Positions 1-64,000 of a DNA stretch of 64,000 nt are shown piece after piece (position 1 is the first letter of the stretch; the number at the start of each line of letters is the position of its first letter). Below the pieces are notes generated by a model, which was not told where the DNA came from, made no database searches, and saw nothing but the letters and a program-made list of their open reading frames with translations. Where the stretch lies: IMG/VR virus record IMGVR_UViG_3300034095_002552, positions 1-64,000 of that record, one strand, 5' to 3'. The translations under genes were made by a program, and so were the position numbers. The DNA is from a virus.

Positions 1-4
1 TGTT

Positions 5-790
5 GTGAAAATAATTTATCGCATAAGTGACAATGGATACATTAAACCTAAATTACCAAATGCAACAAAAAAGATTTGTATTGAAAATTTTATAAGCATA
101 TTTGAAAAAATTGATATTGTCATAGCAGATAATTGCTCGCCATCTACTTTAGAATTTTTAAATGCCAAAAAATTAAATGTAATTGAAACATCTTTAGGAA
201 ATGCCGAATCTTTCCTGTATGCCCTTAATCTTGCCATAGGTGAACCAGAAGATGAAATCATATATTTTGTCGAAGATGATTATCTGCATCGGCCTTTATG
301 CCGTAGCTTATTAGAAGATGCCCTATCAATAGCCGATTACGCAACATTGTATGATCATCCCGATAAATATAGCAAATATTACAACTTTGGAGAAATGTGC
401 CATGTAAGAAGAATAAAAAATCAACACTGGAGGTCTTCAATAAGCACAACTATGACATTCGCATCAAAAGTAAAAACCTTAAAAGAAGATGTACAAATAT
501 TCAAAAATATCTGCGGAAATAGATTTCACCCCAATGATCATCAAATTTTTATAGACTTAAAAGAAAAAAACAATAGAAATCTATTTGTTTCAATACCAGG
601 ATTTGCATTTCATGCAGACATTAGCTCGAATGTTTGTGATATAGAAAACTTAGAGAATGAAATTGACGATTGGGTTGTAAAATGGGTAGAAAAATACATT
701 CCAATTGAATATAATGAAATTTACAAATTACAAAAAATAAGTAACTTGAAAAAAATACTTATGATAAATCACTTTCTAAACATAAATTGA
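5..790 (+). CDS. GT-A fold glycosyltransferase-like protein
   Basis: IVIADN strand, IIYFVEDDYLH (DxD-like) and TLYDHPDKY motifs typical of phage glycosyltransferases; GTG start at the window edge. Confidence 0.65.
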   Translation: MKIIYRISDNGYIKPKLPNATKKICIENFISIFEKIDIVIADNCSPSTLEFLNAKKLNVIETSLGNAESFLYALNLAIGEPEDEIIYFVEDDYLHRPLCRSLLEDALSIADYATLYDHPDKYSKYYNFGEMCHVRRIKNQHWRSSISTTMTFASKVKTLKEDVQIFKNICGNRFHPNDHQIFIDLKEKNNRNLFVSIPGFAFHADISSNVCDIENLENEIDDWVVKWVEKYIPIEYNEIYKLQKISNLKKILMINHFLNIN

Positions 791-1561
791 TTTTTTTTCT
801 AAATATTGAAATTTTACAATATTGTTTTTCAAAAAAAATGATGCATTTTCACGAACAAAAATGCAATCTGGTAATATTGGGCTAGTTTCTTGAATAGACT
901 TATGCTTCAACCCTTCATTTATCGAATACGCTAGACTTTGATTTCCAACAAATAAATCAGAGCCATTTATTACACAAGCTAAATCCCAAGCATTTTTTAC
1001 CTTATAATATTCAACAAATCCAAATGTTCTAATGAATGAATCATATTCTTCTTCAAGGCCAACAAAAACAGATTCTTTTTTATATTTTTTAACTATCGAA
1101 TGCCAAGGAAAATCATAATTTTTATATCGATTAGATCTAGAAAAAACGACATCTGCAATTTTTTTCTTATCGGCATCAATCCATGGCTCTTCATATTGAT
1201 GCAATGGAACATCAAATATGGTTATGTATTTTTCGTAAATGAATTTAGAATCTTTATCAAGACGAAAACAATCTAGATTTATTGTTGATTTAAATTTTTT
1301 AAAAAATCTAACAACTTCTTTAACATATTTTTGCTTTTCAAGAAGTGGCTTTATAAAATCGAATTTATTTTTGCATATACCAGATGAGGTTCCATCTGAC
1401 TTTTTTAAGTTAATCTGTATCCCTTTGGGTTCAATCCAACTTTTTAAATTTTTTATATCATCTATAACTAATATTCCCTTACCATAAGTTTTTAATACTG
1501 GTAAGGAGTAAATTATATCTCCCAAATCTCCCGAATGCTTATATGTTTTGTCAAACAACAT
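776..1561 (-). CDS. GT9/heptosyltransferase-like glycosyltransferase
   Basis: N-terminal HSGDLGDII and C-terminal DLACVINGSDLFVGNQS motifs of GT-B/GT9-like proteins. Confidence 0.65.
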   Translation of the reverse strand: MLFDKTYKHSGDLGDIIYSLPVLKTYGKGILVIDDIKNLKSWIEPKGIQINLKKSDGTSSGICKNKFDFIKPLLEKQKYVKEVVRFFKKFKSTINLDCFRLDKDSKFIYEKYITIFDVPLHQYEEPWIDADKKKIADVVFSRSNRYKNYDFPWHSIVKKYKKESVFVGLEEEYDSFIRTFGFVEYYKVKNAWDLACVINGSDLFVGNQSLAYSINEGLKHKSIQETSPILPDCIFVRENASFFLKNNIVKFQYLEKKSIYV

Positions 1562-1567
1562 GAAAAA

Positions 1568-1605
1568 TATCCTGCCACCATTATACTAATAATAGTGGCA
1601 GGATA
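1568..1605 (-). terminator. hairpin, probable intrinsic terminator
   Basis: tatcctgccac...gtggcaggata inverted repeat followed by a T-run on the minus strand. Confidence 0.5.
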
Positions 1606-1623
1606 ATAAAAAATTACTTTACT

Positions 1624-1944
1624 CTACTTACTGCACTTCTTTTTTGTTGCAGTTGTTGCCTTTTGGCTAATACGATCACTACTTTCCTTGCTTTTAGAAA
1701 CAATTGTTGCCACTAGAGAAATAGGCTCGCCTTTTTCTTTCATAGTTATATCGCTATAACCAAGCTTTTTAGCTAAGTTTTTAGCAACATAGCTCAAAGA
1801 TGATCTGGTCGTAAATTGATGATTTCCATCAACCTTACAAAGCCTACCAGTAAGATTTGGGATATCTACTGATGCTTCGAACCATTGCTTTACATTATTC
1901 TTACGAGTAAGAACATTTACCAAAAGATTACTTTTTCGATTCAT
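1624..1944 (-). CDS. hypothetical protein
   Basis: 106 aa ORF with AAGGTG SD and upstream sigma70-like promoter. Confidence 0.7.
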   Translation of the reverse strand: MNRKSNLLVNVLTRKNNVKQWFEASVDIPNLTGRLCKVDGNHQFTTRSSLSYVAKNLAKKLGYSDITMKEKGEPISLVATIVSKSKESSDRISQKATTATKKKCSK

Positions 1945-1977
1945 GATGCACCTTATGAAATAGGTTTAAGATAATTC

Positions 1978-2007
1978 ATTATAAGCTTTTATCCTTTTAA
2001 AATTCAA
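1978..2007 (-). promoter_or_regulatory. sigma70-like promoter
   Basis: TTGAAT-N18-TATAAT on the minus strand upstream of 1944. Confidence 0.45.
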
Positions 2008-2016
2008 TGTTTATTT

Positions 2017-2661
2017 TTAAATTTCATGGGAAAGTTTATTTAAATTGAATTTTTTCATTTTTGAATTTATAACTTTATTGCTTCCAAATGTTGGTAAACT
2101 TACCGCAGATTTTTGTTCAGCAATTGATACATCTAGATCTTTTTTTATGGTATTATATAAAAACGATGATTCAATATTTAGTTGCCATAAATTAAAACAA
2201 ATTAACATTTCGATTATTGTTTTTTTAATCTCATTCAAAGAAACTTTATTATAATCATTTCCAATTTTATTTATATCAACGAACCAATAAAAGTTTTCTT
2301 CATCATAATTTAAACATGGATTGCGTAAGCCAATTTCTTTGTGTAAACAAATCATTTCGTTCAATTGTGATAGCCATATAGATTTATAGTTATTTTTTAT
2401 ATAAAAGTTTTCATACCAATGATAAATCACAGACTTAAATGAAAAAATAAATATTGGATTATCATTTAAATGATAATTACTTCTATAGCAAAACTTACAA
2501 TAAAAAAAATTATCATAAAAATTTTGAGGATATTTCTTAACATTATCATCACTCAAAACAACTTCTTTGTCACAAAACAAACAAGATTTTAAGAAAGTAT
2601 CTGATATTTCTCCTGGCATTTTTTGCTTAACAGGAAAAAATTCTACATTATATTCATACAT
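2017..2661 (-). CDS. hypothetical protein with CxxC...CxxC zinc ribbon
   Basis: CLFC and CKFC pairs; 214 aa ORF. Confidence 0.6.
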   Translation of the reverse strand: MYEYNVEFFPVKQKMPGEISDTFLKSCLFCDKEVVLSDDNVKKYPQNFYDNFFYCKFCYRSNYHLNDNPIFIFSFKSVIYHWYENFYIKNNYKSIWLSQLNEMICLHKEIGLRNPCLNYDEENFYWFVDINKIGNDYNKVSLNEIKKTIIEMLICFNLWQLNIESSFLYNTIKKDLDVSIAEQKSAVSLPTFGSNKVINSKMKKFNLNKLSHEI

Positions 2662-2857
2662 AATATGACCCTTTATATTCCATAAGAAGTAATCATTTGG
2701 TAAGTGTTATAATAGAATAATTACTTTTAATGTCAATAAGTATAAAAAGGTCGGTAACTTAATTTATTTTATAATTTTTAAGGTTATGACTCTAAATAGA
2801 TTATATGACTTTAAACTTACTTAAGTCAGTTTTCAACGAAATCAGAGAGGTTAAAAC

Positions 2858-3109
2858 ATGAAGTCTTTTATAGAATTTTGTCAAAGCAGTAAAAAAGAAT
2901 TGCCAGTATATGATGTTTCAGAAAAAACAACTAGGGGTGGCATTATGAGTTGGGCTTACCCAGACGCATATATAAGAAGTCATTACCCAGCATCTTATTT
3001 TATGCCAATATCTGCTGATGCTGCTCAGAAAATGGGTAAAAAAATTGATGATGACAAGGTCGATCATGGCCAATTTAAATATAAGGCACATGATCATCTT
3101 GAGGCTTAA
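2858..3109 (+). CDS. hypothetical protein, possible internal head protein
   Basis: GAGGT SD; N-terminus MKSFIEF resembles the T4 capsid-targeting peptide. Confidence 0.6.
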   Translation: MKSFIEFCQSSKKELPVYDVSEKTTRGGIMSWAYPDAYIRSHYPASYFMPISADAAQKMGKKIDDDKVDHGQFKYKAHDHLEA

Positions 3110-3124
3110 TTGATTTGGATATTT

Positions 3125-3157
3125 AAAAAGCACATGTTTAAATCATGTGCTTTTTTT
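3125..3157. terminator. bidirectional intrinsic terminator
   Basis: aaaaa-gcacatg-loop-catgtgc-ttttttt between convergent genes. Confidence 0.75.
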
Positions 3158-3494
3158 ATTTAGACTTTGCATTTTCCATTCTATTTTTATGATCTTCTGA
3201 GGTCACAGACTTTCCATCTTCTGGGATCATATCTTTGTGATTTTCCCAATATCCCCACATATCATCATTTGATGGACTCTGAAATATCATACCCCTTTTG
3301 TAGTATTTTTGAATTATTTCTTCAACCCTTTGCTTGGAAAGTCCTGATTCTTTAGAAATTTGAGATACACTTCTCCATGTCCATTTTGGATGTCGAGACA
3401 AAGCAATAAAAAATCCCTGTTCTTCGTCACCCTCTTTACATCCTTGTGGGTAAATATCAGTCCAACTTTTTAACTTTCTTTTAGACATGTTCAA
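3156..3494 (-). CDS. winged-helix DNA-binding protein (putative)
   Basis: WRSVSQISKESGLSKQRVEEIIQKYYKRGMI HTH-wing pattern. Confidence 0.55.
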   Translation of the reverse strand: MNMSKRKLKSWTDIYPQGCKEGDEEQGFFIALSRHPKWTWRSVSQISKESGLSKQRVEEIIQKYYKRGMIFQSPSNDDMWGYWENHKDMIPEDGKSVTSEDHKNRMENAKSK

Positions 3495-3596
3495 CCTTTA
3501 TTTTGTTTAGTCAATAATATTATAGTTATGAAATTATAAAGCTTATTGATATTTTTTACTATATTAGTTTAAGTATCACTTTAAAATAGGAAATTT

Positions 3597-4031
3597 ATGA
3601 GAAGAAAAAAAATCACAAAAGAAGAAAGAATGCAAAAAATCACAAATAATTTAACTGGTACTGGACTTTATATCTATGAGAATAATACCAGTGGTTTTTT
3701 GAATCTACCTAAAAAATCTTCAGATGGAATTAAAGTTGTTCCACCCAAAGGTCGATTTAAAGGAGATAGCTATTTTATGCTATTGGTCAAACCACCACAA
3801 AATCTTTTAAGATTTATTCAAGAAATAAAAACAGAGGAGATAGAACCGATGAATGAGAAAAAACTTATTTTAGATCAACCAGATATGGTTACCGCAAGAG
3901 GCACAGTAGAGCATGTTGTTGATGATATGTCTCCATTAAAAAACTTGCGTGACTCGGTTGAAAACAAACAACAAAAAGATATTTTGTTGAATGAAAACCC
4001 TATGGATGGCATAGAAATCATAATTGCATAG
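3597..4031 (+). CDS. hypothetical protein
   Basis: 144 aa ORF with AGGA SD. Confidence 0.7.
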   Translation: MRRKKITKEERMQKITNNLTGTGLYIYENNTSGFLNLPKKSSDGIKVVPPKGRFKGDSYFMLLVKPPQNLLRFIQEIKTEEIEPMNEKKLILDQPDMVTARGTVEHVVDDMSPLKNLRDSVENKQQKDILLNENPMDGIEIIIA

Positions 4032-4158
4032 CAAAATAGTGTACATAAGTTCATATGTTGGTATGCATTTTGATAAAATTTCATTAAAAATACAAAAATT
4101 TATTTTGTAGGGTACATGTAAATAATGTGCCACTTTGAAATCCAAGAAATGAGGTCAC

Positions 4159-4665
4159 ATGCCAACAAGTGTTCGATGGATTGCACAGAAAAATAAATTC
4201 TCTTGTGGCCCCATTGCTATTTTGAATATTTTAAAATGGGTCGGCTTTCCAGTAAGTTATAATAAAGATTATAATTTTTGGAAAAAAAAATGTAAGTGCA
4301 ATTTTTTGGGAACACATCAATCTAATTTTCAATATTGTTTAAATAATTTAAAAAATATTACGAACACTCCAAAGCATCTTCCAACAATATCTTCAATAGA
4401 AGATGCTTTGAATGCAAATCAAATTGTAGTTATGAAATCAACATTCATGGTTGATTCAAAAAGTGATCTTGGTCATTTTTTTATAATATCTGAAATGACG
4501 AATGATAAATTCTTTTGTATAAATGATTTCAAATCATCGCATAAATGGTATGACAAAAAAGTTTTTGCCCAATATTATTTGCAATACCATAGATCATATT
4601 GTGATACTTGTTGTACATCAAGCTTATGTGGAGTATCGCCATATGCATGGTTTGTAAAAAAATAA
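4159..4665 (+). CDS. C39-like cysteine peptidase
   Basis: Q...SCGPIAILNIL nucleophile motif, GHFFII histidine and downstream D. Confidence 0.65.
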   Translation: MPTSVRWIAQKNKFSCGPIAILNILKWVGFPVSYNKDYNFWKKKCKCNFLGTHQSNFQYCLNNLKNITNTPKHLPTISSIEDALNANQIVVMKSTFMVDSKSDLGHFFIISEMTNDKFFCINDFKSSHKWYDKKVFAQYYLQYHRSYCDTCCTSSLCGVSPYAWFVKK

Positions 4666-4752
4666 TTTGATTATATTATTCAAAAATAAAAACCCAAGAG
4701 CCACAATTAGAACATATTTCTAAATTAGAAAAACACATGCAATTGTCACAAA

Positions 4753-5340
4753 TCATTTTGGGCCTCTTTTTAATGAAACTGATTTAAGCTTCTCTTGATG
4801 ATTGTTTGGCTGCGTCTTTAAATGATGCATCATATTGTGAAGCTCTTTTGTAATTTCCGAAGCACTGTCTGCACACTTCTTTGTTGATTGAATCGAGATT
4901 GTCTTTCTGTCTTTGTTGTAAAAACCCTTAGAAACTAAGAAGCATTTTTCTTTATCGCTCCATGTAACTAATCCAGTCCACTCTCCATCATCCCAATTTC
5001 TTGAAGAAACAAGAAGTCTTAATGGCTTCTCGTCAAAAACATGTTTTGTATGAAATCCATGTTTTTTAAGACCAGCACTAACATACCCCAAAACCAGCTT
5101 TGCAAATCCATCCAAAGCATCATCCATGGTTGTACGATAATTTACACTAATGCTATATCTTGAAGTTTCAGCAGATTCTGTCAATTGACTATCAACATGT
5201 TCGTGAACTGATTTTAGATTACCTTTTAAATTTACCTTAAAATATTCAAGTGCAATTTTTAAAAAGTCCTCTCTATTGATAGACTTTAAATTTAAATTTT
5301 CTAAATCTTTTTCTTTCTTCCAGTCATTAATTGATTTCAT
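4753..5340 (-). CDS. hypothetical protein, possible internal head protein
   Basis: probable start 5340 (AGGTGG SD), N-terminus MKSINDWKKE. Confidence 0.6.
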   Translation of the reverse strand: MKSINDWKKEKDLENLNLKSINREDFLKIALEYFKVNLKGNLKSVHEHVDSQLTESAETSRYSISVNYRTTMDDALDGFAKLVLGYVSAGLKKHGFHTKHVFDEKPLRLLVSSRNWDDGEWTGLVTWSDKEKCFLVSKGFYNKDRKTISIQSTKKCADSASEITKELHNMMHHLKTQPNNHQEKLKSVSLKRGPK

Positions 5341-6985
5341 ATGTCCACCTTTTTTTGCCACAATCCCATATTCTTGCTAATCCTAATTCAAGACACCATT
5401 CTCTTTCTGTTGTATTTATAGGACAACCATTTTTATTTTTAGCTTGAGATTGTTTACTTATTCTTTTATTTGGTTTTTTATAATTAACATAGCTATAATC
5501 TGGTTTGAGTTCGCAATCCAAATTAAAACCTAATTGTTTATATACATTACCTAAACTCCAACGATTATCACTCCATGTAATTACTTTTTTGTAATTGTTA
5601 TTTTTAGCCCATTCTAAACACTTTTTAAAAAGCTTACTACTTCCTCCAACAATATTGAAATTTCTTTTAAAGCATAAACGATCTAAAGTCAGCAAGCTTT
5701 TATTTCTGTGATGCCTACCAAAAGACATAGAACCAACAAGATCATCTTCGTAAAATAAACCATAAAAAACAAGACCTAGATTGTTGCTTTCCTGCAAATG
5801 ATTAGAATCACAAAATTGTTTAAAATCTTTTTTAGACAATTCTTTTACATTACATTTTCTAGCATAAATCTTTATCTGTTCTTTTTTTAGAATAGACATC
5901 AAAATACCCTTGCATTTAATCTCTTGATGTTGCCACTCATCTTCAAATATCGTAATTAAACGGATACCTTTCTCTTGGCACTTTTTGTATTTTTCGTAAT
6001 GATATAATGATAATCTTGGAGATAAAGATAATTCGTTGTGCCAGAACAAACCGCAATATTCTATAGCGACATTAATATTTTTATCATACATATCTAATTC
6101 TTTTCCATCCATTACAGAATAATCTGGTTCAAAATTAAATCCTAATGAATTAATCCATGTCTTTATCTCTTCTTGTGTTTTTCCATAAATTTGATTTTTC
6201 TTTAGAAAAAGTGGATTTGGAACCCCATATTTATCCAAACATGTTTTTAAAAATCTTTTTTTAAATTCTTCTGTTTTAGAATAATTCGTATGACCATATC
6301 TAAGAATACAAGTTTCTTTGGCTTTCGTTCTATTTGATGGTAACTTAGATGTATGGTCAACGCCATAAAGTTCTAAAAAAAGTAGCCTTCGATTTATCAG
6401 ATATTCTTCTGTTTGAGTATAACTTTCTTTACCAAATTTATTTAATGATGTTTTTTTTCTTTTGTCTAATACATCTTTATTCAACATGGAACTTTCTTTT
6501 CCATATTTTTTTAAATTAGATTTTATAACTTTGCTATAAAAATCGCTATGCTTCGCATAATTATCAACACCATATCTTTCAATGCAGGTAGCCTTGTATC
6601 TTTCAAGTATTTCTTGATTTAAAAATAAAGATGTAACTCCATATTTTTTCAAAAGTGATTCGTTTCTCTTGTTTTTAAATTCTTCACTAGAAAAGTAATT
6701 CTCACATCCATGTTTTTCTAAATTTTTCCGCTTTCGAACAGCTATCACTTCCTTCATTTTCTCTTGATGGATTTTGCTTTTTTTTAAAAATTCATTTATT
6801 TCTATTTTTTTATTTTTTTTGCATGACTTTTGGTCACAACTATCTTTATCAATATTTTTATTGGATAGAATTCTACTTCGTTTGTTCCTTGGTAATTCCT
6901 TACCGCAATAATCACATTTAATCCAAATCATAGACTTTGTAGAATAATCCTCATAGGGCTTATCCAATTTTTCTTTTATGATCAT
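5327..6985 (-). mobile_element. free-standing Hef-like homing endonuclease gene with KYG repeats
   Basis: N-terminal CDYC, multiple (K/R)YGV repeats, ELDMY...AIEYCGLFWH nuclease motif, C-terminal RIWDCGKKRW; probable start MIIKEK at 6985. Confidence 0.7.
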
Positions 6986-6993
6986 TGATTTAA

Positions 6994-7863
6994 TTACCCC
7001 ATGCTTGGGCCAAGAACATCTCCAAAACGAGACAACAATTTTTCTTCCCATTCCTTCTTTTCTTCCAAGCCTTCTTGAAGAATTTGCTGTCCATCAAGTT
7101 GCACACCACCATTAGGGCCAGGAGGATTAGAAATTTTACTTCTAATTCTTCCTAAAATTATTTTTGAAAAAGCCAAAGCCCCTTCTTGCATTGCTTGAGT
7201 CACTTGTTTAAAGTCTGGCTTTTTTTGCAAATACCTAACTAAAACAGGATAAGACCTAAATGGAGTAGGGTAAACTTTTATATGGTTATAACCGCCTAAC
7301 CATTCCCATCCACCCTGCTGTCCAGATATACGATTATAAGTGTCTTCGTATTGCTTGTACAAGACCCACTCATTCATCTTTCCCCATACTGGAGTCTGTG
7401 GATTGATGCCACCAGCGATACTACCATATGCACCTGCACCCATATATTCCAATGGTATAACACCACCAAGGTCAGATGCAGAAAACGCATATTGTGCCGT
7501 TTCTCTGTAAGATACGGTTCTTATATATCCAACATCGTTAGGCATTTCGTAAACCGATTGCCCAGGGGTACTATTAAATGTATAGTACTGAAAGTACTCC
7601 ATAGGAGCATAATCTTCAATTATTTGCAATGCAAAGTCTATTGAATTGCTAATTTGCTGTTCGTCTAACTCTATTGTGATTACTGGTGCGCCTAGCATAG
7701 TAAGAACATATTCACGAATCTGTTCTCTGACTTTTGCACGATTTTTTCTTTGTCCAATTTTGACGAGTGGATCAGTTGGACCTAAGTCGCTACAACTAGT
7801 ACAAGCCAAGCAATTGTATTGTTCTTGTGTTGGGCGAGGAATATATAACATATTGTTGTTCAT
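6994..7863 (-). CDS. neck protein, T4 gp13-like
   Basis: LGAPVITIELDEQQI...ALQ and ILGRIRSK...GPNGGVQLDGQQILQEG motifs; probable start 7863. Confidence 0.8.
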   Translation of the reverse strand: MNNNMLYIPRPTQEQYNCLACTSCSDLGPTDPLVKIGQRKNRAKVREQIREYVLTMLGAPVITIELDEQQISNSIDFALQIIEDYAPMEYFQYYTFNSTPGQSVYEMPNDVGYIRTVSYRETAQYAFSASDLGGVIPLEYMGAGAYGSIAGGINPQTPVWGKMNEWVLYKQYEDTYNRISGQQGGWEWLGGYNHIKVYPTPFRSYPVLVRYLQKKPDFKQVTQAMQEGALAFSKIILGRIRSKISNPPGPNGGVQLDGQQILQEGLEEKKEWEEKLLSRFGDVLGPSMG

Positions 7864-7910
7864 AATACATATATAGTTGAAAATAAAAATATCTGATCTT
7901 TGGAGATGAA

Positions 7911-10628
7911 ATGAATTTTTTAAACTTCTTTGAAAATAAATTATTGTTGGAAATGGCCAAAAAAGGCGACAGGCCAAGGGGTGCTATAAAATTAGATAAT
8001 GATGATATAGAATTTTTATATCAATTTCCTCCACAATATTGGTCTCAAGCCATATACCAAAGATACAATCATGATCTTTATGATGCTCTGAAAAATAGAG
8101 AAGGAAAACGAAGAAAAAAAGAAGAATCTATGATTTCCATGTTGAAATCGGCATTAAAAACAGGAAATTTCAAAGAATTAAACTCTTCTGATTTATTTTC
8201 TAGAGATCAGATTATTGTCATAAAAAAGGGTTATGGGAAAGATACTGAATGGAGCGAAAAGTGGAAAGATGATCCAGAGGCGATTGAAAATGCAGCACAA
8301 AACATTGCATATTATGCAGCAGAAAAACTTGAACCAAATGCAACTTATGTAGAATATAAAACTTATGAATTAAAAAAAGGAAAAAAAACAGACAGAGTAA
8401 TAGCAAAACCATTTGCAAATAGATTAATTCACAAGTTAGAAAAGACTGTTGGCGAAGAACATAGTCTAGATTCTGGTTTAATTGACACTCACAAATTTGG
8501 CCTTTATGGTTTTGATTTAGCAAATCCAATTAAAGTAAAAGGAAAAGATACTCATAAGACAGATGGTCTTGTTTTTCCAACTAAAGATAGTGCGCAAGAA
8601 GCTGTTGATAAATTACTTGGGATGAACTTTCATAGATATTTTGGAGAATTGCCAGATAGTAATTCTACACAAGAGATTCCCGATTCTTCATCACCAACAA
8701 GAAAATCAAATGTTGCAATTCATTCTTGGGGAAAAATAACACACAATAGAAATAATTATTTTGAAGATAGTGTTTTAAAAGACGAATATGTAAGAGGCAG
8801 AGAGAAATATTATGATGAAGTGATGCCTTGGTTCTTGTTTGATAATTCCGAACTTGAATCAATTTATGGAAAACTTAAAAAGTCTGGTTATCCTATGGGT
8901 GCAGAAAGTGCAACGAAAATAGCTTCATCACCAGAATTCACAGAAAAAGAAAAATCATGGTTTGCCAATGAAAGACAAGCGTTAAATCACTTGATGTTGT
9001 ACAAAAATCTAGCGGAAGGAATACAAAGGCCAGATAGTACTAATTTCAAAAAAGTAGTTGGTCAAAATGTAATCATATGGGAAGACAATATAAGTAAAAA
9101 GAAATTCCCACATTCAGTTAAAAATCAAAGCGAAAGACAATCACTCATAAGACAATTTTGCAATGCAGATTTTGAATATTATAGAAAATCAAATCCAGAT
9201 GTTAAAGGACCGCCAATTTCAAATATTGCACCAGAAGGATTGTCAATTTCAGATAATCAGCATGTGCATTTGCCTTTATTTAAAAAGAAAATAAATTTAA
9301 ATGGAAAAGAAGTAGAAATTGACATGCCATTTATAAGAGGATCAAAATATTTTAGATATGCTAATCAAAAAGATCCAGAAGGAAATAGACAAGGTCACAA
9401 AAAAAATATAGTTCATTTAGCTCATCATGCTTATAAAAAAGAATATAGTGGGCATATGAGTGGTGCCTCAATGCATCCGAACCAAATGACCGCAGAAGCA
9501 AAGCCTATAAAAAAAGGCGTTATTGGTTATGATGAAAAATATAAAAAAATATTTGGAGAAATGGAAAAAGACAATGATGGACTTTATGTTGATATTGTAA
9601 AAGGAATAAAAGATGCATTAGGATTACAATATAGCAAAACTGTTGGAACAAAATATGTAAGAACAATTTTGCTAAACAATATCCCAGAAATTCATGATAT
9701 AATCACAAAAAAGTTAGAATCTATTTTAGATAAAAATGAAATGCTTTCAAAAAACAAAAGAAGAGATTTGGCATTCAATACAACCAAAAGCATTCTGCAA
9801 CAAGATTCATGGGATAGTGGTTCGATTCGTAAAAGAATTTTTAAAATTCGCAAGAAAAGAAAAATTCCAACAACTTTAATATCTCCAAAACAAACTGCTC
9901 TATCTCAAAAAATAACAGTTGAAAATTTAGCAGAATTAGGAAGAAAACGATTTTCTGCTGGCCATGCTTTTCCTTTTAATATAGAAAAAATTCAAAATGT
10001 TATAAATGAAATTAAAGATAAGGCACAACAAGCAGAAGCAAAACATCCTTTTTATCATGTTAAATATGGTTTAGAAAGCAAACAAATTGTGAATTTTTTA
10101 ATTACAAAATTCAGAACTAAAAAAATGCTTATAGATGCAATGACTGGATTGTTAAAATTGATAATTTACAATACTGGAGTTTTTGGACAAGAATTAGAAG
10201 ATAAAACAAATGGTTTGTTAATGCCAATTGTTGGAAATAAAAAGAAAACCATGCCAAGTATTGTTTCTGATTTTCAAAGTTTGCAAATCGTTCAAACTGC
10301 TTTGGGAGGAGTCAGACAATCTGTTGATGCAAATATGCCACTACAAGCAACAAAAACTTTTTCTCCAGTTGAATTTAAAATAAGTAGAAGCAAAATAATA
10401 AATAGAGGAAAATTTACTAAAAATCCACAAGATCTTTTAGATAAGAAGGATTATTTGGCATTGTCACACAATAATCTTTTCATGCACACAAGAAATAGAG
10501 AAACTATTTTGAATTTGAAAAGATGGGTTGAATCACAAAGAGAACAAAGTTTAATAAAACAAAAAGATTATAATGATTCTATAAAATCTATAGATCATAT
10601 TTTAAAAATAAGATTTAACGAGGAATAA
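7911..10628 (+). CDS. large hypothetical protein, possible internal head/ejected protein
   Basis: 905 aa ORF; N-terminus MNFLNFFENKLLLE-MA resembles a cleavable capsid-targeting peptide. Confidence 0.6.
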   Translation: MNFLNFFENKLLLEMAKKGDRPRGAIKLDNDDIEFLYQFPPQYWSQAIYQRYNHDLYDALKNREGKRRKKEESMISMLKSALKTGNFKELNSSDLFSRDQIIVIKKGYGKDTEWSEKWKDDPEAIENAAQNIAYYAAEKLEPNATYVEYKTYELKKGKKTDRVIAKPFANRLIHKLEKTVGEEHSLDSGLIDTHKFGLYGFDLANPIKVKGKDTHKTDGLVFPTKDSAQEAVDKLLGMNFHRYFGELPDSNSTQEIPDSSSPTRKSNVAIHSWGKITHNRNNYFEDSVLKDEYVRGREKYYDEVMPWFLFDNSELESIYGKLKKSGYPMGAESATKIASSPEFTEKEKSWFANERQALNHLMLYKNLAEGIQRPDSTNFKKVVGQNVIIWEDNISKKKFPHSVKNQSERQSLIRQFCNADFEYYRKSNPDVKGPPISNIAPEGLSISDNQHVHLPLFKKKINLNGKEVEIDMPFIRGSKYFRYANQKDPEGNRQGHKKNIVHLAHHAYKKEYSGHMSGASMHPNQMTAEAKPIKKGVIGYDEKYKKIFGEMEKDNDGLYVDIVKGIKDALGLQYSKTVGTKYVRTILLNNIPEIHDIITKKLESILDKNEMLSKNKRRDLAFNTTKSILQQDSWDSGSIRKRIFKIRKKRKIPTTLISPKQTALSQKITVENLAELGRKRFSAGHAFPFNIEKIQNVINEIKDKAQQAEAKHPFYHVKYGLESKQIVNFLITKFRTKKMLIDAMTGLLKLIIYNTGVFGQELEDKTNGLLMPIVGNKKKTMPSIVSDFQSLQIVQTALGGVRQSVDANMPLQATKTFSPVEFKISRSKIINRGKFTKNPQDLLDKKDYLALSHNNLFMHTRNRETILNLKRWVESQREQSLIKQKDYNDSIKSIDHILKIRFNEE

Positions 10629-10629
10629 A

Positions 10630-10908
10630 ATGGCTGAAAATTCTAACTGGCTTAACTTTTTATCTAATCCAAGATCCCATTACATAAAGAAAAGTATGTT
10701 TGAGATTTTAAAGGAAAGATATGGAAAACACGAACAAATATTGGAGAGATTAAGCAGCCATTTGATTGTTGAAAAAGATTTAAAAGACTTTTTGGCAATG
10801 ATAATAGATGTATATGAAATTGGATTTTTCAAAGCAGTGGAAGATCAAAAAGAACAATTAAAAAAGCTTGGATTGGGAGTAAAAATAACATCAAGAACAG
10901 AAAACTAA
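10630..10908 (+). CDS. hypothetical protein
   Basis: 92 aa ORF, GAGGA SD, starts 1 nt after the upstream stop. Confidence 0.7.
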   Translation: MAENSNWLNFLSNPRSHYIKKSMFEILKERYGKHEQILERLSSHLIVEKDLKDFLAMIIDVYEIGFFKAVEDQKEQLKKLGLGVKITSRTEN

Positions 10909-11498
10909 ACTCCCTCAAAATGAGGTTGATAGTTTGATGGAACGCATGTGTAAATAAATCCATTTCCTTTTTCTTCCTTACTGTTTACCCTCCACCACCT
11001 TTTTGTGTTTGATTTTGGATAAATAACACTTTCTGATTCGATTTTTAATGTCGCCCAGAATTTATAATACAAATCTTCTTCTTGTATTACAATTGACTCA
11101 AAAGAAAATGGGTTTCCATATTCAATCGAATTATATTCTTCGTTATAAAGCGAATCTGTTTTTTTCAATATTATTGCTGGTAAACAAAACATAAATGTTT
11201 TTTTTATGTCATTTTGGCCCTTAACATTTTTATCTTTTACAATGATGGCTTCTTTTTTTTCCACATCATTTATCGAATTGTTTAAAATTTCATTTTTTGT
11301 CATCTCCAACTCTTGAACAAATGTATCTTTTAAAACAAGGTTTGATTCCATCTTGTTTACAACTTGATTGTTTTTATGTTCAATCGAATTCCATTTCATA
11401 TTATGAAGAGTATAATCTGTCCATATGCTTTGATTTTTCATCAAGGCGTTTGGACTTTGCAATCTATATGTTGATCCATCTTTATTTCTAAGTACCAT
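10905..11498 (-). CDS. hypothetical protein, possible paralog of the gp14-like neck protein
   Basis: N-terminus MVLRNKDGSTY matches MLRNLDGSCY of 13468..14007. Confidence 0.5.
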   Translation of the reverse strand: MVLRNKDGSTYRLQSPNALMKNQSIWTDYTLHNMKWNSIEHKNNQVVNKMESNLVLKDTFVQELEMTKNEILNNSINDVEKKEAIIVKDKNVKGQNDIKKTFMFCLPAIILKKTDSLYNEEYNSIEYGNPFSFESIVIQEEDLYYKFWATLKIESESVIYPKSNTKRWWRVNSKEEKGNGFIYTCVPSNYQPHFEGV

Positions 11499-11619
11499 TT
11501 TTTTTTACTATTAGACTAATTTATATTAGTATCATTATTGCATCTAAAGATATTTAAATAAAAATTAGAAAAAATTTATGCATATTATCTAAATATGCTA
11601 GATAATAGGAGAAATAAAT

Positions 11620-12048
11620 ATGAGCTTACTTGTTCCTGATGTTGGTGAAATTTTAATGCTTCAGTATTTAGTAAACATGCTATCTACTGATGGAACCGCT
11701 GGACCTGCCAATGGAGGAAGACTATTAAGGTTGTTTACAAATAATCTTACACCTGTAGAGGCCACTACTTTAGCAACTGTTACCGAAGCACTAGGAGCTA
11801 CAGGATATACTCCTGTGACCTTGGTCGGTTCAAGTTGGACAACCACTCAAGTTGGCGGAACCACAACCGCAGTTTATAGCGAACAGACATTTACATTTAC
11901 TACTGCTGTTACAGTTTATGGCTATTATGTAACAAGCATTTATGGAACACCAGCCTTATTATGGCTCGAAAGATTCTCTGGTGCGCCTTTCATTTTGCCT
12001 TCTGGTGGCGGTCAAATCGCTATTTCTCCAAGAATCAGCTTGGATTAA
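11620..12048 (+). CDS. virion structural protein (Thr-rich beta protein)
   Basis: LRLFTNNLTP...TEA..GY.PVTL...W...EQTFTF...VYGYYV pattern seen in phage tail/decoration proteins; strong SD and own terminator. Confidence 0.6.
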   Translation: MSLLVPDVGEILMLQYLVNMLSTDGTAGPANGGRLLRLFTNNLTPVEATTLATVTEALGATGYTPVTLVGSSWTTTQVGGTTTAVYSEQTFTFTTAVTVYGYYVTSIYGTPALLWLERFSGAPFILPSGGGQIAISPRISLD

Positions 12049-12063
12049 AGAATTAAATTATAG

Positions 12064-12101
12064 AAAAAAGAGACTAATAAAAAATTAGTCTCTTTTTTTT
12101 T
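12064..12101. terminator. intrinsic terminator
   Basis: gagactaat-aaaaa-attagtctc flanked by A and T runs. Confidence 0.8.
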
Positions 12102-12111
12102 AAACTTCTTA

Positions 12112-12119
12112 TATAAATA
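12112..12119 (+). promoter_or_regulatory. T4-type late promoter
   Basis: TATAAATA 14 nt upstream of the 12133 start, immediately after a terminator. Confidence 0.55.
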
Positions 12120-12132
12120 AAAAGAGGTTTAT

Positions 12133-13455
12133 ATGAAATTAAAATTTAACGAATGGCTTCATGATGGAATGTTTGAAAATCGCAGTTACACCTTCTTTAT
12201 AAAAGAAAATGTAGTATCTGATCCGAGATTAGTAATATCTGATCCAAGATTGAAAATGATGGATGATCCAAGCTCTCCAATTATGTTCAATATTGAATTT
12301 GATCATAGAATTCTTCAATTTGCTAAAAAAATTGCAAGTATGCCGACTAAAGCGGATGCCAATAAAGAAATAACACATATAGATGATTTTCTAAAAGTAA
12401 AAAATCCAGAAGTAAAAAAAGCAATTAAAAATAAGGTTCCGACTGAAGTGATGGGAGGATTACCATCACATGTTTCTATGTTTCCTATAAAAAACACTTC
12501 TATTAACGATGATCATTCTTTCAAATCCGAATGTGAAAAATATATTAAAGAATTCCCAACTATAGACGCAATATATGACAAAAACAAAGATATTAATTTT
12601 TATGAAAAATTAACACAGGCAGCAAATGTAGTAAGTAATTTCACAAGACAACAAGTTAGTGCAGAAGACATAATTCAAATTATGATTGCTGGCGAAAAAA
12701 AATCTACAAAAGATCCAAAACATGTATACATGAATATAAAATTCCCTAAAGTATCTGGAACAGAAATATTCAATAAATTTAATAGTGGTGGATATGATCA
12801 GATTATTGCCAATACGATTATTGAGAGAAATAAAGAAAATTTTTCACCCAAGATGGTAGAATCTAAATGGCTATTTGCTTTTGTCGGCCAAATGAAAAAT
12901 ATTGTTAAAAAAGAATTAGACCCAGATATAAAACTAAAACAGCATCAAAGGTCAATTGCCCAATTTCAAGGTAGGGATGTATCTGCTAAAAAAGATACGA
13001 AAGATTCAGAAGATTCAGAAAATTTACAAATTGCAGAGCCTTTAAAAAGACAAGATGTAGGCGTTGAAAAGCTCTCTAAAAAAGTTGAAGAAATAATTTC
13101 AAATATTAATTCATATGATGATATTCCATATAATTCTTTGTTAAATCCGTCAAGTCCAGATGAACAATTTAAAATTCAAGCCAAATTATTTGCAACAGTA
13201 TTCAATAATGTAACAAAAAAATTAAATGAAAATAAGGGAAAGCTATCTAAATTTGTAATCGCAGAAATGAAAAAAATATTTGATGAAGCAAATATAAAAA
13301 TAAATGATGAAAGAATAAGCAGAATGAATAAACTTTATTCTGCCATTTTAGATAAAGCCGCAAGTGAATTAAATGATGATTCGATTACTAAATTTGTAAA
13401 TGTAATCAGATCTCAAAATAAAAAAGCTAGAGACCGAGGGAAAATAATTGTATGA
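12133..13455 (+). CDS. hypothetical protein, possible internal head protein
   Basis: 440 aa; N-terminus MKLKFNEWL; late promoter motif upstream. Confidence 0.6.
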   Translation: MKLKFNEWLHDGMFENRSYTFFIKENVVSDPRLVISDPRLKMMDDPSSPIMFNIEFDHRILQFAKKIASMPTKADANKEITHIDDFLKVKNPEVKKAIKNKVPTEVMGGLPSHVSMFPIKNTSINDDHSFKSECEKYIKEFPTIDAIYDKNKDINFYEKLTQAANVVSNFTRQQVSAEDIIQIMIAGEKKSTKDPKHVYMNIKFPKVSGTEIFNKFNSGGYDQIIANTIIERNKENFSPKMVESKWLFAFVGQMKNIVKKELDPDIKLKQHQRSIAQFQGRDVSAKKDTKDSEDSENLQIAEPLKRQDVGVEKLSKKVEEIISNINSYDDIPYNSLLNPSSPDEQFKIQAKLFATVFNNVTKKLNENKGKLSKFVIAEMKKIFDEANIKINDERISRMNKLYSAILDKAASELNDDSITKFVNVIRSQNKKARDRGKIIV

Positions 13456-13467
13456 GTGAGGTAAAAA

Positions 13468-14007
13468 TTGCTTCGTAACTTAGATGGATCATGCTATAAA
13501 TCTGTTGGTAGCTTTCAACAATATAATCCAGAAGCACCAGAACATGATCTTTTCAATCAATGGGATCAAGAGTCTATCATGCGTGGTGGATCTCCATTTT
13601 ATTATTATGAAGTATTTATTCAAAACCAAACCATAGATCCTCTTTATCTTGAAGACAGAGGTAAAATATTTTCGAACAATCCAGTAATGTTATGGTGCAA
13701 TTACGAGCCTATTCCATCACAAAATGAATTGACTCAATTCGGCATTGATTCACCTGATGAAATGAGATTTGAAGTAAATTATAGAACAACTTTAAAAACA
13801 ATAGGACATCCACCAAAAATTGGATCGAGAGTTTTTACACCACATCTCCAAGAAAATTGGGTAATCATCCAAAGAAACTTGGGAGAATTTAAACTTTGGG
13901 GTTCCTTGCGGCTTGAATTGATTTGCCAAAGATTCCAAGAGTCTGTTACTACTGGAGAAGGTGAAGTCACTCAAAAACAACCAGATGTTAAAATTAAAAT
14001 TGTATAG
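13468..14007 (+). CDS. neck/head-closure protein, T4 gp14-like
   Basis: ESIMRGG...YYY...IDPLYLED...LTQFGIDSPDE...PKIGSRVF motifs; TTG start with GAGGT SD. Confidence 0.7.
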   Translation: MLRNLDGSCYKSVGSFQQYNPEAPEHDLFNQWDQESIMRGGSPFYYYEVFIQNQTIDPLYLEDRGKIFSNNPVMLWCNYEPIPSQNELTQFGIDSPDEMRFEVNYRTTLKTIGHPPKIGSRVFTPHLQENWVIIQRNLGEFKLWGSLRLELICQRFQESVTTGEGEVTQKQPDVKIKIV

Positions 14008-14016
14008 GAGATAAAA

Positions 14017-14493
14017 ATGCAGTCATTTTTTGAATTTTTTGAAAAGATTCGTGCAGAAAAAAGGTTTTACGAACAAGATGCTCAACCACAACAACCACAG
14101 CAAGACGCTCAACCACAACAGCCAGATATGCAAACCGCACCAGATGCGACACCAGAAGAAACAAATGATAAGGCCCAATCACAAGATGATAGCCAAAATC
14201 AACTTTCTGAGCCAGCACACGATCCAAAATTAGTAGAACTTATAAAGACTATCAAAGATGCAATGCCAGATTTAAAGCCAGCAAGTAAAACAATGTTGAA
14301 AGAACTTCTAGACAAACTTTCATCTCCAGAAGAAGAAACAAAAGATGATAAAGGACAGCAATCGGATCAAGGACAGCAATCAGATCAAGGACAGCAACAA
14401 TCGGCAATGCAGCCAGCACAACAGCCAGCACAACAGCCAGCATTTGATTTGCAAGCAGCACCAATTGGTGGTCAAGATCCTAATGCACAATAG
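14017..14493 (+). CDS. Gln/Asp-rich low-complexity protein, possible internal head protein
   Basis: MQSFFEFFEK N-terminus; QDAQPQQP, GQQSDQ and QPAQ repeats. Confidence 0.6.
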   Translation: MQSFFEFFEKIRAEKRFYEQDAQPQQPQQDAQPQQPDMQTAPDATPEETNDKAQSQDDSQNQLSEPAHDPKLVELIKTIKDAMPDLKPASKTMLKELLDKLSSPEEETKDDKGQQSDQGQQSDQGQQQSAMQPAQQPAQQPAFDLQAAPIGGQDPNAQ

Positions 14494-14600
14494 TTGATTT
14501 GCTGTCGGAAAAAATTTTCTTATCGATATTAAAAAATATACGAAGTGGAATTTTAGGAATTTTAAGCCTTGGATATCCTGTAAATATCAAAGGCTTAAAT

Positions 14601-15449
14601 TCACTTTGTCTCTTTTTTAGTTTGAATGGTTTTATTTTCATTTTTTATAAGTTTTCTTTTAATTTTAGATTTTGGATTATCTTTAATGCTTTCTAAATGT
14701 TCTTTCACAAAAGGACAACCATGCTTAGAAGCTAAAGATCCAAGTTTCTTATATTTATCATCAAATTTATAACCTTCATCTGATTTCCAAGAATGACCAT
14801 AAATTTTTCTAGCTTCATCAGTCAAAATTTTATCTTGCACGAGTCTGCTAAAAATTTCATTTTGCGTCATCTCATTTATATCATAGTGTACTTTTTTCGG
14901 TAAAATCAAAATTTGAGCATATGGTTCATCTTGTCTAAAAATACATTTTTGACCCTCACTTGGATTTTTGAATACTACAAAAAATATTTTAGGCCACCAG
15001 CTTGTTTGCAGATGACCAGCAACAGCAATTGGAACTGTATTTGTGCTATCTGTATAAAATCTTGGATGTGGCTCAATTCTAAGAATCATATCATCTGGAA
15101 CCTGTATATCCACACAACTAGTCATGCCAAAATGACCATCTGCGAATTTCATAAATGGCGGTAAAACAACATTATCCTTACCTACTATCTTGTTTTCTTC
15201 TGTAAAATCTCCTTCAAACAACAATTCCCCATTCTTCATCTTTACATGACATTCAGTTGAAAATGGATAAACAAGTTCAAGACCATAAGTCGAGGCTTCA
15301 ACAAAAGGCTGGCAATGCCAAGGTTGAGCCTTTGATCCATTTTCATGAGTCAAATCAGATCCAGCCCAACCGGGTATTTGTAATTTTATTGGTTTTGGAG
15401 ATTTTCCCAAATGCCATGTACGATACTTAACTCTAATACTTTCAGACAT
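14601..15449 (-). CDS. DUF6065-like protein (dUTPase-like fold, putative)
   Basis: HCQPFVEASTYGLELVYP and FRQDEPYAQILILP motifs; probable start 15449. Confidence 0.5.
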   Translation of the reverse strand: MSESIRVKYRTWHLGKSPKPIKLQIPGWAGSDLTHENGSKAQPWHCQPFVEASTYGLELVYPFSTECHVKMKNGELLFEGDFTEENKIVGKDNVVLPPFMKFADGHFGMTSCVDIQVPDDMILRIEPHPRFYTDSTNTVPIAVAGHLQTSWWPKIFFVVFKNPSEGQKCIFRQDEPYAQILILPKKVHYDINEMTQNEIFSRLVQDKILTDEARKIYGHSWKSDEGYKFDDKYKKLGSLASKHGCPFVKEHLESIKDNPKSKIKRKLIKNENKTIQTKKETK

Positions 15450-15489
15450 TTTTTGTTGTCTCCCTAATAGATAATACCAAAGGAAAAAA

Positions 15490-16476
15490 ATGAACGATAT
15501 CAATCACCCATCAAAAGGCCTCAACGAATGCAATGACAAGAGTCCAATAAATTATAACCCAAATTTGGACATAATGCCAGACAACTGTAATCTTGATCCA
15601 ACAAATTCCAGAAATGTAAATGACGAAACATTAAATTGGCTAAAAGATACGACAAATAAAAAAGTTGGTTTGGGTGCTGCCAATCTTTGCGACCCTGTTC
15701 AAAAAGGATCAATCATCAATGATCCGAACAACCCAGATAAATCAACAATTTATAGATACTCAAAAGCAAAAAGAGCTTGTGATGATGCAATGCGTGATCT
15801 TTTTACAGACATTATAGTAATCGATGAAAATGGAAAAGCTCATCCAATTCCAATTATATGGGGAACAAAAGAAAAAGCTGTTGCTGCGATTCTTTTAGAC
15901 AATGTTCGCAAAGACGAAACACTGGTGGTAGATAGAATCAAATTGCCTATGTTGGCAGTTCATGATTCTGATATTCAATTTGCAATAAATAGATATGTGT
16001 ACCATAAAGCATTAGACTATAGAAGATATTTAAGAGAAGATAATAAACCTGGATTTACAATAAGCGAAAAATATAATAGAGATACAATTTTTGGATTTGC
16101 AAGAGGGATACCAGTAGATATATCTTACACCTTGAATGTTTGGACATTGTATCAAGAAGATATGAATCAAATTTTAGAACAAATCTTGTTAAAATTTAGT
16201 CAAACTGCATATATAAAAGTGACAGGTGTGCCTTATGAGGTAATTGTAAAATTAGAATCTATTGCAAATAACTTGGACTACGAGCCAGGAGATCAAGCAA
16301 TTAGAGTCATAAAATATCAGTTTAATATGACAACTGAGACATTTATACCTCAACCTATAAGCAGAAAGAAAGCAGTCCTCAAAACCAAATTTGATTTTGT
16401 AGATGGGCTTAATGAAAATGAGATTAGTGAGGTTATGGCGAGATTGGAAGAGAATGTAAAGGAACTTAAATGTTAG
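15490..16476 (+). CDS. tail terminator / sheath stabilizer, T4 gp15-like
   Basis: PIPIIWGTKEK, IKLPML, PVDISYTLNVWT...DMNQILEQILLKF motifs; upstream of the sheath gene. Confidence 0.8.
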   Translation: MNDINHPSKGLNECNDKSPINYNPNLDIMPDNCNLDPTNSRNVNDETLNWLKDTTNKKVGLGAANLCDPVQKGSIINDPNNPDKSTIYRYSKAKRACDDAMRDLFTDIIVIDENGKAHPIPIIWGTKEKAVAAILLDNVRKDETLVVDRIKLPMLAVHDSDIQFAINRYVYHKALDYRRYLREDNKPGFTISEKYNRDTIFGFARGIPVDISYTLNVWTLYQEDMNQILEQILLKFSQTAYIKVTGVPYEVIVKLESIANNLDYEPGDQAIRVIKYQFNMTTETFIPQPISRKKAVLKTKFDFVDGLNENEISEVMARLEENVKELKC

Positions 16477-16697
16477 AGATAAAAAACACGCAAAGATTTC
16501 CAGTCCAACTTATCATACGATCAAGAAAGGCACCACGCTCTTTCACGGTTTTAAATATTCCCGGCATTGGAGGCGGAAAAAATATTTTTTTGCTAGAAGA
16601 TGAAAGGGCAACTGAGTATATAGACAGAGCAGTTAATGACGGATTGATTTCTGTCAGGCAAATATCAAACAATATTATGTTAACAAAGGGAGAATAA
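16470..16697 (+). CDS. hypothetical protein
   Basis: 75 aa ORF coupled between the gp15-like and sheath genes. Confidence 0.65.
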   Translation: MLEIKNTQRFPVQLIIRSRKAPRSFTVLNIPGIGGGKNIFLLEDERATEYIDRAVNDGLISVRQISNNIMLTKGE

Positions 16698-16701
16698 GAC
16701 T

Positions 16702-19077
16702 ATGGCAATATTAAGAGGGTTTCCTCCATCGAACACAATCAGTCCTAGCGTTAGAATTGCTGAAAAAGATTTAAGCTATGTAGCACCAGAACAAACACTT
16801 CATCGTGCCGCACTTATTGGTTTTGCTAGCAAAGGCCCAGTAAATATTCCTACGATTATTTCTAATAGTCGTGCGTTAAGAACCATATTTGGAAATCCTC
16901 ATCCTCAAAGCGGAGATCCATATTTGATCTACGCAGCAGAACAATACCTCTTGGTAGCAAATGAACTTTATATTGTTCGTGTTGCTGATACCGATCCAGT
17001 AAGTGATGAATGTGCAACAATAGCAGAAGTTGATGTTCCTGCTGCTGGTACAATCATTAATGTCATCTCTGATACCGCTGGACCTTATGTTTTCGATCAA
17101 GACTCCTTCTTCCGATGGAGATTAAATGGTGTTCTCAGCAATAAAACCTTAGTAGTGTTGGAAAATCACCCTGTCTATGGTGTTAACTATTCTGTTGAAG
17201 AATTAGTGACTACCCTTAATGATCAACTTGATATTGACAATGATGGTATTGAATTTTACAAAAGTGCTACAGACACAATTGCAGTGAGAACAGTTTGGGC
17301 ATATGGCCCAGAAGCCGAATTTGAATTGGTCTCAGTACAAAATGCTATCTATGGTGGTGCAGTAATTGATGGCAATCCAACTGGTCTTGGAACCGGAATG
17401 ACTCAAGCAACCACAACTGGATCTATGGAAATGTATCCTGATGTTGCTTATCAAACCCCAGGCGATTATGATTTCACTGGTCTTACTGGACTTAATATTC
17501 AGTTGGTTTTAGACGGAACAGACAATGTTTTAATTGATAATGTTGTTCAAGTAATTAGTTTGGAAGACTTTGAAGGTGGCGTAGCTGATATTGATAATAT
17601 TATAACCAACATTAACAATCAACGAGTTTCTGGTGGCGGTACACTTCCGGGCGGTTGGATTGTAGAAAAAGTTGGAGATGGTAATTTAAAGATTTCTACA
17701 TTACATCATGGTCGTGATGCTCGTTTTCGCATTAAGCCAGATAGCACAGCAGCAGGAATATTCGGACTATCTACCTTAACAAAATCTGGAGATAGCCCTA
17801 GTGGTGTAACTGGTAATACTGCTAGTGAAAGTTATGGCAGAATTAATGGTGGTGTTAACGATGGCACAATGACCTTTACCATTACCGCAGAAACTGTTGG
17901 TATAGATGGCGATTATACTCAAGTTGTAGTCAAGACTAATACTCGTGATTCTAATTGGATATTTGAAGTTTATAATAATGGCGCACAAGTTGAATCTTGG
18001 GGTCAGCTTACAAAAAATGACACTAGCACATTCTATGTCGGAAGCTATCTCTCTCTTGTTTCTGACTATATTCGTGTAATTGATAATACTGCGACTACTG
18101 CTGGTCCTGCTGATGGTACTTATGACCTTACAGGTGGTTCAGATGGTATTCCTTCTGATCCAGATAAACAAGACTCTTTGTTGATCGGTAGTTCTGTTGG
18201 ATATAATGGGATCTATGCAGTAAGTGAATCAGAACAAATTGATATCGATCTTATCGCAGTTCCGGGTCATAGTAGCACAAGCGTTGTGACCGAACTTTTA
18301 TATATGTGTCAAAACTTCCGTCAAGATTGTATGGCTATTATCGATAGTCCATTTGGTCTAACTGTAAGTGAAATCGTGTCATGGCAGAATGGAACTCATC
18401 CTTTGAACTCCACACGATTTGATAGTGATTTTGGTGCCTTGTACTGGCCTTGGGTTAAAATTCGTGACAATTACAATCGTGTAGATGTATGGTGTCCACC
18501 TAGTGGATCTGTAATGGCAGTATATGCTAGAAGTGATAGTTTAGCTCGCCCTTGGTTTGCTCCAGCAGGTTTACTCAGAGGTTTGGTTCCAAACATTACT
18601 GATGTATACGCTAGACCAACTCAGGAAGAAAGAGACTTAATGTATGGTTATAGAAACTGTATTAATCCTATTATTACATTTGCCGATACAGATGGTTTCG
18701 TTGTTTGGGGCCAAAAAACTATGCAACGAAGACCTACTGCTCTTGATAGGGTAAATGTTCGCAGAATGATGTTTTATATTGAAAAGCAAATTAAAACTAG
18801 AAGCAAGGGATTGTTGTTTGATCCACATGATGATGTGTTCACAAGCAACTTTATCAGTCTTGCCACTAAAGTTCTTCAAGAAGTTCAAACGGCTAGAGGC
18901 ATAACGGCATTTATCGTGAAAGCTGATGCTGAACTTAATACTTCTGATGTAATAGATAGAAATGAATTTAGGGCTAGAATTGGTGTTCAGCCTACAAGAG
19001 CAGTTGAATTTATGTTCCTTGAATTTAGTATTCATCGAACTGGTAGTAACTTTAGTGAAACTACTGACGCATTCTAA
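16702..19077 (+). CDS. contractile tail sheath protein, gp18-like
   Basis: SPSVRIAEKD N-terminus, ALYWPW, PWFAPAG, INPI, VVWGQKT, ALDRVNVRR, IGVQPTRAVEF. Confidence 0.95.
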   Translation: MAILRGFPPSNTISPSVRIAEKDLSYVAPEQTLHRAALIGFASKGPVNIPTIISNSRALRTIFGNPHPQSGDPYLIYAAEQYLLVANELYIVRVADTDPVSDECATIAEVDVPAAGTIINVISDTAGPYVFDQDSFFRWRLNGVLSNKTLVVLENHPVYGVNYSVEELVTTLNDQLDIDNDGIEFYKSATDTIAVRTVWAYGPEAEFELVSVQNAIYGGAVIDGNPTGLGTGMTQATTTGSMEMYPDVAYQTPGDYDFTGLTGLNIQLVLDGTDNVLIDNVVQVISLEDFEGGVADIDNIITNINNQRVSGGGTLPGGWIVEKVGDGNLKISTLHHGRDARFRIKPDSTAAGIFGLSTLTKSGDSPSGVTGNTASESYGRINGGVNDGTMTFTITAETVGIDGDYTQVVVKTNTRDSNWIFEVYNNGAQVESWGQLTKNDTSTFYVGSYLSLVSDYIRVIDNTATTAGPADGTYDLTGGSDGIPSDPDKQDSLLIGSSVGYNGIYAVSESEQIDIDLIAVPGHSSTSVVTELLYMCQNFRQDCMAIIDSPFGLTVSEIVSWQNGTHPLNSTRFDSDFGALYWPWVKIRDNYNRVDVWCPPSGSVMAVYARSDSLARPWFAPAGLLRGLVPNITDVYARPTQEERDLMYGYRNCINPIITFADTDGFVVWGQKTMQRRPTALDRVNVRRMMFYIEKQIKTRSKGLLFDPHDDVFTSNFISLATKVLQEVQTARGITAFIVKADAELNTSDVIDRNEFRARIGVQPTRAVEFMFLEFSIHRTGSNFSETTDAF

Positions 19078-19099
19078 TTTTTAAAAGGAGAATTTTAAA

Positions 19100-19738
19100 A
19101 TGGCAAATATGGATTTGGGAATTTTAGCTTCCGACCCACAACTAGTTTTTAAAAGAAAATATAGATGGACTTTTGCACTAAGGTGGAACGGTCAAGACAT
19201 CCCAGAAAACTTTGTTAAATTGGCAAGTCGTCCCAACTTGACAATCGAAGAAACGGAAATCAATTACCTTCATGGTAAAATGTGGATTCCTGGTAAAGCA
19301 ACTTGGGAAAGCATTACTGTAACATTCTATGATGTTGCAAGTAATAGCACTAACAGCATTACCCCTCTTTATTCGTGGCTTGCATCAATCTACAATTTTC
19401 AATCTCAGAGTCCTTCCGATTCCATGAAACAGACTACCATTCAAGGTAGTTCTGAGACTGGTGGCTGGTCTGGTTCTGGTAAGTTGACAATGTATGATGG
19501 TTGTGGCAACCCTATGGAAACATGGCATTTAGATGGTGTATGGCCATCTGCTATCAACTTTGGTGATCTCGACTATAGCTCTTCAGAAGAAGCAACTGTA
19601 GAATGCACCTTGCGTTACTATAAAGCTCGTTACGAAGCTAGAGGCTGTACTCGTCCTCCTCAACCAGTTTGTATTGGTTGCGGCCCTGGTGGTGCTGCTG
19701 GTAGTCCTTTTGCAAATGGTGCTGGCCCAATAATCTAA
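19100..19738 (+). CDS. tail tube protein, gp19-like
   Basis: KRKYRW...RPNLTIEETEI...PGKATWESITVTFYD...GVWPSAINFGDLDYSSSE; follows the sheath gene. Confidence 0.9.
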   Translation: MANMDLGILASDPQLVFKRKYRWTFALRWNGQDIPENFVKLASRPNLTIEETEINYLHGKMWIPGKATWESITVTFYDVASNSTNSITPLYSWLASIYNFQSQSPSDSMKQTTIQGSSETGGWSGSGKLTMYDGCGNPMETWHLDGVWPSAINFGDLDYSSSEEATVECTLRYYKARYEARGCTRPPQPVCIGCGPGGAAGSPFANGAGPII

Positions 19739-19779
19739 TCAAACTTTTTATAAATTTTATAAAATCCTTTTAAAAATTT

Positions 19780-19817
19780 ATAAGCTCCATATCTTTTATA
19801 GATATGGAGCTTATTTT
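19780..19817 (+). terminator. intrinsic terminator
   Basis: 14 bp stem ataagctccatatc/gatatggagcttat followed by Ts. Confidence 0.7.
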
Positions 19818-19835
19818 ACATAAGGCGGAATAATT

Positions 19836-20336
19836 ATGGCTCAAATCATGGGATTTGATTTTGGACTTGAAAAAACAGACACATGCTTCAAAAGAAAAAA
19901 TAGATGGTTATTAAAAATACCAGATGTTTCTGCTACTGGTGTCGATACATTGCCTCCGACTAAATCTGCAAGACCTAGTTTGACCTATAAAACTATAGAA
20001 GCACAGCACATGCAAGAAACAATTTACTTTCCAGCAAAGCCAGAATGGAAGCCAATAACTTTAACTCTATTTGATCTTAAGAAAAATGAAAATCCTATTA
20101 TAACATGGATCAAACTTATTTATCCAGCAGAAGCAACCAAAGGTAGAGGAGAAGGTTATAAAAAAGATGCAACTCTTGAACTTTATGATGGGTGTGGAGA
20201 AGTAATTGAAAAATGGGTATTTGAAAATACATTTATTGAAAATGTAGAATTTGGAGAATTAGATCATAGCGATGCAGGTGTTATCTATATAGACCTTACG
20301 CTAAGATATGACAGAGCTTATTACGAGCCAGTCTAA
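19836..20336 (+). CDS. second tail tube-like protein
   Basis: paralog of 19100..19738: FKRKNRW, RPSLTY, PEWKPITLTLFD, YDGCG, FGELD, TLRYD. Confidence 0.85.
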   Translation: MAQIMGFDFGLEKTDTCFKRKNRWLLKIPDVSATGVDTLPPTKSARPSLTYKTIEAQHMQETIYFPAKPEWKPITLTLFDLKKNENPIITWIKLIYPAEATKGRGEGYKKDATLELYDGCGEVIEKWVFENTFIENVEFGELDHSDAGVIYIDLTLRYDRAYYEPV

Positions 20337-20590
20337 TCATCTTCTTCATCTTCGGAACTAGAAAAATAAAGATCATTTTTTAGAATATCTTTACAAGCTT
20401 CTAAGGCCTGTTCTAATTCTTTAGGCTTCCAGCCAAGAACTCTACAAGCTCCACTTTTGTTAAGTCTTCCCTTTTTGGTATACACATCTTTTTCATTACT
20501 AAGCAAAGCATCTATTAAAGGTGCGTATCCTTTGCCTATAAGTTTGTCAATTAACTCTTGCTTTTCCAACTGTTCAATTAAATTGCTCAT
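20333..20590 (-). CDS. small HTH-like protein
   Basis: GRLNKSGACRVLGWKPKELEQAL helix-turn-helix-like segment and acidic tail. Confidence 0.55.
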   Translation of the reverse strand: MSNLIEQLEKQELIDKLIGKGYAPLIDALLSNEKDVYTKKGRLNKSGACRVLGWKPKELEQALEACKDILKNDLYFSSSEDEEDD

Positions 20591-20598
20591 TTAGTGAC

Positions 20599-20634
20599 CT
20601 ATAAATAGTGGCGTACAATATCCACTATTTATAG
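20599..20634. promoter_or_regulatory. perfect 13 bp inverted repeat containing two facing TATAAATA motifs
   Basis: ctataaatagtgg-N10-ccactatttatag. Confidence 0.55.
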
Positions 20635-20664
20635 TATATGTACTATAAAAATAATTTTCAATAT

Positions 20665-21207
20665 TTACCTATCAGAATAATTGTTTTTATAATTTCCTTT
20701 GTTTTGCTTATTAGACACATGAACTTGTTCTACGCTAATGCTCAAATGCTCATGATACTTTCTTTTAAGCTCATTGTAATTCCTAGCTGTTCTATACAAT
20801 TGTCTAAAATGATTTATTATACATGTTGTCATATAGTTAAATGCTTTTCCTTTACTTGGGTCAAAGCGATCAACTTTTTCAAAACATATCATAACACCTT
20901 CTTGGATAGCATCATCTGCATCAATAAGATTGAATTTTCTATATCTAACAATATTTTCAGATAGCAAGTAAAAAGCTATTGTTAGATCTACTTGCAAATC
21001 ATTATATTTTTTTAAATATTCATTAAATCCTTTTTCAATAGAATCCCATGCTTCTGGTTTTTCGAATGTGGTTCTTTTTGAAGTTCTTTTTTCAGTTTCT
21101 TTTATTTCTTCAAGAAGTGTTTCAAATTTAACTTTATTTCTTTTAATTGTTATAAACTTTGATATTAAAGACTCAAAATTTTTATTGTTAAGATATTCAT
21201 TGGCCAT
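20665..21207 (-). CDS. late transcription sigma factor, T4 gp55-like
   Basis: YLNNKNF N-terminus and DDAIQEGVMICFEKVDRFDPSKGKAFNYMTTCIINHF region 2; no region 4; probable start 21207 (AAGGAG SD). Confidence 0.8.
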   Translation of the reverse strand: MANEYLNNKNFESLISKFITIKRNKVKFETLLEEIKETEKRTSKRTTFEKPEAWDSIEKGFNEYLKKYNDLQVDLTIAFYLLSENIVRYRKFNLIDADDAIQEGVMICFEKVDRFDPSKGKAFNYMTTCIINHFRQLYRTARNYNELKRKYHEHLSISVEQVHVSNKQNKGNYKNNYSDR

Positions 21208-21241
21208 TAAGCTCCTTATATTTTTTTTATTTTTACATTCA

Positions 21242-22084
21242 TTAATTTCCACTCTTCCATTCTTCTATTCTTTCTAACGCCTCAGTTCTGGCTTTGTCAT
21301 ACCATTTGTTTGCTAAACTAAAATAGGAATCACTGTATAATTTTCCAGATGTAAAACTTCTAAAATGATCAATATTTTCGTCATTCGTTCTTTTAAAGTT
21401 TTTTTCACTACCAACTAAGTGTGGTTTTATATCGTTTTGCTTAAGTATATAATTGCCAAGTAATTCTGTATCTGGCCAACATGGACGATTTGGATTTGGC
21501 TTGCTATCTTTAATTCCAAATATGTTACAAAGCCTCCTTAAAGACCATCCGAATCCAATTTTATCCATAGTTGACATATGATACATGGTTGCGGTATGAG
21601 AAACCATTCCCTTCCAATCATTGTGCGCACGAGGAGATATTTCATACCCAACAACTGGTGATTCTTTTTTGCAAAGTTCAATAAAATTTTCCAGTAAGTT
21701 TTTTCTTTTAATAAACACATCTGCATGTGTTGCAAACAAAAAATTATTTCTGCACATAGAAAATGCAAGGTCCATGGCAATGGCTGGGAAGTCGCTTGGG
21801 TGACATACTCCGTTGAATCTTAAGGAATGTACCTCCAAATCATCGCTACGAAGACTGGTGATTTTGTTAAGCTCTTGATCTGTACTTCCAGTATCGATTA
21901 CTATTATAAATGGAGATACTGTTTGTCTCCTTAGTAATTCCACACATATGTTTAATTGTTCGTATGTGTCAAGGACTGGTATTACAGCACACACTTGATA
22001 ATCCCATGGTTTTTTCGGACAATTGCCTTCCCATGGAGCTTCAAAACTTGGTTTATTTCTTACAGGTGCATAATCAAAATTCAT
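21242..22084 (-). CDS. GT2 glycosyltransferase
   Basis: AVIPVLD...IIVIDTGSTD...FATHADVF; probable start 22084. Confidence 0.8.
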   Translation of the reverse strand: MNFDYAPVRNKPSFEAPWEGNCPKKPWDYQVCAVIPVLDTYEQLNICVELLRRQTVSPFIIVIDTGSTDQELNKITSLRSDDLEVHSLRFNGVCHPSDFPAIAMDLAFSMCRNNFLFATHADVFIKRKNLLENFIELCKKESPVVGYEISPRAHNDWKGMVSHTATMYHMSTMDKIGFGWSLRRLCNIFGIKDSKPNPNRPCWPDTELLGNYILKQNDIKPHLVGSEKNFKRTNDENIDHFRSFTSGKLYSDSYFSLANKWYDKARTEALERIEEWKSGN

Positions 22085-22259
22085 GAAATTACTCGATATA
22101 TTTTTAGGAATTATTGAAAATCCACACATTCCTAGATTTTACAATGAACTTCACATGCATTATAATAAAAATAACTTACAAAATGAAGCCGAAGCGTTAA
22201 GATTACTTTTAAAGACAAAATTTCATGAAAAACTTGACAATAGTGGTAACAGTACATAA
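22083..22259 (+). CDS. small hypothetical protein (58 aa, not in ORF track)
   Basis: MKLLDIFLGIIENPHIPRFYNELHMHY... open frame filling the gap and overlapping the next gene start. Confidence 0.5.
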   Translation: MKLLDIFLGIIENPHIPRFYNELHMHYNKNNLQNEAEALRLLLKTKFHEKLDNSGNST

Positions 22260-23181
22260 TGATATTGAAAATCTCGAAGCATGTCTGAATTCTTGCAACA
22301 ATATTGAATGTGACATATTGGTTGGGATAACATCAAATAACAGTAAAGCGTTTGATATTGCTGATAATTTCACTAAATCCATAAGTTATATTGGATTTGA
22401 TAATGATTTCAGCAAGGCTAAAAATGATCTTTTAAATATTGTAAAAAGTAATTGGGTTTTATTTTTAGAATCACATGAAATAATAGTCAGAGGACATGAA
22501 GAGATATCAGATATTTGCAATGGAGAAGGATGTTACAGAATAAATTTAATACAAGATCAAATCATTACAAAACCAATAAGACTTTGGAGTATAAATAAAA
22601 ATTTACATTTTAAAAATCCAGTTTATGAAAATATAAAATATAATGCTAGTTTTTCAAATATTTATATAAAGTCAAGCCCTTACAATGATCTAGAATTAAA
22701 TTTAAAAATTTTACAAAAGTGGCAGGAAAGATTGCCATTAGCATTAGAGCCAATTTATTACAAAAGTTGTATTTTTCTTTCTCAAAATAAATGGGATGAT
22801 TATATCAATACTGCAAATCATTTTTTATTCAAAGAAACAAACCATTCAATTTCTCATGTAATGACAAAATATTATTTAGGCATAGTTTATTGTTATGTCA
22901 AAAAAGATTATCAAAATTCTATAAAATGTGCATTAGAATGCTTGATTGAAAAACCATTAATGGCAGAATTTTGGTGTTTATTGGGAGATATTTATTATTC
23001 GTTAGATAGATACGAAAAGGCATATCACTTTTATGAAAATGCAAAAATATTAGGATCTAGAAGATTAAAAAATGACGAGTGGCCATTTCAATTAGATAAA
23101 TATAAAGCAACACCAGAAAAAATGATGTTAAGTTGCCAAAAAATGATTAATGATTCTAAAAATTATATGATCAATAAATGA
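22225..23181 (+). CDS. GT2-like glycosyltransferase with TPR repeats
   Basis: LTIVVTVHND...LEACLNS, DFSKAKN, WVLFLESHE (degenerate DxD); C-terminal AEFWCLLGDIYY TPR. Confidence 0.7.
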   Translation: MKNLTIVVTVHNDIENLEACLNSCNNIECDILVGITSNNSKAFDIADNFTKSISYIGFDNDFSKAKNDLLNIVKSNWVLFLESHEIIVRGHEEISDICNGEGCYRINLIQDQIITKPIRLWSINKNLHFKNPVYENIKYNASFSNIYIKSSPYNDLELNLKILQKWQERLPLALEPIYYKSCIFLSQNKWDDYINTANHFLFKETNHSISHVMTKYYLGIVYCYVKKDYQNSIKCALECLIEKPLMAEFWCLLGDIYYSLDRYEKAYHFYENAKILGSRRLKNDEWPFQLDKYKATPEKMMLSCQKMINDSKNYMINK

Positions 23182-23557
23182 TATCCAAATCATTAACAAT
23201 TACAGTCACTTGATCTTCATATCTTGTTATAGCTATTTGTTTTCTACCAGTGCTTAATTTTTTTAATTTAGATTCCAATTCATCAATAGAACAATTTATT
23301 ACAGACCAATTATTATCGGCAAGTTTATTTATTTCTTCTGTTATATTTGAAATTTCTTTATTAGGGAAATAGTTTTTTACTTGATCTCTACATTCTGTAA
23401 TTATTTTTTTATACAAAGGAAGATTACAAGCACATCCAGGGTTCCTTGTGTATTTTTGCACATCTTCATTTAAAGAAGAAGGCAGGGATTCTCTAAATCT
23501 AGAATCTTTAAGGGCTTGCTTTATATCAATTAATGTCACTGTCTTGATTTGGCTCAT
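23171..23557 (-). CDS. hypothetical protein
   Basis: 128 aa ORF with NPGCAC motif. Confidence 0.65.
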   Translation of the reverse strand: MSQIKTVTLIDIKQALKDSRFRESLPSSLNEDVQKYTRNPGCACNLPLYKKIITECRDQVKNYFPNKEISNITEEINKLADNNWSVINCSIDELESKLKKLSTGRKQIAITRYEDQVTVIVNDLDIIY

Positions 23558-23780
23558 TGTATCTCGTTATAAAAATTATTCTTCCGCATTTCGGGCATTT
23601 TATTTTACTTTTACCCTTTTTTTCAGGAGAAGGCTCAGTTTTTTTTGTTAATGGATTATACTTTGGAATGTTGGATTGAAAATCAACACTTTTCATTATT
23701 GAAAGTTCATGAATGTTTTCGTCATTTATAAGTTTTTTATAATGACACATCTGACAATAAGCTTGATATTGATATTTCAT
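23526..23780 (-). CDS. zinc-ribbon protein
   Basis: CQMC and CPKCG. Confidence 0.6.
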   Translation of the reverse strand: MKYQYQAYCQMCHYKKLINDENIHELSIMKSVDFQSNIPKYNPLTKKTEPSPEKKGKSKIKCPKCGRIIFITRYNEPNQDSDIN

Positions 23781-23782
23781 TT

Positions 23783-24136
23783 TTAATTACTATCTGGCAT
23801 GTTTACGATGGTTGCTGCTTCAATCCAATTCAAAATCATGGCTGCAAAATTAGAAATAAAACCACCAGCACAACCACTTGCAAAAATTTTCAAAAAGAAA
23901 TCCAAATCATAAGTCTTATCCATCCAGATAAAACCCATAAAAAAACCACACCAAGTGCCACAACACATATAGCACTCGACAATTTCGCCAATTTTAGGCA
24001 ATTTCATCATATCGCAATATTTTTTAAAACTTTCTCTAAATCCAGAAAGTAAAGAACTATCAACAATAATGTGGCACATGCCAATTGTTGAAATTAAAAA
24101 CATAAAAAATTCTTGCATTTTCATCTCCAAAAACAA
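23783..24136 (-). CDS. DUF1360-like membrane protein
   Basis: hydrophobic segments and CYMCCGTW motif. Confidence 0.55.
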   Translation of the reverse strand: MFLEMKMQEFFMFLISTIGMCHIIVDSSLLSGFRESFKKYCDMMKLPKIGEIVECYMCCGTWCGFFMGFIWMDKTYDLDFFLKIFASGCAGGFISNFAAMILNWIEAATIVNMPDSN

Positions 24137-24483
24137 ATAGAAACTTGATTTTTGTTTCTTGTAATAAAGAAATCTTTGTAATTATCATACTTACAAAGAG
24201 TTTGTTCAATAGCACTTTTGTCTAATGATACACAAATTAAAATATTATGATCTATTTTATCAATTAATATTGTTTCTCCAAAATATTTTTCCAATTTGCT
24301 TATATGATTGTCATTTAATTGCTCCATGAAATTGATTACTGCTCTTTTTCCAATATCTCTCATGCCCAATGCCTTTTGAGACAAGCACCATTGATTGTAA
24401 AAATTTTTTAACTCTGGGATGTGTTCCCAAATCTTTTTGTCGTAAAAAATAATTTTTTCAATATTTTGAATATTTATTTCCAT
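24121..24483 (-). CDS. hypothetical protein
   Basis: 120 aa ORF in operon context. Confidence 0.65.
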   Translation of the reverse strand: MEINIQNIEKIIFYDKKIWEHIPELKNFYNQWCLSQKALGMRDIGKRAVINFMEQLNDNHISKLEKYFGETILIDKIDHNILICVSLDKSAIEQTLCKYDNYKDFFITRNKNQVSICFWR

Positions 24484-24535
24484 GATACTATTTTAAGACA
24501 ATAAGGTTATATTTAGCAATATTTAGGAGATTAAA

Positions 24536-25573
24536 ATGGCGGACGATACATTTAGACCACAACGAGCAGAAGGTGCTACACCACCACCAGTAAACATTAC
24601 TGGCAATGTTCCCCAAGAGTTTATTCAAGCTATAAACCAACAAGCAGAAAAACAGCAAACCCCAGAATCTTCTTTGCAAAAGCCAAATCAAAATTTTAGT
24701 TCTATAAGAGATAGAGAAAATGCGAACGCAAATGCACCGCAACGACCTACACAAGTGTCACAAGGTCAATCTGGTCATCTTAAAGAACTTCTTGAAGGAT
24801 TGAAGGGTTCCACCTCTCAATACGAAGAAATCTTATTGCCGTCTAAGGGCAAATTTTATGACGGCACAAATGGTCCTTCCGATGGTATTATCAATTTGCG
24901 ACCAATGACTGGAGAAGAGGAACAAATTTTAGCCACTCCAAGATTTGTCCGCAAAGGACAAGCCATTAATATGATTTTCCAAAAATGTATTAAAGAAAAC
25001 TTTAAGGTAGAAAACTTTTTGACTGTTGATCGAACTTATATGCTTTTGTATCTTCGTGGTATTTCATATTCGACAAGTTACGACATTGAAGTTAAATGCC
25101 CTGAGTGTTCATCAAAATTTGGCACAAACATCGATTTAAGTTCTTTGTATGTGAATCATTGTCCTGTAGAGTATGGCCCAATTCTTGAAGATGTACTTCC
25201 AAACACCAAGTTGAAGTTCCATTATAAATTGTCAACTGGTAGAGATGAGCAGGAAATCAATGAGTATCGTGAACGCAGGATGAAGCAATTTGGAGATAGT
25301 GCATCAGATGATACTTTAACTCATCGAACCGCACAATTGCTAGAAGACATTGATGGAATCAATGACAAATCAGAATTGCAAATACTTTTAAAGAATTTGC
25401 CAATTAGCGATGTATCCTATATTCGCAGTGTAATCAATGAGCCTCCTTTTGGCGTGGATACAAACATTGAAATCAATTGCCCAAGTTGCACCGCTGAATT
25501 CTCTATTGATCTGCCACTTGAATCAAATTTTTTCTTCCCCCGGAGGAAGAGGGAAAAGAACACCCTAGCCTAA
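24536..25573 (+). CDS. baseplate hub / tail assembly chaperone, T4 gp26-like
   Basis: LPSKGKFY, LRPMTGEEEQIL, DRTYMLLYLRGISY, CPEC and CPSC, C-terminal NFFFP. Confidence 0.85.
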   Translation: MADDTFRPQRAEGATPPPVNITGNVPQEFIQAINQQAEKQQTPESSLQKPNQNFSSIRDRENANANAPQRPTQVSQGQSGHLKELLEGLKGSTSQYEEILLPSKGKFYDGTNGPSDGIINLRPMTGEEEQILATPRFVRKGQAINMIFQKCIKENFKVENFLTVDRTYMLLYLRGISYSTSYDIEVKCPECSSKFGTNIDLSSLYVNHCPVEYGPILEDVLPNTKLKFHYKLSTGRDEQEINEYRERRMKQFGDSASDDTLTHRTAQLLEDIDGINDKSELQILLKNLPISDVSYIRSVINEPPFGVDTNIEINCPSCTAEFSIDLPLESNFFFPRRKREKNTLA

Positions 25574-25761
25574 CTCTGGGGAAAAATTTACTAGAGGAAA
25601 TTTTCTTCTTTATGTATCACATGCATATGGACATGCAAAAAACATTATCGATACCGATAAATGTAAGACAATGGCTTGTTACCAGATACATTGAGCAAAA
25701 AGAGAAAGAAAATGAATCTATGGAAGCAGAGAAGCGAAGATCATCATCTAAGAGAAGATAA
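25522..25761 (+). CDS. gp51/GT-like chaperone extension in the -1 frame (not in ORF track)
   Basis: encodes ...LLEEIFFFMYHMHMDMQKTLSIPINVRQWLVTRYIEQKEKENESME..., resembling gp51-like chaperone tails. Confidence 0.7.
   Translation: MKFFLPPEEEGKEHPSLTLGKNLLEEIFFFMYHMHMDMQKTLSIPINVRQWLVTRYIEQKEKENESMEAEKRRSSSKRR
25525..25534 (+). other. candidate -1 frameshift slippery site (A AAT TTT / T TTT TTC)
   Basis: X XXY YYZ heptamers in the gp26-like frame; the -1 frame is open from 25522 to 25761. Confidence 0.65.
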
Positions 25762-25764
25762 AAA

Positions 25765-26508
25765 ATGGCAACAAAAGAAAGACTTCAAAATCCAAATTGT
25801 GGCGATACGATTAAATTAAGATTATTTTCTTACAATAGCAATAATCGAGCGAATTTAACATCAGTCAACAGTATTAACATTTATTTATTAGATGCTAGTC
25901 AAATAACATCTTCCAATCTCGATGGAAGAATGTTAATTCAAACCATCAATTCAGAAGATGTAATATTAGAATCTACTGGTTCGTATCTTGTTGAAGTCAA
26001 TGCTGCCGAGCCTTTATACACAATTGGTAACTACATTGATGTTTGGTCAGTTACAGTCAAGGACAATGAGTGTGGAACTACAGATATAACGAATAAGTTC
26101 AACATATATCCAGATCTTTGGTTTACATCCCCAGTTCCTCCAGTTTATGATTTTTCTTTTGGCTTTAGGCCAAACCGTCTTGTCATGGGATCTAAGCGTT
26201 ATTTGGTCATACAAATAACGCCTAATGTTCCACGAGGTGCCGATTTATTATCATACTACGAAAATCTCGCCATAGTCTCAGATTTACGAGTATCCATCGA
26301 AAAATCTTGTGGTGATTGTGTCCCTCAAGAAAAAGATTTACGATTGGTAATAGATCGGCAACTTGTGGATTATCGTGAAAAAATGTATGCATATTATTTT
26401 ATAGATACAACCCAATATGATGTTGGCATCTACAATATTTGGTTTGAATTGCAATACGCAGAAAACACATTTGTTTCTGAAAAAAATCAATTACAAATTT
26501 TCGAATAA
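25765..26508 (+). CDS. hypothetical beta-rich protein, probably virion-associated
   Basis: 247 aa, two Ig-like-looking halves (TGSYLV..IGNYIDVW; AYYFIDT..VGIYNIWF); follows the chaperone genes. Confidence 0.55.
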   Translation: MATKERLQNPNCGDTIKLRLFSYNSNNRANLTSVNSINIYLLDASQITSSNLDGRMLIQTINSEDVILESTGSYLVEVNAAEPLYTIGNYIDVWSVTVKDNECGTTDITNKFNIYPDLWFTSPVPPVYDFSFGFRPNRLVMGSKRYLVIQITPNVPRGADLLSYYENLAIVSDLRVSIEKSCGDCVPQEKDLRLVIDRQLVDYREKMYAYYFIDTTQYDVGIYNIWFELQYAENTFVSEKNQLQIFE

Positions 26509-26567
26509 ATCGATTTATAAATTTAAAAAATCATGGTAACATACTCCAAAATCAACTGGAGTATATT

Positions 26568-27608
26568 ATGTCATTTGATGATAAATGCGATTTCTGGATA
26601 AAAACCAATCAAAATGTTTTATTGGTTGGAAAACATGGCGTTGGAAAAACCGCAATAATAAAAAATTCCTTCGAAAGAAATAACTTAAAGTGGAAATACT
26701 TTAGTGCTTCTACCATGGACCCATGGACTGACTTTGTTGGAATTCCCAAAGAAACATCATCAATAATAGATGGAAGGCAAGTAAGTCACTTGCAATTCAT
26801 AAGGCCACTAGAATTTGCCACTGGGGAAATTGAAGCTTTATTTTTTGATGAATTTAATAGGAGTCCGAAAAAAGTAAGAAACGCTGTTATGGAGCTTTTA
26901 CAATTCAAATCAATAAATGGAGAAAAATTTCCAAATTTAAAAATCATTTGGGCAGCGATAAATCCAGATGATGATGAAAATGCATATGATGTAGAAAAAT
27001 TAGATAAGGCACAACTTGATAGATTTGAAGTTCAACGCAATATTGAATATAGGCCAGACGCTGAATTTTTTAGAAACAAATTTGGGCAGTCATTAGCCGA
27101 TAGCTCTATAAGCTGGTGGAATGAGTTAGATGAAGATTGTAAAAATTTAGTTTCTCCAAGAAGACTTGAATACGCTTTGAATTTCTTTTCTATGAGAGGC
27201 GACCTAAGAGATATATTGCCTAAAGAAACAAATGTATCTAAATTGTTGCAATTACTAAAAGAAGGTCCGACTAGTGATAAACTTGCAAACTTTTTAAAAG
27301 ATCAAAATAAGGAAGAAGCAAAATTATGGCTTCAAAATGAAAACAACTATTCGTCTGCCGTAAGATATATTGTTGGAAGTAAAACTCTTACAGATTGGTT
27401 TGTTCCGTTGATGAATAAAGAGAAGATAATTTCTCTTATGAGTCAAAATGAAAAAATAACAAAATATATTTTTAACAATATAAATTGTCCAATATTTTCT
27501 GAGATATGCAAAGATATTTTAGATGCAAAAGCAGACACGAAAATGATAACAAAAATAAGAAAATATCTTACTCAAAATCCAGAAATGTCTAAAATCCTAT
27601 ATAAATGA
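26568..27608 (+). CDS. MoxR-like AAA+ ATPase
   Basis: GKHGVGKT Walker A, LFFDEFNR Walker B, WAAINP, LDKAQLDRF. Confidence 0.85.
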   Translation: MSFDDKCDFWIKTNQNVLLVGKHGVGKTAIIKNSFERNNLKWKYFSASTMDPWTDFVGIPKETSSIIDGRQVSHLQFIRPLEFATGEIEALFFDEFNRSPKKVRNAVMELLQFKSINGEKFPNLKIIWAAINPDDDENAYDVEKLDKAQLDRFEVQRNIEYRPDAEFFRNKFGQSLADSSISWWNELDEDCKNLVSPRRLEYALNFFSMRGDLRDILPKETNVSKLLQLLKEGPTSDKLANFLKDQNKEEAKLWLQNENNYSSAVRYIVGSKTLTDWFVPLMNKEKIISLMSQNEKITKYIFNNINCPIFSEICKDILDAKADTKMITKIRKYLTQNPEMSKILYK

Positions 27609-27614
27609 GTTGCG

Positions 27615-28946
27615 ATGAAAGTCGATCATAACGAATGGTTAGAAATAGCAAATAGACTTGAGTGTCATCATGCTATATTCTATAAACTTTGGTCTATAGG
27701 AAAACCAGTTCTAAACAATTCAATTGATACTGCTGCTGTATCTTTTGACAAACTTGGTAATTTTATTTTATTTCAGTTCAACGAAAACTTCTGGTCTAAT
27801 TTAGACATGGATGGTAAACTATTTGTCATTTGTCATGAAATGCTTCACATAATATTAAATCATGGAAAAAGATCAAAAAACACATTGTCTGAAAATAAAA
27901 TAGCTGCGAATATGGCATTGGATATAGTTGTAAATCACAGTTTAATAAATTCATTTGGATTTGACAGAAAAAACATAAGTAAATCTTTAAACACTGCGTT
28001 TAATGAAATGGGCATTGATGGAACCAAAGAATCCGATTGCTTATGTTGGGTAGATAATATATTTCCAGATAAAAAATTAGATGACAATCAATATTTTGAA
28101 TTTTATTTCAATCAATTTAAAAAACAATATGGTGATGGTTTACCAAACATGGCATTAAAAGCAAACAATGGATGTCTAGATGATCATAGTAAAATTGAAG
28201 AGAATGAATGGAGAGAAGTGTTTGAAAAGCTTTCTTCAGACCTTTCAAATGGAGAAACAGAATCCATAAAAGATTTTGTAAACAAAAACTTTTTATCGGA
28301 AAATCAATCAAAAATATATCAGATGTTTGATAAAGGAAGTTCAAAAAGTGACAATTGGGTTTTCTGGAAAGATACCAAAATAAAAAAAAGAAAGAAGTGG
28401 GAGTCTGTAATAAAAAATTGGGAAATGAAGCTTTTGAATGAAGTTTATTCAGATCACGAACAATGGGCAAGAATAGCAAGAAGATACCAAGCTATCTCCA
28501 GTGATTTCTTTATTCCTAGCGAAATAGAAATGTATCATCATGGTTTAGAAGAAAAAAAAATAGAAGTATTTTTCTTCTTAGATACTTCTGGTAGTTGTTG
28601 GAATCTTAAAGATAGATTCTTTAATGCAGCATCTTCTTTATGTAAGAGAAAGTTTAAAATACGATTATTTTGCTTTGATACTGTTGTCAAAGAGACAACT
28701 CTTGAATCAAAAAAAATATATGGTGGTGGCGGAACAAGTTTCAATATATTAGAAGAATTTGTATACAATCAAATAAACGAAAAAAGAATAAATCATCCAA
28801 CTATATTTGTTTTAACCGATGGATTTGGAGATAATATATTCACAAAAAATCCAAACAAATGGCATTGGTTTTTGACAGAAAATGGAACAATAAATTGGAT
28901 TGATAAAAATTGTAAAAAAATATACAGTTTAAAGGATTACGATTAA
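27615..28946 (+). CDS. metallopeptidase-like + VWA domain protein (DUF2201-like)
   Basis: HEMLH zincin motif, ANMALDIVVN, FLDTSGS MIDAS, GGGGTSF, VLTDG. Confidence 0.85.
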   Translation: MKVDHNEWLEIANRLECHHAIFYKLWSIGKPVLNNSIDTAAVSFDKLGNFILFQFNENFWSNLDMDGKLFVICHEMLHIILNHGKRSKNTLSENKIAANMALDIVVNHSLINSFGFDRKNISKSLNTAFNEMGIDGTKESDCLCWVDNIFPDKKLDDNQYFEFYFNQFKKQYGDGLPNMALKANNGCLDDHSKIEENEWREVFEKLSSDLSNGETESIKDFVNKNFLSENQSKIYQMFDKGSSKSDNWVFWKDTKIKKRKKWESVIKNWEMKLLNEVYSDHEQWARIARRYQAISSDFFIPSEIEMYHHGLEEKKIEVFFFLDTSGSCWNLKDRFFNAASSLCKRKFKIRLFCFDTVVKETTLESKKIYGGGGTSFNILEEFVYNQINEKRINHPTIFVLTDGFGDNIFTKNPNKWHWFLTENGTINWIDKNCKKIYSLKDYD

Positions 28947-29260
28947 GATTCAAATTGAAAAAATTTGTCTAATCTTGTTATGTGAAAAATCTCCATGATG
29001 TCTGGCTTCACTTTACAAAGAATTAGCTTTGCCTTTTTTTCTTTTATTTTCTTATTTAGAGTTATAAGCTTTCCAAGCATAGAACTTGAAAAATATTTCA
29101 CATTTGAAAAATCAATTTTATATTCAGAGTAATTATTGGTTTCGGCTAGATATAAAAGTTCTTCTCCAATTCTAATAACAATTGAATCATCGTAAATTTT
29201 TTCATCTTTAAATGATATTATCAATTTTTTTTCGTTTATTATTGAATTTAAAAAGCTCAT
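28943..29260 (-). CDS. STAS-domain anti-sigma factor antagonist
   Basis: IDFSNVKYFSSSMLGKLITLNKK...LILCKVKPDIMEIFHITRLDKFF. Confidence 0.9.
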   Translation of the reverse strand: MSFLNSIINEKKLIISFKDEKIYDDSIVIRIGEELLYLAETNNYSEYKIDFSNVKYFSSSMLGKLITLNKKIKEKKAKLILCKVKPDIMEIFHITRLDKFFQFES

Positions 29261-29267
29261 TTTTCAC

Positions 29268-29810
29268 CTAGATAAAAAAAGAATCATCAAGCTCCAATAA
29301 GTTATCTAGTGCTATGCCAATCCAATCTTGATAGTGTAAAGTATATTTAAAATTAAAATCTATAACATCTGTGGCTTTTACAAATACAAGCCATGGTTTT
29401 CTTGTCCTTTTCCAGCACAACATTGGCTTTCTATTGCATCTTTGTGCGTCTTTTGTAACTTGATCAAGAAATTCATCAAGTTCGCTATTGCCACGAATAA
29501 AAACGGAATTAAGGTCAATTCCATCATATCCGCCTTTTGATTCTAAACAAAATTTGAAATTTTCTGGTACAATTAGATCTCCAGAAAATACATCTCTGGC
29601 ATGTTTTGGAAGGTGATTTACTTGGCCCCATCTATTTCCAGAACCAATAGATCTTGAGAAATCTTCACAATTAAATCTCTTATTTAAGATCTTACTGAGT
29701 TCTCTCTCTACCCTACTTCCCTTCGTCTTTCCATTAACTTTTTTTTTAGGTTTATTTTTTTTATTTCCAATAATATCATCAACAATAAAATCATCTTCAG
29801 AATCAGGCAT
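29268..29810 (-). CDS. Holliday junction resolvase-like PD-(D/E)XK nuclease
   Basis: KTKGSRVERELSK, GDLI, CLESKGG, KPMLCWKR. Confidence 0.75.
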   Translation of the reverse strand: MPDSEDDFIVDDIIGNKKNKPKKKVNGKTKGSRVERELSKILNKRFNCEDFSRSIGSGNRWGQVNHLPKHARDVFSGDLIVPENFKFCLESKGGYDGIDLNSVFIRGNSELDEFLDQVTKDAQRCNRKPMLCWKRTRKPWLVFVKATDVIDFNFKYTLHYQDWIGIALDNLLELDDSFFI

Positions 29811-29818
29811 ATTGCTCC

Positions 29819-30961
29819 TTAACTAAGTATATTATCAATCAATTTAATTGATTTGTTTTGCTCCTCTAATAGAGAAAGAATCTGTTCAGCTTCTGACAAT
29901 GATAATGTATTATTTCTAATTAAATTTTGAGATGTAACACAAATAGAATTGCAAATATCTTGTATTTTTTTAGTTTCTTTTTCTATTTTATATAGATAAT
30001 CTTCCTCGTAAGTATTCACTTCTTCATCTTCGTCTTCATCTTTTATGGTCGTTATGACATTCAATTTAATTTCTTCATCATCGACAAATTCAGCAGATTC
30101 TTCAATTTTCCAAAGTTTTGGATTTGATTTCGCTATCATATATTTCACAGGAACATTTGCATGTTTATTGTTATTATTTGTGTGAAAAAACCACAATTCT
30201 TCATGTGGAATTTCACAGATTTTAGCCGATTTTATAATGGTTTTAAAGTTTTTAACCTCTTCCATTGCTTCATGCCATATACTTGGTTCAGAAACAAAAA
30301 ATATCTGTCCTAGTTGAATTCTTAAATCTATAACCCATAAAGGTCTATGTTTGTTTCTAAATAACCACAAACACCTATTATTACTTTCATCATATTCACC
30401 TATAGAAACAGCCATGTGTCCTGTGTTTATCACTGAAAAAATGTCTTTGATCCCAGCCATTCGATGAGCATATGGCAAATCACCAACATAGTTTTCTAAG
30501 TTATTTTTACTATATCTTGCTTTTGCGTATTCAAAAATTCGTAAAAGAATTTCAGAATCACAATCTGTTTTGACTTTATATTTTTCTATTAAAGAATTAT
30601 ATTCTAAGTCGTCTATTTTTCCATTATGAACTAATGCAATATTTTTGTTTTTGTTTACAAAAGGATGATTGTTACGATTTAAATTTGGATCTCCGTAACC
30701 TCTACTGGCACCTCTTGCATGAACTATGGCCAAATTCAAATTATATTTTGAATTATTTTTCCACAATTCACTTCTCACTAAATCACTGCTTTTCCCTGGC
30801 TGCTTGTGATAAAGAACGCTACCAGAATCTCCAGATTCCGCCATCCAATAACCAGCAGCATCTAGCCCTCTAGACTCTAATTTTTCAAATAACTTTGAAA
30901 GAAAAATAAAAGATGCTTCGACATTTTTTGATTCGCCAATATAACCAGAAATTCCGCACAA
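29819..30961 (-). CDS. class II glutamine amidotransferase
   Basis: N-terminal MCGISG, RGLDAAG, HARGAS, NNHPF, LVHNG, TDCDSE. Confidence 0.85.
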   Translation of the reverse strand: MCGISGYIGESKNVEASFIFLSKLFEKLESRGLDAAGYWMAESGDSGSVLYHKQPGKSSDLVRSELWKNNSKYNLNLAIVHARGASRGYGDPNLNRNNHPFVNKNKNIALVHNGKIDDLEYNSLIEKYKVKTDCDSEILLRIFEYAKARYSKNNLENYVGDLPYAHRMAGIKDIFSVINTGHMAVSIGEYDESNNRCLWLFRNKHRPLWVIDLRIQLGQIFFVSEPSIWHEAMEEVKNFKTIIKSAKICEIPHEELWFFHTNNNNKHANVPVKYMIAKSNPKLWKIEESAEFVDDEEIKLNVITTIKDEDEDEEVNTYEEDYLYKIEKETKKIQDICNSICVTSQNLIRNNTLSLSEAEQILSLLEEQNKSIKLIDNILS

Positions 30962-30972
30962 ATTAATTACCC

Positions 30973-31491
30973 CTAAAGATTTGTCAAAGGCCCAGTACTT
31001 CCGCCTAATGGTATTTCTGGTTCTGGAGGTGGGCCACCAGGCGAAACTGGATTGGTTAATTTTACAGATTGCGGAATTACCGCTTTTATATCTGCTTTTT
31101 GCGGAGAATCAATTCCTTTTTCTTCTGGCTGTTTAGATGGTGAAGTTCCAATATCTGTTATTGGAGTTCCTAATCCCTCTGCAATTTTCTTCAATCCATT
31201 TTGAAATACCTTAATTGCTTCTGGTAATGGCATTTTATTAGAACCATCTAATGATTTGCATATTACCAAGACGGCATTTCTTATTTGGACTAAATATTGC
31301 TTTAGATCCCTTGGCCAGTCTGCTCGTATTATCGCTTGTATTCTTGCAACTATATCTTCTGCAAAGACAGTGAGGCTTTTTCCCTTTTTGTCAATCTCTT
31401 GAGATAAATCTTCTAAAGAATTAAGAATATCACCTATTCTAATTCCTAGATCGGTTTTGTTTTCTGTAAGTAAAAATTGTTTGAAATTCAT
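30973..31491 (-). CDS. hypothetical protein, possible internal head protein
   Basis: MNFKQFLLTE N-terminus, ATAAATA just upstream, Pro-rich tail. Confidence 0.6.
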   Translation of the reverse strand: MNFKQFLLTENKTDLGIRIGDILNSLEDLSQEIDKKGKSLTVFAEDIVARIQAIIRADWPRDLKQYLVQIRNAVLVICKSLDGSNKMPLPEAIKVFQNGLKKIAEGLGTPITDIGTSPSKQPEEKGIDSPQKADIKAVIPQSVKLTNPVSPGGPPPEPEIPLGGSTGPLTNL

Positions 31492-33128
31492 ACCTTATTT
31501 ATGGCTTCACCAGTTGCTTTTTTATGTATTATTGCAGCAGCAATCAATCCTACGAACAAAGGTGCTGCGGCTGTTAGTTTGCTTTTAAATTCTGGGTGGG
31601 CTTGCGTTCCTACAAAATAAGGATGAATATCCCTATTTAATTCCATAATTTCTACAAGATTAGTTTGAGGGTTTCTGCCACTCACAATAAAACCTTTAGT
31701 TTCAAGCTGAGAAACATATTCCTCATTAACCTCATAGCGATGCCTATGTCTTTCTTGAATTATTTTTTGACCATATAATTCATAAACAATTGAATCTTTT
31801 TTCAATTCACAATCATATGAACCAAGCCTCATACTTGCAGCTTTTTTAACAATAGCCTCTTGTCCTTGAACGAACTTAACAACAGGATATTTCGTTTCTT
31901 TGTCAAATTCCATACTATTTGCATCATCTAATTTACAAACATTTCTGGAATATTCGATGACGGCACACTGCAATCCTAAACATATTCCTAAAAATGGAAC
32001 TTTCTTTTCACGAACATATTGAATGGCTTTTATTTTCCCCTCAATGCCACGATTGTCAAAACCTCCAGGGATAATAATACCATCCAACTCATCAAAAATT
32101 TTGTGCAAACCTCTATTGTCTTTGTATTTTTCCAATTCTTCGCTTTTATACCATTTAATTAGAACTTTAGAATCATTAGCAATTCCAGCATGCAATAACG
32201 CTTCTTTTAGAGACATGTACGCTTCATCGCAATTATCGTACTTTCCAAAAATTCCAATAGTCACAGGCTGAAGATTATTGTTGATGTATTTTTCAACAAC
32301 ATCTCGATACTTGTGTATTCTGCATGAACTTCTGTTTAAATGTAACAAATCAACAAATAAATCATCTACATGACGATCATAAAATGAAAGAGGAACTTGA
32401 TAAATTGATTCAAAGTCGGGAGCATCAAAAACACATTCTCTAGTGACATTAGAAAGTTGAGAAACTTTTTTCATGACTTTGTCTGGTACGGAGCTTTCTG
32501 TTCTGCAAAAAAGAACATCTGGCTGAAGTCCGTGTCTTTGCAATTCTTTTACAGCATTTTGCAAAGGCTTAGTCTTGAATTCTTTGATTGTTTTAACCCA
32601 AAGAATTGGAGCGACCATAACAATCAAAACATTAGCACGATGAATTTGTTTGAATAATCGAATAGATTCAAAAAAAGCAAAGCTTTCTGAATCTCCGACT
32701 GTACCACCAACTTCCGCAATAACAATATCGTGACTTTTCCCTAAATCAACTAATCTTTTTTCAATTTTATCGGTTAGATGGGGGTTAACCTGAATAGTTT
32801 CACCAAGATATTTACCATGCTCTTGTTCTTCGATTAATTCTTTTTGAAGAATTCCATGTGTGCAAATATTGTTTTTACTAACTGTTATTCCAGCAATTCT
32901 TTCGTAATGACCAAGATCCAAATCTGTTTCAGTTCCATCATCACAAAGGAAACACTCGCCATGTTCTCCTGGCCCAAGAATACCAGCGTTGATATTGTAA
33001 TATGGGTCAAATTTAACTAGCGTAATATTATGACCACGAAGCCTTAGTAGAAGGCCTATACTAGCAGCAGCCACACCTTTTCCTGTTCCAGAAATAACAC
33101 CACCAACTACAAAAATGTATTTAGCCAT
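31488..33128 (-). CDS. pyrG: CTP synthase
   Basis: GGVISGTGKG, DPYYN, ETDLDLGHYER, KTKPLQ, PGGF, GICLGLQ, ERHRHRYE, QAHPEF. Confidence 0.97.
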   Translation of the reverse strand: MAKYIFVVGGVISGTGKGVAAASIGLLLRLRGHNITLVKFDPYYNINAGILGPGEHGECFLCDDGTETDLDLGHYERIAGITVSKNNICTHGILQKELIEEQEHGKYLGETIQVNPHLTDKIEKRLVDLGKSHDIVIAEVGGTVGDSESFAFFESIRLFKQIHRANVLIVMVAPILWVKTIKEFKTKPLQNAVKELQRHGLQPDVLFCRTESSVPDKVMKKVSQLSNVTRECVFDAPDFESIYQVPLSFYDRHVDDLFVDLLHLNRSSCRIHKYRDVVEKYINNNLQPVTIGIFGKYDNCDEAYMSLKEALLHAGIANDSKVLIKWYKSEELEKYKDNRGLHKIFDELDGIIIPGGFDNRGIEGKIKAIQYVREKKVPFLGICLGLQCAVIEYSRNVCKLDDANSMEFDKETKYPVVKFVQGQEAIVKKAASMRLGSYDCELKKDSIVYELYGQKIIQERHRHRYEVNEEYVSQLETKGFIVSGRNPQTNLVEIMELNRDIHPYFVGTQAHPEFKSKLTAAAPLFVGLIAAAIIHKKATGEAINKV

Positions 33129-33187
33129 TCTAAAGCCTCATTAATTCTATTATTTTCTATTAGAGTAAGCTTAAAAAAAATGCCAAA

Positions 33188-35431
33188 TTAAAATAATTGA
33201 CACGCACCTCCAGCACAAGCAACATTTTCCATAAGCTTAGTGTTATCTTCTTCTTCGTACATGGCAGTATAATCTACATCCTTGTAAACTCTACTCAAAT
33301 CTTCCCATAATTTATTGTTGTTTATGTCTTTCAAAAGATAAGTAAGTTCTTTGACATTATTCTGTAAATGTCTTTCGGCAAATTGTTTGGCTCTTCGAAC
33401 CCAATCTTTTTGCAAGTTGTAATGAACCCATTCGGACTGCAATTTTTGCATTATTTCATCATTTAATTTTTCTGGTACTTTTGGCTCTTGTACCTCAAAA
33501 ACGCCCAAAGCAGCATCACAAGCTCGCCACAAATTGTTGTGAAATGCATGAAGTGCATCAACAATTAATCCAGAGGCAAAAATACAACCTTTTCCATATT
33601 TATCAACTATTTCATCAACCGTAAGAACTTTAGTGAAAGGAGCTTGTGGATAATCCAAATCTCCAGTAGAACCAAGCAAAGATATACCAGCAAAACTTTC
33701 ACGATTTTCATAAATAAAATTTTCTACATCTTTCCATTCACTATCTTTAACATTAATCGTATTGCTAACATTATGAGACATCCAAGGATGCACACATTTT
33801 TCTGGCCTTTTACCAGCTTCAACCCAATTTTCTTGAACCAATTTGACTGTTTCAAGAAGCCGAACGGCAGAAATATTATCTTTTGTGATTACATGTTCTG
33901 GCATTTCAATTAAAAAACTTATTACTTCATCAGTACCATTTGCACTCCATACTGAATTTTCAATAGCAGTAGGATTGTGATTTTTAAAATTCTGGATTGG
34001 AGTTTCATTAGCATTACTTTGAACTCTACGAATATATCTTCGTGCATGTGCAGGATGAATGCCACTGGATGTTCCAAGCAAACAACTTGCTGTTCCTTCT
34101 GGCTTTACACAGGTAGCTCTTGCTGCGATATTGATTCCAATTTTATTTGCTACCTCTTCATTGGTTTGAAGAACTATACCAGCCATTTCACGAAGATTAT
34201 TTTTATCCAAAGTTACGCTTGGATAATCCATGATTCCAGTTATGCTAACACCAAGAAGTGCTTCTCTTTTTATAATAGATTCACTAACCTTTCCAAGATA
34301 ATCAAAATCGGTATAACCAGCTTGTAAAGTTCCGATGATAGAAGCAACTTTGGCAGCTAAAGCAAAGTTCTCTTTAGTTTGTAATTTTGCACCATTTATA
34401 GTGCAAAGATTACAAGCTTGCCATCCAGAATTGCCTTGCTCATCATAACCGTATAAATTAATTTCAACACAAGGATTAAATAAAGATTCAGTACTATGAC
34501 TCCAAATAATACCAGGCTCACCAAATTGCCTAGTAGATTCAAACAAACGATGATAATCTTCTCTTCCTGTACTGTTTTTCAACAATAAAGCACTATTGTT
34601 AGATCTTGCTCTTTGTGGGTTTTCGTAATACCAATTTCCAATTTTAGCATTAAGCATTAATTCATCATCGACACTAAACATGGCCAAAGTTGCGCTGCGC
34701 CTAACGCCACCGCTAAGTACAGCATCAGAAGCATGCATCACTATGTCATATGCATCAATCGTTCTTAGTTTTTTATTACCAGAATCAACAGAATTATTTA
34801 GGACTCCACGAATTTTTTCTAATGCTTTTTTAAGTGGCTCATGTCCTGGTGCTTTGCCTACACCATACGACAAAGAAGATCCTTTTGGTCTAATAGCAGA
34901 ATAATCAAAAGTTACTTTTTTACCACGAAAATCAGAAAATTCTGAATGTGGAATATAGCTTGCAGTTAATACTCCAAGGGCATCTGACCATCCTTCTATA
35001 CTATCATCAATTTTATAAATTTTTTCTTCTGACAAATCAGTTGATTTGGTAATGTAAAACTCTGGTAATTTATCAACATGATGTCGTTGAACAGAAAATC
35101 CTGTTCCACAACCATTAAGTAAAAGCCAAGTGCATTCCTGAAAAAATCTAGGTCTATCACAGTAAGAACTAATGCAATTATAAATTTTTGCATTACGCTT
35201 TAAAATTGGATCTCCACCAAACTGTAATGCTCTTTGACTACCAAGTGCTATTTTATCATGAACATGTTCAAATGCCCAATTAATATCATCTGCTGCCATT
35301 GGATATTTTGTAAGATGCATATTCTTGACACGATCAATAGCTTCATGCCAAGTTTCTCTTCTTCCTAATTCTTTGTTGTAACGAGCATAACGAGAAACAA
35401 ATGTATAATCCGACAATGCTTTAGTTGACAT
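33188..35431 (-). CDS. nrdJ: class II (adenosylcobalamin-dependent) ribonucleotide reductase
   Basis: YNC, GGVRRSA, RARSNNS, GEPG, NPCVEI, CNL, TCVKPEGTAS, C-terminal ACAGGAC. Confidence 0.9.
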   Translation of the reverse strand: MSTKALSDYTFVSRYARYNKELGRRETWHEAIDRVKNMHLTKYPMAADDINWAFEHVHDKIALGSQRALQFGGDPILKRNAKIYNCISSYCDRPRFFQECTWLLLNGCGTGFSVQRHHVDKLPEFYITKSTDLSEEKIYKIDDSIEGWSDALGVLTASYIPHSEFSDFRGKKVTFDYSAIRPKGSSLSYGVGKAPGHEPLKKALEKIRGVLNNSVDSGNKKLRTIDAYDIVMHASDAVLSGGVRRSATLAMFSVDDELMLNAKIGNWYYENPQRARSNNSALLLKNSTGREDYHRLFESTRQFGEPGIIWSHSTESLFNPCVEINLYGYDEQGNSGWQACNLCTINGAKLQTKENFALAAKVASIIGTLQAGYTDFDYLGKVSESIIKREALLGVSITGIMDYPSVTLDKNNLREMAGIVLQTNEEVANKIGINIAARATCVKPEGTASCLLGTSSGIHPAHARRYIRRVQSNANETPIQNFKNHNPTAIENSVWSANGTDEVISFLIEMPEHVITKDNISAVRLLETVKLVQENWVEAGKRPEKCVHPWMSHNVSNTINVKDSEWKDVENFIYENRESFAGISLLGSTGDLDYPQAPFTKVLTVDEIVDKYGKGCIFASGLIVDALHAFHNNLWRACDAALGVFEVQEPKVPEKLNDEIMQKLQSEWVHYNLQKDWVRRAKQFAERHLQNNVKELTYLLKDINNNKLWEDLSRVYKDVDYTAMYEEEDNTKLMENVACAGGACQLF

Positions 35432-35504
35432 TTAACGCCTCTTTAGTTTAATCATGTTGGGAATATATCTAAGATACAAACATCATTTTTTTTATATAAA
35501 ACTT

Positions 35505-37529
35505 TTATTTTTTTAATTTAGTGAAACCATTTTGATGAATAAGATTTATAGTTTGAACTGTTTCTAGCATTTTTATAAGATCTTTGTCATGTGTGGTTAT
35601 AAAAACTTGTTTATCAGAAGACAATTCTTGAATCATGTTATAAATTCCCTGAACACCAAGAGGGTCAATATTTGTTGTGACTTCATCTAAAAAAACTAAC
35701 GATGGAATAGTTCCAGAACTAATCATCATGACATCAGCAAACGCCTGAGATACCGCTAAATTCAATCTTCTTCTTTGTCCAGCAGACATGGCATGATAAA
35801 CATAAGGATCGCCATCAACAGGGCTTCTTTCAATTATTTCATTAAATTCATTATCAAATCTTAAAGAAATTTTATTATCAATTAAAAATTGCAACCAATA
35901 AGCAATTCTATTGTTTAGTTCTGGGATAATTCCATCAACAACTGTTTTTCTAATACCTTTTTCGCCAAATCCAAATTGCCAATATTGATAATACTTAAGA
36001 TTATCTTCTGCATCTTTGATGCTATCTTGTTTTTCTTTACACGATACTTTAGATTTTTCACAACTATCTTCATAACTCGAAATTAAATCTTCATATGGTG
36101 ACTTGCTTTTGTATTCGTTTATTTTTTCTCGTAATGAAACTTCCAATTGTTCAATTTGTTGGTTTAAAAGCAATTCATAGCTATCTGCTTTCGGCTCCTT
36201 GATTTTTAGTAAATCAGAAACTAAACTTCTTAAACTTCTTATTTGAGTATTATTTGCTTCTACAATTTTTTCTTTCATCGAGATGAAATCTTTTATTTTA
36301 ACTTGTTTTTCATAAACATCTTTGGCTTCATTTGTTATTTTTTCTGCTTCAGAAACACAAATTTGCAATTCTTGATTGTAAGAAGAAATTTCTTTCTCTT
36401 CTGAATTTATAACATGAAGTATATTTTTTTCATCTATAACACCATAACAATGATCGCATGTTGTTCCATGTTCATGATTTTGCAAAGATTGAATGTGATT
36501 TTTCTTATTTTTAATCTTTTGTTGTCTATTGGAAATTTCTAATTTAATTACATCGCTTTTATTTCTAACATCTTGTGCCAATTCTTTTACTTTATCTTCT
36601 TTTGATTTTGCAACAATTATTTTACTTTTTTCATCTTCTATAATTTTTTCTAATTCATTTATATTTTCATTATGAGAAATTATTTCATTTTGAGCCTCAC
36701 GATAAGCAAGCAATTCATCTCCATGAGTTGAATTTCCCAACTTTTCTTTTTTTGCATCAATTTGAACTTTTAAATTTTTAATTTCATTTTCTTTTTCTAA
36801 TTTCCAACTACTGTCTTTATTTTTTGTTTGCTCCAATCTTTGATTGGCATCTTGTTCGTTGTTTTTAAAAATGTCATATTCTTTACACATCATTTTAATT
36901 GATGCAGATGTCTCAGATGTTAGTTTTTTGGCTTTTTCTTGCTTTTCTCTATAAGAACAAAGAGATAGAAGGTTTTCAACTATTTCTCTTTTTACAGGCG
37001 TACTTGCCTCTAAAAAAGATATGCTTTGATCATCGCTAAAAATACAAATATTTACAAAAGCTTCATAAGTCAAACCAATAGCATCTTCAATTATCTTTTG
37101 TGTCTCATCCATAGAACCAGTTGTTAGTTCAGAAGCTTCATCGAATGTTAGACTTTCGTTTTCCCAAAATCTAAGACTATTTTTCTTTCTTGTTCTTACA
37201 AGCTTGTATTTATCCCATTGTAATTCGATTTTACAGTCTTTTCCAATTAGGTTGTTTATTACAGCATCTTTGCTAATGGCACTTGGTTTTTTTACTGTTT
37301 TGCCATACAAACCATATGAAATAATTTCTTGAAGAGAACTTTTTCCACTTCCATTTGAAGATATTTTAACTTCATCAGAAGACAAGTCATCTTCTGTCTC
37401 TTTGACATCTCTGTTTTCACCTCTAATAAAAACAATTTGCCCATAGTCCTCGAATTTTATTTCGATTCCTTCTGGGCCGAAACAAAGAAAGTTATATGCA
37501 GAAATTTTGTTGAATTTAAGTTTTTTCAT
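35505..37529 (-). CDS. recombination ATPase, T4 gp46/SbcC/Rad50-like
   Basis: NGSGKSS Walker A, coiled coil with CDHC hook, MSAGQRRR signature, FLDEV, ITTH. Confidence 0.92.
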   Translation of the reverse strand: MKKLKFNKISAYNFLCFGPEGIEIKFEDYGQIVFIRGENRDVKETEDDLSSDEVKISSNGSGKSSLQEIISYGLYGKTVKKPSAISKDAVINNLIGKDCKIELQWDKYKLVRTRKKNSLRFWENESLTFDEASELTTGSMDETQKIIEDAIGLTYEAFVNICIFSDDQSISFLEASTPVKREIVENLLSLCSYREKQEKAKKLTSETSASIKMMCKEYDIFKNNEQDANQRLEQTKNKDSSWKLEKENEIKNLKVQIDAKKEKLGNSTHGDELLAYREAQNEIISHNENINELEKIIEDEKSKIIVAKSKEDKVKELAQDVRNKSDVIKLEISNRQQKIKNKKNHIQSLQNHEHGTTCDHCYGVIDEKNILHVINSEEKEISSYNQELQICVSEAEKITNEAKDVYEKQVKIKDFISMKEKIVEANNTQIRSLRSLVSDLLKIKEPKADSYELLLNQQIEQLEVSLREKINEYKSKSPYEDLISSYEDSCEKSKVSCKEKQDSIKDAEDNLKYYQYWQFGFGEKGIRKTVVDGIIPELNNRIAYWLQFLIDNKISLRFDNEFNEIIERSPVDGDPYVYHAMSAGQRRRLNLAVSQAFADVMMISSGTIPSLVFLDEVTTNIDPLGVQGIYNMIQELSSDKQVFITTHDKDLIKMLETVQTINLIHQNGFTKLKK

Positions 37530-37543
37530 TTTTGAAATGTAAT

Positions 37544-38335
37544 TTATTTTATAACCATTTGCAATATTGATTCAGCGAATTTTGTTCGATTCCATTGATG
37601 AAAAATACAAAACGGATAATTTTCATTTGACATTACTTTATTGTTTTCAATAGTAGGTTCAAAAATAAGAAATTTCTCTTTTAAAACCTCACCAGTTAAA
37701 CAAAAAGAATCATGGTTTGGATTTGTAATGTGATACCTTGGATCTTCTTTAATCTTAGAAATTAAGAAATTTAACACCGCTTGATCTGTACATTTATTAT
37801 GAGAAAAACAATTGCTCCACATTAAAAAACAAAAATCAAAAATCAATGGATATTTACCACAACAAACTCCTGCATTAACAACTGGCCAATCTGTATAATT
37901 CTCAAGGGTTTCTCCAAAATCTACCTGCAAATTAAGTTGATCTTTCATGTTGAAAGGGGATTCTTTATGTAAAAAACCCTCTTTGGTTAAGACCAACTGA
38001 ATTTTTTCAGATTTTAAAATATCAAATGGATACTCTTGAATAAAAACATCTTTTGAATCAGAAATAAAAACCTTTTCATATGTTTTATTTTTTAAAAAAT
38101 TCCAATAGGCCAACCATCGCTCGGTAAAAATCTTTTTTGTTTTTGTTTTGACAAATTCGATTCGACAATCATAATTTATAACAATTTTGTCTATGTATTT
38201 TTCTTCTAAAGAATCAGTTAAACAGACGAAATCATCACCTTTTTTGATTCGAGACACAGAATCAAAATAAACTTGATAATACGGCCAAGTACTTTCATTT
38301 ATTTTACTTGCCCATGTGAGAAATAAATTTTTCAT
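37544..38335 (-). CDS. glycosyltransferase-like protein
   Basis: VFISDSKDVFIQ, VVNAGV, TDQAVLNF, IFHQWNR motifs of GT-A enzymes. Confidence 0.65.
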   Translation of the reverse strand: MKNLFLTWASKINESTWPYYQVYFDSVSRIKKGDDFVCLTDSLEEKYIDKIVINYDCRIEFVKTKTKKIFTERWLAYWNFLKNKTYEKVFISDSKDVFIQEYPFDILKSEKIQLVLTKEGFLHKESPFNMKDQLNLQVDFGETLENYTDWPVVNAGVCCGKYPLIFDFCFLMWSNCFSHNKCTDQAVLNFLISKIKEDPRYHITNPNHDSFCLTGEVLKEKFLIFEPTIENNKVMSNENYPFCIFHQWNRTKFAESILQMVIK

Positions 38336-39054
38336 AAACTATCAGTAATCTCATGTTTATCTTTAGTGATCATTTTTAGCGACATCGATTGATACTTTTT
38401 TTCAAATTCTTTTTGCCACTTGCAATTTATTTCATGATATTTTTTTTGAAATGAAAAATCATGATTCTGGACACTACTCATTGAAGATTTGATGTCTCCA
38501 TGATAATGTAAAAACCCAACATCACTATCCGAGTTAATCCTAGCTGGTTCGGTGTAATTCCATTTGTTGGGAATAAATTTAATGTCGTTTTCAGCAAGTC
38601 TGAAATATTCGATTGATGGATCAAATCCACAAAATCTTTCTAAGCTTTGAAATTTAGCAAATTTATCCCAAGCTTTGTTATCACCACACACAAATCCATC
38701 ATTATTATTTTCTGTCCTCAAAAAGATAGAATCTTCCATTAATTCAAAAATTGGATTTATGTCGCAATTAAAATATCCATCAAAATCAAAATACGCATAT
38801 TGCCCTAAATTTTGATTTTGTATTTCAGAAATTTTTTCATATACGAAAGATCTTTTCTTTAAGATATTTTGTGTATGAATTATGTTTATGTTATTATTTT
38901 CTAATTTATCAATAATTACTTTATTTTTAAATCCGAAAGCAATAAGAATTACCGTTCCTTTGAAATTACTTATTTCAAGCATAGACGAAATCCAAGGTAC
39001 TCCAAACATATCGAAATAAGTTTCATCACACGCAGTAACAAGATATTGCTTCAT
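38332..39054 (-). CDS. glycosyltransferase-like protein (GT8/GT77-like)
   Basis: LVTACDETYF, YFDFDGY (DxD), IPNKWNY, FLHYHG. Confidence 0.55.
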   Translation of the reverse strand: MKQYLVTACDETYFDMFGVPWISSMLEISNFKGTVILIAFGFKNKVIIDKLENNNINIIHTQNILKKRSFVYEKISEIQNQNLGQYAYFDFDGYFNCDINPIFELMEDSIFLRTENNNDGFVCGDNKAWDKFAKFQSLERFCGFDPSIEYFRLAENDIKFIPNKWNYTEPARINSDSDVGFLHYHGDIKSSMSSVQNHDFSFQKKYHEINCKWQKEFEKKYQSMSLKMITKDKHEITDSL

Positions 39055-40109
39055 TTGATCTCCTGTTCGCAAATTAATTTCCCAATTTTCACAAGCTTTT
39101 CCTTATCCAAACCATTAGTACCAACTAAATCAACATATTGCTCAATCATTTCTTCTTCTTTGAACAAAATAGACTTAGCATCATCGATCAATTGTTTTTC
39201 TATGTTTCTTTTTTGCTGTCTAATTTCCAAAGATCCCAAATCTTTATCCTTAGATATTTCTTTCCTCATATCAATTAGATCGGCACCAGATAAGCTTTCT
39301 ACAATAACTCTAACAAAATTTTTAGACAAATCATATTTATCAATTTCATCTGCTCTTAAAACAAGATGTTTTGGAGAAAAGTTATTTGTTATATATTTTA
39401 TTTTAGCGTTATCACAATCAAACGCAATGATGTGTTTATCTTGAAATGCTTCTCCAAATGATAATTGTAACGGAGATCCAATATATTCAATGTTTGGTTC
39501 TAAGATTTGCTGACAGTGATAATGCCCCAAGAAAACCTTTTGGTAATTAGAAAATATATTTGCTCCTATTTTCACCATCTCTCCATCATGCTCTATCGCA
39601 ACATCTGCCACTGAACTTCCATGCAAAATAGCACCATCAACAGCCAAATGACCAAGAGCGTATTGGAAACTTCCATCTTCTTTTTTAAGACTTTCAATCG
39701 CTTTAATTGGATCATGAGTAAATGGAATCAAATCCCAATATGAATTTTCTATTTTCATTCTGGTTGGTTGATCTATGATCGTAATATTTGGCAAAGAAGA
39801 AAATGGCATTACACTACTGATAGATGTCTGTTCGTTAAACCACAAATCATGATTTCCCAAAACAAGATACAAATGAAATTGATTGGTTGGCAACCATTTC
39901 ATCAATATCTCAAAAGTTTTCTGATATGTGTATACATCTATTTTTTGACGATCATGAAAAAGATCGCCACCAAATAATATTGTTTTTATTTTTTCATTTT
40001 TTGCTGTTTCGAAAACCCAGTCTAAAACTTGCAAACAATCCTTAAGTCTTTCTTGTGATCTTTTGTGCGGATTGATATGAATGTCTGTAAATATAAGAAC
40101 TGTTGACAT
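39051..40109 (-). CDS. recombination nuclease, T4 gp47/SbcD/Mre11-like
   Basis: FTDIH, GGDLFH, LGNHD, LGHYH, YIGSPLQLSFGE. Confidence 0.92.
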   Translation of the reverse strand: MSTVLIFTDIHINPHKRSQERLKDCLQVLDWVFETAKNEKIKTILFGGDLFHDRQKIDVYTYQKTFEILMKWLPTNQFHLYLVLGNHDLWFNEQTSISSVMPFSSLPNITIIDQPTRMKIENSYWDLIPFTHDPIKAIESLKKEDGSFQYALGHLAVDGAILHGSSVADVAIEHDGEMVKIGANIFSNYQKVFLGHYHCQQILEPNIEYIGSPLQLSFGEAFQDKHIIAFDCDNAKIKYITNNFSPKHLVLRADEIDKYDLSKNFVRVIVESLSGADLIDMRKEISKDKDLGSLEIRQQKRNIEKQLIDDAKSILFKEEEMIEQYVDLVGTNGLDKEKLVKIGKLICEQEIK

Positions 40110-40171
40110 GATCTCCTCCAAAAAATATAAATTAAACTATATTTGAAGAATTATCAAGCCTTATGACTGTA

Positions 40172-40459
40172 TTATTTTTTGCTTTCTTTAGGATTAAATA
40201 ATTTTTTAAGTGCGTCCCAGACATTACTAGATTTAATTTTAGTTGCTGGTGGAGTTTGTGTTCCTCCAGCACCACCACCCATCGGAGGCCCACCCATTGG
40301 AGGTCCGCCCATTGGAGGAGGCCCACCCATTGGAGGTCCGCCCATTGGAGGAGGCCCACCCATTGGAGGAGATCCGCCAGCAGGAGGCCCACCAGCAGGT
40401 GGAGGTGCTGGTGCATCTTCATTTAATTTGAATTTAACATAATTAACAAATGTTCTCAT
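40172..40459 (-). CDS. Pro/Gly-rich protein with MGGPP repeats, possible internal head protein
   Basis: MRTFVNYVKFKLNE-D N-terminus followed by (M/A)GG(P/S)P(P) repeats. Confidence 0.6.
   Translation of the reverse strand: MRTFVNYVKFKLNEDAPAPPPAGGPPAGGSPPMGGPPPMGGPPMGGPPPMGGPPMGGPPMGGGAGGTQTPPATKIKSSNVWDALKKLFNPKESKK
40277..40412 (-). repeat. GC-rich 15/18 nt coding tandem repeat
   Basis: repeated cccattggagg(a)ggc/tccg units. Confidence 0.85.
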
Positions 40460-40473
40460 GCTAATATGTATGA

Positions 40474-40740
40474 TTAAAGCTTACTATTTATAACCTCTAA
40501 ATATTGCATCAATTTACTTTCTTCTTTTATTGGTTTTATGCCTCTTTCGTCACAAAATTCTAACAAATGAGAAAAAGACTTTCTATCGATTTTAGGACCA
40601 CCTTCTATGATGCCTTTTCTTTTAAGTTTTTCGGCATAAAGAAAAGCGTTTACAACATTGGCAAATATTTGCAAATCCTCATCTGAATAATTTTCATAAT
40701 TATTTAAGTTTAAATTTGTTAACATAAATTTCCTTATCAA
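40474..40740 (-). CDS. hypothetical protein
   Basis: 88 aa ORF. Confidence 0.6.
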   Translation of the reverse strand: MIRKFMLTNLNLNNYENYSDEDLQIFANVVNAFLYAEKLKRKGIIEGGPKIDRKSFSHLLEFCDERGIKPIKEESKLMQYLEVINSKL

Positions 40741-40800
40741 AAAATTAGTGTAATTAAAAATTAACAGAATTTTTTGAAAATGTAAACAACTAAATAACTT

Positions 40801-41469
40801 ATGATAAAAAACGAATCATTTGGATTTGCTCCATATATTGGCCCTTGCAAAGACACCGATAACTATCAAATTGTCGGTGCTTGTAGCGATCAGCTTTCAT
40901 CAAAGCAAATTAAAAAAGCAAGAAATGGCGAGAGATCCATCAAAAAAACAAAATACAAAAAATCAGGCATTCCAAATGAATCGTTTTTAAATTATTGCAA
41001 ATTAAGAGATTTTCAAGAACAAGAACAACAGCAGCAACCGCAACCGCAACCGCAGCAAGTAACATCCCCAGAAGAAATAAAACAAGGCCAAGAAGAAATT
41101 CCTACAGAAGAAAAACCAAAAATGTGGAGTGGTAAAAAAAAAGAAGTATTGAACTATTGGAAAAATCTATCAAAAGAAGTCGATAATAAAGAAAGTCCAA
41201 TTTTGGCCAATCCAATACCATATAAATATAAAGGATCTACATATAACAAAGACGGAGTAAGATTAACTGGTAGTTCCACATTTATAAATTCAGTTCTTCC
41301 AAAATTAAAAGATATGATTTCCTACGAAGGTAAAAACTCCAAGCTTTCTTTAATTTACAAAGAAATAACACCAGAAGAAGATTTAAAAATCGGAAATCGT
41401 TCTTTCGCTTTATATATAAAAACAAAAGAACGAGGCCCAAAAGCAAAGGAAAGATATGGCAAAGCCTAA
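40801..41469 (+). CDS. hypothetical protein
   Basis: 222 aa, Q/P-rich linker, CTAAATA just upstream. Confidence 0.7.
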   Translation: MIKNESFGFAPYIGPCKDTDNYQIVGACSDQLSSKQIKKARNGERSIKKTKYKKSGIPNESFLNYCKLRDFQEQEQQQQPQPQPQQVTSPEEIKQGQEEIPTEEKPKMWSGKKKEVLNYWKNLSKEVDNKESPILANPIPYKYKGSTYNKDGVRLTGSSTFINSVLPKLKDMISYEGKNSKLSLIYKEITPEEDLKIGNRSFALYIKTKERGPKAKERYGKA

Positions 41470-41710
41470 AGAAACTAAGAAATCATCAAGTAAAGTTGAC
41501 ACTAACTTACAAAAAGCAATTATCGATATCGCTTCTGGCTTAGAAAAATCATTCAAGAAGTTTTCACGCAATACCAGAGAAAAGGCATGGAAGAGAATCA
41601 CAAGTGCCGATGGAGAAAAAGAAGTTAAAAAAATATTACAAGATCCAGAAAGACAACTTAGCATTTTTGCAAAATTAACTTTCAAAGAGTGGATTTCCCT
41701 AAACGCCTAA
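41456..41710 (+). CDS. hypothetical protein
   Basis: 84 aa, ends in LTFKEWI. Confidence 0.6.
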   Translation: MAKPKETKKSSSKVDTNLQKAIIDIASGLEKSFKKFSRNTREKAWKRITSADGEKEVKKILQDPERQLSIFAKLTFKEWISLNA

Positions 41711-41829
41711 ATTGACCAATTTGTTAACTTTTAAATTATAATTCACATATTGTTTAGTATAATCCTTTATGCTATATTGCTACTGTATTATCGCATTTGG
41801 CGATATTTTCTCGCATAAAGGATATTCTT

Positions 41830-42873
41830 ATGTTTTCGTTAATTGCAGGATGTATTTTGGCATTTTCACAACAAGATTCATATAAATTATTGTCTCAAGA
41901 AAAACATGATATTCTTGCCTCTCATATTCCTGATAGCAAAGATCTTATTTTGAATAAGATAAAAAATAATTCAAAGTTATTGATATACACCGACAAAGAA
42001 ATTCCATCTGCATATCAAGATTGGACCAGTCAATTGTCAGGAATTCATTCCCCAACATACAATATTTCCGCAGCAAAACCCCAAGAAAAATTCGGAAATC
42101 CAAATGTTGAATTTCCATGGGGAAAACCTGCTGGAACAGAAAATGTCTCAGAATCTAATTTCACTTCATTTAAATTCATTTTGCTTCCACCAGATCGACA
42201 AATTGAAATAACTAGAAAATATTTGTCTGGTGATAGGAGACCTTCTTATATTTGGTCGTTTCCAACTAATACAATTGTTGGAGAAGTTCTACAAATGTAC
42301 TATAAAGAAAAGTATTATACATTTGAAGTTCGTCTAAGAACTAAAGAAAATAGTGATTGGAGAATTAGCGTTTATCGTCCATTCTCAACACTTAAAGAAT
42401 TTGCGAATTTCTGTAGGGCTGATGGCATTCAAGTTTATTATCACGATCAAAGAATCGTGCAATCACATCAAATATTCCAAGGTGATGTTATGGCAACTTC
42501 TTTGGATTCAATACCAGAAGCCCTAGTCAAAAAGGCTTTACGAGAAAAATTTGTCAATGTTTTAGGACAAGAGTGGCACAATGATTCCCACGCTCCAACA
42601 ACTGATAGTGAATTCCATATTATTCCAAAGAATTATCGTGCAGCAACCATTGCGATAAACAGCAAATCATGCATTCGATGCCATGAATCGATATTGAAAC
42701 ATGCCAATGATTTTGACTTTGCCCGTGATTGGTACGGAAGAGTAAGAGGAAGTGATGGAATATTTTCATTTCATCCATTCGAACCAAGCTCCATATCATA
42801 TGGTGGCTTTTATCAAGGCGAAAAAATACGAGAAGATTTTTTGAAAAATAAAATTGTAAAATTTTTAGATTAA
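41830..42873 (+). CDS. exported protein with CxxCH heme-binding motif (c-type cytochrome-like)
   Basis: hydrophobic N-terminus MFSLIAGCILAFSQ, SCIRCHES motif, FPTNTIVGEVL segment. Confidence 0.55.
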   Translation: MFSLIAGCILAFSQQDSYKLLSQEKHDILASHIPDSKDLILNKIKNNSKLLIYTDKEIPSAYQDWTSQLSGIHSPTYNISAAKPQEKFGNPNVEFPWGKPAGTENVSESNFTSFKFILLPPDRQIEITRKYLSGDRRPSYIWSFPTNTIVGEVLQMYYKEKYYTFEVRLRTKENSDWRISVYRPFSTLKEFANFCRADGIQVYYHDQRIVQSHQIFQGDVMATSLDSIPEALVKKALREKFVNVLGQEWHNDSHAPTTDSEFHIIPKNYRAATIAINSKSCIRCHESILKHANDFDFARDWYGRVRGSDGIFSFHPFEPSSISYGGFYQGEKIREDFLKNKIVKFLD

Positions 42874-42884
42874 TGATTAAATTT

Positions 42885-42919
42885 AAAACGCCTAACAAAA
42901 ACATGTTGGGCGTTTTTTT
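42885..42919 (+). terminator. intrinsic terminator
   Basis: aaaacgcctaaca/tgttgggcgtttt plus T-run. Confidence 0.8.
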
Positions 42920-42921
42920 GT

Positions 42922-42950
42922 TTGCGTAAATTGTATTTTTAAAATATAAT
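42922..42950 (+). promoter_or_regulatory. sigma70-like early promoter
   Basis: TTGCGT-N17-TATAAT right after the terminator, upstream of 42975. Confidence 0.6.
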
Positions 42951-42974
42951 CAATTTTTATTTTAAGGACTTCAA

Positions 42975-43250
42975 ATGACAAAAACTGATTTTAATTACAT
43001 ACATTGCCATTTGCTTAAAATTGTGAATAAAAAAGACGAAGACTTTTCTCCTTTTGGAAATAAAGAAAAAAATCAATTTGGAGATTGCTCTCAAGAATGT
43101 AGTCATTTTTTAAAGTTGAGTGGAGAAATTGGCAATGATTGGGGTGTTTGTACAAATGAAAAAAGTCATCGTTGTGGCCTTTTAACAAATGAACATCAAG
43201 GTTGTGAATTCCACGCTACAAATGAAATAATTGGAAAAAGTGGCCAATGA
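42975..43250 (+). CDS. DUF3027-like Cys-rich protein
   Basis: CSQECSHFLKLSG...WGVCTN...GLLTNEHQGCEFH. Confidence 0.6.
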   Translation: MTKTDFNYIHCHLLKIVNKKDEDFSPFGNKEKNQFGDCSQECSHFLKLSGEIGNDWGVCTNEKSHRCGLLTNEHQGCEFHATNEIIGKSGQ

Positions 43251-43597
43251 TTGCAATCATTTATACAGACGGTGTGATCAAATGTGATGATCTGAAAAAT
43301 GAATGCCAACAACAAAAATGGATACCCATTACAGTTTACAAAGATAAAAATGATAACATCACTGTTATTTGTTTCGAAGATGCAAAAATTGCAAAACAAT
43401 TTGCAAAAAGAAATTTCCCAAAGGAATGGATAAAAGGAGCAATATCACTTTCTGATGACGATATTGAATATATTAAAAATAAAAACTGGAAAATTGAAAT
43501 TATGACCTATCCTCGATTGCTTAATTCCCATAATGAATATAAACTAGGTTTTGAAATAATTGATTTTGCAGATGAACCCAAAATGCTGTACGCATAA
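43247..43597 (+). CDS. hypothetical protein
   Basis: 116 aa, ATGA overlap with the upstream gene. Confidence 0.65.
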   Translation: MIAIIYTDGVIKCDDLKNECQQQKWIPITVYKDKNDNITVICFEDAKIAKQFAKRNFPKEWIKGAISLSDDDIEYIKNKNWKIEIMTYPRLLNSHNEYKLGFEIIDFADEPKMLYA

Positions 43598-43610
43598 AAA
43601 AGGAGACGAC

Positions 43611-43823
43611 ATGCCTGAAAACTTTTTAATTGGTGCTTTAGGATCTTTAATGTTTGGATTTATTGGAATGGTTCTATTGTTTGTTTCTTATTTCTCTTTT
43701 GATTTTTTTCTTAAAAAAGTCGATATTTCAGAAGAATTAAACAAAGGAAATATTTCTGTGGCCATTGTAGTTGCATCATTGTTGATATCCATAGCCTTGA
43801 TAATATCGTCTGTCGTTCATTAG
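43611..43823 (+). CDS. DUF350 family membrane protein
   Basis: two TM helices and EELNKGNISVAIVVAS; AGGAG SD before 43611. Confidence 0.8.
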   Translation: MPENFLIGALGSLMFGFIGMVLLFVSYFSFDFFLKKVDISEELNKGNISVAIVVASLLISIALIISSVVH

Positions 43824-43832
43824 AAAGCCAAA

Positions 43833-44921
43833 ATGCAATTAACTGATGAGCAAAAAAATATCATAAGAAGCATTTTAAAAGAATTAGATGTAAATCCTTT
43901 TATAAGTATGGGTGGCTATGCTGGAACGGGCAAAACAACATGTGTCGCCACAATCCAAGAAGCTTTAAAAGCTAAAAAGAGAAAATTTTTAGTCTGTGCC
44001 TATACTGGAAAGGCTACTAATGTTCTTAGAAATAAGGGCATATCAGCCTCCACTATACACAGCACGATTTATAAACCAATTAAAAATTCAAATGATGATA
44101 CTATTGAATGGGTTTTAAAATCAAATTTTGAATTAGACGATTGTGAAGGATTTATCATAGACGAAGCATCTATGGTTAGTGAAGAAATACATAAAGATTT
44201 ACTTACCTACAATCTTCCAATACTCTATGTTGGTGATCATGGCCAGCTTGAACCAATTGGTGGAAAATTTAACTTAATGCTAGAGCCACATTTTAAGCTT
44301 GAAACTGTTCACAGAAATGCTGGTGAAATTGCTCATTTTGCGGAACATTTAAGAAGTGGACTACCAAGCACTTCGTTCAAAGGCAGTAATAAAGTTCAAA
44401 TTGTAAAAGAATCTGCAATTAAAGAAAAGCATTTGGCCCAAGTTGACCAAATCATATGTGCTTTTAATAAAACTAGAATTTTCATAAATGAAAAAGTAAG
44501 AGAATTTAAAAAAATAAATTACACTTATGTTGCGATAGATGAAAAGATTATATGCTTGCGAAACAAAAAAAAAGAAGGACTATTCAATGGAATGCAAGGA
44601 GTTGTAACCAAACTCAATAAAAATGCAGAAAGATTCAATTTTGTCTCACAAGGAATACATTTCAAAAATATTCTTTATGATCCAAATCAATGGGGAAAAG
44701 AAAAAAGTGATTTTAAATTTTATCAAGAAGAAAATCCTTTTGACTATGCTTATGCAATAACGGCACATAAGTCTCAAGGAGATGAATTTGACTCTGTAAT
44801 TGTATATGAAGAAAAATGTAATGAGTGGGATCACAAAAAATGGTGCTATACAGCAGCAAGCAGAGCTAAACATAACATTATTTGGGTAGCAAGATCAAAC
44901 TATGTTCCAACATATCTTTAA
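43833..44921 (+). CDS. SF1B helicase, Dda/RecD-like
   Basis: GYAGTGKT, AYTGKA, IIDEASM, VGDHGQL, YAITAHKSQG, YTAASRA. Confidence 0.92.
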   Translation: MQLTDEQKNIIRSILKELDVNPFISMGGYAGTGKTTCVATIQEALKAKKRKFLVCAYTGKATNVLRNKGISASTIHSTIYKPIKNSNDDTIEWVLKSNFELDDCEGFIIDEASMVSEEIHKDLLTYNLPILYVGDHGQLEPIGGKFNLMLEPHFKLETVHRNAGEIAHFAEHLRSGLPSTSFKGSNKVQIVKESAIKEKHLAQVDQIICAFNKTRIFINEKVREFKKINYTYVAIDEKIICLRNKKKEGLFNGMQGVVTKLNKNAERFNFVSQGIHFKNILYDPNQWGKEKSDFKFYQEENPFDYAYAITAHKSQGDEFDSVIVYEEKCNEWDHKKWCYTAASRAKHNIIWVARSNYVPTYL

Positions 44922-45031
44922 TATTTTATTTGAAATAAAATTGATATGGTGGTAAAGTTTAAAAATAATTTTATAATTTTCCATACGAGATTAAGTTTCA
45001 TCACCTCTATTTTTTAAAGAAAGTTAATTTC

Positions 45032-45616
45032 ATGAAATATGTATCAATAGACATAGAAACAACTGGGATAAACCCTTTGGTTAATGACATTATTGAATTT
45101 GCTGCTGTAATAGATGATACTAATGCAAAAGTTCCGATTGAAAATTTACCTAAGTTTCACAGGTATATTAAAAAAGAAGGAACATATAATTTTGACGCTC
45201 AAGCGGTTGTGATGCACAAAAGAATATTTGAAAAAATATTACAAAATGGAGATGATTGCATTTATATTGATGATTTAATGTATGCCTTTGGTAATTTTTT
45301 ACAAGATAATGATATTCCTCCAAATCGTTATGGAAAAATAGCTTTAAATGTAGCTGGTAAAAATTTCGGCAGCTTTGATTACCAGTTCTTAAAAGAAAAA
45401 ATAAAACAAGAAAATTGGAACAATATTATTTTTAGAAGTCGATTTATTGATCCTGCAATTTTATATTTTGAAAATGAAGACTATGCTTTACCAGATTTAG
45501 AAACTTGCGTCAAAAGATATCAGAGACAATCAGGGCAAAAATACAATTGGGATAGCCATACAGCTTTAGATGATGCAATGGAAATTATAAAGTTGGTAAG
45601 ATACAAAATCATATAG
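45032..45616 (+). CDS. DEDDh 3'-5' exonuclease
   Basis: SIDIETTG, GKNFGSFD, HTALDDA. Confidence 0.88.
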   Translation: MKYVSIDIETTGINPLVNDIIEFAAVIDDTNAKVPIENLPKFHRYIKKEGTYNFDAQAVVMHKRIFEKILQNGDDCIYIDDLMYAFGNFLQDNDIPPNRYGKIALNVAGKNFGSFDYQFLKEKIKQENWNNIIFRSRFIDPAILYFENEDYALPDLETCVKRYQRQSGQKYNWDSHTALDDAMEIIKLVRYKII

Positions 45617-45950
45617 AATTTCCAATACAATTAGTAATTGATTTACCAAACATATCTTTTTGTTTATCAATATAATCTTGTGCATAATTTCTAGCTTCTA
45701 ATTCACTAATAAGTTCAGATTCATTATATAATGAATTTAATGAATCTTGATAAATTGGAATATATTTATTATTCTTGTTATTTAATATGACTTTTTTAAC
45801 AGCTATCTTTTCTAATATTCCTTTTATTGCCTTTGGCTTTATGTAAACAACGGATCTTTCTCCCCATTTATAGAAAATATAAATATTTTTTTCCATTCTT
45901 GAACAGCCACTAATATTTACTGTTCCACTACAATCGTAATAAAAAATCAT
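45609..45950 (-). CDS. hypothetical protein
   Basis: 113 aa ORF. Confidence 0.6.
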   Translation of the reverse strand: MIFYYDCSGTVNISGCSRMEKNIYIFYKWGERSVVYIKPKAIKGILEKIAVKKVILNNKNNKYIPIYQDSLNSLYNESELISELEARNYAQDYIDKQKDMFGKSITNCIGNSI

Positions 45951-45951
45951 T

Positions 45952-46341
45952 TTAAACCTTTATAATTTTTTTGCCTTGATATGTTGGTAAGTTTTCAATT
46001 GGTCTATCTAAGCATTTTTGCAAAGAACATAAACAATCTGCACAATCATTTTTAATTTCTTTTCTATTTACAAAAATTTTGCTATTTTTAAAACTGCTGT
46101 TTATTTTTCCAGTTTTTGCAAAATAAGTAATCTCATCGTTAGAAGATACATGAACCCCAGTTATTGTCCAAGGATATCCATTTAAGTCGTATCCAGTTGA
46201 TCCTATATTAAATTTAACCAATTTGCTAAATTTATATTCAGTAAATGATTCGATTGAATCGCCATAAATAATTACACCACCAGAACCTTGAATAATATAT
46301 TTTTTACTCAAGTTCTGCATAATCCATTGAATCAACGGCAT
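45952..46341 (-). CDS. hypothetical protein
   Basis: 129 aa ORF with GAGGTG SD. Confidence 0.6.
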   Translation of the reverse strand: MPLIQWIMQNLSKKYIIQGSGGVIIYGDSIESFTEYKFSKLVKFNIGSTGYDLNGYPWTITGVHVSSNDEITYFAKTGKINSSFKNSKIFVNRKEIKNDCADCLCSLQKCLDRPIENLPTYQGKKIIKV

Positions 46342-46439
46342 AATTTCACCTCAAAAATATATAATCTTTTCAAAAAAATAATTATTAGATAGTTGGAAAC
46401 AAATTGACCAAAAATACTATAAAAATAAATATATAACAT

Positions 46440-46805
46440 ATGAATTTCAAAGAATGGTTAAAAAAAGAAATGGCATCCTTTATGGTTCCTGATAGTTTAC
46501 ACCTAACAGTTCCAATTGGAGATAATTTAGAAAAAGTTATTGGCGTTGATATGTTTTTTGAAAAAAATCCAAAAACAATCGATAAGTTTAGCAATACTGT
46601 AATGAATCAAGGTTCAAAGTTTATTGCAAAAGTTCCTCACGGAAATAAGTATTTTGTCTACAACGGACTTGATGGAATATCAGATAGTTTAATATCAAAA
46701 GAAGAAGCAGAAGAATTGGAAGAAGGAGAATATAACCTTCTTGATGATAATTGGTGGAAAAAAGCCATGGTAATTGGGTCTGATATGCAACCATTAGATG
46801 TCTAA
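46440..46805 (+). CDS. hypothetical protein, possible internal head protein
   Basis: MNFKEWLKKE-MA N-terminus; ATAAATA upstream. Confidence 0.6.
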   Translation: MNFKEWLKKEMASFMVPDSLHLTVPIGDNLEKVIGVDMFFEKNPKTIDKFSNTVMNQGSKFIAKVPHGNKYFVYNGLDGISDSLISKEEAEELEEGEYNLLDDNWWKKAMVIGSDMQPLDV

Positions 46806-46853
46806 ATTCATAATCATAGCATATATATAAAAGAATCAATCAAGGAGAACAAC

Positions 46854-47438
46854 ATGGCAGACTCTATGTATCATCAAAGAATAGGACTTACCTTTAAAAA
46901 CAGGTATCCAGAGATATTTGATTATTGTTCCAAAATGAAGAACGGTAATGTAAAAATAATGTCTTTTGGCTGCTCTATCGGAACCGAATGCTCGGATCTC
47001 AGAAGTTATTTCCCAGATGCCACCATAGTTGGTGTTGACATCAACGAAAAACTATTGGAAATAGCAAAAAAAAGAAACCCAAACGAAAAAACAATCTATG
47101 ACACGAGTACTGAAGCCCATAGCGGTTTCGACTTCATATTCTGCATGACTGTCCTTTGCAGCTACCCAAAAACAAGAAACCTGAAAAACTGCGGAGAAGT
47201 ATATCCTTTCTCGAAATTCGAGGAAACAGTTCTTTCTCTGGTTGGTAAGTTGAATGACGAAGGAAGTATCGTTATATGCAATTCGAACTTTAGATTCGCA
47301 GATGTCAGTTGTGCCTCTTCATTCGAGGCGATATCTATTGAAAACAAGAAACCAATCATAAATGTTCCTAAATTCGACAATCAAAACAACATATGTGAAG
47401 AAGACTATCCGTTCTGTATTTTCAAAAAAACTAAGTAG
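46854..47438 (+). CDS. class I SAM-dependent methyltransferase
   Basis: IMSFGCSIGTE motif I, IVGVDIN, FDFIFCM. Confidence 0.8.
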   Translation: MADSMYHQRIGLTFKNRYPEIFDYCSKMKNGNVKIMSFGCSIGTECSDLRSYFPDATIVGVDINEKLLEIAKKRNPNEKTIYDTSTEAHSGFDFIFCMTVLCSYPKTRNLKNCGEVYPFSKFEETVLSLVGKLNDEGSIVICNSNFRFADVSCASSFEAISIENKKPIINVPKFDNQNNICEEDYPFCIFKKTK

Positions 47439-47446
47439 GAGTTAAA

Positions 47447-48937
47447 ATGGCAGATAATCAACTTTGGGCATGGGGAGAGGGAAGTGCAGGACAATTAGGA
47501 GATGGAACGGAAGTAAACAAATCGTCTCCTGTTCAAGTCTCTGGTTCCAACTCCAACTGGAGAAGCGTTTTTAGTGGTCTTTTTCATACTGTTGGCATCA
47601 AAAAAGACAACACCCTATGGACTTGGGGTGTCAATTATGCAGGACAATTAGGAAATGGAACCATCGACAATAGCTCGTTACCGATACAAATTGGAGAATC
47701 TAATTGGAGCCAGTCTTCATGTGGTGGTTTCCATACAATAGCAATAAAGACTGATGGAACGCTATGGTCTTGGGGCGAAGGTTCGTTTGGCGAACTCGGA
47801 GACGAAACAACAACAGGTAGATCTTCACCAGTACAAGTCGGCAACCAAACGACTTGGAAGCAAGTTTCGAGTGGTGTTTTTACCGTTTCAGCAATAAAGA
47901 CCGATGGAACGCTTTGGTCTTGGGGCGAAGGTCTTTCTGGACAAGTAGGGAACGGAGAAACAGGAGTATGGAGTTCGCCAGTACAAGTCGGCAACCAAAC
48001 GACTTGGAAGCAGGTTGCTAATGGCTATAATCACACCGCAGCAATAAAGACCGATGGCTCGTTATGGGCTTGGGGAGAGAATTACTTGGGTCGATTGGGA
48101 GATGGAACGACAGATGATAGATCATCTCCAGTACAGATTGGGAACGAAACAAACTGGAAGCAAGTAGATTGCGGAGGCACACATACGGCTGCGATAAAAA
48201 CGAACGGAACACTTTGGGCTTGGGGCGAAGGTTCAGATGGACAATTAGGAAATGGACAGACAAATTCTTTTTCTTCCCCGATACAGGTAGGAAACGGAAG
48301 CAATTGGTCGAAGGTTTCCTGCGGATCAGACTTTACCTGTGCTGTTAAGACCGACAAGACCATGTGGACTTGGGGAGAGAATTATAATGGTAAATTGGGA
48401 GATGGAACGACAGAAGACAAATCATCACCAGTCCAGATAAGTGGCGAAAAATATTGGGGAGATGTGGATTGTGGCTCTTACCACGCCATGGCTATAACTA
48501 GTAATCCTCCAGCAAGGTTCAATTTTGTACATCCGACTTATAAATTCGAAGTGGTTACATATACACCAGAAAGCCTAATAGCTCTGGCTCCTTATCCAGA
48601 CTCATTAGAGCATCTGATTTTGAACCTACAGGCTCAGGAAGTAGTAATCAACAACAAAAGTTACAGGCATGGAGATCAGTTCACGGAATTTGGTTCAAGA
48701 GCCATACGACTCAAACAATTGTATGTTGATTCCAGCAATCCCGTACTGAAAATAGTTTGTGACGCTGGTTACAGATTTGAGAATAACAGATGCGTTCTTG
48801 ATTGCCTTGAAAGCGAAACGGCATGCAGTGGCGTTTGTTCCGATCTGCTTACTGATAATGACAATTGCGGAGAGTGTGGTAATGTTTGTCCAGATGGATT
48901 TGCATGCACAAATGGAGTTTGTGCAACACCATCATAA
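47447..48937 (+). CDS. RCC1/BLIP-II repeat beta-propeller protein with Cys-rich C-terminus
   Basis: seven (I/V)KTDG.LW.WG.N/G..GQLG.G...SSPVQ repeats; C-terminal C.DL.TD.DNCG.CG..C....C..G.C. Confidence 0.9.
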   Translation: MADNQLWAWGEGSAGQLGDGTEVNKSSPVQVSGSNSNWRSVFSGLFHTVGIKKDNTLWTWGVNYAGQLGNGTIDNSSLPIQIGESNWSQSSCGGFHTIAIKTDGTLWSWGEGSFGELGDETTTGRSSPVQVGNQTTWKQVSSGVFTVSAIKTDGTLWSWGEGLSGQVGNGETGVWSSPVQVGNQTTWKQVANGYNHTAAIKTDGSLWAWGENYLGRLGDGTTDDRSSPVQIGNETNWKQVDCGGTHTAAIKTNGTLWAWGEGSDGQLGNGQTNSFSSPIQVGNGSNWSKVSCGSDFTCAVKTDKTMWTWGENYNGKLGDGTTEDKSSPVQISGEKYWGDVDCGSYHAMAITSNPPARFNFVHPTYKFEVVTYTPESLIALAPYPDSLEHLILNLQAQEVVINNKSYRHGDQFTEFGSRAIRLKQLYVDSSNPVLKIVCDAGYRFENNRCVLDCLESETACSGVCSDLLTDNDNCGECGNVCPDGFACTNGVCATPS

Positions 48938-48941
48938 CATT

Positions 48942-49610
48942 ATGACATTACCATTTCAAAAAAATGATTTAAAAAGAAACTATCAATGTTTCGTATGCGG
49001 AAAAAGATTTGATATTTATGATGAATATTCAAATCACATAATTACATCTCATGAAGAGGGCAGAGAATTTGTAGTCTGCCCTCTCAGTCGTTGTAAAGCT
49101 CCTGTAAGGGATATCAGAACTCACTTTGCATCAAAACACAAAGATGAAAAAATTCCAAAAAATGGCCAAATGAAAGCTACTATTTGGAAAGACATTAACA
49201 ATAAAACTGGTAAAGTTACGCAAAGAAAACCAAAATTTAGAGAGGGATATTTTATATCGGGAAAAAATCAAAAAGAAATGCATTATCGTAGTGGGTATGA
49301 ATGTGAAGTGTATGAATGTCTTGAATCTATTTTAGAAGTTATAAAATATGATGTCGAACCATTCAAAGTTGATTATATTTTTGAAGGAGATAGACATGAA
49401 TACAATCCAGATCTAAGTATTTTTTTTAGTGACGGAAGAGTTGAAATTTGGGAAATAAAACCAGCAAACCAAACACAACTTCCAAAAAATCATGCCAAAT
49501 GGGCAGCTTGCCAATCATATTGTGAAGCCAGAGGATGGTCATTTATGGTAATGACTGAAGTAGGGATAGGAAAATTAAAAAAAGCTGCGAGAGATTCTAA
49601 TCGCCTTTAA
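48942..49610 (+). CDS. TnsA-like endonuclease / T4 gp4-like head completion protein with N-terminal C2H2 zinc fingers
   Basis: CFVC..H..H and CPLSRC..H..H; YRSGYE, YNPDL, EIKP, KWAACQSYC..GWSFMVMTE; probable start 48942. Confidence 0.75.
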   Translation: MTLPFQKNDLKRNYQCFVCGKRFDIYDEYSNHIITSHEEGREFVVCPLSRCKAPVRDIRTHFASKHKDEKIPKNGQMKATIWKDINNKTGKVTQRKPKFREGYFISGKNQKEMHYRSGYECEVYECLESILEVIKYDVEPFKVDYIFEGDRHEYNPDLSIFFSDGRVEIWEIKPANQTQLPKNHAKWAACQSYCEARGWSFMVMTEVGIGKLKKAARDSNRL

Positions 49611-49965
49611 TTATTCTTATACTATCACTATCTTCATGATGCGTAGAAAATTCTATAATTTTAGCTCCATTTTTTCCAGCAATCATTTGATGTCTCAAGC
49701 CAGTAGGAACATGAAAAGACATTCCTTCTTTTAAAATAATTGACTTTAATTCTTCTCCGCCCCATCCATATAACATTTCTATATCATTTTCCAAAATAAA
49801 TAAAACCTCATCCTTTATAGCGTGATAATGGACAGAGCATTTCTTTTTTGGATTAAAAAAAAGAATTTTACCACAATATTTTTCATTATTACATATCCAT
49901 TGTTCATGCCCCCAACCCTTTGCCACAATAATATTTGGATGTAATGTGTAATTAGTTACTGACAT
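49597..49965 (-). CDS. cupin (sugar isomerase-like)
   Basis: KGWGHE, CSVHYHAIKDE, HVPTGLRHQM, EFSTHH. Confidence 0.75.
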   Translation of the reverse strand: MSVTNYTLHPNIIVAKGWGHEQWICNNEKYCGKILFFNPKKKCSVHYHAIKDEVLFILENDIEMLYGWGGEELKSIILKEGMSFHVPTGLRHQMIAGKNGAKIIEFSTHHEDSDSIRIIKGD

Positions 49966-50585
49966 TTGTATGTTGTCTCAATAAAAGGAATCAATTGATC
50001 TCTAATTTTATAATGAAGATCGACTATTTCTTTATCATTTATAAGAAAATAATCATAATATTTAATTTCTTCTGGTGCATTTGGGGCATTGCTGTTTATT
50101 GGGCCTTCTTTTTGTGTGGCCACACACCATTCAAGCAAAGGCCTTAATTGTGCTTCAGATGGATTTAGATCATTGTTTAAAAAGTTTGGGCGATACAAAA
50201 GAACATTAATTCCTTCTCTCTTCCTAATATTCTTAGCTTCATTGTAATACCTACAATCAGAAATTATCAACTGTTTAGATGAGTCTCTGAGTGCAATGTC
50301 GATCCAAATATCTTCTACTATTTGCCTAAATCCATCACCTACGAATTGTAATCCTTTTCTTATATTCATCAGCATATTTGGTGGAGGAGCATCAATTCTT
50401 TTCCATTTCTCTAAAAAAGCTCGGTCAACATTAAACGCATTGCAAAAAGTATTTTTTACAGCGTCTGCAAAACCGCATCTTTCCCATTGCCCAAGCGTAT
50501 CCACCCTATTTAGCTCCATTGCCAAATAATCAGCAGCAGTATCCTTGCCCATGGCCAATTGTGAAGCAAATCCTACAATTCTCAT
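49956..50585 (-). CDS. deoxynucleoside monophosphate kinase, T4 gp1-like
   Basis: MGKDTAADYL, GFADAVK, RKGLQFVGDGFR, IISDCRY.NE. Confidence 0.8.
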   Translation of the reverse strand: MRIVGFASQLAMGKDTAADYLAMELNRVDTLGQWERCGFADAVKNTFCNAFNVDRAFLEKWKRIDAPPPNMLMNIRKGLQFVGDGFRQIVEDIWIDIALRDSSKQLIISDCRYYNEAKNIRKREGINVLLYRPNFLNNDLNPSEAQLRPLLEWCVATQKEGPINSNAPNAPEEIKYYDYFLINDKEIVDLHYKIRDQLIPFIETTYKCQ

Positions 50586-50696
50586 AATTGCTTACCTTTA
50601 AGGAAATTATTTATAAATCTATTTGTAACACAAATTGATCTTCCAATCAATCTGTTTTTCCATGATAATTAAACTTATAATTTTATAAGAAATACC

Positions 50697-50957
50697 ATGA
50701 AGAAAAAAATAGAACCAATTTGTAAAAACTGTCTCCTTTATAATTCTGAAAAAAAGGAATGTAAAGTTGCAATATTAGCCTCTGGAAAAGAGTATCATAT
50801 GCCAGTAGAGCTAAATGATCGTTGTCACATGGATGAACTTGGAATTGAAGTGCAACAAGTAAGATGGTGGACAGAAGACAAAGATGGGAAACCAGTAAAT
50901 GGCAATGGTGTTGTAAAAATAGAATATCCAGAAAATTTTTTTGGCAAGAAGGATTAG
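50697..50957 (+). CDS. hypothetical Cys-containing protein
   Basis: CKNC...C...C; 86 aa. Confidence 0.6.
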   Translation: MKKKIEPICKNCLLYNSEKKECKVAILASGKEYHMPVELNDRCHMDELGIEVQQVRWWTEDKDGKPVNGNGVVKIEYPENFFGKKD

Positions 50958-50962
50958 TCTAG

Positions 50963-51667
50963 ATGGCAAATCCATGCTGTGGATATTTTGTAAATGGTGT
51001 GCCAGGCGATGGGTGCGGATGCCCTTGTTCTAAAATATGTCCGCCTCCAAATTGTCCATCAATAAAATTTTCATTTGAAATAGGAACAAGTTATTCAGTT
51101 CCGGTTCCAGCAGGTTGCAAATGTGAGCCGCCACCATCAGCATTCAAAATTGATGATGCCAATTGGGAGACTGTGAAGCACGAAAACAATCTTGTTCCAT
51201 TCCCTTCATTTGATTTCAAATTTAATACCAAAGAAGAAAAAGATAATAATGATGATGAAGAATATGTTTTTTCATTAGCAGAAAACTGCTCAATACCTTG
51301 TAGTAAAATTGATGTCATAATTACAACTACCGCTTGTGGTTTTGAACTCCTCGGTTCGTTTGCAGTTAGGGCGGTTGGAGGTGGTATAGTTTCAGCGACT
51401 TATAGCGGTGGTGGCGATTGTTCTTTTGTAGTTAAAGTAAATGGCGGTGGATCAAGTGCATTTGTGGAAGATGGTGGTGGAATATCAGTAGAATTAGTTT
51501 CAACCAACCCATGTTGCTCTATTTGCCTTATAGATGTCTCATGTCCATCAATACCAGCTTCTATGCGAAGTCTTCTCTATAGAGCAAATCACATTTTAAA
51601 GGGAACAAAAACATATTTAAATAAATTTAAACTTAAAGAAAAGATTCGAAGATTAAAGAGAAGATAA
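50963..51667 (+). CDS. Cys/Gly-rich hypothetical protein, possibly virion-associated
   Basis: CC, CGCPC, CKC clusters and a Gly-rich beta segment. Confidence 0.6.
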   Translation: MANPCCGYFVNGVPGDGCGCPCSKICPPPNCPSIKFSFEIGTSYSVPVPAGCKCEPPPSAFKIDDANWETVKHENNLVPFPSFDFKFNTKEEKDNNDDEEYVFSLAENCSIPCSKIDVIITTTACGFELLGSFAVRAVGGGIVSATYSGGGDCSFVVKVNGGGSSAFVEDGGGISVELVSTNPCCSICLIDVSCPSIPASMRSLLYRANHILKGTKTYLNKFKLKEKIRRLKRR

Positions 51668-53677
51668 TTTCATTGCCTGTTTTTTTATTTCCGTAATATA
51701 CTCTTCCTTCATATTCAAAATTCCCTTAAGCTTTTTGTCATCCATTTCCGCAATAGACTCAATATTTTTAAATCCCATGTCAAAAAGTTTCTTAGCTCTC
51801 ACCTTTCCAATATTTGGAAGCTGACATAATTCAACTAGGTACGCTGGCACCCCATAAGCTATTCTTTTTTGCAAATCTTTAAAAAACGACTCTTGTTTCC
51901 ACTTTCCACTCATTGAGTCTATTACCGACAATATTTGCCCAATCCTTTCGAAATTTAACTGTAGCCCTCTTTGGTATCCAGCCAATGCTGTAGAATTGTA
52001 CCCATTCAATAGATTGTGGTAACAATAAACAGATTTTTTAACACCCTCTGTCAAATACTTGTAATCATCCTTAAGTTCTCTTTGTAATTTCTGATCAAAC
52101 ATTTGCATTTCTTTTTTTTCAGAAGAATTAACAATGTTGATTCTATTTGAGTCGATCTTAGATAACGCACAAGCCAAATGAATGTCATTTTCTTGGTTTT
52201 TTTTCAGAAAAAGAAAATAAAAGTTTTTTCTTAAATCCGCAACATCAAATGGAGAAAAATAAAATATACTGGATATTTTTCCAATGCTTGAGGCAACAAA
52301 TTTACCATCTTCTTCATATATTATTTCTTTTTTTATAAGTTCTTCTAACAATTCATTTAAATATGTTGAATTTAAATTTCTATTTTGAAAATAAGCCAAA
52401 GATCTTTCATACCAAATTTTAATTTCTTCGATATTTCCAATATATTCATGATGAATCTCGCTAACCAAGTGAAAGGCTAGATTTCTTGGATTTTCAATAA
52501 GCTTTGAAGTTATTTTTTGAGGAATCCCCAACCTATCTCTATATTTTTTGGCTTCTGAATTTGGCAACAACACATAGGCATCCCCTCTTGGATCAATTCC
52601 CAACCTTCCAGATCTACCAACCATTTGTGTGACATTATATGTTTCCACTTCGTCTTTTCCACGATGCACACCAAGAATAATCACCCTTCTTGCTGGGAGA
52701 TTACAGCCCCAAGCCAATGTTGGAGTTGCAACTATTACTCTTAAATCGTTTCCATTTTTAAATCTTTTTTCGAGATCAATTCTACTTTCTTTATTCAGAT
52801 CGGCATTGTGAAATTCAACACTAATTTTATTCGACTTTAAAACATTTTTCATTTGCTCACCTGTTCTTTTTGTGTGAGCAAATATAAGAAATTTATCTTC
52901 TGGATAATCATTCACAATATCCATGGCTTTTTCTATTTTGTTGTTTTCCACAGAATCGTATGTGTACGCCTCATCATCATAATTTTCATAGTGTAGCCCC
53001 AAAGGAACAGGCCTATACTCTGAATTTAAAACATAAGTTTCTTTTTTGTTGAGTGAATATGATAGCCATTCTGCTATCTGATTAACATTTGGCATAGTGG
53101 CAGATAAAAGAATAATTCTACAATTTGGATTTATTTCCGTAAATTTCATCAATCCAACTTCAAGATGCTCTCCCCTGCCTGGAACAGTCAAAAGATGACA
53201 TTCGTCAATTACTAAAGTTCCGATATCTTTTAGATAATCACTTTTCTCAGAATTTATATTTCTTGCCCTATGATTGAGCATTTCTGAAGTCATTATTATC
53301 AAATTAGATTCATTTAATTCTTTCTGTCTAGCTGGTGTAATTCGGTAATCGCCTGTGCAAATAGATATGTTTATGTCGTGAAAATGGTAATTTGGGTCTG
53401 TCCATTGATCTATTTTTTCTTGTGCTAATGCTCTAAGAGGAGCAAGAAACATTCCTTTGCCACCTCGTTTTCTAATTTCGTGAGCAAGAAACATTTCTGC
53501 GACAACGGTTTTTCCCGCACTTGTTTTGGCAGCAATTAAAACATTTATATCTTTATCGTAAATTTCAAATATCCTACTTTGAACTGGGTTGAAATTCTCA
53601 AATTCCCAAGATGCCAATGAATATTTATTTGTATTTACCAAATCATTTTGATCTAATATTTCGATAATTGGTGGCAT
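51653..53677 (-). CDS. Ski2/Hel308-like SF2 helicase
   Basis: FNPVQ Q-motif, AKTSAGKT, DECH, LSAT, RPVPL, TLAWGCNLPA, QMVGRSGR, C-terminal HhH LPNIGKVRA. Confidence 0.9.
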   Translation of the reverse strand: MPPIIEILDQNDLVNTNKYSLASWEFENFNPVQSRIFEIYDKDINVLIAAKTSAGKTVVAEMFLAHEIRKRGGKGMFLAPLRALAQEKIDQWTDPNYHFHDINISICTGDYRITPARQKELNESNLIIMTSEMLNHRARNINSEKSDYLKDIGTLVIDECHLLTVPGRGEHLEVGLMKFTEINPNCRIILLSATMPNVNQIAEWLSYSLNKKETYVLNSEYRPVPLGLHYENYDDEAYTYDSVENNKIEKAMDIVNDYPEDKFLIFAHTKRTGEQMKNVLKSNKISVEFHNADLNKESRIDLEKRFKNGNDLRVIVATPTLAWGCNLPARRVIILGVHRGKDEVETYNVTQMVGRSGRLGIDPRGDAYVLLPNSEAKKYRDRLGIPQKITSKLIENPRNLAFHLVSEIHHEYIGNIEEIKIWYERSLAYFQNRNLNSTYLNELLEELIKKEIIYEEDGKFVASSIGKISSIFYFSPFDVADLRKNFYFLFLKKNQENDIHLACALSKIDSNRINIVNSSEKKEMQMFDQKLQRELKDDYKYLTEGVKKSVYCYHNLLNGYNSTALAGYQRGLQLNFERIGQILSVIDSMSGKWKQESFFKDLQKRIAYGVPAYLVELCQLPNIGKVRAKKLFDMGFKNIESIAEMDDKKLKGILNMKEEYITEIKKQAMKLSSL

Positions 53678-54145
53678 TTATTCCTCTAGTCTTTTATTCC
53701 AAATGTGATTAATTTCAGTGCCTATAGACTTCATTTCATTTTCAGAAAAGAAATTGCTTTTTATCTTATTGCAAATTAAGCAACAAAGAGCAATATTATC
53801 TAATGTATAGTCGCCATAATTGTCAATCCTGTCAATGCCTAATGACTCAACACCTAAGCCAATTTGAGATTTTATTTTGAACTTATGAATTTCTTTTTCT
53901 TTAAGTCCACAATAATGGCATTGTCTATCAGAGTTTCTCAACCATATTAAAAATTCTTCTTCTGAAATAAGAATTTCTGGGTTTCTTTTTCGTTTTCTTT
54001 TAAAATTAGAATTGTTTTTTAAATTTTTAAATTTTTGACAATCTTTGCAGACTAGCATTTTCCCAGAAGTGTACCGCAAATCAATATCTGTAGTATTACA
54101 TTTTTTGCATGCCCATAAATCACCTTGACTCATTTTCCTCCACAA
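53678..54145 (-). CDS. HNH-like endonuclease
   Basis: CHYCG...GIDRIDN...YTLDNIALCCLICNKIK. Confidence 0.8.
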   Translation of the reverse strand: MWRKMSQGDLWACKKCNTTDIDLRYTSGKMLVCKDCQKFKNLKNNSNFKRKRKRNPEILISEEEFLIWLRNSDRQCHYCGLKEKEIHKFKIKSQIGLGVESLGIDRIDNYGDYTLDNIALCCLICNKIKSNFFSENEMKSIGTEINHIWNKRLEE

Positions 54146-54163
54146 AAAATTTAAAATAAATCA

Positions 54164-54207
54164 GTCACGACAATAGAGGCTATTTTTTCGTCCTCTATTA
54201 TCGTGAC
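54164..54207. terminator. hairpin, possible terminator
   Basis: gtcacgacaatagagg/cctctattatcgtgac inverted repeat. Confidence 0.5.
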
Positions 54208-54217
54208 AATAAAATTA

Positions 54218-54472
54218 CTATCTATTTATTTCAAATCTTTTTTTATACTCTTTATTTACATGCTCATGCATAAAATCTAACATGTCATATAAATCTTTTG
54301 GAGAATTTGCTGTTCCTAGCCAACGATCCATTTCTTTATTATTACAAACATAATTAAGAACTTCTGAAAGATCGCCAGAATATCTAAAGTTAAGCCTACT
54401 ATGCAAAACCTTTAAATTCTCATCAGAAAGCCTGTAAAAATACTCTTTTAAAAACTGTTCCTGCTTCTTCAT
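54218..54472 (-). CDS. hypothetical protein
   Basis: 84 aa, GAGGT SD. Confidence 0.65.
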   Translation of the reverse strand: MKKQEQFLKEYFYRLSDENLKVLHSRLNFRYSGDLSEVLNYVCNNKEMDRWLGTANSPKDLYDMLDFMHEHVNKEYKKRFEINR

Positions 54473-54830
54473 GGATAAACCTCAAATGGAAATTAAAAAT
54501 ATATTTAACAAACAAAAATTTGAAGAACTACTTGTCACAAAATGGACACATTTTTTAGATGGTTCCAATTTAATAAAAGTAATAAATGATCTTGTGTTAC
54601 AAAACAAACATAATTTTGAACTTATTCCAAACACAAGTTATAAAAAAAAAGGCACACAAATTATGATCTCAAGATTCCAAAATACAGAACATGGATTTAT
54701 AATTTGGATCGACTTTTTAGTTCCTTTGCAAAACGAACAAGTTGCCATAGGAACAACCGAAATGTTCCTACTATCTAATGGTATTTTAAGTCATTCAAAA
54801 ACTTTAGGCAATATATATAATTATAATTAA
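54471..54830 (+). CDS. hypothetical protein
   Basis: 119 aa ORF; start may be 54486. Confidence 0.6.
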   Translation: MDKPQMEIKNIFNKQKFEELLVTKWTHFLDGSNLIKVINDLVLQNKHNFELIPNTSYKKKGTQIMISRFQNTEHGFIIWIDFLVPLQNEQVAIGTTEMFLLSNGILSHSKTLGNIYNYN

Positions 54831-55126
54831 ACTACATCTAATCGCCTAACTTGTTCGCCATCTTGATTTATAAAACTATCATCTAAAATTAACGCATTTT
54901 TTTCATCTGCAAATCTAAGCCCAAGATTAAAAGAATCTAGACAAGCAGTTCTATCGTCACGAGATGCCATAACCCAACAATAATTATCTTTTTTTATAAA
55001 TTTTCCACTTTGGCTTTCTTGTGTTATCCCAATTTCTAAAGTGACATTATCTGGCAAAAAAATTTCTATTTGCCCATGTTTCAATAAATGCTCTACAATT
55101 AAACACTGTATTTTGTTTTTACTCAT
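54827..55126 (-). CDS. hypothetical protein
   Basis: probable start MSKNKI at 55126 with GAGGT SD. Confidence 0.65.
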   Translation of the reverse strand: MSKNKIQCLIVEHLLKHGQIEIFLPDNVTLEIGITQESQSGKFIKKDNYCWVMASRDDRTACLDSFNLGLRFADEKNALILDDSFINQDGEQVRRLDVV

Positions 55127-55148
55127 AATAACCTCGCATAAAAATATT

Positions 55149-55619
55149 TTAAATAAAAAAAACTTTATTCGGAGGAACATAGAAATATTTCATATCATCA
55201 TAAAACCCATGCTTCCAATCACCTTGATCTTTATATGGATTAGAGATTACGCTTTCTTGTTTGTCTAAATACACAGTCCAACAGTAAATTTTTCGATTTT
55301 CTTTATAAGTCTCTACCAATGATAATTCTTTATTTCCAAGAAATCTTTTTGCAAATTTACAAATTACTGGCAATGGTAAATATGTACTATAATCACCATA
55401 AAGCTGTAATAAATCTAAATAGTATTTACCATAATCACACCTTTGATAATGTGCGATTAAAGAATAACCATCTACAATAAAAATTCTTGTTTTAAAAATT
55501 AAAAGATCATCATTTTGTAAACTTAAAGTGCAAATCGGATAGTTGTATGGAACTAAAATTTTTGCTAAATTTTTTAGTTCTTTTATTGACTTATCGATAT
55601 TTTTACTATGATCTGACAT
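55149..55619 (-). CDS. hypothetical protein
   Basis: 156 aa ORF. Confidence 0.65.
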   Translation of the reverse strand: MSDHSKNIDKSIKELKNLAKILVPYNYPICTLSLQNDDLLIFKTRIFIVDGYSLIAHYQRCDYGKYYLDLLQLYGDYSTYLPLPVICKFAKRFLGNKELSLVETYKENRKIYCWTVYLDKQESVISNPYKDQGDWKHGFYDDMKYFYVPPNKVFFI

Positions 55620-55655
55620 ATTATTCTACCTTTTCTATGTCTACTCTATGTATTG

Positions 55656-56669
55656 TTATTTTTTAAACTTCTCATGAAAAAAATCACAATTAAAAACATT
55701 ATGATTTGATGATCTTAATTTATCTAAAGTGTTTTCCATATTGAACTTACATTCACTACCAAAAATTCCACGATCAGCATTGGAAATATTCTGTTGAAGC
55801 CTAATATATAGCCAAAATCTAAGCTCTTTCATGCCTTCAGATAAATTTTTATCATCGTCTAAATGCAAAAATTGTAAAAACTCCTCAATGGTTAACCAAG
55901 AATAACTAGAAAAAGAATCACCATCTTTATAATCACAAGGCAATTTTCTTTCTAGCGAACATTTTATAAAATGTAAAATCAATAAAATATAGTTTTTAGC
56001 ATTAAAATAACTAATGCAACATGATGAATCCATAATTCTAAATTCAATTGTATTTCTTTTTCTGTTAACCATGTGGTAAGTGTTTAAAGTAAAATACTTA
56101 TGCTTTCCAAGCTGATTAATTAAATATCCACTATCATGCATTTCATTTTTAACACTTTCAACAATCGATGTAAAAGACAACATTTGGCAATATTTGCTTT
56201 TTCTTCTTTTAATTGGAACTATATCCATAAAAACATTTTCGCATTTAATCCACCACGAAATAATTGCACCTAAATCATCTTTTTTCAAATCATTTACATC
56301 AACATGAATATGAAAAGAACATCTTGAATCGGCTTGCACAAAATTATCAGTTGAAAATGAATTAACGACAGAGCAAACACTTTTGATTCCAGTCATACCT
56401 TTTAAAACTGGTGTGCATATTTCTATTCCACAACTACTATCTGGTTTTAATATCCAAGAGTCATTGTGGTGATTATTTTGCCATCGATGAATATCAACTT
56501 TGTTTTTAACCGTTTTTTGTACTAAATTTGCTATGTATCCTATGCCTTCTGGTAGGTTTCCGAATTCATATCCAGAAGGTCTATTCCTAAGATCGAAAGC
56601 GTTCAATTCAATCTCAACGCCAAATCTTCTTGAACTATCACATGATATTAAATTTCTGTTATTGTCCAC
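55656..56669 (-). CDS. amidoligase (COOH-NH2 ligase, Amidoligase_2-like)
   Basis: RFGVEIE, LKPDSSCGIEICTPVL, CSFHIHV, KYFTLN, TIEFR. Confidence 0.85.
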   Translation of the reverse strand: MDNNRNLISCDSSRRFGVEIELNAFDLRNRPSGYEFGNLPEGIGYIANLVQKTVKNKVDIHRWQNNHHNDSWILKPDSSCGIEICTPVLKGMTGIKSVCSVVNSFSTDNFVQADSRCSFHIHVDVNDLKKDDLGAIISWWIKCENVFMDIVPIKRRKSKYCQMLSFTSIVESVKNEMHDSGYLINQLGKHKYFTLNTYHMVNRKRNTIEFRIMDSSCCISYFNAKNYILLILHFIKCSLERKLPCDYKDGDSFSSYSWLTIEEFLQFLHLDDDKNLSEGMKELRFWLYIRLQQNISNADRGIFGSECKFNMENTLDKLRSSNHNVFNCDFFHEKFKK

Positions 56670-56724
56670 GCTTGGTTCCCTCGTTTATAATTATAAATAA
56701 TATTCTATCCAAAGGAGAATAACG

Positions 56725-57156
56725 ATGAATTGTTTATTAGTAAAATTAAAAGACAAAAGAAAATTCCTTACAAGCAAAAACAATTTAGATCAACTAATTG
56801 AGTTTGCAAATACATTTAAAGCAGAATTATCATTAGTTGAAACCAATTGCAAAAATATAAAATCATTAGAGGAACTTGCTAATGATATTTGTGATACCAA
56901 TTGCAAACAAGAAGATTTTGATTATAAAGAAATTGAAAAAATTGCAAAAAAAAAATCAAACAAAATATTTGAACAAATGATAAAAGATCTAAAAAGCAAA
57001 AAAACAATTGATATTAGCAAAATAAAATGTGAATTTAGCAAACAAGGATTGGAAGAAAAAGAAATATCTGCACAAATACAAAAAGCCAAGAATTACATCA
57101 AAAAAATTGGGTTTACATTGAATAAAATCGATAAAAATAAGTATAAAATAAATTAA
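56725..57156 (+). CDS. hypothetical protein
   Basis: 143 aa, AAGGAG SD, TATAAATA upstream. Confidence 0.7.
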   Translation: MNCLLVKLKDKRKFLTSKNNLDQLIEFANTFKAELSLVETNCKNIKSLEELANDICDTNCKQEDFDYKEIEKIAKKKSNKIFEQMIKDLKSKKTIDISKIKCEFSKQGLEEKEISAQIQKAKNYIKKIGFTLNKIDKNKYKIN

Positions 57157-57163
57157 ATAATTC

Positions 57164-58078
57164 TTATTTTAATAGAAAAACTTTATTTTCATCCATTAAA
57201 TCTTTTAGCTTTATCAATATAGAAGCTACAATTTGTCTAACTCTTTCTCTTGTTATTCCTAATTTTTTCCCAATATGTCTTAACGAATAATATTCTTTTT
57301 TACAATTGATTCCAAATTTCATGCAAATAATAAATCTTTGCCTTTTATTGCATCGCTTTAGCAAAGATTCCACACAATGATTTATGTGTTCCTTTTCGCA
57401 AAAATTACTCAAAGGATCTTCTATTACAGGATTAAGTTGTTCTGTCAATTGAATGCTTCTAAGCATTATGATAATCATTTGTAGATTTTTAGGATAAGTT
57501 CCAAAATCATTAATGTTTTCAATTTCTAATTCTTTTTCAATATTTTTCACATCATTAAAAGCAAGAGTTTGAAAAATTACAGTTGATATTTTTTGCAATT
57601 TTGAATAAACATTTGTCGGAACTTTAACAAAATATCTATTGTGAGATATGTATTTATAAATTCTTTTATAAATATGAAAAAGTACATAATAACTAAATTT
57701 AACATTCTTGCTTGCATCATAACCATTTATTGCCTCATAAATACCCAAAACACCTTCTTGAATGCAATCAGGCATTAAATCAACAGGGATATTTATTTTT
57801 TTTCCCATCCAATAAATCAATTTATAACAAGAAAAAACAAGTTTATCACAAGCCTTTATATCGCCATTTTTGGCACTTTTAACAAGATTCATTTGCTCTT
57901 GTGTTGTTAATTTTTTTTTAAAATTTTCTTGTTCTATTTTGTCGAATGTGAAGTCACGATAAAATTTAATACCATAATTTTTTTTTAAACTAAATTCAAA
58001 AAGTCTGTCTAATTTAGTTATTTTAAATTTTTGCCAATTTTTAAACGACTTGGTATTTCCCAATTTAACAGAACTCAT
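57164..58078 (-). CDS. sigma70-family RNA polymerase sigma factor
   Basis: region 1.2 LTTQEQMNL, region 2 DCIQEGVLGIYEAINGYD..KFSYY, region 4 SLRHIGKKLGITRERVRQI. Confidence 0.88.
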   Translation of the reverse strand: MSSVKLGNTKSFKNWQKFKITKLDRLFEFSLKKNYGIKFYRDFTFDKIEQENFKKKLTTQEQMNLVKSAKNGDIKACDKLVFSCYKLIYWMGKKINIPVDLMPDCIQEGVLGIYEAINGYDASKNVKFSYYVLFHIYKRIYKYISHNRYFVKVPTNVYSKLQKISTVIFQTLAFNDVKNIEKELEIENINDFGTYPKNLQMIIIMLRSIQLTEQLNPVIEDPLSNFCEKEHINHCVESLLKRCNKRQRFIICMKFGINCKKEYYSLRHIGKKLGITRERVRQIVASILIKLKDLMDENKVFLLK

Positions 58079-58135
58079 CAGCTACTCCTTAACTTGTATG
58101 ACAAATAATATTGATTAATTCATCAAAGTAAAGGC

Positions 58136-58176
58136 AAAAAAAAAGGAATTACCTAAATCAAAGGTAATTCCCTTTT
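58136..58176 (-). terminator. intrinsic terminator after recA/uvsX
   Basis: ggaattacct/aggtaattcc stem with a long T-run on the minus strand. Confidence 0.75.
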
Positions 58177-58192
58177 AAAGTTAAATTTAAAA

Positions 58193-59404
58193 TTATTCTA
58201 ATTCTTCGTCTATCACATCGTCATCATCTGAACCCAATACATCAGTTTCGATGACATCAGCACCAAGCTTAAAGTTCATTGCATCCTTAAAAGGCTCAAA
58301 ATAATCAACCAACTCCTGCTCAGATGTAGCATCCACCAAACTTGGATATTTAAGCAATATTTCAAGTGGCACTTCATTTTTATCAAGCGAAGCCTTGAAC
58401 TTTACTTCTTCTCCATTGGAAAATGCATCTGCGATGACAAAATTACCAGCACTTTTAGCCACAATTCTATTCGCATCAAGCAAACAAGACAATAAGCCAC
58501 TAACAGGATTTATTCCATGTTCAAAAAGCAATTGAATGTTTTCTGTTGAAATAAATGGCGTGTGAGTCTTATTCTTGACATTTTTAACACGAATGTTAAT
58601 TCCAAGAATCTTGGTTTTTTTTGCACTGATTTTATATTCTATCTTCTTCATTGTAGATGTTTCTAATCTACATGAAGCATAGAATGGTAAAGCGTTACCA
58701 CCGCCAGCAGTTGTGGTTGGATTGCCATAAAGAACACCTATCTTGGATCTTGTCTGATTCAAAATAACAACAGTGGCATCATTGGTTTCCATAACAGTAT
58801 TAAGCTTACGGAATTCTCTAGAACAAATCTTAGCCCGTTCACCTGGCTGTTCATTGCCACCCACAATGCGTTTAAAATCAGCTTTTGAGGCATTCTCTGG
58901 AAGCTTGACCTCTCTAAGCTCTCTAGCTGATGGACTCACGCCAATAGAATCGTAGACGATTGCAATAGGGCAGTCTTTTCTTTTCGAACGAACAAATTCG
59001 ATAGATTTATACATCTTCAAAAAAACATCTTCCAAACTCTGAGGAGTATGCCTCACAATTTTAGTAAGATCACAATGTGATGCCTTTTGAATAAATTCTT
59101 TATTAGCTGAATTTTCACAATCCTCAAGAATTGCAATTCCATCCTGTCTCTGACTTCCAAATAAAATATTTGTTCCTATCAATGATTTTGATGACGAAGA
59201 AGGACCATATATTTCAGTTAGCTTTCCGCCCGGAATACCACCACCCATAAACTTTCCACTACAAATATAATTTATCGCAAGATTCCCAGTATCAACAAAA
59301 TACTTCACACTATCAATCTTGGCAACAATATCGCCACCAGTTTGATTTGCTAAATCTTGAAAAAATGAATCATCATCGACCTTTCTTTTGGCCATGTTAA
59401 ACAC
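58193..59404 (-). CDS. RecA/UvsX-like recombinase
   Basis: VDTGNLAIN, GGIPGGKLTEIYGPSSSSKS, IVYDSI, ILNQTR, TAGGGNALPFYASCR, VKNK. Confidence 0.9.
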   Translation of the reverse strand: MFNMAKRKVDDDSFFQDLANQTGGDIVAKIDSVKYFVDTGNLAINYICSGKFMGGGIPGGKLTEIYGPSSSSKSLIGTNILFGSQRQDGIAILEDCENSANKEFIQKASHCDLTKIVRHTPQSLEDVFLKMYKSIEFVRSKRKDCPIAIVYDSIGVSPSARELREVKLPENASKADFKRIVGGNEQPGERAKICSREFRKLNTVMETNDATVVILNQTRSKIGVLYGNPTTTAGGGNALPFYASCRLETSTMKKIEYKISAKKTKILGINIRVKNVKNKTHTPFISTENIQLLFEHGINPVSGLLSCLLDANRIVAKSAGNFVIADAFSNGEEVKFKASLDKNEVPLEILLKYPSLVDATSEQELVDYFEPFKDAMNFKLGADVIETDVLGSDDDDVIDEELE

Positions 59405-59434
59405 CTCGGTAAAAATGTAATTATTTTTTTAAAA

Positions 59435-59465
59435 AAATAGGTGGAATCACTGACTCCACCTATTT
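59435..59465 (-). terminator. hairpin terminator after SSB gene
   Basis: aaataggtgga...tccacctattt inverted repeat with a T-run on the minus strand; coordinates approximate. Confidence 0.65.
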
Positions 59466-59477
59466 GAAGACAGGGAA

Positions 59478-60491
59478 TTAAATACCTTCTAATTCTTTCA
59501 AAAAGTCATCATCAGCAAGAGATGCAGAATCATCCGTTTTGGAAACTACCTTTGCAGTTTTCTTGACAGATAAAATTTCTTCATCAATAGTATCTGAACC
59601 AGAAATTACATTTGAAGAACTTAAGTTAGATCTAGAAGAAGATCCCGATGAATTACGAAATTCATCTAAAGAATCATCTTGTTGGCCTTCTACTATCATT
59701 CCGCAATGAACTCTCAAGGCATGCTTAATATCATCGCCAGATTTGATAATACGAAGAGACTGAAGGTCTTGTAAACTTGTTAGCCATTTTTCAAGCTCTT
59801 CTGAGGTGCCTGAAGAAGAAACTTCTTCAAACTTTGAAAAGTCATAGTTTGGATATTCTCTATTGCCACTCTTAACAACTTTTTTAACAAGTCTAAAATC
59901 ACGACCAGTTGTTGGATGTGTAATATCCCCTAATTCCTTTTCTCCAGCAGCCTCATCACCAAGAATTGCTCTCAAAATCTTAGCATGAACTTGTTTGCCA
60001 CATGAATAAATTTTTGGCCCTACATTTGTTCCTACTATAGACTTATTTTTAGGATCTACTTCCGATCTAACGATAACATTGTAATAATATCGTTCAACTG
60101 GCTTTAACTCCCTAGCACTGTTACGCATATCTTCTTGATCTTTGCCAGACAGTCCTTCAGATTTTTGCCATAAATCACTATAGTACTTACAAATAATGCA
60201 ATCTCCACGCCATTGTGGACCCCTATCAGTATCGGTAAGAGTTTTAGGACAATGGAATATTCTTTTCTGATTCGTAGTTGGATTATTTAAAGTGTGAATT
60301 CTTGTCGCACAATACAACTTTTGGCCTTTTCTCTTAGGCAAAAAACGCATCAAAACAAATCCATCACGGTCAGGAAGTCGTACATATTTTGCAAAGTACT
60401 CTTCGTTTTGACCCGTGTTGCTTTCTGAATTTACTCGTTTGGATTCTTTTTTTAACTCGTTAAGATCGAGTGGTTCGTAATCGATACCCAT
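59478..60491 (-). CDS. single-stranded DNA-binding protein, T4 gp32-like
   Basis: MRFLP, H..HCP..CIIC zinc ligands, RYYYNVIVR, GRDFRLVK, YPNYDFSKF, acidic tail DDDFLKELEGI; start 60491 with GCAGGTG SD. Confidence 0.88.
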   Translation of the reverse strand: MGIDYEPLDLNELKKESKRVNSESNTGQNEEYFAKYVRLPDRDGFVLMRFLPKRKGQKLYCATRIHTLNNPTTNQKRIFHCPKTLTDTDRGPQWRGDCIICKYYSDLWQKSEGLSGKDQEDMRNSARELKPVERYYYNVIVRSEVDPKNKSIVGTNVGPKIYSCGKQVHAKILRAILGDEAAGEKELGDITHPTTGRDFRLVKKVVKSGNREYPNYDFSKFEEVSSSGTSEELEKWLTSLQDLQSLRIIKSGDDIKHALRVHCGMIVEGQQDDSLDEFRNSSGSSSRSNLSSSNVISGSDTIDEEILSVKKTAKVVSKTDDSASLADDDFLKELEGI

Positions 60492-60512
60492 GATAGCACC
60501 TGCCTTTAAATG

Positions 60513-60628
60513 ATGGTTCGAGTAATGAATAATCACTACTCAATTAGTTAATGGTTCGAGCAATAAAACATTTATTGCCCAGTTAGTCAATGATTCGAGA
60601 AACAAACGATATGCTTCTCAGTTAGTCA
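60513..60628 (-). repeat. three tandem 38-39 nt hairpin units in the SSB 5' leader
   Basis: plus strand ATG(G/A)TTC-GAG[variable stem-loop]C(T/C)C-A(G/A)TTAGT(C/T)A x3. Confidence 0.85.
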
Positions 60629-60657
60629 TTTATAATCGTATCTATCATGTTGTGCAA
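60629..60657 (-). promoter_or_regulatory. sigma70-like promoter for the SSB gene
   Basis: TTGCAC-N17-TATAAA on the minus strand directly before the first repeat unit. Confidence 0.6.
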
Positions 60658-60673
60658 GATTAATTTTATAAAT

Positions 60674-61105
60674 TTATTTATTTTCGTAATCGATTACTAT
60701 TTGTGCATCAGGATCTTGAAATTTTTCCTGTGAATCGATGACACTTTTGTGCATGGCAGATAATTTATCCTGCAAGCTCATATTGCCTTCAGATTCCAAA
60801 TTCTCATTAATTTGTTTTCTTATGTCTTGCTCTTGATTGTATTGTTCTTCAAGAGCTTTTAAAATCTCTTGATTTTTCAATAATTGTTCTTTTATTTTTT
60901 CTGTTTTTTTTGCTTCTTGATCCAATTGCAACTCTCTATTGTTAACTATGGGTGTTTTTTTAGGACTAAGTGATTTTTCCAAAAGGTTTTGACGAACAAT
61001 TTCCCTTCGTTCTTTTCTTATAGCTTCCCTTCTAAGCAAAACCTTTGTATGTGATTTTTTTTCTCGTTCTTTTCTTTTCTTTGCAATTTTTTCATTTTTT
61101 TTCAT
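60674..61105 (-). CDS. hypothetical basic coiled-coil protein
   Basis: 143 aa, AGGAG SD. Confidence 0.7.
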   Translation of the reverse strand: MKKNEKIAKKRKEREKKSHTKVLLRREAIRKERREIVRQNLLEKSLSPKKTPIVNNRELQLDQEAKKTEKIKEQLLKNQEILKALEEQYNQEQDIRKQINENLESEGNMSLQDKLSAMHKSVIDSQEKFQDPDAQIVIDYENK

Positions 61106-61107
61106 AA

Positions 61108-61860
61108 CTATCTCCTAATGTTTGGCATGTTTTCTTGTGATGCGTTTCCCCAAAAAAGCTTTCCACCTTCTCTATCTTTTTGTGTCTCTGAAAAATTAAC
61201 TTCATTGTCACCAATGAGGCCAACTGGGGCTTGAATAAAATATTTGTCGCTAATTTTTATTTCCTTAGACATATCATCTATAATTGTATAAATCTCACCT
61301 TGAATAGAGCCAGATTTAGCATAAACTGGGTATTTTTTATCAACTGTTAGTTTATATCCTTTTGTCTTTACTTCATGTAGCATTGGCAATTCTGGGGAAA
61401 AAACAACTGTTGTGATTGGCTTTTTTGACCTTACCACAGTTTGCTTTTGAATTGCCAATTGCTCATGAGGATAAATTTCTCTTTTCTCTATTTGTTCATG
61501 AGGATAAAGTTCTATTTTCTCCACTTGTTCATGAGGATAAGTCGAATTTCCTACGCATGCTACAGACAAATCTTGAACCGAAAAACCCACAGAGTGATCA
61601 AATGTGAACTTTTTGTTTTTTATCACAACGCCACCATCAGATTCTCTAAAGCTAATTGGTTTTTTGCTAAGTTCAAATACTTCTACACTAGCGACAAATA
61701 TATCTCTTCGAGCAAGTTGCCCCATTACAACGGATGCAAGCTTTTCCAAAGGTACATCCTCGAATGGATCTCCAACCTTTTTTTTGATTGTTTTAACTTC
61801 ATCTTTATTGTAATTCCCATCAACTTTTTCGTGATAAGAATAAATTACTTCGTAGCCCAT
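61108..61860 (-). CDS. hypothetical protein with YPHEQ repeats
   Basis: 250 aa, GAGGA SD. Confidence 0.7.
   Translation of the reverse strand: MGYEVIYSYHEKVDGNYNKDEVKTIKKKVGDPFEDVPLEKLASVVMGQLARRDIFVASVEVFELSKKPISFRESDGGVVIKNKKFTFDHSVGFSVQDLSVACVGNSTYPHEQVEKIELYPHEQIEKREIYPHEQLAIQKQTVVRSKKPITTVVFSPELPMLHEVKTKGYKLTVDKKYPVYAKSGSIQGEIYTIIDDMSKEIKISDKYFIQAPVGLIGDNEVNFSETQKDREGGKLFWGNASQENMPNIRR
61459..61540 (-). repeat. 33 nt coding tandem repeat (YPHEQ x3)
   Basis: tcatgaggataa recurs every 33 nt. Confidence 0.85.
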
Positions 61861-61890
61861 AAATTCCTCATAATTTATTCTAATATAGTA

Positions 61891-62535
61891 TTATTTTTGT
61901 AAAATACCTGTGCCATATCTAGTATTGTAAATAATTGGTTCTTTTTCTACACTTTCTGCAAAAGCATAAAAGGCATTTTTCATTTTTTTCAAATCTTTTA
62001 TATACTCAACAACAATGATCCCGCCATCAGCCATATTCTTCCAAGAAATATCTAAATAATAAAGCAAATCATCATAAGAATTTTCATCAGTAATAAAAAA
62101 ACAATCCCACTTTTGGCTTGTTATCTTATCGTTTATTTCATCATCATGAATCGAACCATGATAAAAATCAAATTCTTTCTTGAAAGACTTTTTTACATTA
62201 TAAGAACCCATCCTTGGAGAAAAATATAGATTTTCATCTTTTTTTCTAAATGAAAAAAATATTTCTGTTTCTTTGCATGACATGAAAAAACATTTTTCCA
62301 AAAAACCAAGAGTAAAATTCCATGAAAAAACATTTTTTGGTTTTACAAATTTACCAAGATGATAATAAAACGGAGCATACATATAATCTCCATATGCTGG
62401 CGTTTTTCTTGAGTTTTCATCTATAAATTTACAATTTTGTAATAAGACCTTACCGTTTATAATCTTTTTATTTAAAAGAATTGATAATTCTTTTTGTATT
62501 GTTTCTATTCTAACCATAAAATAATATAGAAACAA
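61891..62535 (-). CDS. degenerate methyltransferase-fold protein (Methyltransf_24-like)
   Basis: KWDCFFIT...SYD...MADGGIIVVE resembles the C-terminal half of class I MTases, but motif I is not canonical. Confidence 0.45.
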   Translation of the reverse strand: MFLYYFMVRIETIQKELSILLNKKIINGKVLLQNCKFIDENSRKTPAYGDYMYAPFYYHLGKFVKPKNVFSWNFTLGFLEKCFFMSCKETEIFFSFRKKDENLYFSPRMGSYNVKKSFKKEFDFYHGSIHDDEINDKITSQKWDCFFITDENSYDDLLYYLDISWKNMADGGIIVVEYIKDLKKMKNAFYAFAESVEKEPIIYNTRYGTGILQK

Positions 62536-62546
62536 AGGGCAACAAT

Positions 62547-63665
62547 ATGTATGACTTTCTTATAGTTGGATCAGGTTTTTTTGGATCTACCTTCGCAAGA
62601 AGAGCTACCGATCATGGCAAAAAATGTTTAGTAATTGAAAAGAAAGATCATATCGCTGGTGCTGCCCATGATGTGCCATTTCAAGACTATTATGTTTCCT
62701 CTTATGGCGCACATATTTTTCACACTCATAGCTCTGAGATATGGAATTTTGTAAATCAATTTGAAGAATTTATTCCATTTATCAATAGGCCAAAAGTATT
62801 ATCTGGTGGAACAATATATTCATTTCCAATCAATCTAATGACCATGCATCAGTTGTGGGGCGTAAAAAAACCATCTGAAGCAATTGAGAAATTAGAAAAT
62901 GTGAAAATTAAATTTGAAAATCCCAAAAACTTTGAAGAATGGGCTTTATCAATGGTCGGAGAAGAAATATACAAAAAGTTTTTTTATGGATATACAAAAA
63001 AACAATGGCTAAAAGAACCAAAAGAATTACCAACATCGATAATTCAAAGACTTCCAATCAGACTGACATATGATGAAAATTATTTCACCACAAAATATCA
63101 GGGTATTCCCAAAAATGGGTATACAAATTTTGTCAAAAAGTTACTTGATGGAATTGATGTGGATACGAATGTTGATTTTATAAAAAATAAAGATAAATTA
63201 TCATCTATGGCAAAAACCATAATCTATACTGGCCCAATAGATGAATACTACGATTATGAATTTGGTAACCTTGATTACAACACATTAAGATTTACGAAAG
63301 AAGAATACAAAGGCGACTTTCAAGGTAATGCCGTTATAAATTATGCCGATGAAGATGTTCCATACATAAGATCAATAGAACACAAACATTTTTATAAACA
63401 TGGCGAATTAACAAAGCATTATACAAAAAAAAATGAATCAGAAATTAGCATAATAACTTATGATCATCCAGTTTCATTTAAAGAAAACCCAGATCCTTTT
63501 TATCCTATTAGAAATGAAAAAAATTCAGATATTTATAAAAAATACAATTCAATAAAATCATCAAATATAGTATTTGGTGGAAGACTTGGTGAATATAAGT
63601 ACCTAGATCTAGATGCGACTATGGCATCTGCAATAAGCAAATGTAATAAATTTTTGGAGATTTAA
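62547..63665 (+). CDS. glf: UDP-galactopyranose mutase
   Basis: YDFLIVGSGFFG FAD motif, YGAHIFHT, SFPIN, YTKKQW, RLPIR, YQGIP, RSIEHKHF, GRLGEYKYLD. Confidence 0.95.
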   Translation: MYDFLIVGSGFFGSTFARRATDHGKKCLVIEKKDHIAGAAHDVPFQDYYVSSYGAHIFHTHSSEIWNFVNQFEEFIPFINRPKVLSGGTIYSFPINLMTMHQLWGVKKPSEAIEKLENVKIKFENPKNFEEWALSMVGEEIYKKFFYGYTKKQWLKEPKELPTSIIQRLPIRLTYDENYFTTKYQGIPKNGYTNFVKKLLDGIDVDTNVDFIKNKDKLSSMAKTIIYTGPIDEYYDYEFGNLDYNTLRFTKEEYKGDFQGNAVINYADEDVPYIRSIEHKHFYKHGELTKHYTKKNESEISIITYDHPVSFKENPDPFYPIRNEKNSDIYKKYNSIKSSNIVFGGRLGEYKYLDLDATMASAISKCNKFLEI

Positions 63666-63666
63666 A

Positions 63667-64000
63667 ATGAATGATGCTAAATTTGTTGTCTTGGCAACAG
63701 AAAAAGGTAAAAAAAGATTAGAAAATTTTTTAGAATATTGCTTAGAAAATAAATCTAAAAAAATAGAATGTGTATTCTTACTTGGTCCAAAAAACGAAAA
63801 TAGCTTTGCTGAAGATATCATAGAAAAATATCAAACTGAAAACACAAAAATATCTATAGTTCGTTATGAAAATGATCAACCATCATTTAAAAGAAATGGT
63901 TATTTTAGAGATTTAGATCAAGATACTGTTGATAATTTCAAATGGTTAATATCAATTGATGAAGACTCAGTAACAAATGTTGATGGTCTTATAGATTCAT
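63667..64000 (+). CDS. glycosyltransferase-like protein, truncated by the window edge
   Basis: open frame MNDAKFVVL...KWLISIDEDSVTNV (GT31/fringe-like DxD context) running off the end. Confidence 0.55.
   Translation, partial: MNDAKFVVLATEKGKKRLENFLEYCLENKSKKIECVFLLGPKNENSFAEDIIEKYQTENTKISIVRYENDQPSFKRNGYFRDLDQDTVDNFKWLISIDEDSVTNVDGLIDS

Follow-up and report, generated by a model that had tools for sequence, protein, structure and literature searches.

In bacteriophage T4, gp32 binds a 5′ pseudoknot in the gene 32 mRNA and spreads cooperatively from there along an A+U-rich, unstructured tract and into the ribosome-binding site (PMC3014915, PMC535899). This mRNA is processed just upstream of the pseudoknot and is the most stable T4 message. 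In RB69, gp32 represses its own mRNA by the same logic at a target that has diverged, and both pseudoknot and tract are missing from RB49 (PMC3014915, PMC535899). A T4 review has called for such regulation to be studied in diverse phages (PMC3014915). Proteins of the gp32 type bind any single strand, and their choice of their own mRNA is poorly understood beyond T4 and RB69.

Two further kinds of described element are relevant to the locus presented here. The E. coli ompA leader and the 5′ stem-loops of the B. subtilis type are 5′-terminal structures that stabilise the mRNAs carrying them. Antitoxin repeats of the ToxI type are tandem non-coding units of about 36–40 nt with structured cores.

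We analysed a leader formed by tandem hairpins in front of a gp32-family SSB gene, located in a window of 64,000 nucleotides (the whole stretch of DNA studied). The source record, 80 kb long and 31% in G+C, is a fragment of a lake-water virus from IMG/VR and covers only ~16% of the phage genome. Besides SSB, it encodes a tail sheath protein, a UvsW-like helicase, an SbcC-like nuclease subunit and ribonucleotide reductase; the phage is a large myovirus whose replication and recombination genes form a T4-like block. A blastn comparison of the locus with the GenBank phage collection gave no match.

The SSB gene and its transcription

The first-pass annotation had called the gene downstream of the array gp32-like, and profile searches bear this out. 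The ORF matches Pfam PF08804 (gp32; E 2.8e-10) as well as phrog_224, and a profile of SSB homologues matched the T4 and RB69 gp32 structures in the PDB (E 2e-8). The profile was needed to reach these structures, as the SSB sequence alone gave no match in a phmmer search of the PDB. At E ≤ 1e-30, 328 SSB homologues were collected, with P0003–P0005 being 96%, 75% and 74% identical. The relevant features, in the direction of transcription, are the following.

60653..60670, minus strand: conserved upstream element TATAAAATTAATCTTGCA, which includes a -35-like TTGCAC (60657-60652)
60629..60634, minus strand: -10-like TATAAA, 17 nt after TTGCAC; predicted transcription start at ~60622
60590..60628, minus strand: unit 1, with linker TGACTAACT, stem GAGAAGCA/TATCGTT/TGTTTCTC and 3′ flank GAATCAT
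60551..60589, minus strand: unit 2, with linker TGACTAACT, stem GGGCAATAAA/TGT/TTTATTGCTC and 3′ flank GAACCAT
60513..60550, minus strand: unit 3, with linker TAACTAATT, stem GAGTAGTGA/TTAT/TCATTACTC and 3′ flank GAACCAT
60492..60512, minus strand: last spacer CATTTAAAGGCAGGTGCTATC, 21 nt to the ATG at 60491, predicted to be mostly unpaired
59478..60491, minus strand: gp32-family SSB gene, 337 aa (Pfam, PHROG and structure profile)
59435..59465, minus strand: terminator-like hairpin, with A-run, 14-bp stem and T-run (TTTTT), -18.1 kcal/mol

On its 3′ side, the SSB gene is followed by the terminator-like hairpin (59465-59435), a UvsX-like recombinase gene, a second terminator and a gene for a sigma-70-family factor. 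On account of this hairpin, SSB can be regarded as a largely separate transcription unit; a stricter terminator scan did not list the hairpin, and one RNA contig spans it, which indicates some read-through. Strong hairpins with an A-run on one side and a T-run on the other lie both at 58140-58176, after the UvsX-like gene, and at 59435-59465, after SSB, and these are possibly bidirectional terminators that make each gene a unit of its own. On the 5′ side of SSB, a 143-aa ORF (60674-61105, minus strand) encodes a very basic, Lys/Glu-rich and coiled-coil-like product; no Pfam or PHROG family matched it, and its position 5′ of SSB is kept in relatives.

The promoter-like TTGCAC-N17-TATAAA (60657-60629) fails a scan with an E. 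coli-type consensus; its position is conserved in relatives, where TAnnnW is found at equal spacing. The predicted start lies 3 nt before hairpin 1. The element TTTTTTTATAAATTAATCTTGYA-N17-TAnnnW precedes SSB in L003, L004, L006, L021, L025 and L109, and in these phages TTTTTTTATAAATTAATCTTGYA occurs once per contig and only upstream of SSB (IMG/VR). This stretch of ~24 nt is conserved although the SSB proteins are only 57–71% identical; instead of representing a general class of promoters, it may serve this gene specifically, as an activator or UP-type site. At 31% G+C, the promoter motifs are too degenerate for a promoter class to be defined from them. Distant relatives carry another SSB-specific upstream motif, CTAAAGT-N16/17-GATATAA, behind which there is one hairpin of unrelated sequence and then a U/A/C-rich spacer. 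With the N17 spacing, five large records contain this motif at SSB genes only.

Promoter and array are bracketed by a perfect 12-nt direct repeat, TTCGTAATCGAT (plus strand, 60474-60485 and 60683-60694), which has an ATCGAT palindromic core. Both copies encode IDYE, one at the SSB N-terminus and the second where the upstream ORF ends. L068 retains the repeat and L067 has it in degraded form; it could be due to chance or be a recombination scar.

In four lake metatranscriptome runs, contigs of the type of L067, a close relative, cover the SSB ORF together with the hairpins. No RNA contig was found over 60708-61027 of the upstream ORF, an absence that speaks against simple carry-over of DNA, even if uncovered stretches are not evidence of absence. 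Three RNA contigs end at 60603, 60607 and 60615, i.e., inside hairpin 1 and 7–19 nt from the predicted start, and a fourth (X20) reaches 60695, ~75 nt further upstream; contigs as such reveal neither the strand nor the true ends of an RNA. The earlier proposal of a transcription start in the first unit is compatible with the RNA contigs, but one of them extends further upstream. Taken together, they hint weakly at such a start, with some longer RNA being made too.

Anatomy and pairing of the hairpin array

The array is composed of three tandem units of 38–39 nt (60628-60513, minus strand) situated between the promoter-like site and the SSB ATG, and the sequence reads as the first-pass annotation had described it, including the end of the last unit 21 nt before the AUG. 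Each unit consists of a 9-nt left linker, a hairpin and the flank GAAYCAT. The first hairpin (60619-60597) has 8 bp, the 7-nt loop TATCGTT and a folding energy of -9.7 kcal/mol; the second (60580-60558) has 10 bp, the 3-nt loop TGT and -9.8 kcal/mol; the third (60541-60520) has 9 bp, the 4-nt loop TTAT and -11.6 kcal/mol. Within the last spacer there is a Shine-Dalgarno-like GGCAGGTG (60504-60497), and this spacer, taken with the preceding GAACCAT, resembles a fourth linker (direct-repeat family D1 is similar to the linkers). In the direct-repeat families, agreement between the reference copies and the remaining ones is 67–79%. Linkers and last spacer are G-poor, predicted to be unpaired, and carry UUAAC, UUGAC and UUUAAA; at 14–16 nt each (single-stranded RNA tracts of 16, 16 and ~14 nt), they are short and interrupted by the hairpins.

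Folded as RNA, the minus strand gives exactly three hairpins with -41.9 kcal/mol and a z-score of -3.76 (none of 200 shuffles was as good), versus a z-score of -1.10 for the plus strand. Furthermore, each stem contains one internal G-U pair and a possible closing U-G pair, which are mismatches on the plus strand; the earlier suggestion that the G-U pairs point to the minus strand is in line with the folding energies. The three units can be aligned almost gap-free. Across the three units in three strains, 98.4% of the cells were paired, compared to 40–51% when the partner was slid by 1–3 columns, and four of the nine pairs changed on both sides. When the four units of the two-unit relatives were added, these values were 96.6% and 32–61%, with double changes in six of eight pairs.

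Linker and 3-bp helix base are identical between units at 19–20 of 22 positions (86–91%), whereas the stem interiors reach 8–9 of 17 (47–53%; Fisher p = 0.01–0.03). Taken together with the pairing values, this indicates that the stems drifted yet stayed paired while the linkers were held in sequence. The compensatory changes that had been noticed by eye among the diverged upper stems, along with the conserved linkers and stem base, can thus be counted among the units. Between strains, unit 2 of L067 shows a change from G-U to A-U and another from G-C to G-U, both with pairing kept, and unit 1 of L068 shows a change from G-U to G-C, plus one A-C mismatch in hairpin 1; such orthologous covariation is thin, with the triple array present outside the window in only two near-identical strains. 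The counts from units and strains show that selection maintains the hairpins as RNA structures of the coding strand.

An H-type pseudoknot is absent from the array: both the minimum-energy and the centroid folds consist of three plain hairpins, loop 1 has no complement of at least 5 nt downstream of the predicted start, and loops 2 and 3 have only 3–4 nt. Intrinsic terminators or attenuators were also discarded, since each stem is followed by GAAYCAU instead of a U-run and none was called in the terminator scan. A CRISPR-like array and leader-peptide ORFs were rejected on the anatomy of the array, as was a GTG at 60536, which extends the SSB frame from within hairpin 3 but lacks a Shine-Dalgarno sequence.

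The promoter spacer contains CATGATAG (60643-60650, minus strand), which is exactly complementary to CTATCATG (60489-60496), the segment spanning the SSB start codon. In a transcript from further upstream, a CATGATAG/CTATCATG helix would enclose the three hairpins and hide the AUG (cf. read-through control of the T4 e/soc type). In a self-versus-cross duplex control covering 35 leaders, this helix (60650-60643 against the AUG region) ranked 18 of 34 and was not significant for the window, and it is consequently not claimed here. Unusually good complementarity between upstream and Shine-Dalgarno sequences was seen in L014, L040, L046–L048 and L057.

With regard to the gene 32 operators of T4, T2 and RB69, the leader studied here is alike in that it belongs to a gp32-family SSB gene, has a structure near its predicted 5′ end followed by a G-poor tract, predicted to be open, into the ribosome-binding site, and provisionally concerns one gene only (PMC535899; PMC3014915). 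However, it has no pseudoknot, no sequence similarity to them and no Rfam match, and consists of tandem simple hairpins (one to three across relatives) that split the tract into conserved linkers of ~16 nt. In T4, the tract is ~40 nt long with UUAA(A) repeats, whereas those of the window have 14–16 nt and are separated by hairpins. As it differs in both structure and sequence, we do not file the array as a member of the T4 gene 32 operator. It is a structured SSB-gene leader which differs from the known ones by its hairpin-array form. The gene 43 operator of T4 and RB69, used for autogenous repression, likewise places a simple hairpin ahead of the ribosome-binding site in a replication gene, but it depends on a conserved loop sequence, whereas in the window the loops (TATCGTT, TGT, TTAT) vary and the linkers and helix base are conserved (PMC3014915).

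Distribution among related SSB leaders

A protein-seeded scan of IMG/VR yielded 64 SSB loci with 36–71% identity, and a DNA scan of JGI metagenomes added two lake relatives (L067 and L068, ~96% identical), both with the same three units. In a sister group consisting of L025, whose SSB is ~59% identical, and L109, two tandem hairpins with the same CTCGAAT flank were found. Their hairpin is homologous to that of unit 1 (3′ arm plus flank, TGTTTCTCGAAT versus TGTGTCTCGAAT), with several compatible or compensatory differences, and the two units are alike within L025 and likewise within L109. A single hairpin occupies the same place in L021, L003, L004 and L006; between L004 and L006, an A-U pair is replaced by G-C in a double change, and the spacer after the hairpin of L021, AAATTGACTACTAAC, resembles the linker of the window. 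More generally, most of the ~35 distinct leaders have a hairpin a few nt after the -10, a U/A/C-rich spacer and then the Shine-Dalgarno sequence, and in most of the other relatives this is a single hairpin whose sequence is unrelated to that of the window.

The modular architecture proposed earlier is thus reflected in relatives with one, two or three units. These relatives, together with the spacer likeness of L021, make the array look like an amplified module of hairpin plus spacer; judged from these comparisons, it looks like an expanded form of the one-hairpin leader of the relatives. As side observations, L039 has two tandem hairpins of unrelated sequence, and L014–L064 carry, in the last 40 nt before the SSB start, a U-rich UUAACUUUU(A)AC or ACUUUUUAC just before the Shine-Dalgarno sequence. 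We take the former to resemble the epsilon translational enhancer of T7 gene 10.

In order to delimit the distribution of the unit, a covariance model of it (R1) was searched against several sets, and it matched only SSB leaders, namely those of the window, L067, L068, L025 and L109. Hence the absence of a similar leader from related phages, which had been named as a refuting outcome, did not occur. No other match to R1 was obtained in the 80-kb record, in the records holding L025 and L109, in 36 further SSB loci, or in four loci that a DNA pattern scan had picked from the GTDB genomes. The same was true of 674 kb of unrelated viral DNA employed as a negative control, which consisted of chance matches to the 14-nt L025-type linker pattern. 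The exact linker pattern itself was not found in IMG/VR, gave chance matches only in GTDB genomes, and gave two true relatives plus two chance matches in the JGI metagenomes. Provisionally, therefore, the unit appears to be confined to SSB leaders, a specificity to be read against the ~16% of the genome in hand. An Rfam scan of 59000-62000, with E up to 10, returned only chance matches, in line with the first-pass view that this is not a described RNA family. Clusters of AGGC(A/T) repeats are absent from the 80-kb record.

Possible roles of the array

The array probably controls the amount of SSB. Our best reading, to which we assign a probability of roughly 0.4, is that of a modular cis-acting leader that would protect the 5′ end and offer repeated sites for cooperative SSB binding, giving self-repression as in T4 without a pseudoknot. 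In this reading, the array would be the transcribed 5′ leader of an essentially monocistronic SSB mRNA, built from a module of an 8–10-bp hairpin plus a G-poor single-stranded spacer of ~16 nt, in three copies here and one in relatives. The promoter-proximal hairpin would cap the 5′ end and lengthen the life of the mRNA, and the linkers, held open between stems of different sequence, would act as loading sites for the cooperative binding of free SSB. At 21 nt before the AUG, the last linker would continue into the ribosome-binding site, and for this reason excess SSB would be expected to shut off its own translation, as does T4 gp32, with the hairpin array in the place of the pseudoknot.

This reading is suggested by the T4 layout kept in the family, that is, structure, open tract and ribosome-binding site, and a recognition role is favoured over a purely structural one by the gene specificity and the conservation of the linkers. 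The probability was held at this level in view of the low sequence specificity of gp32, the short and interrupted tracts and the absence of a pseudoknot; strict conservation of the linkers is not obviously needed for binding by a protein of low specificity.

A more elaborate form of the same idea, which we consider rather improbable, is an expandable multi-site RNA operator, in which each hairpin plus linker would be one binding unit for SSB or another partner, the number of modules (one, two or three) would set the repression threshold, and the stems would differ so as to fold independently. If true, such an operator would be a natural, countable design principle by which replication proteins regulate themselves, differing from the pseudoknot solution of T4. 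In any case, the leader offers natural versions of one element with one, two and three modules, a clear structure and conserved linkers.

The main rival, a tentative explanation nearly as likely as self-repression by SSB, is a constitutive stabiliser or translation enhancer without feedback. Here, the hairpins would block 5′-end-dependent or 5′-to-3′ decay, and the A/U/C-rich linkers would be standby or enhancer sites for the ribosome (S1), giving the very high output that SSB needs. The first hairpin begins ~3 nt from the predicted transcription start, the stems have no U-run and hence are not terminators, and relatives generally have a leader hairpin just after the -10 despite wholly different sequences, which speaks for a structural rather than a recognition role. 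The UUAACUUUU(A)AC of the distant relatives before the Shine-Dalgarno sequence, presumably epsilon-like, would fit an enhancer. The leader shares with known 5′-terminal stem-loop stabilisers, to which the processed T4 gene 32 leader also belongs, a hairpin a few nt from the predicted 5′ end, the lack of a U-run and a message that must be abundant, and the T4 gene 32 mRNA is exceptionally stable (PMC3014915). However, the window has three hairpins with sequence-conserved linkers behind a 5′ end that is a predicted one, and a single terminal hairpin should suffice for protection; moreover, both the contrast between the conserved linker and helix base and the drifting stems and the confinement to SSB would be left unexplained. 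If the array were only a stabiliser, it would still serve as a clean RNA motif, so far uncatalogued, in the annotation of uncultured jumbo phages from lakes.

Unlikely is a set of repeated sites for another trans-acting factor, either an RNA-binding regulator of phage or host origin or a processing endonuclease, recognising CUCGAAYCAUURACUAAYUGRG. Helix base and linker indeed form a defined conserved sequence of 22 nt at a fixed spacing of 38–39 nt, and the three RNA contigs that end in unit 1 could equally mark a processing site. Against this, the 80-kb record holds no other copy of the motif, whereas global regulators, T4 RegA and RegB among them, act on many targets (PMC3014915). A candidate regulator was not found, and the basic ORF upstream (60674-61105) is without a family match.

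Quite improbable, in our view, is that the extra copies arose by neutral slippage duplication, with only one hairpin mattering and the copy number being meaningless. The variation between one, two and three copies among lineages would agree with this, as would the likeness of the paired units within L025 and within L109, which is that expected after recent duplication or conversion. In the window, however, the stems are ~50% identical yet fully paired and the linkers 86–91% identical, whereas neutral copies would decay, and the array is intact in two further strains.

A DNA-level element (iterons, operator sites for a DNA-binding protein, or an origin) is suggested by three direct repeats of the conserved 22-mer next to a promoter in a replication and recombination block, but we regard it as very improbable. 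The pairing is strand-asymmetric, with G-U pairs that become A-C mismatches on the other strand; the variable cores are self-complementary and covary as hairpins, which iterons do not need; the spacing of 38–39 bp is not a whole number of helical turns; and the array is present in RNA libraries.

Finally, a trans-acting repeat RNA cut into units, resembling a decoy or an antitoxin of type III (ToxI), is scarcely credible: tandem units of ~39 nt with conserved junctions do recall ToxI in size and layout, but they are only ~70% identical rather than near-identical, the gene that follows encodes SSB and not a ToxN/AbiQ-type nuclease toxin, and the array, as part of an mRNA leader, sits directly on the SSB ribosome-binding region.

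Other repeats and genes were observed elsewhere in the window. These include a gene for an RCC1-repeat protein with 150-nt tandem repeats (47447-48937), a 33-nt tandem repeat array in a small ORF (40275-40399; consensus GGAGGCCCACCCATTGGAGGTCCGCCCATTGGA) and an HNH or homing-endonuclease-like gene of 574 aa (5327-7051).
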